Below are positions 1 to 31,398 of a DNA stretch of 31,398 nt, piece after piece. The notes beneath the pieces were generated by a model. The model worked only from the letters and a program-made list of their open reading frames with translations, did not search any database and was not told the origin of the DNA. A program made the translations under genes and the position numbers. Within the stretch, counting starts at the first letter, position 1. The number at the start of each line of letters is the position of its first letter. The DNA comes from an archaeon (GTDB lineage: Archaea; Iainarchaeota; Iainarchaeia; Iainarchaeales; JAAZKV01), in the NCBI GenBank assembly GCA_036170245.1, contig JAVHOV010000031.1, forward strand, positions 1-31,398, read 5' to 3'.

Positions 1-44
1 AATTCATCTGCGGGTCTTGTTAGACCACGCAGTATTCTTGGCAT
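1..44 (-). CDS. Possible 5' start of a gene running off the left edge (MPRILRGLTRPADE...)
   Basis: ATG at 44 on the minus strand is open to the window edge. Only 14 codons are visible, so the product is unknown. Confidence 0.3.
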   Translation of the reverse strand, partial: MPRILRGLTRPADE

Positions 45-59
45 CAATATAAAAATAGT

Positions 60-100
60 TAAAAAAGAATTAGAGTTTTGGACAAAACCTTGCCCAAAAC
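60..100 (-). terminator. Hairpin plus T-tract downstream of rubrerythrin
   Basis: Minus strand GTTTTGGGCAA-GGTT-TTGTCCAAAAC (75-100), followed shortly by a T7 tract. Confidence 0.5.
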
Positions 101-119
101 CTTTTTTCAAAAAATTATT

Positions 120-707
120 TTAGTACTCTTCATTCTTTACTTGGTAGAACCAATAATCATGCTTACAAGCAGGACAAGCTTTTGGAGGTTCAGTTCCAGT
201 GTGTTCATACCCACATTCTCTGCAAATCCACTTAACTGACTTATCTCTTTTCCAAAGAGTTCCAGTTCTTATTCTGTCAAGGAACTTTTGGTATCTCTCT
301 GCATGGTGTCTCTCTGCAACTGCAATTGCCCTAAGTTTTCCAACAATTTCTACTAAACCTTCAGCTTGAGCAGTTTTTGCGAAATCAGGGTACATTGAAT
401 TAGTTTCATGTAATTCTCCTGCAATTGCCGCTTCAAGATTAATTTTTGTATCAGCGAAAGTTGTATTAGCCTCTGTTTCAACCAAAACCAAATCACTAGG
501 ACGCATACCTTCCTTAGTTTTCAATTCATTCATCATCAAAAGAAGTTGCTTTGCATGTTCCTTCTCTTGATTTGCTGTAAGTTCAAAAATATCACTCAAT
601 TGAGGATAATTATCCTTCAGAGCTTGTTTAGAATAATAAGTATATCTGTTTCTTGCTTGACTCTCCCCAATGAAAGCCTTTCCTAAATTCTTCAAAGTTT
701 CACTCAA
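120..707 (-). CDS. rbr: Rubrerythrin
   Basis: AFIGESQARNRY, di-iron ExxH motifs (EKEH, ERHH), C-terminal rubredoxin CRECG...CPAC. TTG start with GGTGG SD. Confidence 0.95.
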   Translation of the reverse strand: MSETLKNLGKAFIGESQARNRYTYYSKQALKDNYPQLSDIFELTANQEKEHAKQLLLMMNELKTKEGMRPSDLVLVETEANTTFADTKINLEAAIAGELHETNSMYPDFAKTAQAEGLVEIVGKLRAIAVAERHHAERYQKFLDRIRTGTLWKRDKSVKWICRECGYEHTGTEPPKACPACKHDYWFYQVKNEEY

Positions 708-812
708 AATTCCACCACCAAAAAAGTAATTAACTAAGAATCAAAGAGATTAAATAAGTAAGTGTTAGGATTGTGATTTATTAGGTTTTTAATAAAAAAA
801 ATATTTTATTAA

Positions 813-1985
813 TTACCTTCCATAAATTTCTACTCTCGCAGATCTATTCATCCCTTCTCCAGTTTGACAACAATTTAATGTGTCCCCTGCAGAGTAATTT
901 CCAAATGAAGAAGACATCCCTATTCCACCACTTACATCATCACTACCAGGAGCACCACCACTACTTAACGTAGCCGGATTTACATACAATCCTTCCCCAT
1001 TTTCATTCCAACCAAACCCCCATCTAACATCAGCATCGATTCCATAATCAATATTATTTACAAAATTAAATCCATAAAATCTAATATCAGATTGAGTAGA
1101 GAAAACATTGCTCCAGCCATTATTAGTTATAAATTCTTGAGCATCTTCCAAAAAAACTAGATTAGATGTACTAAAGAAATTTGGAAGATAAGTACTATCC
1201 ATACTATTGAAACTATTAACTACCCAATATTTATTTCCTGAATCAATATCCGGCCACCTTGCCATAATATCAGTAATTGGTAACTCGTTAAATGAACGAA
1301 ACTTCGCATCCCCATCATTCAGATTAGTTTCACTTTCATTTAAAGTATTGTTAGTAGTCCAATAATCTGAATCATAATTAAAAGTAGTACCCTGAGTAGC
1401 CTTCATCATTAAAGTCCAACCACCACCATTACTAGTCATATCACAATAAACATTAAAAGGAGAATTTCCTCCAGCACCATCAAGATCAATCAAATAAACT
1501 CCATCACCTGAAGAGTTTCCTGTTTGAAGAATATTTAAACAAGAAGAAAATGAAGCAACTGCACTTTTGGTCGCAGTACAAGTAGGAGAATTTGCTCCCC
1601 CAGTGTCACTTTTACAAACCCAACTAACACTAGACCCAGCACTTGGAAAAGACGGAGCAGTACCTATAATGCTCCCGCTTGAACAAAAAGTACTTCCACT
1701 AGGCCAAGCAGACTCAGTAGCCAAAAAAGATTTAGCACGAGAAGAACTACAAGAAGCATTTACTACTGTTCCACCAGTAGAACCCCCAGTATTTCCAATT
1801 AATCCTTTCAAATCACTCATTTGATTATTATAATCAGCACTAGTATTTTGATCTTTAGTATCAACAATAACTCCACTAAGAGCAATAATGACAATTGCAA
1901 CAACTAAAATCGCAACTCCAATCATCAACAAATATTCAAGAGCACCTTGCGCAGAGGAATTTGAAAAATATTTTTTCCTAGACAA
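813..1985 (-). CDS. Class III signal peptide (pilin-like) surface protein with a C-terminal fibrinogen-like domain
   Basis: AQG/ALEYLLMIG plus hydrophobic helix; Ser/Gly/Cys linker (SWVC); SC...GDGVYLID...FNVYCDMTSNGGGWTL fibrinogen-like motif. Confidence 0.8.
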   Translation of the reverse strand: MSRKKYFSNSSAQGALEYLLMIGVAILVVAIVIIALSGVIVDTKDQNTSADYNNQMSDLKGLIGNTGGSTGGTVVNASCSSSRAKSFLATESAWPSGSTFCSSGSIIGTAPSFPSAGSSVSWVCKSDTGGANSPTCTATKSAVASFSSCLNILQTGNSSGDGVYLIDLDGAGGNSPFNVYCDMTSNGGGWTLMMKATQGTTFNYDSDYWTTNNTLNESETNLNDGDAKFRSFNELPITDIMARWPDIDSGNKYWVVNSFNSMDSTYLPNFFSTSNLVFLEDAQEFITNNGWSNVFSTQSDIRFYGFNFVNNIDYGIDADVRWGFGWNENGEGLYVNPATLSSGGAPGSDDVSGGIGMSSSFGNYSAGDTLNCCQTGEGMNRSARVEIYGR

Positions 1986-2002
1986 AACTCAATCACCAAA
2001 AA

Positions 2003-3361
2003 TCATTTTTTCTTTTTCTTTCTTAACTTTGAGTAGTGTCGATCATAGAAATTCAATCCATCCCACTTCTCAAGAGCTTCTCTTAATTCAGAGTGAGTTT
2101 TTGCATACTCTTCAGCAGTGTACCCACTCATTTCTGCGTCAACAGCTTGACGCATTGCCATTGCACCCGCAACAGTTCCTTTAGGGTGACCATGAATTCC
2201 TCCACCAGCTTGGATTATTACATCTCTACCCATCCCATGAATTATTGGAGCAACTTTACTTGGGTGTAGTCCGCCTGAACAAACCGCAATCATTGGCTTT
2301 AAGTTATGCCATTCTTCTTTCAATCTATGAGTTGCTAGATTCTGTGAAACAACTTTATGTTCAATTTCTTCTCCAACAGCCATTACTTCTTCTTTACCTT
2401 CATACATTTTTCCAACCATTCCGCCAATGTGAAGCTGATCAATTCCAATAAGTCTACAAAGTTTTGCAATTACAAGCATGCTAATTCCATGATAAGGATT
2501 TCTAGTAAATGCAGCATGCATTGCTCTATGACCATGGTAAACAACATTCAAGTCAGCATCCCTTAACTCTTGAACTGCACTCCACCCAGCAGTCAATACA
2601 TCAACCATTACAAATTCTCCGCCTTGTGAAACAATATACTTTGCTCTTCGCATCATTTCGCCATAAGGTGCAGTGACATTTGCCAAATATGCTTTTCTTT
2701 CCCCAGTTTCTCTCTCAGCTTTAGCTCGAGCTCTTAAAGTAACATCAATTCTTTTATAAAAATTATTAAAACTCATTGAAGTTAAGTTCTCATCATCCTT
2801 AACATAATCACAGCCCCCAATCCAAGCCTGGTAAGCTACATCAGCATGACCTACTTCACCTAAACCCAGTTTTGGTTTAACAATTGTTCCAACAAAAGGT
2901 CTATCACTAACTTTCATTAATTTTCTGATTCCTTCAATTCCATAATAAGGACCCCTATAGTGCTTGATGAATGATTCAGGGAAATCAATATCCACTAATT
3001 TTAGGTTCTTTACATCATTCATTCCAAAAATATTTCCTGCAACTGAACTTAATATTTGAGGAATATTATGTTCTTCAAAAAGCTGTTTAGAATAAGCAAT
3101 TCTTACAATTCCTTTCTTTTTATCAACAAAAAATACTTTCGGAGACAAATCATTAAACATTTTCTGGTTAAGTGTTCCAATATCAGTCCAAGTACCAATT
3201 GAAGACTCAGAAGCAACTCTCTGCGCTGCACTCTCAAGAGTAATTCCCTTAGCAGGTTCTAAATAATACTCACAAACCAAATCCTCTTTAGTAGGTCTAT
3301 AATTCAAATCCAAATACCCTTCATACTCTTTTACCCTATTTGATACAACTTTTCCAGCCAT
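2003..3361 (-). CDS. rbcL: Form III RuBisCO large subunit
   Basis: ESSIGTWT, GTIVKPKLG, catalytic KDDE, HRAMHAAF, SGGLHP, QAGGGIHGHP. ATG 3361 is preferred over 3379 because a GTGGTG SD precedes it. Confidence 0.95.
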   Translation of the reverse strand: MAGKVVSNRVKEYEGYLDLNYRPTKEDLVCEYYLEPAKGITLESAAQRVASESSIGTWTDIGTLNQKMFNDLSPKVFFVDKKKGIVRIAYSKQLFEEHNIPQILSSVAGNIFGMNDVKNLKLVDIDFPESFIKHYRGPYYGIEGIRKLMKVSDRPFVGTIVKPKLGLGEVGHADVAYQAWIGGCDYVKDDENLTSMSFNNFYKRIDVTLRARAKAERETGERKAYLANVTAPYGEMMRRAKYIVSQGGEFVMVDVLTAGWSAVQELRDADLNVVYHGHRAMHAAFTRNPYHGISMLVIAKLCRLIGIDQLHIGGMVGKMYEGKEEVMAVGEEIEHKVVSQNLATHRLKEEWHNLKPMIAVCSGGLHPSKVAPIIHGMGRDVIIQAGGGIHGHPKGTVAGAMAMRQAVDAEMSGYTAEEYAKTHSELREALEKWDGLNFYDRHYSKLRKKKKK

Positions 3362-3537
3362 TTTTAGAACACCACACACTTAATTTTATGATTTGAAAAT
3401 GATTTTTGTAGAATAAAAACCTTTTCAAGGAGAGAAAAATTTTGTAATTTTAATTCAAAACAATCATTCTTTACTTTACCAAACAATTATATTCAACTTT
3501 ATTAGTAATTCATTCAAAAATCGGAGGGCGATGATTA

Positions 3538-3735
3538 ATGAACAAACTAATCATAGGAATACTACTATTTGCAATCGCATTCAGTTTAATGTTCGGATGC
3601 ACACAAACTACACCAACAAATAACACAAACACAAGTAACACTGGTGCAAACACAACACCAACAAACAACAACACAAACAACACAGTAGCAACTGGAACAA
3701 ACGACGTACCAATGCCACCAGCACTACCCGAATAA
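3538..3735 (+). CDS. Small lipoprotein-like protein, Thr/Asn-rich, C-terminal PPALPE
   Basis: GGAGGG SD, signal peptide with FGC lipobox-like site, TTPTNN repeated twice. Confidence 0.75.
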   Translation: MNKLIIGILLFAIAFSLMFGCTQTTPTNNTNTSNTGANTTPTNNNTNNTVATGTNDVPMPPALPE

Positions 3736-3754
3736 AAAAAAGGAGACGATTAAA

Positions 3755-4432
3755 ATGATGAAAAAAATAATACTAGGACTAATAATTCTAATGATAAGCA
3801 CAATGGTTTTTGCAACAAATTCTGATGTTACATCAGGACAAGTTACAATAACTTTGCAGAAAGGATGGAATTTAATGCCTGCTTTTTCAGGGCCAGCTTC
3901 AAATTCAATGAAATATTTATACACTTATTCAGCTAATTTAGGCCAATATTGTGGTGGATTAATAGTGGATGGAAGTTTATCATATTCAGACGATTGTAAG
4001 GTCGGAAGAGAAACAAATATGTTTAATCTTGCTACAAATTATCAATATTTCTTCCCGGCAGTTTGGATTTATTCTATTGATTCTTCACCATATGTTGCTC
4101 ATTTCGGTTCAGAATCAGTAGCAAATATGAATCAATCTGTTTTAGACAAAATGCCCCTTACAAAAGGATGGAATTTTGTAGTATTACACCCTTGGATGGT
4201 TGGAAATAGTCTAAAAACAATTTTTGATAATTGTAATGTTACTGCATTAAATAGATGGGACGCAGTTAATCAAAAATGGTTTGCTGATTCAAGCACTACT
4301 GCAGCTTCAATGGTTCAAACAACTACACCATTAACTGAAGAAAAAATTGGCGAAGCATATGTAGTAAAAGTTTTGAATGATTGCCAACTAAATAAAAGTT
4401 CAACTGAGTCTCCACCATCATCACCAAACTAA
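3755..4432 (+). CDS. Secreted/surface hypothetical protein with two LxKGWN repeats
   Basis: AGGAG SD, N-terminal signal peptide, LQKGWNL and LTKGWNF repeats, C-terminal SPPSSPN. Confidence 0.75.
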   Translation: MMKKIILGLIILMISTMVFATNSDVTSGQVTITLQKGWNLMPAFSGPASNSMKYLYTYSANLGQYCGGLIVDGSLSYSDDCKVGRETNMFNLATNYQYFFPAVWIYSIDSSPYVAHFGSESVANMNQSVLDKMPLTKGWNFVVLHPWMVGNSLKTIFDNCNVTALNRWDAVNQKWFADSSTTAASMVQTTTPLTEEKIGEAYVVKVLNDCQLNKSSTESPPSSPN

Positions 4433-4443
4433 AAAACAATTTT

Positions 4444-4484
4444 TTGATTGGTGACAAAAAAGTCATCAATCAATTTCTTTTTTT
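4444..4484 (+). terminator. Hairpin plus T-tract
   Basis: TTGATTGGTGAC-AAAAAA-GTCATCAATCAA (4444-4473) followed by TTTCTTTTTTT. Confidence 0.65.
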
Positions 4485-4570
4485 AAAAATTAAAAAAATA
4501 GAAGCAATAATTCAATAGGTAAAACCAAATTAATTGGTTCCCTTTGAATTACTACTCAATTTTACTTCAT

Positions 4571-4774
4571 TTATTTCTTCAAAGCTAGTCGAATATCTTC
4601 ATCAGTTACAGTTTTTCTTCCAGCGTGTTTTGCGTATAGTGAAGCTTCCTGACTTACTTTCATTCCGACTTCTTCCAAATGAACTGCAAGTTCTTTTGCT
4701 GCACTTTCACTAACTCTAATACCTGCTGCTTTTCTGATAATTCTATCAACTGCTGCTATTGGCAATTCCGTCAT
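4571..4774 (-). CDS. Archaeal histone (HMf-like)
   Basis: ELPIAAVDRIIRKA...RVSESA...AKHAGRKTVTDEDI histone fold, 67 aa. Confidence 0.95.
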   Translation of the reverse strand: MTELPIAAVDRIIRKAAGIRVSESAAKELAVHLEEVGMKVSQEASLYAKHAGRKTVTDEDIRLALKK

Positions 4775-4954
4775 TTTATCTCACTCAACAAAGTAAAACA
4801 TTAATGCTTATAAAGATTCCATTTGGTTCCAAAGCCAAAAAAACAAAAGGGTTTTGAAAACCAAGGGTAATTTGAGGGTATAAAATATGCCTAAACTTGC
4901 GCCGGCAAATCACTCTAAATGCTTTTTTAAAGTCTGTTTTGCATAAAACAATGC

Positions 4955-5812
4955 ATGGAACAAAATAATGCAATGATTGTGTTTGAAGGCAAGAACATAA
5001 GAAAAACATGGCATAATGATGAATGGTGGTTTTCTGTTGTTGATATAACAGGAGCACTTTCTGGAACTGATAATCCAAATAGATACTGGTCGGACTTAAA
5101 AATTAAACTTAATCAAGAAGGAAGTCAGTTATACGATTTTATCGTACAACTGAAATTAGAATCAAGTGATGGAAAAAAATATGAAACTGATTGCACTAAC
5201 ACAGAAGGGGCATTTAGATTAGTTCAATCAATCCCTTCGCCAAAAGCAGAACCATTTAAATTGTGGCTAGCAAAAACGGGTTACGAAAGAATTCAAGAAA
5301 TCGAAAACCCTGAAATTGCACATGACAGAGCCAAAAATTATTATGAAATGAAAGGATATCCAAAGGAATGGATTGATAAAAGAATTAGAGGAATTGCAGT
5401 CAGGCAAGAACTTACTGATGAATGGAAACAAAGGCAAGTTAATCAAGAAAAAGAGTTTGCAATTTTAACAAACGAAATAACTAAAGCAACTTTTGGAAAA
5501 ACTGTCGGAGAATATAAAGAATTTAAGGGACTTGAAAAAAAGAACCAGAACCTGCGAGACCATATGAATGATTGGGAAATAATACTTACAATGGTTGGAG
5601 AAAAAGCAACTACTGATATTACTAAAGCAAAAGATTCACAAGGATTAAACCAATGCAAGGATAGCGCAAATATTGGCGGAACTATTGCACATAACACAAA
5701 AAAAGAACTTGAGGAAAAAATTGGAAAACAAATTACTACAAAAGAAAACTTTCTTAATTTGACTAATAAAAATAAACCAAAAATTGAACAAAAACAAGAA
5801 AATAAAAACTAA
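4955..5812 (+). CDS. Bro-N domain protein (antirepressor-like DNA-binding protein)
   Basis: FEGKNIRKTW...WWFSVVDI...YWSDLK, RLVQSIPSPKAEPFKLWLA, NLRDHM. Confidence 0.85.
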   Translation: MEQNNAMIVFEGKNIRKTWHNDEWWFSVVDITGALSGTDNPNRYWSDLKIKLNQEGSQLYDFIVQLKLESSDGKKYETDCTNTEGAFRLVQSIPSPKAEPFKLWLAKTGYERIQEIENPEIAHDRAKNYYEMKGYPKEWIDKRIRGIAVRQELTDEWKQRQVNQEKEFAILTNEITKATFGKTVGEYKEFKGLEKKNQNLRDHMNDWEIILTMVGEKATTDITKAKDSQGLNQCKDSANIGGTIAHNTKKELEEKIGKQITTKENFLNLTNKNKPKIEQKQENKN

Positions 5813-5831
5813 CTTACTCTAAATTATACTT

Positions 5832-8273
5832 ATGCCATTTGTTACACATAAATTAATCAAACCTGATACTATTGAATCAAGGTTATACCAAGAAGTTTTA
5901 GTATCAAGAATTATTGATAAAGGCAATACTTTAGTTGTTGCTCCAACGGCTCTTGGAAAAACCATTGTTGCAGTAATGCTTGCAGCTTATGTTTTGGAAC
6001 ACAATCCAAACAAAAAAATTCTTTTCCTTGCACCAACAAAACCATTAGTTACGCAGCACGAAAATAGTTTTAAGAAATTCTTTAACATTAGTGAAGAAGA
6101 AATTGTTTCAATCACAGGAAGTATTCCTATTAAAGAAAGAACAGAGATTTACAAAAACAAAAAAATAATTCAAGCAACTCCGCAAACTATTGAAAATGAT
6201 TTGCTCTCAGGAAAATTAAATCTTAAAGAATTTGGACTAGTTATTTTTGATGAGGCTCATAGAGCAGTAGGAGATTATGCTTATGTATTTGTCAATCTGC
6301 AACTGCAAAAACAAAATCCAAATTGCTTAGTACTTGCACTAACTGCTTCGCCAGGAAGCGAAGAAGAACACATACAAGATGTTTGCAAGAATTTGTCAAT
6401 AAAAAATATTGAAATAAAAGATTCAAATGACGATGATGTAAAACCCTATGTAAATGAAATAGATGTAGATTGGGTAAAAGTAGATTTGCCAAAAGATTTT
6501 CTTACAATCAAATCACACTTGGAAGAATTTCAAAAAAAGCAATTAATTGCACTAAAAGCTCTTGGTTTTGCACAAACTGAAAACAAAAGATTTTACAACA
6601 AATTCAAACTTCTTGAAATGCAGGCAAATATCAGAAAAAGATTAATTACATACGGCACAAGCGAACCAAGTTTATTTTACGCTTCAAGCAAATGCGCTTC
6701 AATGCTAAAAATTTCTCATGCAGAAGAACTAATTGAAACCCAAGGAATTGGAGCACTGAAAAGTTATTTTGATAAATTGGTTGAAGAAGCAAATCACGGC
6801 AAAAGCAAAGCTGCAAGACAAATCATTGCTGACGAAGATATTAAACTTGCAATTTTATTGACAAACAAACTATTTGAAGAAAAAGTACAGCATCCAAAAT
6901 ATGCTGAACTCAAAAGAATAATTTTAGAACAATTGAATGCAGAACCAAAAAGCAAAATAATTGTATTCAACCATTACAGGGATTCAATTACTGAAGTAGT
7001 TGAATTTTTGACAAACAAAGAAGGAACAGAAATCATTAAACCAAGAAAATTTATCGGACAAGCTACTAAGGGAAAAGAAAAAGGAATGAGTCAGAAAATA
7101 CAACAAGAAGTTTTGGATGAATTAAGAAATGATGTGCATAACGTTTTGGTCGCAAGCAGTGTCGCTGAGGAAGGACTTGATATTCCTGCTGTGGAACTTG
7201 TAATATTCTTTGAACCCGTTCCAAGCGAGATTAGAACAATTCAAAGAAGAGGAAGAACAGGAAGACACTCTAAAGGAAAAATGATTGTACTCATGGCAAA
7301 AAATACTAGAGATGAGGCATTCTATTGGACTGCAAAAAGCAAAGAGAAAAAAATGAAGGACACTTTAAAGAGCATGAAAAAATATAATAATTTTTTAGCA
7401 GAACCTACCTCCCCCGCACAAACTTTGCTTGGATCATTTAACAGTGAGAAAAAAGAAGATGACAAAATAATTATTTTTGCTGATTCTCGAGAACAAGCAT
7501 CAAATATCCAAAAAGAATTATTTTCACACTCTGATGTAAAACTAATTACTAAAGCACTTGATATTGGAGATTATGTTTTGAGTAAAGATGTTTGCGTTGA
7601 GCGAAAAACTGTTGAAGATTTTGTAAACTCAATGATTGACGGAAGATTATTTACTCAAATGAATAATTTGAGACAAAATTATTCAAAACCCTTAGTAATA
7701 CTTGAAGGAAACACTACCGAACTCTTCACAATAAGAAACATTCACAAAAACTCAATCTTAGGAGCACTTACTTCAATTGCACTTGATTATCAAGTACCTT
7801 TGCTTAACTCAAAAAATTCCACAGAAACTGCAGATATGCTTTATGTGATTGCAAAACGAGAACAAAAAATATTCAGCAAAGAAGTTCGAATCAGAGTTGG
7901 AAGAAAAGGACTGACATTAAGTGAACAGCAAAGATTCATTGTAGAAGGATTCCCTTCAGTTGGACCGCTTTTAGCAAAATCACTTTTAGAAAAATTTGGT
8001 TCAATAAAAAACATAGTTGATGCAAGCGAAAAAGAATTACAAGAACTTGAGAACTTAGGAAAAAAGAAAGCAAGGTTGATTCAAAAAGTTTTGAGAGAAA
8101 AGTATGATGAAAATAAATCCACATTAAATGAACTTGAAAATGACAAAGAAATGGATGACATTGAAATACAAAACGCATTTGATGAAAATAATGATTCAAA
8201 TAACGATGATGAGATTGTTATTGATGAAGAACCTATTAAAGAAGAGACTAAAAAAGGTGATCTTGATGAATAA
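5832..8273 (+). CDS. hef: Hef: SF2 DEAH helicase fused to ERCC4/XPF nuclease
   Basis: APTALGKT, DEAH, TAS, EEGLD, QRRGRTGR; GDY...VERKT...DGRL nuclease; C-terminal HhH pair; acidic tail. Confidence 0.93.
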   Translation: MPFVTHKLIKPDTIESRLYQEVLVSRIIDKGNTLVVAPTALGKTIVAVMLAAYVLEHNPNKKILFLAPTKPLVTQHENSFKKFFNISEEEIVSITGSIPIKERTEIYKNKKIIQATPQTIENDLLSGKLNLKEFGLVIFDEAHRAVGDYAYVFVNLQLQKQNPNCLVLALTASPGSEEEHIQDVCKNLSIKNIEIKDSNDDDVKPYVNEIDVDWVKVDLPKDFLTIKSHLEEFQKKQLIALKALGFAQTENKRFYNKFKLLEMQANIRKRLITYGTSEPSLFYASSKCASMLKISHAEELIETQGIGALKSYFDKLVEEANHGKSKAARQIIADEDIKLAILLTNKLFEEKVQHPKYAELKRIILEQLNAEPKSKIIVFNHYRDSITEVVEFLTNKEGTEIIKPRKFIGQATKGKEKGMSQKIQQEVLDELRNDVHNVLVASSVAEEGLDIPAVELVIFFEPVPSEIRTIQRRGRTGRHSKGKMIVLMAKNTRDEAFYWTAKSKEKKMKDTLKSMKKYNNFLAEPTSPAQTLLGSFNSEKKEDDKIIIFADSREQASNIQKELFSHSDVKLITKALDIGDYVLSKDVCVERKTVEDFVNSMIDGRLFTQMNNLRQNYSKPLVILEGNTTELFTIRNIHKNSILGALTSIALDYQVPLLNSKNSTETADMLYVIAKREQKIFSKEVRIRVGRKGLTLSEQQRFIVEGFPSVGPLLAKSLLEKFGSIKNIVDASEKELQELENLGKKKARLIQKVLREKYDENKSTLNELENDKEMDDIEIQNAFDENNDSNNDDEIVIDEEPIKEETKKGDLDE

Positions 8274-8325
8274 TGTAAATACAAACTTTTTTATTAAGAA
8301 TCACTCAAGTAAAAGTAGTGATTCA

Positions 8326-8541
8326 ATGGATTTTGATGTAGTACTAGAAAAAGATTTAGAAGGCTGGTTCATAGCGTCAGTACCTGCATTACCAGGGTGT
8401 CACACGCAAGGAAAAACAAAAAAAGAAGCCCTTGATAATATAAAAGAAGCAATAGAACTTTTTCTAGAAGTAAAAGCCGAAAAGAAAAATAAGACAGAAG
8501 TTTCTTTTGTAGGCATACAAAAAGTTTCCGTTTATGCATAA
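8326..8541 (+). CDS. hicB: HicB-family antitoxin (short form, no DNA-binding extension)
   Basis: ASVPALPGCHTQGKTKKEALDNIKEAIEL. ATG 8326 is in frame with track ORF 8128, whose extension overlaps hef. Confidence 0.9.
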   Translation: MDFDVVLEKDLEGWFIASVPALPGCHTQGKTKKEALDNIKEAIELFLEVKAEKKNKTEVSFVGIQKVSVYA

Positions 8542-8749
8542 TCACATAAAAACAAGAGACTTACTTCACATAATAAAAAAATTAGGTTTTGTAGAAATAA
8601 GGCAAAAAGGCTCGCACCTATTTCTTGAACATCCTGATGGAAGAACCACTGTTATTCCAATGCATGATGAAATAGGTTCAGGACTATTAGTCAAAATAAT
8701 AAAAGAAGATTTAAAAATTTCGAAGGAAGAATTTGAGAAACTAGTCTAA
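8534..8749 (+). CDS. hicA: HicA-family toxin (mRNA interferase)
   Basis: LGF...RQKGSH...HPDGRTTVIPMH; overlaps the hicB stop by 8 nt. Confidence 0.9.
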   Translation: MHNHIKTRDLLHIIKKLGFVEIRQKGSHLFLEHPDGRTTVIPMHDEIGSGLLVKIIKEDLKISKEEFEKLV

Positions 8750-8821
8750 AAGAAAAAAACACCCCCCTAACAACATTTAAAAACCTCTCTCTAATTGAAT
8801 ACTTTATTCTGGTGAATTTAT

Positions 8822-9226
8822 ATGGTTCAATGGCACATGAGAGACGATAAGAAACCAAGTGGTGGAAGAAGAAATACTATTAGAGCAAGATCAAAGAGAT
8901 TAGCTTGGAAAGGCGGTAAAGCTGCTTTAACTAAAACTGATACTTCAGTAAAAGAAGACTTAAGAGAAACTAGTAATGGCTTAGGTAAAACTAAGAAAAC
9001 TAGAGCTTTAGAACTAAAACACGCAAACATTTCTCAAAAAGGCAAAGTAATCAAAGCAGAAATAATTGCAGTTAAAACTAATAACGCTAACAGATTGTTC
9101 GCAAGATCAAACGTATCAACAAAAGGCGCAATAATCAGAGTAAAAGTTGATGGAACAGAAAAATTGGCTAAGGTTACAAACAGACCAGGTCAAGAAGGAA
9201 GCGTTAACGCTAAATTCGTAGAATGA
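8822..9226 (+). CDS. rps8e: 30S ribosomal protein S8e
   Basis: KKPSGGR, NRLFARSNVSTKGAII, AKVTNRPGQEGSVNA; GGTGA SD. Confidence 0.93.
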   Translation: MVQWHMRDDKKPSGGRRNTIRARSKRLAWKGGKAALTKTDTSVKEDLRETSNGLGKTKKTRALELKHANISQKGKVIKAEIIAVKTNNANRLFARSNVSTKGAIIRVKVDGTEKLAKVTNRPGQEGSVNAKFVE

Positions 9227-9433
9227 AAAACTTGGTTTTTCATAACCCAAAATGCTAAGCATTTTGGTCGAATAAATCTTTTTAGTTTTGGCATTTTTAA
9301 TCAAAATGCCAACAACATTATTAAACCTCACCCTTGCGAGAGCTATTTCTTACAAGACCAAAACCAAATACAATGCCTCAAATAGCTAGTTTGGACAATC
9401 CTAATTAACCCTTTAAAAGGAAAACCCACTAGC

Positions 9434-9447
9434 AGAAAGTTTATAAA
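9434..9447 (+). promoter_or_regulatory. BRE-TATA upstream of tfb
   Basis: AGAAAG-TTTATAAA consensus archaeal promoter; a second TTTATATA lies at 9463-9470. Confidence 0.6.
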
Positions 9448-9601
9448 GATGCTTAACAGGCATTTATATAATTAGTGCTGGTTTCTCTTAAATTTTTTAT
9501 TTAAAAAAATATTTAGCAACTAGCAAGTAAAAATTGGTGAGCAAAAGAATTCTTTTAATGAATTAAAATTGTTCACAAATAAAAGTGGAATCTATAGGGT
9601 G

Positions 9602-10510
9602 ATGAATTTGGTAACAAAATGTCCTGAATGCGGAAGCGAAAAGATTAGAGTAGACCACGGAAAAGGAGAAGCTGTCTGCATGAACTGCGGATTAATTGTA
9701 TCAGAAGATGAAATGATTGATACAGGAAAAGACTGGAGATCATTTGATGACGCTGAAGATGCTTCAAGAGGCGGAAGCCCAATGAAGTATGTTAAACTAA
9801 ACAAAGGTTTAGTAACAATGATTGATAGAAGAGGAACTGACTTGAGAGGAAACAAACTTTCTAGCAAAGGAAGAGCACAGATGTACCGTTTAATTAAATG
9901 GCACAAAAGAGCTAGTGTTTCAAGTTCAATGCAAAGAAATTTATCAATTGCACTAACTGAAATGAGAAGAGTAGCATCCTACTTGAATATCCCTGACACT
10001 TTAGTAGAAGCAGCAGCTTTACTATACAGAAAGACTGTTAAGAAAGGATTAATCAGAGGAAGATTAATCGAAGCAGTTGTTGCAGCAGTACTTTACACAG
10101 TATGCAGAACATACCATGTGCCAAGAACTCTAAACGAAATGGCAGAAGCAAGCGGATTGACTAAGAAAGAAATTGGAAGAACTTACCGTTTCTTAGTAAG
10201 AGAACTGAATTTAGGTGTTCCACTAACTAACCCAATCCACTACATTCCAAGATTTGCTTCAGAATTAAACTTGAGCGGAGAAGTTCAAGAAGAAGGAAGA
10301 AGAATCTTAGAAGAAGCAATCAAGAAAGGATTAATCTCAGGAAGAGGACCAACTGGAGTAGCAGCAGCAGCTGTTTACATAGCTGGACTTTTGAAGGGAG
10401 AAAGAAGAACACAAAAAGAAGTTGCAAACGTTGCCGGAGTTACAGAAGTAACTATCCGAAACAGATACAGAGAATTGAAGAAGAGACTATCAATCAATGT
10501 AGCAGCTTAA
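9602..10510 (+). CDS. tfb: Transcription initiation factor IIB (TFB), full length
   Basis: Zn ribbon CPECG...CMNCG, DWRSF B-reader, two cyclin repeats, C-terminal [10 protein letters not shown]. Start uncertain (9569 TTG, 9602 ATG or 9608 TTG). Confidence 0.95.
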   Translation: MNLVTKCPECGSEKIRVDHGKGEAVCMNCGLIVSEDEMIDTGKDWRSFDDAEDASRGGSPMKYVKLNKGLVTMIDRRGTDLRGNKLSSKGRAQMYRLIKWHKRASVSSSMQRNLSIALTEMRRVASYLNIPDTLVEAAALLYRKTVKKGLIRGRLIEAVVAAVLYTVCRTYHVPRTLNEMAEASGLTKKEIGRTYRFLVRELNLGVPLTNPIHYIPRFASELNLSGEVQEEGRRILEEAIKKGLISGRGPTGVAAAAVYIAGLLKGERRTQKEVANVAGVTEVTIRNRYRELKKRLSINVAA

Positions 10511-10525
10511 TTAGACAAATAATTA
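9812..10525 (+). repeat. 714-bp direct repeat, copy 1 (3' part of tfb plus 15 nt)
   Basis: GTAACAATG...TTAGACAAATAATTA appears identical to 13460-14173 (offset 3648). Confidence 0.92.
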
Positions 10526-10528
10526 ATA

Positions 10529-10566
10529 GATGTAGGGGAAATTCCCTTACATCACTTCTATTTTTA
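10529..10566 (+). terminator. Hairpin plus T-tract after tfb copy 1
   Basis: GATGTAGGGGA-AAT-TCCCTTACATC, then TTCTATTTTTT. Confidence 0.65.
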
Positions 10567-10608
10567 AAAAAATAAGATATATTAAATTTAATTTGTTGAA
10601 AGAACAAA

Positions 10609-12027
10609 TTATTTCTCAGTACCATTGCCACTTGCATAAATTTCATTAATTTCACTCTGACTTAAGGCTTTATCATAAATTCTAAAATCATCAAAACTTG
10701 CATCCTGATTTTGAGATCCCCCGACGTAACCCAAATACATAGTTCTACCACTAACATCCAAAACAGCAGAACTTGTAATATTAGAATCCCCAACAACACC
10801 ATTAGCATAAACTTTCCAAGTACTACCATCTTTAACAAAAACTAAATGATACCAAGTTCCCCCACTATCAAGACCCAAATAATTCCCAAATTCTCCACCA
10901 GTAGTACCAAATTTAATCTGATAATTATCACAATTCCAATAACTGTAAATAGCATAATTATCAAAACTAAATAAAGCAGAATGATTAGACCCATTACTGG
11001 GTCTCCACCACATAGCAATACTCCAACTATTAGTACCCCCAAAAGTATCAATTATAGCAGTAGCATCAATATGATTGCCCACACTAATATTTAATGCATT
11101 ATTGATTTTACCACTTACTGAAAGAGTATTACTGTTAGCACTTAAAACAGCATTTTTATTATTCCCGCTAGAATCTAAAACAATAGTGTTACTAGCGTTA
11201 TCATTCGATTTATAATGTGCGATAAGCCCTGTAGGCATTGCAGTTAGCACTCTAAATTCCCCACTTGTACCTTTATTATTTGAAGAATCAACACAATTTA
11301 CATCCCATGTATGAGATCCCAAACTAATACCAGAATACACAATAGTATAAACAACTAACGGACTCATCGAATAGTCAATATTCTTATCAGGATGAGCAAC
11401 TTCATCAAGCACTAAATAACAATAACTTACATCAGAATCAGATATTGAAAAATTAAAATCAACAGATGACTCAGAAATCGACCCATCAGCACCAGGCGAT
11501 GATAAAGTAATCGAAGGAGAAATAACATCAGAAGCAACATCAGAAGCAACCTCTTCAACTGCAACTTTTGCCGGGGTCACAACATTAGTGCAATCAAGCG
11601 AAATATTTCCAAAATCAGCAGTTTTAGTCAAACTACTAGCACTAAAATACTCAACCTTAACAGAATAATTCCTCCTCTCACCATCACAAGCAACAACACC
11701 ATGCAACTTAAAACTTTTTTCTTCCCCAGCAACTAATTGGACAGAAAAATTATGATCCACTCCATCAACAACAATCTTACTCAAAGTCAAATTCTCAACA
11801 TTAATATTCTTCAAAACCAACAAACCATTAGCATCCATGCCCATAACAGAAGAACCCAAACTCAAACCATTAACACCAATTTTATTCGCAATTTCAGAAG
11901 AAGCAATACTAACTTGAGAACTATTACCAACCTGAGTAATCAACAACCCAACAACAATCAAAGCAATAACAACAACAACAGAAATAATAACCAAGTATTC
12001 CACAGTACCCTGACCACGATTAAACAT
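10609..12027 (-). CDS. Class III signal peptide protein with Ig-like domain and C-terminal LamG/concanavalin-like domain (allele 1)
   Basis: RGQG/TVEYL plus hydrophobic helix; WDVNCVD; WYHLVFV...DDFRIYDKALS. ATG 12027 aligns with the paralog start, with a TATA 24 nt upstream. Confidence 0.85.
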   Translation of the reverse strand: MFNRGQGTVEYLVIISVVVVIALIVVGLLITQVGNSSQVSIASSEIANKIGVNGLSLGSSVMGMDANGLLVLKNINVENLTLSKIVVDGVDHNFSVQLVAGEEKSFKLHGVVACDGERRNYSVKVEYFSASSLTKTADFGNISLDCTNVVTPAKVAVEEVASDVASDVISPSITLSSPGADGSISESSVDFNFSISDSDVSYCYLVLDEVAHPDKNIDYSMSPLVVYTIVYSGISLGSHTWDVNCVDSSNNKGTSGEFRVLTAMPTGLIAHYKSNDNASNTIVLDSSGNNKNAVLSANSNTLSVSGKINNALNISVGNHIDATAIIDTFGGTNSWSIAMWWRPSNGSNHSALFSFDNYAIYSYWNCDNYQIKFGTTGGEFGNYLGLDSGGTWYHLVFVKDGSTWKVYANGVVGDSNITSSAVLDVSGRTMYLGYVGGSQNQDASFDDFRIYDKALSQSEINEIYASGNGTEK

Positions 12028-12095
12028 AGACAAGAATAACAAAGTTCAACTATAAAAACCTAACTTTCACAAAGGCTTTGGGACAAAACTCCTTT

Positions 12096-13082
12096 TTATG
12101 TGGGTTGCAGTATTGTTGCGATGTAGTTGTGTAGGGTCATTCTGGTTTCCATTGCTGTGATAATTCTGCATTTCTTTTTTTGGCGTATTACGCCAAAACG
12201 TCGTTTATCTGCGGAGTGGTTGTATTCGCTGGTTTCTCTTTTATAAAAATGTTTAAGGTAATCCAGTGTGTTGGTTGTGAATTTTTGGATTGATTGTTTC
12301 CATTTTTTGCATCCTTGAATTGTTGCATTCTTTTTTGGAAGAAAATACACTGTTGTGTTTTTGTTAAATCCTGCAATTGTTTTTTGATTTGAATAATATT
12401 TGTCGAGTGTTAATGAGTTGAGTGTGAATCCTCTTTTTTCTAACCAACATTTTGCTTGTTCAAACAATTTCATTTCGGATTGGAATCCTGTCGCAAAACT
12501 CACGTAGAGTTTTGTTTTTAAATCAATAATGGTTGATGTGATAATGTATTCTTTTCGTTCAACTTCTTCCCAATGTTCTTTATTTTCTTCTTTGTCTGTT
12601 CGATAATGTTTTGTGATTGTGAGAGAATATCCTGTTCCATCTGATGATGCATCAATTTCTCGTGGGGTACCACAACTTAAGACGTACAAATTGTGCAAAA
12701 TCATCCCTACAAGTTGATCTTCATATGCGCGTTCGATTGTTTTGTAACTAAATGTTTCATTACCCGTTAGCGCAAACATTAATGAAAAAGATTCCATGTC
12801 TCGATTTGTTAAATCGAGGATTTGCTGAATCAAATGCAATTTTGTCAATAAAATTCTGTCTTTCATTGGTCTGCCAATGAGTTGTTTGATTTCAATTAAA
12901 GCTGCGGCTTTGTCCACATCGACATTAATTTTTTCAAACAAATCTCGTTTGAGATTTCTCAACCGTTTATCGTACTCTTTATCAAAACCAGGTTTTTGAA
13001 CAGCAAATTCTTTCTTATACACTTTTTTTATGTACTCAAGTTCATCAAGAGTTTTCTGCAAATGCTTGTTCCTTAATTGCAT
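12096..13082 (-). CDS. DDE transposase
   Basis: SYKTIER, DGTGY, LDKYY, RETSE...KRRFG, LHN; lies between the TIRs. Confidence 0.9.
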   Translation of the reverse strand: MQLRNKHLQKTLDELEYIKKVYKKEFAVQKPGFDKEYDKRLRNLKRDLFEKINVDVDKAAALIEIKQLIGRPMKDRILLTKLHLIQQILDLTNRDMESFSLMFALTGNETFSYKTIERAYEDQLVGMILHNLYVLSCGTPREIDASSDGTGYSLTITKHYRTDKEENKEHWEEVERKEYIITSTIIDLKTKLYVSFATGFQSEMKLFEQAKCWLEKRGFTLNSLTLDKYYSNQKTIAGFNKNTTVYFLPKKNATIQGCKKWKQSIQKFTTNTLDYLKHFYKRETSEYNHSADKRRFGVIRQKKKCRIITAMETRMTLHNYIATILQPT

Positions 13083-13111
13083 AAAATAATAACAACTAAC
13101 CCATTTATAAT

Positions 13112-13131
13112 AATATGTATTAATACATATT
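13112..13131. promoter_or_regulatory. Perfect 20-bp palindrome between the divergent IS genes
   Basis: AATATGTATTAATACATATT, adjacent to TTTATAA at 13104-13110. Confidence 0.6.
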
Positions 13132-13136
13132 GATAT

Positions 13137-13310
13137 ATGCGTAAAGTAGAAATCAAAAAAGGAAATCTAACACTCCACGACAGCGAAGTAATTTGCTTTC
13201 TGGAAAAAACAATAACGCCTTACGGAACCGGCGCAAAAGTTGACGCACTAAAAGAATACCTTGGCTACCCCGCATACCTTATAATATGCAAGAAAAAAAG
13301 CAAAAAATAG
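13137..13310 (+). CDS. DUF2080-like transposon-associated small protein (57 aa), absent from the ORF track
   Basis: MRKVEIKKGNLTLHDSEVICFLEKTITPYGTGAKVDALKEYLGYPAYLIICKKKSKK; the TPYGTGAKVD..KEYLG..AYLII pattern resembles DUF2080. Confidence 0.8.
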   Translation: MRKVEIKKGNLTLHDSEVICFLEKTITPYGTGAKVDALKEYLGYPAYLIICKKKSKK

Positions 13311-13378
13311 ACCTTTTATATACTTTTGTCCCAGAGTCTTTCACAAAAAAAAAACGGTTTTCTCAAAAGAAAAAGTAA

Positions 13379-13459
13379 TTATTTCAATTTTTTTATTTTC
13401 TTTAACCCAAGTTCATCTTTCTTCACTTTTCTTTCAAGCTTTTTTAAATCTTGTTCAGG
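13379..13459 (-). pseudogene. 3' remnant of a gene, DinD-like C-terminus, truncated at the repeat junction
   Basis: [26 protein letters not shown] resembles the DinD tail (PxEDxKKLERxVK) as recalled, and abuts position 13460. Confidence 0.55.
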
Positions 13460-14158
13460 GTAACAATGATTGATAGAAGAGGAACTGACTTGAGAGGAAA
13501 CAAACTTTCTAGCAAAGGAAGAGCACAGATGTACCGTTTAATTAAATGGCACAAAAGAGCTAGTGTTTCAAGTTCAATGCAAAGAAATTTATCAATTGCA
13601 CTAACTGAAATGAGAAGAGTAGCATCCTACTTGAATATCCCTGACACTTTAGTAGAAGCAGCAGCTTTACTATACAGAAAGACTGTTAAGAAAGGATTAA
13701 TCAGAGGAAGATTAATCGAAGCAGTTGTTGCAGCAGTACTTTACACAGTATGCAGAACATACCATGTGCCAAGAACTCTAAACGAAATGGCAGAAGCAAG
13801 CGGATTGACTAAGAAAGAAATTGGAAGAACTTACCGTTTCTTAGTAAGAGAACTGAATTTAGGTGTTCCACTAACTAACCCAATCCACTACATTCCAAGA
13901 TTTGCTTCAGAATTAAACTTGAGCGGAGAAGTTCAAGAAGAAGGAAGAAGAATCTTAGAAGAAGCAATCAAGAAAGGATTAATCTCAGGAAGAGGACCAA
14001 CTGGAGTAGCAGCAGCAGCTGTTTACATAGCTGGACTTTTGAAGGGAGAAAGAAGAACACAAAAAGAAGTTGCAAACGTTGCCGGAGTTACAGAAGTAAC
14101 TATCCGAAACAGATACAGAGAATTGAAGAAGAGACTATCAATCAATGTAGCAGCTTAA
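13460..14158 (+). pseudogene. tfb: 5'-truncated duplicate of tfb (no Zn ribbon or B-reader)
   Basis: Protein identical to TFB from VTMIDRRG to the end; the upstream sequence is unrelated. Confidence 0.85.
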
Positions 14159-14173
14159 TTAGACAAATAATTA
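13460..14173 (+). repeat. 714-bp direct repeat, copy 2
   Basis: Matches 9812-10525. Confidence 0.92.
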
Positions 14174-14175
14174 GC

Positions 14176-14218
14176 AATGTTAAGGGAAAAATTTCCCTTA
14201 GCATTTTTCTATTTTTTT
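14176..14218 (+). terminator. Hairpin plus T-tract after tfb copy 2
   Basis: AATGTTAAGGGAA-AAAT-TTCCCTTAGCATT, then TTTCTATTTTTTT. Confidence 0.65.
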
Positions 14219-14253
14219 AAAAATAAAATAATTTGATTAAATTAAATAAAAAA

Positions 14254-15651
14254 TTACTCAGCTTCAGTACCATTGTCTGAATTGTAAATCAACAGAACTT
14301 CATTTTCAGTCAACGCTTTGTCATAAATACGAACATCATCAAGTGAACCATAAAATGCTTCATTGATAGTATCATTTCCAATATAAGAAGGACTCCATGA
14401 AGGAAGACCAGAAGATTGAGACCCACCAGATACCCCATCAACATACCAAGTCCCTGTGCCTCCACTAACAGATAACACAAGATGATGCCAACTATTTGCA
14501 CTCATCACAGGAGATTGACCGTTATCTCCGACATTATAAAAAGTAGCTTGATAGTCACACGCAGAACCCCACGCATACCCTGTGATGAAAAATAATCCAA
14601 CATCACTATAATACGTCATCAAGCCCCCATAATACTGCGCTACTTCACTAGGATTGACCCACATTGAAACAGAATAAGTATCAGATAGCGAAATATTACT
14701 CGTGTTAATTGCCCTAGTACCATCAAAATATAAAGCAGAGTTTACTTTACCACTTACATTCATATCAATCGTATTTGTTGAAGCTACTCCATTATTGGAA
14801 GCAACATTATCCAGAACAACTGTTGAACTCTCATTATCATTCATAAAATAATGGGCAACTAAATTATTCCCCCCAATCAACTTAATAGTAAGACTTTGTA
14901 TAATAGAGGTATTAGTATCACCACTGTCATCAGTGCAAGATATATTCCAATCATAACTACCAACACTTAAAGTATATTCTAAAGTATTTTCCACTCCTTC
15001 ACTAATATTTGAAGAAGAATTAGCATCCATTAAATCACTCAAATTCAAACTACAACTACTAACAGGCCCATCAGAATCACTTGGAGTAAAAACAAAAGAA
15101 ACTCGAGTCTCAGTAGTAGAATAATCATCAGCAGGAGAACTCAACTCAACACTAGGTGCAACATTACTAAAAACTTCTTCAACAGCAACTCCTGCAGGAG
15201 TTACAACACTAGCACAATCCAAAGAAACATTTCCAAAATCAGCAACCTTAGTTAAACCACTAGCACTAACATACTCAACCTTAACAGAATAATTCTTTTT
15301 CTCTCCATCACAAACTGCAATATCCTGCAACTTAAAACTCTTCTCACCACCACTAACCAACTGCTCACCAAAATTATGATCAACCCCATCAATAATAATT
15401 TTACTTAAAGTCAAATTCTCAGAATTTAAATTCTTAATAACCAACAAACCATTACCATCAACACCCGCAACCGAAGAACCCAAACTAATACCACCAACCC
15501 CAATTTTAGTTCCAATTTCTGAAGAAGTACCACTAACATCAGAACTATTATCAACTTGAGTAATAACCAACCCAACAACAATTAAAGACAAAACAATAAC
15601 AACAGAAATAATTACTAAATACTCAACAGTACCCTGACCACGACTAAACAT
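14254..15651 (-). CDS. Class III signal peptide protein with Ig-like and LamG domains (allele 2)
   Basis: RGQG/TVEYL; WNISCTD; WHHLVLS...LDDVRIYDKALT. The N-terminal ~160 aa are clearly homologous to allele 1. Confidence 0.85.
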   Translation of the reverse strand: MFSRGQGTVEYLVIISVVIVLSLIVVGLVITQVDNSSDVSGTSSEIGTKIGVGGISLGSSVAGVDGNGLLVIKNLNSENLTLSKIIIDGVDHNFGEQLVSGGEKSFKLQDIAVCDGEKKNYSVKVEYVSASGLTKVADFGNVSLDCASVVTPAGVAVEEVFSNVAPSVELSSPADDYSTTETRVSFVFTPSDSDGPVSSCSLNLSDLMDANSSSNISEGVENTLEYTLSVGSYDWNISCTDDSGDTNTSIIQSLTIKLIGGNNLVAHYFMNDNESSTVVLDNVASNNGVASTNTIDMNVSGKVNSALYFDGTRAINTSNISLSDTYSVSMWVNPSEVAQYYGGLMTYYSDVGLFFITGYAWGSACDYQATFYNVGDNGQSPVMSANSWHHLVLSVSGGTGTWYVDGVSGGSQSSGLPSWSPSYIGNDTINEAFYGSLDDVRIYDKALTENEVLLIYNSDNGTEAE

Positions 15652-15732
15652 AGATGATAGTAACTAAATTTAACTATAAAAAACTTACTCTTAAAAAAAT
15701 AAAAAAAAATTAAAGTAAACTTCAAAAGAAGT

Positions 15733-16728
15733 TTACTCAATTATTTTTTCTTTAATTGCTTGACCAAAATGTCTGCCCGCTTCCCCTAACTTTACCAAAA
15801 TCTTATCTCCATTCTTAAGTTCAGCAACAGAAATTGATTTTCCACCATTTGTAACAACTCTAATCGTTTCAGCGTTTTGCAAAATCACTGCACCAATTTG
15901 TTCACCTACTTTTGCTTCAATTAAAACAAGCGGACGATTCTCAATTTTGTTTCTCCCAACAATTACTTTCTTTGTTTCTCCTTTAGAATTCACACAAAGG
16001 GCTTCGTCCCCAGAATTTAATTCAAGCAAGTACTTTGTCTTTCCTTCAGGCAAAAGAACATAAGAATGAATTGAACCCGCATTTACTCTAAATGGACGAG
16101 TTGCACAATACTCTACTTCCATTGATTCAGATTGAACCAAGAAAAGCATTTTTGGAGAATTACCTATTAGCATTCCTTCCCCAAGTCCCATTAAGTTACA
16201 AGTATCAACACAAGCTCTTTCTCCGGAACCCAATATTTTAATATTTGTAACAATTGCTTCCACTAAATCAATTTTACTTCCTGATTTATTCATTTCTTTT
16301 ACAGCATCAATTATTTCCTGACGGTTCTTTGGTTTTACTACAACTCCCCTCACTCCTTTCTCAAGCACAGTTAACATTGTCGGAATCTCACTAACACTAC
16401 ACGAAACCAAAATATTATCTGATTTTGATACAAGGTTCTCTAAAGGAATTATTTTCCAATCATTTGTATGAATCAATACAAGAGATTTCTTTGAATCAGC
16501 CAAAGCTTTATCTTCATCTGATTTTGATTTAATTTCATGCTCAATCAAATCTTTACCCAAAATAAGATCTCCATCAAGAGCAATAGTTTCAATTCGCCCT
16601 AATTTATGAACTGATTCACTCATTTTGTTTGGAACAATTATTTTCTTCACCCCTGATTCAATTGCACTTGTAACTAATTCCTTATCAAAATCCCTTAAAT
16701 CAATTATCAATTCTTTTTCTTGTACCAT
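15733..16728 (-). CDS. aroB': 3-dehydroquinate synthase II (archaeal AroB')
   Basis: WKIIPLENL, GERACVDTC, RPFRVNAG, ILQNAETIR, GRHFG. Confidence 0.92.
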   Translation of the reverse strand: MVQEKELIIDLRDFDKELVTSAIESGVKKIIVPNKMSESVHKLGRIETIALDGDLILGKDLIEHEIKSKSDEDKALADSKKSLVLIHTNDWKIIPLENLVSKSDNILVSCSVSEIPTMLTVLEKGVRGVVVKPKNRQEIIDAVKEMNKSGSKIDLVEAIVTNIKILGSGERACVDTCNLMGLGEGMLIGNSPKMLFLVQSESMEVEYCATRPFRVNAGSIHSYVLLPEGKTKYLLELNSGDEALCVNSKGETKKVIVGRNKIENRPLVLIEAKVGEQIGAVILQNAETIRVVTNGGKSISVAELKNGDKILVKLGEAGRHFGQAIKEKIIE

Positions 16729-16757
16729 AAAATCACGTCCAACAAATGCCGTTTATA

Positions 16758-17594
16758 TTAATGAAAACTCTTTTGAGGAGAAATTGGGATTACAATTTCA
16801 TCTTTCAAACCAACTTTACTAATTGCATCATTAACAGAATAACCTTTGTTAACAATTAAAGAAACTGCGTGAATCATTTTCTTTGGCTCCTTATGTTGGA
16901 AAGCATTTCTTCCTAATGCAACTCCTCCAGCACCTGCATCCATTGCATCCTTAATCATCTGCAAAACTTCCTTATCGGTTCCTTTGCACCCGCCAGCAAT
17001 TATCACTGGAACTGGGCATCCTTCAACAACTTCTCTAAAAGATTCTTTTGAACCAGTATAATTAGTTTTTACAATATCTGCCCCAAGTTCTGCACCAATT
17101 CTTGCAGCAAGTTTTACAACACTGACATCTTTTTCATTCTTTACCTTTTCTCCACGAGGATACATCATCATCAAAAGAGGCATCCCTAATCTTTTACAAT
17201 CTCTTGCAACTTCACCAGCTTCAACCATCATTCTTCCAGTATCAGTTGCCCCAACATTAATGTGAATAGAAATAGCATCAGCTCCAAGAGCAACAGCTTC
17301 CTCAACTGTAGTTACAATTACTTTATTCAATGGATCAGGCGAAAGCATTGTCCCTGCACTTAAGTGAACAATTAACCCAATATCACTTCCACCCCCGCGG
17401 AAACCTGCCTGCACCATTCCTTTGTGCATCAAAATTCCATTAGCCCCAGATTCAGCAATCATTGAAACAGTTTCTTTTACATTAATCAATCCTTCAATTG
17501 GACCATCACTAATACCATGATCAATCGGAATTATTACCATTTTTCCAGAAGTTCTGTCCATAATTCTTTGCATCCTAATCATTTTCCCTATCAT
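16758..17594 (-). CDS. aroA': 2-amino-3,7-dideoxy-D-threo-hept-6-ulosonate synthase (AroA', DhnA-type class I aldolase)
   Basis: IPIDHG, HKG, IVHLSA, MMYPRG, ELGADIVKTNY, GRNAFQ; adjacent to aroB'. ATG 17594 with GGGTGG SD. Confidence 0.88.
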   Translation of the reverse strand: MIGKMIRMQRIMDRTSGKMVIIPIDHGISDGPIEGLINVKETVSMIAESGANGILMHKGMVQAGFRGGGSDIGLIVHLSAGTMLSPDPLNKVIVTTVEEAVALGADAISIHINVGATDTGRMMVEAGEVARDCKRLGMPLLMMMYPRGEKVKNEKDVSVVKLAARIGAELGADIVKTNYTGSKESFREVVEGCPVPVIIAGGCKGTDKEVLQMIKDAMDAGAGGVALGRNAFQHKEPKKMIHAVSLIVNKGYSVNDAISKVGLKDEIVIPISPQKSFH

Positions 17595-17627
17595 CAAAAC
17601 CACCCAAGTTTTTTAATTTTCTTTTGG

Positions 17628-17711
17628 CAAAGCAAAACAAAACCAGAAAGCAGATTTATTATAAAAAAAATTTATAGAAATCGGACCCTGGTTTTTAATT
17701 TACCCAGAGTC
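17628..17711 (-). promoter_or_regulatory. Putative attenuator RNA with alternative hairpins
   Basis: GACUCUGG (17704-17711) pairs with CCAGGGUC (17684-17691). Alternatively AAAACCAGGG (17686-17695) pairs with UUCUGGUUUU (17639-17648). U8 at 17663-17670 and a U-rich tail follow. Confidence 0.55.
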
Positions 17712-17791
17712 TATTCAAAATAGAAATACCAAAAGTTAGAATTAACTACACTTATTTGCTGAACAGCATTTTGTATAGTTAAATCACACAT
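17711..17791 (-). CDS. Putative aro leader peptide MCDLTIQNAVQQISVVNSNFWYFYFE (26 aa), absent from the ORF track
   Basis: ATG at 17791, TAG at 17711-17713, six consecutive aromatic codons TTT TGG TAT TTC TAT TTT, directly upstream of aroA'. Confidence 0.75.
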   Translation of the reverse strand: MCDLTIQNAVQQISVVNSNFWYFYFE

Positions 17792-17814
17792 TACAATAAA
17801 CACTGCACTGGACC

Positions 17815-17822
17815 TTTATAAA
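17815..17822 (-). promoter_or_regulatory. TATA box of the leader-aroA'-aroB' transcript
   Basis: TTTATAAA ending 24 nt before the leader ATG, the same spacing as the leaderless LamG genes. Confidence 0.65.
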
Positions 17823-17933
17823 CTCTAACAAAATTTAAGTGTAACTATTTATACACATTAATTAAACCACACCAACCAGTAAAATTCGCCTTAAACACCC
17901 ATGTTTATAATCTTTTTTGTTTTACATATAATC

Positions 17934-18230
17934 ATGAAATCAGGAATATCATCATACTTTGATTCAGCTAAAAGAAGTTGCATGCTTTGCCACATTTACA
18001 GAAACTTAAAACCAAGCGTGGATCAAAAAGAAATGGCACTTACTTCAACACAAAGAGCATATGATGCATTAAGAGCTGCTTTTGAAACATTAAGAGCAGA
18101 AGATGCTGACGTTGATAAACTTGAAAAAGTTCGAGCAGCAAAAGTTTTTTGCCTTGATGCAATTGATGCTTGTAATTCTTGCGACAAACAAAGACCAAGA
18201 ATCAAAGAAATCTTTGTTGATATAAAGTAA
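17934..18230 (+). CDS. Small hypothetical protein with two CxxC motifs
   Basis: CMLCH and CNSC. ATG 17934 is preferred because TTTATAA at 17904-17910 gives leaderless spacing. Confidence 0.7.
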   Translation: MKSGISSYFDSAKRSCMLCHIYRNLKPSVDQKEMALTSTQRAYDALRAAFETLRAEDADVDKLEKVRAAKVFCLDAIDACNSCDKQRPRIKEIFVDIK

Positions 18231-18303
18231 AACTAATTCACCATTGTCCTTTTTTTAATTAACTTAATAAACTCAATCAGGCTAATTCTAGATAGGACTA
18301 ATT

Positions 18304-18969
18304 ATGTTAATCGCAGGAATTGATGAAGCTGGAAGAGGCCCTTGCTTTGGCCCAATGACTATTGGAATTGCAGTAATGGATAAGGAAAATGAAAAGCAAT
18401 TAAAAATTTTAGGGGTAAAGGATTCAAAATTACTTTTACCTGCAAAAAGAGAAGCACTAATCAAAGAAGTTGAAAGTCACTCAGTTGAAAGAAGAGTTTT
18501 AGTTATAGATCCAATTGAACTCAACGATTTAATGAGCCAATACTCACTAAATGAAATTGAGGCAATTAAAATTGCAAAATTATTAAACGAACTTGAAAGC
18601 AAAATTGATTTGGTTTACATTGATTCCCCTGATGCAGTTAAAGGAGCTTTTGAAACTAGAATTAGAAAATATTTGGATAAGAAACACGTAAAATTAAAAA
18701 TAATTGCAGAAAATAAAGCTGATACAAATTATGTTGTTGTTGGAGCAGCAAGTATCCTTGCAAAAGTTAAGAGAGATAATTTAGTTGAAAAACTTTGCGA
18801 GAAATTTGGTGACTTTGGTTCAGGATACCCTAGCGACCCAAAAACACAAAAATACTTAGCAGATTATGTTAAAGAAAACAAAAAATTGCCCCCATTCTCA
18901 AGAATATTTTGGAAAACTTGCACTAATGCACTTGGACTGGTTGGACAAAAAAAGTTAGAGAATTATTAA
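18304..18969 (+). CDS. rnhB: Ribonuclease HII
   Basis: GIDEAGRGP, VKDSK, AASILAKV, GSGYPSDP; C-terminal QKKLENY PIP-box-like. Confidence 0.95.
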   Translation: MLIAGIDEAGRGPCFGPMTIGIAVMDKENEKQLKILGVKDSKLLLPAKREALIKEVESHSVERRVLVIDPIELNDLMSQYSLNEIEAIKIAKLLNELESKIDLVYIDSPDAVKGAFETRIRKYLDKKHVKLKIIAENKADTNYVVVGAASILAKVKRDNLVEKLCEKFGDFGSGYPSDPKTQKYLADYVKENKKLPPFSRIFWKTCTNALGLVGQKKLENY

Positions 18970-19001
18970 TCACTAAAAAAATAAATAAGTTAAAAAAATA
19001 T

Positions 19002-19622
19002 TTATTGAACTTGTTCTTCAGCAACTTCTTCTTTATTTTCCATTATTTCATTTACTTCTTCATTCATAACTGATTTAGTTTCCTTTTGAGTAAGTATTAC
19101 TGGAGTATTTGATTCAGAAGCAACCCCCATGTTTGTTTCAGCTTTCTTCTTTGCTTTTCCAAAATCTTTTCCAAAATATTCAATAAATTTAGCAGTAGTG
19201 GTTAGTAAGAAAGTCCTTCCCTTAGCTTCTTTTTTAATAAAACCTTCATCAAGAAGTAACTTTAGGTGATCATAGGCCTTGTTGTTACGGTATTTTACAA
19301 CAACAGATTGAGAAATGGGTTGCTTGTATGCAATAAAAGCAAGAGTTTTCATTACCCCTCTATTAAACATAGAGTTTTGTGCAAAGTGTTGAACATAATC
19401 TTCATAATCTTCTTTTACTCTCATTTGGTAACCAACAGGAAGCTCAACAACTTCAAGAGCACTTTTTCTTGTAGAATAAAAACTGATTAATTCAGTCATC
19501 ATTGCTTTAGTTTCAAGTCTTGATTGATTTTGTGCAATTGAATTAAGTTCATCAAGAGTAAGCGGTTTTGGACTCATAAATAAAGCAGCTTCCAAAATCT
19601 TTTCCTTTTCTAACCTATCCAT
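19002..19622 (-). CDS. scpB: Segregation and condensation protein ScpB
   Basis: LEAALF, TLAFIAYKQPI, TTAKFIEYFG. Start at 19622 or 19631. Confidence 0.9.
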   Translation of the reverse strand: MDRLEKEKILEAALFMSPKPLTLDELNSIAQNQSRLETKAMMTELISFYSTRKSALEVVELPVGYQMRVKEDYEDYVQHFAQNSMFNRGVMKTLAFIAYKQPISQSVVVKYRNNKAYDHLKLLLDEGFIKKEAKGRTFLLTTTAKFIEYFGKDFGKAKKKAETNMGVASESNTPVILTQKETKSVMNEEVNEIMENKEEVAEEQVQ

Positions 19623-19722
19623 AAAAAACACTTGCTTGAACTGAACTTAAGAGAGAATTAAAGTATTTAAAGATAGCTTCAGGTGAAAAAAAAGATGAAT
19701 AACTCAAAAGCAATTTTTAAAT

Positions 19723-22362
19723 TTACTCAATTATTAAAGCAGGTTTTCCAGGAAAAGCATTCTTTGCCTTAGGTTCAGTAGAATCTTCTGCTTTGATTAT
19801 TTCAATTAAACCAAATTCTTTTTCAAGCTCGGCTCTTGCTTCATTTAGAACTTGCACTTCATCAAACTTCTTTAAATCCATGAACTCAGGCAATCTATTA
19901 ATTGCGGTCTTTAAGAAAGGCTGAACATCAGCACCGTGCTTCTTCATCTCATTATTACCCATCAATGCTTTCATTGCAGCACCAAAATCAGGTTTATCTT
20001 TGCAAGCAACTTTAACAATCTCAAGAGCATCCCACTTCCAGCTAGGAGCAACAAACAATCTAACTTTCTTTATATTATCAATTTTTGCAAGTTCCTTAAC
20101 TCTAATAATATCAGTTCTTAGTGAAGCAATAATATCTTCAATCTTTTCCAAGTGATCATCAATCTTTGATTCATCAAACTTTGGCCAAGAAGATAATGAA
20201 ATTAATTTATCTTCGATTCGAGCGTGGTAAAGTTCTTCAGTAATATGAGGACAAATTGGATGGAACAATTTTATTAGTGCAGAAAGATTTTCTTTTGAAA
20301 TCTCTCCTTCAAGTGCAACTGAATCAAACAACGCTCTTAATTTTATTATTCCTGTATTATATTTGAAATTCTCAACGTCACTAGTAAATTCTTTTACAGT
20401 CCGATTCACTTTGCTTTCAAGCAATTTACTTGAAGAACCAATCTTTATTTCGCTTAATACAGAATAAAATCTTACAAGGAATTTGTGTGCTGATTCCATT
20501 CCTCTGTCAGACCAAACACTATCAGAATTTGGAGCAGAAAGTGACATTAAATTAAATCTTAGTGAATCCGCAGAGTGATTCTTTATCACATCAAGAGGAT
20601 TTACAACATTCCCTAAAGATTTAGACATTTTATTCCCATCAGCACCGTGAAGCATTCCTTGATTGAATAATTTTGTAAAAGGTTCATCAAAATTTAAATA
20701 TCCTAAATCTCTTAGAGCTTTTGTAAAAAATCTCGCATAAATTAAGTGCATACATGCATGTTCTGCTCCGCCAATGTACTGATCCACCGGAAGCCACTTC
20801 TCAACTAATTTCTTATCAAATGGCTCTTTGTCATTTTTGTTATCAGTATATCTCAAATAATACCAACTAGAATCAAAGAAAGTATCCATTGTATCCGTTT
20901 CCCTCTTTGCAGGTGAATTACATTTAGGGCACTTACAGTTAACAAATTCAGAATTTGTCTTTAGAGGATTTCCATCACCGAATTTTACATCATAAGGCAA
21001 CTTAATTGGTAAGTCCTTTTCAGACACCGGAACTAATCCGCATTTATCACAATAAATAAATGGAATTGGAGTTCCCCAATATCTTTGTCTTGAAATTAAC
21101 CAATCTCTTAACTTAAAATTAATTGTCTTCTTTCCTAATTTCTTTGAAGCTAAATATTCAGTAATTTTTTCAATTGCTTCAGTGTTCGCAAGTCCAGTAA
21201 ATTCTTTGGAATTAATTAGTAATCCATCTTCAGTGTAAGCTTTTTTCATTGTTGAAACATCAAGCAACGTAGAATTATTTTCTGGCTGAATTACAACCTT
21301 CATTGCAATATTATATTTTTTAGCAAATTCAAAATCTCTTTGATCATGAGTAGGAACAGCCATTACCATTCCACTACCATAATCAGCAACAACAAAGTTT
21401 CCTGCATACACTGGAACCTTCTCATTAGTCATTGGATTAATTGCGTAAGAACCAGTGAATACCCCTTCCTTATCTAATTCCTCAAATTCTTTTTCACTAA
21501 CTGATTTTACTTTCTTTAAAAATTCTTCAACAGCACTTTTTTGTTCTTTTGTAACAAGAGAAAATAATTTACTATGCTGTGCACTAACAACAACAAAAGT
21601 AACTCCAAAAATTGTGTCAGAGCGAGTAGTAAAAATCGGCCAAACACTATCATTTATTTTAAACTCAATTTCAGTACCATAACTTTTTCCAATCCAATTC
21701 TTCTGCATTGATTTAATTCTTTCAGGCCAATCTAAACCATCAACCATTTCAAGTAACTCTTCAGCATAATCAGTTGTTTTAATGAACCATTGTTCCAAAT
21801 GCTTTATTTCAACATCAGTGTCTTCGTGTCTCCAGCACTTACCATTGTGAACCTGTTCGTTTGCAAGAACGGTGTTACATTTGTTGCACCAATTAACTGC
21901 AGATTTTTTTCTATAAACTAATCCTTTCTCAAAGAATTTTAAAAAGAAGTACTGGTTCCACTTATAGTATTCAGGAACACATGTTTTTACTAATCTGTCC
22001 CAATCATAACTCAATCCTAAAGCTTTTTGTTGAGTAACAAAATTTTCAATAGAGTTTTTTGTGTAATCAGACGGGTGCTGGCCAGCTTTAATTGCAGCGT
22101 TTTCTGCAGGCAAGCCTAAAGCATCATACCCCATTGGATAAAGTACAGCGCAACCATTCATTCGCCTGTATCTTGCCTGAATATCCCCAATAGTATAATT
22201 CAAAGCGTGCCCCATATGTAAGCCTGCACCAGAAGGGTAAGGAAACATTTCAAGAACGTAAAAGTTATTCTCAGAATTTGATGGAACTACAAAAGCATTA
22301 GTCTTATCCCACTCATTTTGCCACTTTTTTTCAATTGCAGAGAAATTTACTTCAGTATCCAA
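19723..22362 (-). CDS. leuS: Leucine--tRNA ligase
   Basis: MFPYPSG, HMGH, DWLISRQRYWG, DTMDTF, KMSKS; C-terminal AFPGKPALIIE. Confidence 0.95.
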   Translation of the reverse strand: MDTEVNFSAIEKKWQNEWDKTNAFVVPSNSENNFYVLEMFPYPSGAGLHMGHALNYTIGDIQARYRRMNGCAVLYPMGYDALGLPAENAAIKAGQHPSDYTKNSIENFVTQQKALGLSYDWDRLVKTCVPEYYKWNQYFFLKFFEKGLVYRKKSAVNWCNKCNTVLANEQVHNGKCWRHEDTDVEIKHLEQWFIKTTDYAEELLEMVDGLDWPERIKSMQKNWIGKSYGTEIEFKINDSVWPIFTTRSDTIFGVTFVVVSAQHSKLFSLVTKEQKSAVEEFLKKVKSVSEKEFEELDKEGVFTGSYAINPMTNEKVPVYAGNFVVADYGSGMVMAVPTHDQRDFEFAKKYNIAMKVVIQPENNSTLLDVSTMKKAYTEDGLLINSKEFTGLANTEAIEKITEYLASKKLGKKTINFKLRDWLISRQRYWGTPIPFIYCDKCGLVPVSEKDLPIKLPYDVKFGDGNPLKTNSEFVNCKCPKCNSPAKRETDTMDTFFDSSWYYLRYTDNKNDKEPFDKKLVEKWLPVDQYIGGAEHACMHLIYARFFTKALRDLGYLNFDEPFTKLFNQGMLHGADGNKMSKSLGNVVNPLDVIKNHSADSLRFNLMSLSAPNSDSVWSDRGMESAHKFLVRFYSVLSEIKIGSSSKLLESKVNRTVKEFTSDVENFKYNTGIIKLRALFDSVALEGEISKENLSALIKLFHPICPHITEELYHARIEDKLISLSSWPKFDESKIDDHLEKIEDIIASLRTDIIRVKELAKIDNIKKVRLFVAPSWKWDALEIVKVACKDKPDFGAAMKALMGNNEMKKHGADVQPFLKTAINRLPEFMDLKKFDEVQVLNEARAELEKEFGLIEIIKAEDSTEPKAKNAFPGKPALIIE

Positions 22363-22564
22363 ATTATCACTAAATTAATCAGAATAGGAAACGCTTTTTA
22401 ATGTTGTATTATCTACCAAAAGACATTATTGCGGATGCCTTTTGATAGCATTATTAATCGGAAAAATCCTTGTATAATATTTTTCCAAACATAACTTTAA
22501 TTAAAAATTAATCCAAATCTCCAAAAAGAAAAACATATATACTAAAAATACTTAATTAAACAGT

Positions 22565-23533
22565 ATGGAAAACCCAATCCCAGGAATACTTTTTGCCCTA
22601 GCTTTTATGGTATCATTTGTAATGAGTGGTTACTTCTTTTCATTAACAAAAATTACGCTAGAATCATTTCTCACAATAAATATGATTTCACTAGTTAATT
22701 CAATAATGACAATGAATTTCTTGTTCTTTTGCATAAGTGCTTCAATAGGAATTGGAATTTTGATTAGCATTGGTTCTTTTTATGAATTAAAGAAAGCAAC
22801 TTTAATCAGCGCTCCAGCTTATGTTATTTCAGTAATAATAATTACTTTAGCATTCAATCTAACAACTTTCTTTACTCCTTTAATCTTAGGATTATTTGCA
22901 ATACCAATTTGTTACTTATCCATCCAAAAGGGAAGAGAAATGAAGGTATTTCCAATTATTAGAGCAGGGAGTTATGCTTCAAGCAAATTTATTATGATTG
23001 TTGGAGCAGCATTTTTCTTAGTCATATTAGTAAGTTCACTATCTCAAGCAAATTATTTACAAGATAATTTTATTCCAGAAATGCTTTCAGCAACAGTTGG
23101 AGGAGACAGTATAACGCTTAGCGATCAGTTAACTTTGCAACTTGCAAGTGCAATCTCTACTCAGCAAGTTAATACAATAGATTTGATGCTTGACCAAGCT
23201 GAAATGAAGAACTTAGTTAATTCGGGTTCAAATGATGCACTTATTTTCAATCAAAAGCTTTTGGCTTACAAAACTGTATACGCAGGAGATGAATTTAAGT
23301 CACAAGTTGCTACTCAATTAAAGAGCCAAAAAATTGATTTAGGAACTGAACTACTAAAAAAATTCCCAATTCTTAACACAATGGCGCAATATGCGTTCAT
23401 CATATACCCAGTTAGCGCATTTATTATGTTTATATTTATAGGAAATCTACTGATAAAAAATATGGCAGCAGTTATTTTTACTGCAATAGTGAAGTTCATC
23501 CCCAACATGGAAACCACCGAAAAGAAAGCATAA
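22565..23533 (+). CDS. Hypothetical multi-pass membrane protein
   Basis: About 6 hydrophobic segments flanking a soluble helical loop. Confidence 0.75.
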   Translation: MENPIPGILFALAFMVSFVMSGYFFSLTKITLESFLTINMISLVNSIMTMNFLFFCISASIGIGILISIGSFYELKKATLISAPAYVISVIIITLAFNLTTFFTPLILGLFAIPICYLSIQKGREMKVFPIIRAGSYASSKFIMIVGAAFFLVILVSSLSQANYLQDNFIPEMLSATVGGDSITLSDQLTLQLASAISTQQVNTIDLMLDQAEMKNLVNSGSNDALIFNQKLLAYKTVYAGDEFKSQVATQLKSQKIDLGTELLKKFPILNTMAQYAFIIYPVSAFIMFIFIGNLLIKNMAAVIFTAIVKFIPNMETTEKKA

Positions 23534-23564
23534 TAATTAAAACAACTAAATACAGGTAGTTAGT

Positions 23565-24161
23565 ATGGAAGGAAGAATTGTTCTTGATGACAAAAGTTTT
23601 AAAGCACTTTCAGCCGACTCAAGAATAAGCATCTTAAAGAGTTTAAATGAAAGAAGAAGAACATTAAGCGAACTTAGTCAAAAACTTGATTTAGGAAATT
23701 CTACTATTAAAGAGCACTGTGATATTTTGGTCAATGCAGAACTTATTAGACAGCTTGATGAAGGAAGAAAATGGAAGTACTACGAATTGACTCAAAAAGG
23801 AAAACAAATAATCTCCCCAAGTTTAATGGAAGAAGTAAAAGTACTAATTGTTCTGTGTTTGGGGGTATTTGCAATAGGCGGAATAATAATGATGCTTTCT
23901 TTAGGATTATTCCCACAAGGATTAATTTTCCAAGAAACCTCAAGTATAGATAGTGAATCTAGATTAATGACAGCTTCCCCAATGCTTGCAAAAACTACTA
24001 TTACTGCTGACCAAACAAATTTAGCAACTGGAACAGCAGAAGAAATGCCAATTAATGAACCTGGGGTTCAAAATGAAATTACTCAGGAATTCTACGCAAT
24101 GAGTGTATTACTCTCAATGGTAATGGGAGTAGTAATTGGATGGATTTTTTTAAGAAGATAA
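23565..24161 (+). CDS. ArsR-like winged-HTH regulator with two transmembrane helices
   Basis: FKALSADSRISILKSL...LSELSQKL...STIKEH...KWKYYELTQKG plus two hydrophobic segments. Confidence 0.85.
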   Translation: MEGRIVLDDKSFKALSADSRISILKSLNERRRTLSELSQKLDLGNSTIKEHCDILVNAELIRQLDEGRKWKYYELTQKGKQIISPSLMEEVKVLIVLCLGVFAIGGIIMMLSLGLFPQGLIFQETSSIDSESRLMTASPMLAKTTITADQTNLATGTAEEMPINEPGVQNEITQEFYAMSVLLSMVMGVVIGWIFLRR

Positions 24162-24180
24162 AAAAACTAATTAGGTTTTT

Positions 24181-24618
24181 TTAAAAAATCCACAAGATAA
24201 ACAAAATTAAAATAATTAATAGTTCAATCCCAATTAAAATCATTAATCCCCCGCCGAAGATTTCAATCAAACCGCCTTTGAAAGAAGCAGGAGGCTTTTC
24301 ATTAACAGCATCATCTAAATTAGCTTCTCTTTCTTTTTTGTCTTCTTCTGAAGAATTTGAAGTGGTAGTTGTAACGGTAGTTGTTTTTTCTACAACCATT
24401 GGCTGAGCAGAAACATCTTCAAGCATACGCTTTGAATAATTCTTTTTGCTCTTAGAAGATTTTTTATAAGCAAATTTCTTTGAGTTTTTCTTTATAGGAA
24501 CTTTCTTTACAGAACCTTTCTGCTTTTTTACAATAACTTCCTTTGAAGTACTATTTTTTTGACCAATTTCATCAGCAATTTTTGCTGCATCCAAAAATGA
24601 ATCTTTATTTGAAACCAT
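24181..24618 (-). CDS. Hypothetical Lys-rich protein with C-terminal membrane anchor
   Basis: ORF with a basic region and a terminal hydrophobic helix; TATA-like motif upstream. Confidence 0.65.
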   Translation of the reverse strand: MVSNKDSFLDAAKIADEIGQKNSTSKEVIVKKQKGSVKKVPIKKNSKKFAYKKSSKSKKNYSKRMLEDVSAQPMVVEKTTTVTTTTSNSSEEDKKEREANLDDAVNEKPPASFKGGLIEIFGGGLMILIGIELLIILILFILWIF

Positions 24619-24729
24619 ACAAGAATAAAGTTAGACTATATTAAATACTTTACTAAGGTTAAAGAAAATGAAAAAACTCATGAAAAGGAATATAAAACCC
24701 TTAGGTCTAATTTACTAAGGGTAGATGTA

Positions 24730-25641
24730 ATGACTGATTATGATGTTGCAATAATTGGAGCTGGACCAGCCGGACTAACTGCCGGACTTTATTGTGCACG
24801 TTACGGACTAAAAACTATTATAATTGAAAAAGGAATTATCGGCGGAACTGCATCTTGGGCAGGAAGCGTACAAAATTACCCCGGATTTATGGATATCAGC
24901 GGACTTGAGTTAATGATGAAATTTCAAGAACAAGCAGAGAAAGCAGGTGCAAAAATTGAACTTGATACAGTAGAGGAAATAAAAGATAACGGAAACGAAA
25001 AAGAAATTGTATTAAGTGGAAAAACACTAAAAGTAAATTCAGTTATTGTTTCAGTCGGAGCAAAAAGCAAATGGCTAAATGTTAAAGGAGAAAAACAGTA
25101 CCTAAACAAAGGAGTGCATTTTTGTGCAACTTGCGACGGACCAATGTACCAAGGAAAAAAAGTTTGTGTCATAGGTTCTGACAGCAGAGCTGCAGAAGAA
25201 GCAATATACCTTGCAGGGGTAACACAAGAAGTATTCTTACTAAGCCCAAAAAAGGAATTAAATGCAGATGCTGCAAAGCAAAATCAATTAAAAGAAAAGG
25301 GAGTTAAAATAAAAGTTGGTGTTAATATTACAGAATTTTTTGGAACACAGATGCTTGAAGGAATAAATTATAAGGATGAAACTGGAAAACTCAACACACT
25401 GAATGTTAACGGAGCATTTATTTTTGTAGGAACTGAACCAAATATTGAATTTGTCAATGTTAAAAAAGATGAAAATGGAAAAGTTATTGTTAACGAGCTA
25501 ATGGAAACTGATAAGAAAGGAATATTTGCATGCGGGGATTGCATAAAAAAAGAACTTAACCAAATAGCAACTTGTGTTGGAGAAGGAGCAATAGCTGCAC
25601 ACACTGCCGCAAGATACATTCAAAACAAAGATAGTCAATAA
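24730..25641 (+). CDS. trxB: Thioredoxin reductase
   Basis: GAGPAG, NYPGF, CATCDG, FACGD, GEGAIAA. Confidence 0.92.
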   Translation: MTDYDVAIIGAGPAGLTAGLYCARYGLKTIIIEKGIIGGTASWAGSVQNYPGFMDISGLELMMKFQEQAEKAGAKIELDTVEEIKDNGNEKEIVLSGKTLKVNSVIVSVGAKSKWLNVKGEKQYLNKGVHFCATCDGPMYQGKKVCVIGSDSRAAEEAIYLAGVTQEVFLLSPKKELNADAAKQNQLKEKGVKIKVGVNITEFFGTQMLEGINYKDETGKLNTLNVNGAFIFVGTEPNIEFVNVKKDENGKVIVNELMETDKKGIFACGDCIKKELNQIATCVGEGAIAAHTAARYIQNKDSQ

Positions 25642-25691
25642 AGCTAAGAAATTAATAATTCCAAATCAAAAAAATTCTAAATTAAATACAA

Positions 25692-26264
25692 CTAATTTCT
25701 TTTTGCAGTAAAATCCTTTAGTTTAGAATCATAATCGATCTCAATCCCTCTAAGTACTCTTTCAATTGGAGAAAATAATACTACTTCAACAATTTCCCCA
25801 GCATTACTTGCAGCAACTATAACATCCTCACCACTCATCTCATCAGAAGGTTCAAAATCAAACTCCCCGCCAAATGAATTGATTATTCTAATATATTTTT
25901 TGTTGAAATCTTTTTTTCGTTTAATTAACTCAAGGACTGCATTTTTGGTAAAAGCAATTTTTGGCATTTTTTCAAACTCGCTTACCCTTTTATTTGCAAC
26001 ATCAGCAAGTTCATCAATCTCTTTAGTACTCATACCATGCACAGTACACCCATCTTCCAAGCTTTCACTTACTGAAACATGACAACCAATACAATGAAGT
26101 CCTGATTGGGCCAGAACTGGAACAACTTCAGGATATTTTGAAACAATATCCCCAAGCAAATCAGTTCTTTTTATCAAACTCGTAGTTACCTTTGTAATTT
26201 TTGAAGAACTGCCTTTAACTGAAGTATTTTCATTGCTTTTTTTCAAAACTTTCTTTGCTACCAA
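25692..26264 (-). CDS. DUF1858 (hybrid-cluster-associated redox disulfide) domain protein with a degenerate HesB-like C-terminus
   Basis: KYPE...GLHCIGC...ESLEDGCTVHG. TTG 26264 with GTGGT SD is preferred over 26327. Confidence 0.75.
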   Translation of the reverse strand: MVAKKVLKKSNENTSVKGSSSKITKVTTSLIKRTDLLGDIVSKYPEVVPVLAQSGLHCIGCHVSVSESLEDGCTVHGMSTKEIDELADVANKRVSEFEKMPKIAFTKNAVLELIKRKKDFNKKYIRIINSFGGEFDFEPSDEMSGEDVIVAASNAGEIVEVVLFSPIERVLRGIEIDYDSKLKDFTAKRN

Positions 26265-26282
26265 AATATACCACAACCAATA

Positions 26283-26302
26283 CATGAAAACATGTTCATA
26301 TG
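26283..26302 (-). promoter_or_regulatory. Operator CATATGAA-N6-TTCATG immediately downstream of TATA
   Basis: Minus strand TATAAATA-CATATGAACATGTTTTCATG; 16/20 identical to the site at 30151. Confidence 0.65.
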
Positions 26303-26346
26303 TATTTATATTTATTCCTAAAAGCATTAAAAATCAGCAGAAACGT

Positions 26347-26451
26347 TCAATTAACTCCTATTTTTGGGCAAAGTTTCTTCTTATTCAAAAAACACCCGCC
26401 ACATTTAGGGTTTCTCGCAGTGCAAACACTTCTACCACAAGTTATGCTTAG
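26347..26451 (-). pseudogene. Orphan 3' fragment of an endonuclease III gene encoding the 4Fe-4S motif
   Basis: LSITCGRSVCTARNPKCGGCFLNKKKLCPKIGVN* (C-X6-C-X2-C-X7-C). An in-frame stop lies immediately upstream and there is no canonical start codon. Confidence 0.8.
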
Positions 26452-26505
26452 TCAATAGACATGAGTAACATAAATAGTTAAAAATTGTTTGGTTTATAAT
26501 AAAAT

Positions 26506-27519
26506 ATGCAAAATAAAAATATAACTTTAATTGATCTTTGTAAAGAATTAAGACATTTTCACGTAAAAATCAACCCACAATTTCTAAAAGATTTACTTGT
26601 TAAGGCTAGTAATGACCCTAATCCACACTCAAACAAAAAACTAATTAAATACTTAGGCATGAAACTAACAAAAAATACTAATACCTGCCTAACAATCTAT
26701 GGTTGGACAACAGGCAAAAGAACAATCCCTTTAGAAAAATTAATAAAGATAATAAAATTATCTAATCCTGATTGGAAAACTATAGAAACAAATATTATTT
26801 CAATAAAATCTGGAAGAAATGGTGGAGGCGAAATAAAACTAAATTTTCCCATCAAAATAGATAAAAAACTTGGCTCAATAGTGGGACACATATTAGGAGA
26901 TGGTTCAATTGACGCTAAATATCAACAAGTATTTTTCTCGAATTCAAACAAAGAACTATTAAAAGAGTTTAGAGATCACATGAAACTTATTTTTGGTGTT
27001 GACCCGAGAATTTGGATGCAAAAAGCACCTGATTTTGGCAACACCCAATGGGACAAACGAATTAATAACATAGATGAACTAATTGAAGGAAGGAGTTGTG
27101 GACTTTTTTATCCAAAAGCTTGTGGCCAAATTTTAAATTACATCTTTAAAGATTTTGTTAGAGGCCATAAGAAAAAAATTACTTCGCCAATAAAAACTAG
27201 TAGTAAAGAATTCAAAGAAGGACTAATACGTGCATTTTACGATGATGAATGCAGTGTGGGAAGATCATCACGAAGCATTCGTCTATTTCAAGATAATAAA
27301 GAAATATTGACTCAATTTAAAATTTTCTTAAAAGACTTTGATATCACAACTGGAGATATAAAAATTTATAGAAAAAATGGGAAAAATAGGCATTACTTTG
27401 ATATTTTCAGAAAAACAAATTTTATTAATTATAATAACAAAATAGGGTTTACTTCTTCGAAAAAAAACTTTTTACTTAATGAATTATGTCTAATTAAAAA
27501 TGTGAAAAATAGCAAATAA
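26506..27519 (+). CDS. Free-standing double-motif LAGLIDADG endonuclease-like protein
   Basis: SIVGHILGDGSI and GLIRAFYDDECSV motifs; N-terminal HTH-like segment; no intein splicing termini. Confidence 0.85.
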   Translation: MQNKNITLIDLCKELRHFHVKINPQFLKDLLVKASNDPNPHSNKKLIKYLGMKLTKNTNTCLTIYGWTTGKRTIPLEKLIKIIKLSNPDWKTIETNIISIKSGRNGGGEIKLNFPIKIDKKLGSIVGHILGDGSIDAKYQQVFFSNSNKELLKEFRDHMKLIFGVDPRIWMQKAPDFGNTQWDKRINNIDELIEGRSCGLFYPKACGQILNYIFKDFVRGHKKKITSPIKTSSKEFKEGLIRAFYDDECSVGRSSRSIRLFQDNKEILTQFKIFLKDFDITTGDIKIYRKNGKNRHYFDIFRKTNFINYNNKIGFTSSKKNFLLNELCLIKNVKNSK

Positions 27520-28140
27520 TTAGCAAATAGCAAATATTTTGCCTAAAAGTTTATCTTTCTTCTTCCGACTAATGTAAGTTTTCCCAAATCTAACAAGAAT
27601 AGGATTAATTCTTTTCCAATATCTTTTAGGAAATAATTGTTTTAGACTAGATTCAATCTTTTCAGAAGATTTACTTTTTGCCCACCCTAATTTATTTGAA
27701 ATATAGGCTACATGAGTATCAATTCCAATTGTGTCAAAACCCATTTCAGACAAAAACACATTAGCTGTTTTTCTGCCAACCCCAGGCAACTTAATCAAAT
27801 CTTCAAAGCTTAAGGGAACTTTACCCCCATAGTCATTAACTAAACTCTTTGCGCACTCAATAATATTTGCGGCTTTTGTTTTGTTATAATTTAAACTTTT
27901 TAACACAAATAATACTTCCATATATTCAGCATTTGCCAATCTTCTTAATGAAGGATACTTCCTGAACAAATCAGTGGCAATCTTAATTGTCATTTCATCC
28001 CTTGATTGTGCAGACATCGCAGTTGCAATAAGAATTTTCCAAGGTTTATCCCATTGTTCAGCAGCAAGCCTCATTTTTGAAGAAAATAGTTTCAACATTT
28101 TTAATTGATTAATAGCTTTTGCTCTTTTTTTATTATCCAC
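27520..28140 (-). CDS. nth: Endonuclease III-family glycosylase lacking the C-terminal 4Fe-4S motif
   Basis: SAQSRD, HhH LPGVGRKTA, catalytic IDTHV; ends FGKTYISRKKKDKLL with no Cys cluster. Confidence 0.88.
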   Translation of the reverse strand: MDNKKRAKAINQLKMLKLFSSKMRLAAEQWDKPWKILIATAMSAQSRDEMTIKIATDLFRKYPSLRRLANAEYMEVLFVLKSLNYNKTKAANIIECAKSLVNDYGGKVPLSFEDLIKLPGVGRKTANVFLSEMGFDTIGIDTHVAYISNKLGWAKSKSSEKIESSLKQLFPKRYWKRINPILVRFGKTYISRKKKDKLLGKIFAIC

Positions 28141-28182
28141 AAAATCAACCTACAATAACAACTACTAATTTACACAAAAAAA

Positions 28183-29259
28183 TCAATAATCAAATAGTTT
28201 CTTCTGAAATCCAGTGTTCTCTTCAAAATTTGAAACCTTTATCCCAATTCTTCTAATATAAGCGTTTGATTCATTCAAAAAAGATTTTAACAATTCTCTT
28301 GAAACTTCCTTTAATTCATCAATTGATTCTATATCACTTGGTTTTGTCCTTGATTTTGTGATTGTCTCCATTTTATCAGTAACCACAATCAAAGAAATTG
28401 TTCTAAACTTTTTCTTCAAATCCAAAACCTGTTTGTATAACATATCAACTAAAAAATCAACATTTTGAACAACAACATCAAAATCAACTGAGTCTTCTTT
28501 AATTGTCATAAGCCTGCTTAACTGCTGTTTTTCTCTATTTGGTTCAATTGCACGAGAATCAATTCCAAAAGCAAAATCATAAAACCTTGCTCCAAGCACT
28601 TCCCCAAACCATCCGATTAAATCAACTTTCTTGAATTTTTTAATATCAGCAACCATTACAACCCCATGTTTTTTGAATTCTTCTTCAGATTTTTCTCCAA
28701 CTCCAATTAAATCAGTTGCTCTTTGTTTTAACAAAAATGAATCAACATCACTAGGCTTAACAACACCCAATCCATCAGGCTTTTTTAGAGAACAAATCAT
28801 TTTTGAAATTAATTTATTTGGGCCAACACCTATTGAACATGTCAAGCCAAGCTCCAACTTTATTCTTTGCTTCATTTTATTACATAATTCAATTGCCTTA
28901 TCATACCCACTAGGATTTGTTAAATCAAAATAAGCTTCATCAATAGAAACCTGTTCTACTTTTTCACAAAAATAATCAACTATCTCAAATATTTTGGCAG
29001 AAATTTCTTCATAGTAATGTTTGTCAGCATTAATAAAAACCGTTGAAGCATCAGCCAGTTTTTTTGCAAGACTTAGAGGCATTCCGGATTTTATCTTTAG
29101 TGCCCTAGCTTCATAATTACAAGTAGCAATTGCCCCAGAATTTTCTCTTATTGAGGGCATTACAATAACAACAGGTCTTCCTCGGATAGCAGGATTTCTT
29201 TGTATTTCACATTGGGCATAAAAATAGTCCAAATCAATCAGACCAATTATCTTATCCAT
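28183..29259 (-). CDS. dinB: DNA polymerase IV (Y family, DinB/Dpo4)
   Basis: IDLDYFYAQCE, NYEAR, SIDEAY, KKPDG, IRRIGI; C-terminal QKKLFDY PIP box. Confidence 0.93.
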   Translation of the reverse strand: MDKIIGLIDLDYFYAQCEIQRNPAIRGRPVVIVMPSIRENSGAIATCNYEARALKIKSGMPLSLAKKLADASTVFINADKHYYEEISAKIFEIVDYFCEKVEQVSIDEAYFDLTNPSGYDKAIELCNKMKQRIKLELGLTCSIGVGPNKLISKMICSLKKPDGLGVVKPSDVDSFLLKQRATDLIGVGEKSEEEFKKHGVVMVADIKKFKKVDLIGWFGEVLGARFYDFAFGIDSRAIEPNREKQQLSRLMTIKEDSVDFDVVVQNVDFLVDMLYKQVLDLKKKFRTISLIVVTDKMETITKSRTKPSDIESIDELKEVSRELLKSFLNESNAYIRRIGIKVSNFEENTGFQKKLFDY

Positions 29260-29310
29260 AAAAGAATACTCTAAAAGAGGTTCTTTTAATTATTACCAAA
29301 AAGTACTTTC

Positions 29311-30114
29311 ATGAGAATGGACCCTATAAAAAAAGAAAAACTAGTAAAAGAACTATACGAAAAATACCCCTACCCATCAAGAATTGATTCAACTGAGGAA
29401 AAACTCAAATCATTTGCTCTTTGGACTGCTAGAATAATTAATAAAGATAATTCATTTTGGGACGGAAAAGAAGTACTTGAACTAGGATGCGGAACAGGCG
29501 AACTTTCAGTAGGGCTTGCGTTATGCAAAGCAAATGTAACTGCAGTTGACTTTTCCAATTCTTCAATAAAAAAGGCAAGGGCACTTGCAGAAAAAAGATG
29601 CAACAAAAATAAACCCACATACTTTTTGAAAAACATTTTAGAGCTAACTGAAAATGAATTCGGTAAAAAATTTGACATTGTTATTGCTCTTGGCTCTCTT
29701 CACCACACAATTGATGCAAAAAGAGGTTTTGAAATAGGATGCAAACAATTGAAAGAAAATGGAATAATAATTATTGGATTATACAATAAATATTCAAGAG
29801 CACGACACAGAGTAAAAAGAATATTAGTAAGACTAATTGCAGGAAATGATATTGAAAAAAGAATTAAACTTGGAGAATTATTTTATAACAAAAAAACTCC
29901 AAAAGAACGAATTGCAGATAAATTTGGCCAAGTACATGAATCATACCACAGCATAAGTGAAATACAAAAATGGTTCAAAGAACAGAATTTAGAATTTATT
30001 GGATCAAAACCAGAATACAAGACACCCCGAATTGATGAAATAAAATGGTTAATCCAAAGAAAAAATGCTTTTTTTGTCATGAGCGCAAAAAAGAAAGACA
30101 AACAATCACCCTAG
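29311..30114 (+). CDS. Class I SAM-dependent methyltransferase
   Basis: VLELGCGTG, VDFS, FDIV...GSLHHT. Confidence 0.85.
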   Translation: MRMDPIKKEKLVKELYEKYPYPSRIDSTEEKLKSFALWTARIINKDNSFWDGKEVLELGCGTGELSVGLALCKANVTAVDFSNSSIKKARALAEKRCNKNKPTYFLKNILELTENEFGKKFDIVIALGSLHHTIDAKRGFEIGCKQLKENGIIIIGLYNKYSRARHRVKRILVRLIAGNDIEKRIKLGELFYNKKTPKERIADKFGQVHESYHSISEIQKWFKEQNLEFIGSKPEYKTPRIDEIKWLIQRKNAFFVMSAKKKDKQSP

Positions 30115-30134
30115 AAACTAGTGTGTGTTTTTGC

Positions 30135-30170
30135 CGAAAGCTTTAAAAAACATATGAATAACATTTCATG
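30135..30170 (+). promoter_or_regulatory. BRE-TATA plus operator CATATGAA-N6-TTCATG
   Basis: CGAAAGC-TTTAAAAAA-CATATGAATAACATTTCATG (operator 30151-30170). Confidence 0.65.
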
Positions 30171-30189
30171 GATTAGAGGTGGATGAAAA

Positions 30190-30438
30190 ATGGCTAAAGT
30201 AATAGTATACTCAACAAGCACTTGTCCTTACTGCGTAATGGCAAAACAATGGCTTAAGGAAAAGAAGGTAGAGTTTGATGACATTAATGTTGGAATAGAT
30301 CAGGACAAAGCCCGAGAAATGATTAAAAAAAGTGGGCAAATGGGTGTACCTGTAATTGATATTGATGGGGAAATAATTATAGGCTTTGATAGACCAAAAA
30401 TGGAATCCTCATTAAAAACGAAAGGATTAACAAAGTAA
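30190..30438 (+). CDS. Glutaredoxin / NrdH-like redoxin
   Basis: YSTSTCPYC, GQMGVPV, IIGFD; GAGGTGG SD. Confidence 0.92.
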   Translation: MAKVIVYSTSTCPYCVMAKQWLKEKKVEFDDINVGIDQDKAREMIKKSGQMGVPVIDIDGEIIIGFDRPKMESSLKTKGLTK

Positions 30439-30524
30439 AAACATTAGTAAAATTAATTGATTTGTAAAAATACAGATCAATTATAACTTTTTTTAAATTT
30501 TTATTTAAACTTACTTAAAATTAA

Positions 30525-31244
30525 TCAAATTTTTAATTTACCCTCAAAGAATTTGAAATAAATCATTTCAACCAGAATAATTATTGCAAGTAAAACCCAC
30601 CACTGTCTTTCAAAATTAACAGTAATTAATTTCATTGCAAACATTGCCATTGAAATTGCTAAAATAAATAACCAAGTAAGAATAGCCCAAAATAATGCTT
30701 TCTTCCACCAAATATTATTAAACATCCCCCTACTTCTAGTGTGAGTCAAAGTAGCTGCTTCAGCAGGAACATCTTCACCCAAATCATCTTCACCCTCAAT
30801 AGGAGCTTCTTCGCTTAACTCAGAATCATCACCGATTTCTTGTTCACCCAAATTTTCTTCCCCTTGCGCATCTAACTCTTCACTAGATTCACCTTCAGCA
30901 AATTCATCTTCTTGAGCAGGTTCTTGATCAAAATCATCTTCTTTAACAGTTTTCTTTTTTTGTCTGATTAAATTCATTTCATTAGAAATAGAACCATGAG
31001 AATATCTGCTCTTTTTTGAGTCATAAACATCATCTTCATCAGAATTGTATTTCTGAGCTTTATCATGAATTATAACCGGTTTTTCAACTATAAATGTTTT
31101 TACTCTAACTTTTTCAGGCTTTGGCATTTCACTTTTAATTATTTCTTTCATTCTTTGAAAAAATCCTTCATTGTCATTAGACCTAGAAACAGGAACAGAT
31201 TTCTTTACAGCAAATCTTTTTTTTACTTTCTTTTTAATTGCCAT
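30525..31244 (-). CDS. Hypothetical protein with basic N-terminus, acidic linker and two C-terminal TM helices
   Basis: ORF composition; TATA-like motif about 22 nt upstream. Confidence 0.7.
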   Translation of the reverse strand: MAIKKKVKKRFAVKKSVPVSRSNDNEGFFQRMKEIIKSEMPKPEKVRVKTFIVEKPVIIHDKAQKYNSDEDDVYDSKKSRYSHGSISNEMNLIRQKKKTVKEDDFDQEPAQEDEFAEGESSEELDAQGEENLGEQEIGDDSELSEEAPIEGEDDLGEDVPAEAATLTHTRSRGMFNNIWWKKALFWAILTWLFILAISMAMFAMKLITVNFERQWWVLLAIIILVEMIYFKFFEGKLKI

Positions 31245-31288
31245 GCAGAAATAAGGAAAAAGAGGTATTTAATTATTACTAAGGGCAA

Positions 31289-31398
31289 GGTTCTGTAGAA
31301 ATCCTATTAGGTTTGTATCCAAAGCTTAATTTTTATGATTCGCCCGATGTGTTCAATGTTGTATGCTAATGCTTTGATTGTTACTGTTTTTTGTTGAT
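31289..31398 (-). mobile_element. One end of a probable IS5-like element, cut by the window edge
   Basis: GGTTCTGTAGAAATCC TIR-like end at 31289. Minus-strand frame ...QQKTVTIKALAYNIEHIGRIIKIKLWIQT* (stop 31307-31309) resembles a DDE transposase C-terminus. Confidence 0.6.

Follow-up and report, generated by a model that had tools for sequence, protein, structure and literature searches.

The window, that is, the whole analysed stretch of 31,398 nucleotides, carries on its minus strand the genes aroA' and aroB', which encode an ADH synthase and a 3-dehydroquinate synthase II, respectively. Both exceed their NCBIfam cut-offs (TIGR01949, 342 bits against a cut-off of 299; NF002627, 407 against 392), which confirms the gene names given in the original prediction. 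The nearest named relative (aroA' 94% identical) is Candidatus Iainarchaeum sp., and Iainarchaeum is presumably a member of DPANN. Upstream of aroA', a TATA box is followed after a gap of 23 nt by an ATG at 17791 (minus strand), which opens a short ORF without any aromatic residue in positions 1-19, then with the run FWYFYF and a final Glu. The aroA' ATG lies at 17594, and the leader stop is 116 nt upstream of it. This layout had been proposed before with distances of 24 and 117 nt; the layout stands, while the distances are 23 and 116 nt. The features of the locus are as follows.

17840..17855, minus strand: 16-nt palindrome of the TGTA-N8-TACA type, a candidate operator (7 invariant columns in the 19-leader alignment)
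17822-17815, minus strand: TATA box TTTATAAA (read from the sequence)
17711..17791, minus strand: leader ORF of 26 codons, presumably leaderless, with its TAG stop at 17713-17711
17739..17785, minus strand: 5' hairpin H0 within the variable N-terminal codons, a possible pause or folding insulator (folding and cognate/swapped-arm test)
17717..17734, minus strand: aromatic codon run, F20-W21-Y22-F23-Y24-F25, also segment 1 (codon counts across leaders)
17704..17716, minus strand: segment 2, the 5' arm of helix 2:3, which covers the last codon, the stop and the 7 nt that follow
17677..17695, minus strand: segment 3 (core 17684-17691), partner of segment 2 or segment 4
17663..17670, minus strand: U8 tract lying in the 3:4 arm and adjoining the extended 2:3 helix on its 3' side; a second candidate for the termination signal
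17643..17651, minus strand: segment 4, 3' arm of helix 3:4 (cognate versus swapped test)
17634..17642, minus strand: U-rich tail behind helix 3:4; candidate termination site
17621..17627, minus strand: segment 5 (CCAAAAG), partner of the UUUGG opening the aromatic run in ribosome-free RNA (folding and 1:5 test)
16758..17594, minus strand: aroA', with its own Shine-Dalgarno-like GGGTGG at 17605-17600 (TIGR01949)
15733..16728, minus strand: aroB' (NF002627)

Elsewhere in the window, positions 9569-15651 appear to be a tandem duplication, with a gene at 9569-10510, an identical but 5'-truncated copy at 13451-14158 and an ORF at 12096-13082 between them. The two copies, which we take to be TFB-like, each adjoin what is presumably a pilin-signal LamG-type gene, and the ORF between them is presumably transposase-like; a weak TafC hit was also obtained among these genes. 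As well, a gene at 2003-3379 is assumed to encode a RuBisCO-like large subunit.

By itself, the aromatic run is not decisive against chance. Aromatic codons make up 14% in the AT-rich intergenic DNA, and the genome has nine six-codon aromatic runs in its 219,536 intergenic codon positions (six frames). With at least six aromatic residues in seven, the leader stands alone among 1,906 intergenic ATG ORFs located upstream of a same-strand gene, and no further copies of it were found within the genome. The spacing between TATA box and ATG of long ORFs genome-wide gives 39 hits at 21-24 nt among 393 genes, with at most five at any other position, and this peak supports a leaderless start of the leader. 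Position, TATA spacing and the Trp codon had been raised as arguments against chance. The TATA spacing falls on the genome-wide peak. The Trp codon turned out to be weak evidence, because most of the family has a Gly codon in its place (with the UUUGG letters retained) and only 11 of the 23 distinct leaders have Trp among their last ten codons. It is conservation that carries the case.

The gene aroA' is held by 12 of the 38 family genomes searched, and the leader precedes it in all 12. Within the phylum, 16 of 215 genomes match aroA' at E 1e-60, among them four genomes of a second Iainarchaeota family, in which a TATA-led leader, whose terminal aromatic run includes Trp, is present at four of four aroA'-aroB' loci. 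The search of aroA' orthologues in related genomes, named in the original prediction as a check, thus showed the leader ORF to be conserved. No leader was seen at the second aroA' paralogue (L069) of one second-family genome or at the mid-operon aroA' copy (L012) of a third family. Among 21 metagenome aroA' loci, 11 possess the full leader and one (L083) an aromatic run truncated at the contig edge, while three are mid-operon and four are distant homologues; the leader is absent from L076 and L077, which have a 68%-identical aroA' with upstream intergenic DNA present. L083 is an aroA'-aroB' locus whose aromatic run and hairpin (L083:1-145) are cut by the contig edge, and it groups with the second family in a quick tree; through it, the leader may extend to further archaeal lineages.

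After removal of duplicates and near-duplicates (L017-L024, L030, L070-L072, L086), 23 distinct leaders were retained, including 19 of the family type and four of the second family. In all 23, a TATA match precedes the ATG by 21-27 nt, and this ATG is invariant at the leaderless position in the alignment. The ORF lengths take eight values between 21 and 44 codons, and the TATA-defined ATG is always in frame with the run, which by simple arithmetic assuming seven independent length changes would happen by chance at about 5e-4. The spacer from leader stop to aroA' ranges from 83 to 227 nt. Aromatic codons occupy 139 of 184 sites in the last eight positions against 61 of 397 elsewhere, substitutions within the run are Phe/Tyr/Trp swaps or synonymous at the third position, and the other reading frames over the run have no aromatic enrichment. 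The last eight codons divide into 71 Phe, 59 Tyr and 9 Trp, so the device reads as a Phe/Tyr sensor in which Trp is optional. Sensing of all three end products, as first suggested, is therefore compatible with this genome and with the 11 leaders containing Trp, whereas the rest are mainly Phe/Tyr.

The leader RNA folds better than its shuffles (z -3.6), and helix 2:3 is present in all 19 family leaders (z -2.2 to -6.3). In the alignment of this helix, 84% of cells pair and 12 cells are changed on both sides, a count that none of 500 shuffles attained, and slid controls were all lower in double-sided changes; counted by pairs, four of eight show a double-sided change, which was reached by 46 of 500 shuffles. 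Cognate arms were compared with swapped arms by permutation in 15 dereplicated leaders of the 19, the kinship of which inflates the p values, and cognate arms were superior for helix 2:3 (13 of 15, p 1e-4), helix 3:4 (14 of 15, p 5e-5) and hairpin H0 (14 of 15, p 5e-5), with p 0.001 for pairing 1:5. Three control pairings gave no cognate advantage in the 15 leaders (p 0.15-0.92), and no partner specificity was found there for the 1:2 and 4:5 pairings (p 0.94 and 0.38, respectively). The 1:2 helix appears in the MFE fold, yet it is weak, and hairpin H0 may replace it as the pause or protector helix. RNAalifold on a MAFFT alignment recovered only five pairs of helix 2:3, plus the DNA palindrome, owing to poor alignment there and to the two competing helices.

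Folding with a ribosome footprint placed on this leader gave helix 2:3 at 0.9 with the A-site on F20, W21, Y22 or F23, and helix 3:4 at 0.8 from Y24 to the stop. With the ribosome at the stop, the probability of 3:4 is at least 0.5 in 18 of 19 family leaders, and an upstream stall brings 2:3 to at least 0.5 at some position in 16 of 19; the in-silico switch fails in three of the 19 (L074, L004 and L011). Ribosome-free RNA is split, with 3:4 favoured in nine leaders and 2:3 in ten. Of the 19 family leaders, 13 have a run of at least four U behind helix 3:4 (+55 to +76) and 15 have one behind helix 2:3 (+38 to +46). In the second family there is just one hairpin, which begins at the stop and holds a U5-U9 run, and the exposure of this run with the ribosome at the stop rises in only one of four. 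A scan of the locus for bacterial promoters and terminators gave nothing above shuffles and no terminator sites, and at 10 loci Rfam returned neither an amino-acid leader family up to E 1 nor a T-box or aptamer. Helix 3:4 is long and imperfect, which differs from the short GC hairpin plus U run of a bacterial-type intrinsic terminator. Occlusion of the aroA' Shine-Dalgarno was also tried and rejected, as no consistent switch was found over the 23 leaders. The leader is a real, conserved and structurally supported element.

Based on its sequence and on the modelled folds, the leader is probably a ribosome-stalling transcription attenuator of aroA'-aroB'. Translation would start leaderless at the leader ATG, and a shortage of charged tRNA-Phe or tRNA-Tyr, and in this genome of tRNA-Trp too, would stall the ribosome. 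With the ribosome stalled at one of the first four aromatic codons, segment 2 is predicted to stay free for helix 2:3, while a ribosome that has reached the last codons or the stop would cover segment 2 and let helix 3:4 form ahead of the U-rich tail. We infer the sign of the switch, with 2:3 as the read-through state and 3:4 plus its U-tract as the terminating state; a bacterial-style reading of the U-run behind 2:3 in 15 of 19 leaders would reverse it. Common to both families is a helix starting from the stop codon, which a terminating ribosome would melt and a stall at least three codons earlier would leave free. The core of the earlier reading as a stalling sensor is thereby supported by conservation, frame-kept lengths, covarying helices, and the cognate trp and his leaders described below.

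Release would follow the archaeal U-tract/aCPSF1(FttA) route instead of a bacterial intrinsic terminator, and aCPSF1/FttA is encoded in the genome. According to the accessible part of one study, archaeal terminators are U-tracts read with aCPSF1, for which a strict hairpin is not needed (PMC8716108). The accessible part of another describes FttA as threading about 36 nt of nascent RNA, and treats steric competition (exclusion) between ribosome and FttA as still a hypothesis (PMC11616081).

The leader peptide itself is probably irrelevant, because the RNA hairpin in its N-terminal part is retained although the residues there vary, and because the final Glu codon lies within segment 2. Sensing of Glu by this last codon was considered and rejected: the codon forms part of segment 2, and L064, L080 and three of four second-family leaders have lost it but keep the helix.

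An alternative that we consider unlikely is a +1 slip at a hungry codon in the U-rich run, by which the ribosome would pass the stop and melt 3:4 or keep aCPSF1 off. Re-pairing in the +1 frame would be possible where UUU precedes a hungry codon, a +1 shift at a Trp codon appears to be needed in 14 of 20 trpB2 loci of the same phylum, and the +1 frame is open for at least 13 nt past the stop in 17 of 19 family leaders (where it ends before segment 4) and three of four second-family leaders. However, a single conserved paired segment accounts for this open frame, which is not independent evidence, and the covariation of helix 2:3 is explained by stalling alone. Moreover, no frame reaches aroA', since the +1 frame stops at +4 to +73 and aroA' starts at +86 to +230, in frame 0, +1 and +2 in 8, 5 and 10 of 23 leaders, respectively, and a Shine-Dalgarno-like word near the run is missing in 19 of 23.

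The helices could also act post-transcriptionally, by gating the initiation of aroA' translation or mRNA cleavage or decay instead of termination. The variation of the spacer to aroA' from 83 to 227 nt argues against such gating, as does the accessibility of the aroA' Shine-Dalgarno in the stalled state, which is more than 0.2 higher in four of 23 leaders, lower in three (this locus included) and unchanged in the rest; we regard it as quite improbable, even though there is no canonical terminator and segment 5, located past the U tail and present only in read-through RNA, pairs specifically with the run start (p 0.001, inflated by kinship). A structured 5' UTR sensing a protein or ligand, in which a U-rich stretch merely happens to read as Phe/Tyr and the ORF is non-functional, would suit the AT-rich intergenic DNA with its 14% aromatic codons and nine six-codon runs in the genome, and several letters of the run do pair as well (segments 1:2 and 1:5). 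Such a UTR is nevertheless very unlikely given the invariant leaderless ATG, the eight lengths kept in frame and the synonymous third-position changes. In addition, the second-family leader has the same ORF design although the family profile misses it, and no Rfam match was obtained.

The palindrome upstream of the TATA box has eight intergenic matches in the genome, with a TATA match 17-18 nt downstream at aroA' and trpB2 only. Its sites include 17840-17855, G000:C23:5274, C4:11009 and C13:1051. It possibly stands before another ORF, presumably peptidase-E-like, and at C13, where a relic of the trp-leader motif is present without a gene behind it. An Lrp/AsnC gene was also noted near pheA on contig C39.

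In the same genome, the trpB2-trpS operon (contig C23) likewise has a short ORF of its own, which is TATA-led and contains a single Trp codon. Across the phylum, not counting two matches without upstream DNA, a short one-Trp ORF is located 200-630 nt upstream of trpB2 in 18 of 20 loci, with a TATA match to the pattern applied in nine; this promoter-proximal ORF lies at G000:C23:5328-5384 and at 17 other trpB2 loci. The Shine-Dalgarno-led start of trpB2 is in frame in six of the 20 loci and out of frame in 14, where it joins TrpB2 only by a +1 shift (G000:C23:5600-5680 (L046), L047, L048, L050, L054, L093, L094, L096-L100, L102 and L103). The shift sites are CUU-UGG in ten and GCC-UGG in four (this genome included), located behind a second Shine-Dalgarno-like run 3-4 nt upstream, and several of the 14 loci also have an in-frame ATG nearby. 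The trpB2 start is a candidate Trp-starvation frameshift. At L095, the same cassette precedes a different ORF, which we take to be ParB-like.

In the family trp leader, the letters around the Trp codon are complementary to a segment farther downstream that has the same sequence as the tRNA-Trp anticodon arm and is followed by a long pyrimidine-rich spacer. A tRNA-Trp(CCA) gene is situated between the trp leader and trpB2 in three of eight family loci, and this genome (L046:1331-1403) and two others have a degenerate tRNA-like element there, called Lys or unknown by ARAGORN (loci L046, L047, L048, L050, L052 and L054).

One-His TATA-led short ORFs were found in eight of 20 extended his regions and at one more locus, in or before the his clusters of several families (L216, L217, L219, L221, L223, L224, L230, L232 and L137). 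A look at 30 ilvD loci and at 20 extended regions, some of them cut by contig ends, gave no convincing Ile/Leu/Val leader. Likewise, no aromatic leaders were seen at the downstream aroC/aroE/aroA/tyrA/pheA clusters of three relatives, in which aroC is named from Pfam and the genes that we take to be aroE, aroA, tyrA and pheA from their N-termini. Neither aroC nor EPSP synthase was found in this genome, which is 86% complete; aroC was found in three of five relatives, and a prephenate dehydratase gene is located at a contig end in this genome. With a single Trp before trpB2 and a single His in the his regions, the putative cognate codons track the pathway. The search of other amino-acid operons, also proposed as a check, gave short ORFs with a single cognate codon for trpB2 and his but none for Ile, Leu and Val. 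We tentatively propose, as a possibility, that Iainarchaeota have a wider sensing layer, composed of a Phe/Tyr/Trp stalling attenuator at aroA'-aroB' gating aCPSF1/FttA, of leaders with one Trp or one His codon at the trp and his clusters, and of a +1 frameshift on Trp starvation making TrpB2.

As we know, archaea couple transcription with translation. The leader forms a 200-nt cassette whose promoter is of the standard archaeal kind, whose helices are defined and come with compensatory variants from nature, and whose input is clear, and these make the ribosome/FttA question directly testable in a model archaeon. It would also mean that a DPANN lineage with small genomes regulates biosynthesis by its end products, and it points to a class of unannotated short ORFs.

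Archaeal control of the aromatic pathway is known from TrpY of the Methanothermobacter trp operon, a DNA-binding repressor acting with palindromic TGTACA-like boxes near the TATA box, and a Trp codon has been suggested as a charged-tRNA sensor in that system. To our knowledge, TrpY control involves no leader ORF with alternative helices. In the autoregulatory +1 frameshift of prfB, a Shine-Dalgarno-like run is followed after 3-4 nt by CUU and a slow codon. The trpB2 start site matches this arrangement, whereas the aroA' leader has neither the cassette nor a frame link to aroA'; a prfB-type cassette there was rejected, with no internal Shine-Dalgarno in 19 of 23 leaders and no frame continuous with aroA'. 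In the literature searched, with subscription papers mostly outside its scope, no archaeal leader-peptide attenuator was found, and none appears in the accessible parts of PMC2965389, PMC13158618, PMC13675443, PMC13681488, PMC9371683, PMC4833913, PMC3082878, PMC11616081, PMC8716108, PMC8116511, PMC12482152 and PMC7261190, the last of which, as far as accessible, describes conserved archaeal uORFs without attenuator function.

In the class Desulfobacteria, aroA' is present in 49 of 81 genomes, and a leader with Phe, Tyr and Trp codons was found at 29 of the best-scoring 31 loci (L104, L106-L131, L133 and L134), the two misses being paralogues without aroB'. These leaders resemble the archaeal one in their target genes aroA'-aroB', their mixed F/Y/W run and their distance to aroA', but differ in that a bacterial leader precedes the ORF, several conserved codons follow the run, and there are strong GC hairpins with U tails. 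The archaeal leader profile matched neither the Desulfobacteria leaders nor the second archaeal family, and 11 other bacterial aroA' loci (Armatimonadota, Planctomycetota and unassigned) have no leader. The quick aroA' tree places the three aroA' groups apart, without nesting of the archaeal clades in Desulfobacteria. Transfer of gene and leader from Desulfobacteria was therefore not supported. Lopatovskaya et al. 2010, cited in PMC4833913, may describe the deltaproteobacterial leaders. No description of the Desulfobacteria aroA'-aroB' leaders was found in the literature searched, as far as it was accessible, and the accessible part of PMC3082878 gives only a possible pheL in Desulfobacterium autotrophicum.

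Mycobacterial polycysteine short ORFs are said to work through a different downstream mechanism. The accessible part of the study presents these leaderless ORFs as amino-acid-responsive attenuators (bioRxiv 10.1101/834739). They share with our leader a leaderless short ORF with a cognate codon run, and differ in being bacterial and in reading cysteine.

The trpL/hisL/thrL class has the same short-ORF attenuator design as pheL. According to the accessible part of PMC3082878, E. coli pheL-pheA likewise has a short ORF before a biosynthetic operon, a cognate codon run near the stop, overlapping alternative helices 2:3 and 3:4 and a U-rich tail, and its geometry matches a helix that starts from the stop and is melted by the terminating ribosome. 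Unlike pheL, the archaeal leader has a TATA promoter, a presumably leaderless start, a run that mixes Phe and Tyr (and Trp) codons, one more 5' hairpin within its coding part and a weak, non-specific 1:2 helix; its 3:4 helix is long and imperfect and gives no bacterial terminator call, it has no Rfam leader match, and it would operate with archaeal RNA polymerase and aCPSF1. The leader is thus predicted to work like a bacterial leader-peptide attenuator, yet with a 3:4 helix outside the definition of an intrinsic terminator, and it likely represents for archaea a type of control that is familiar from bacteria.
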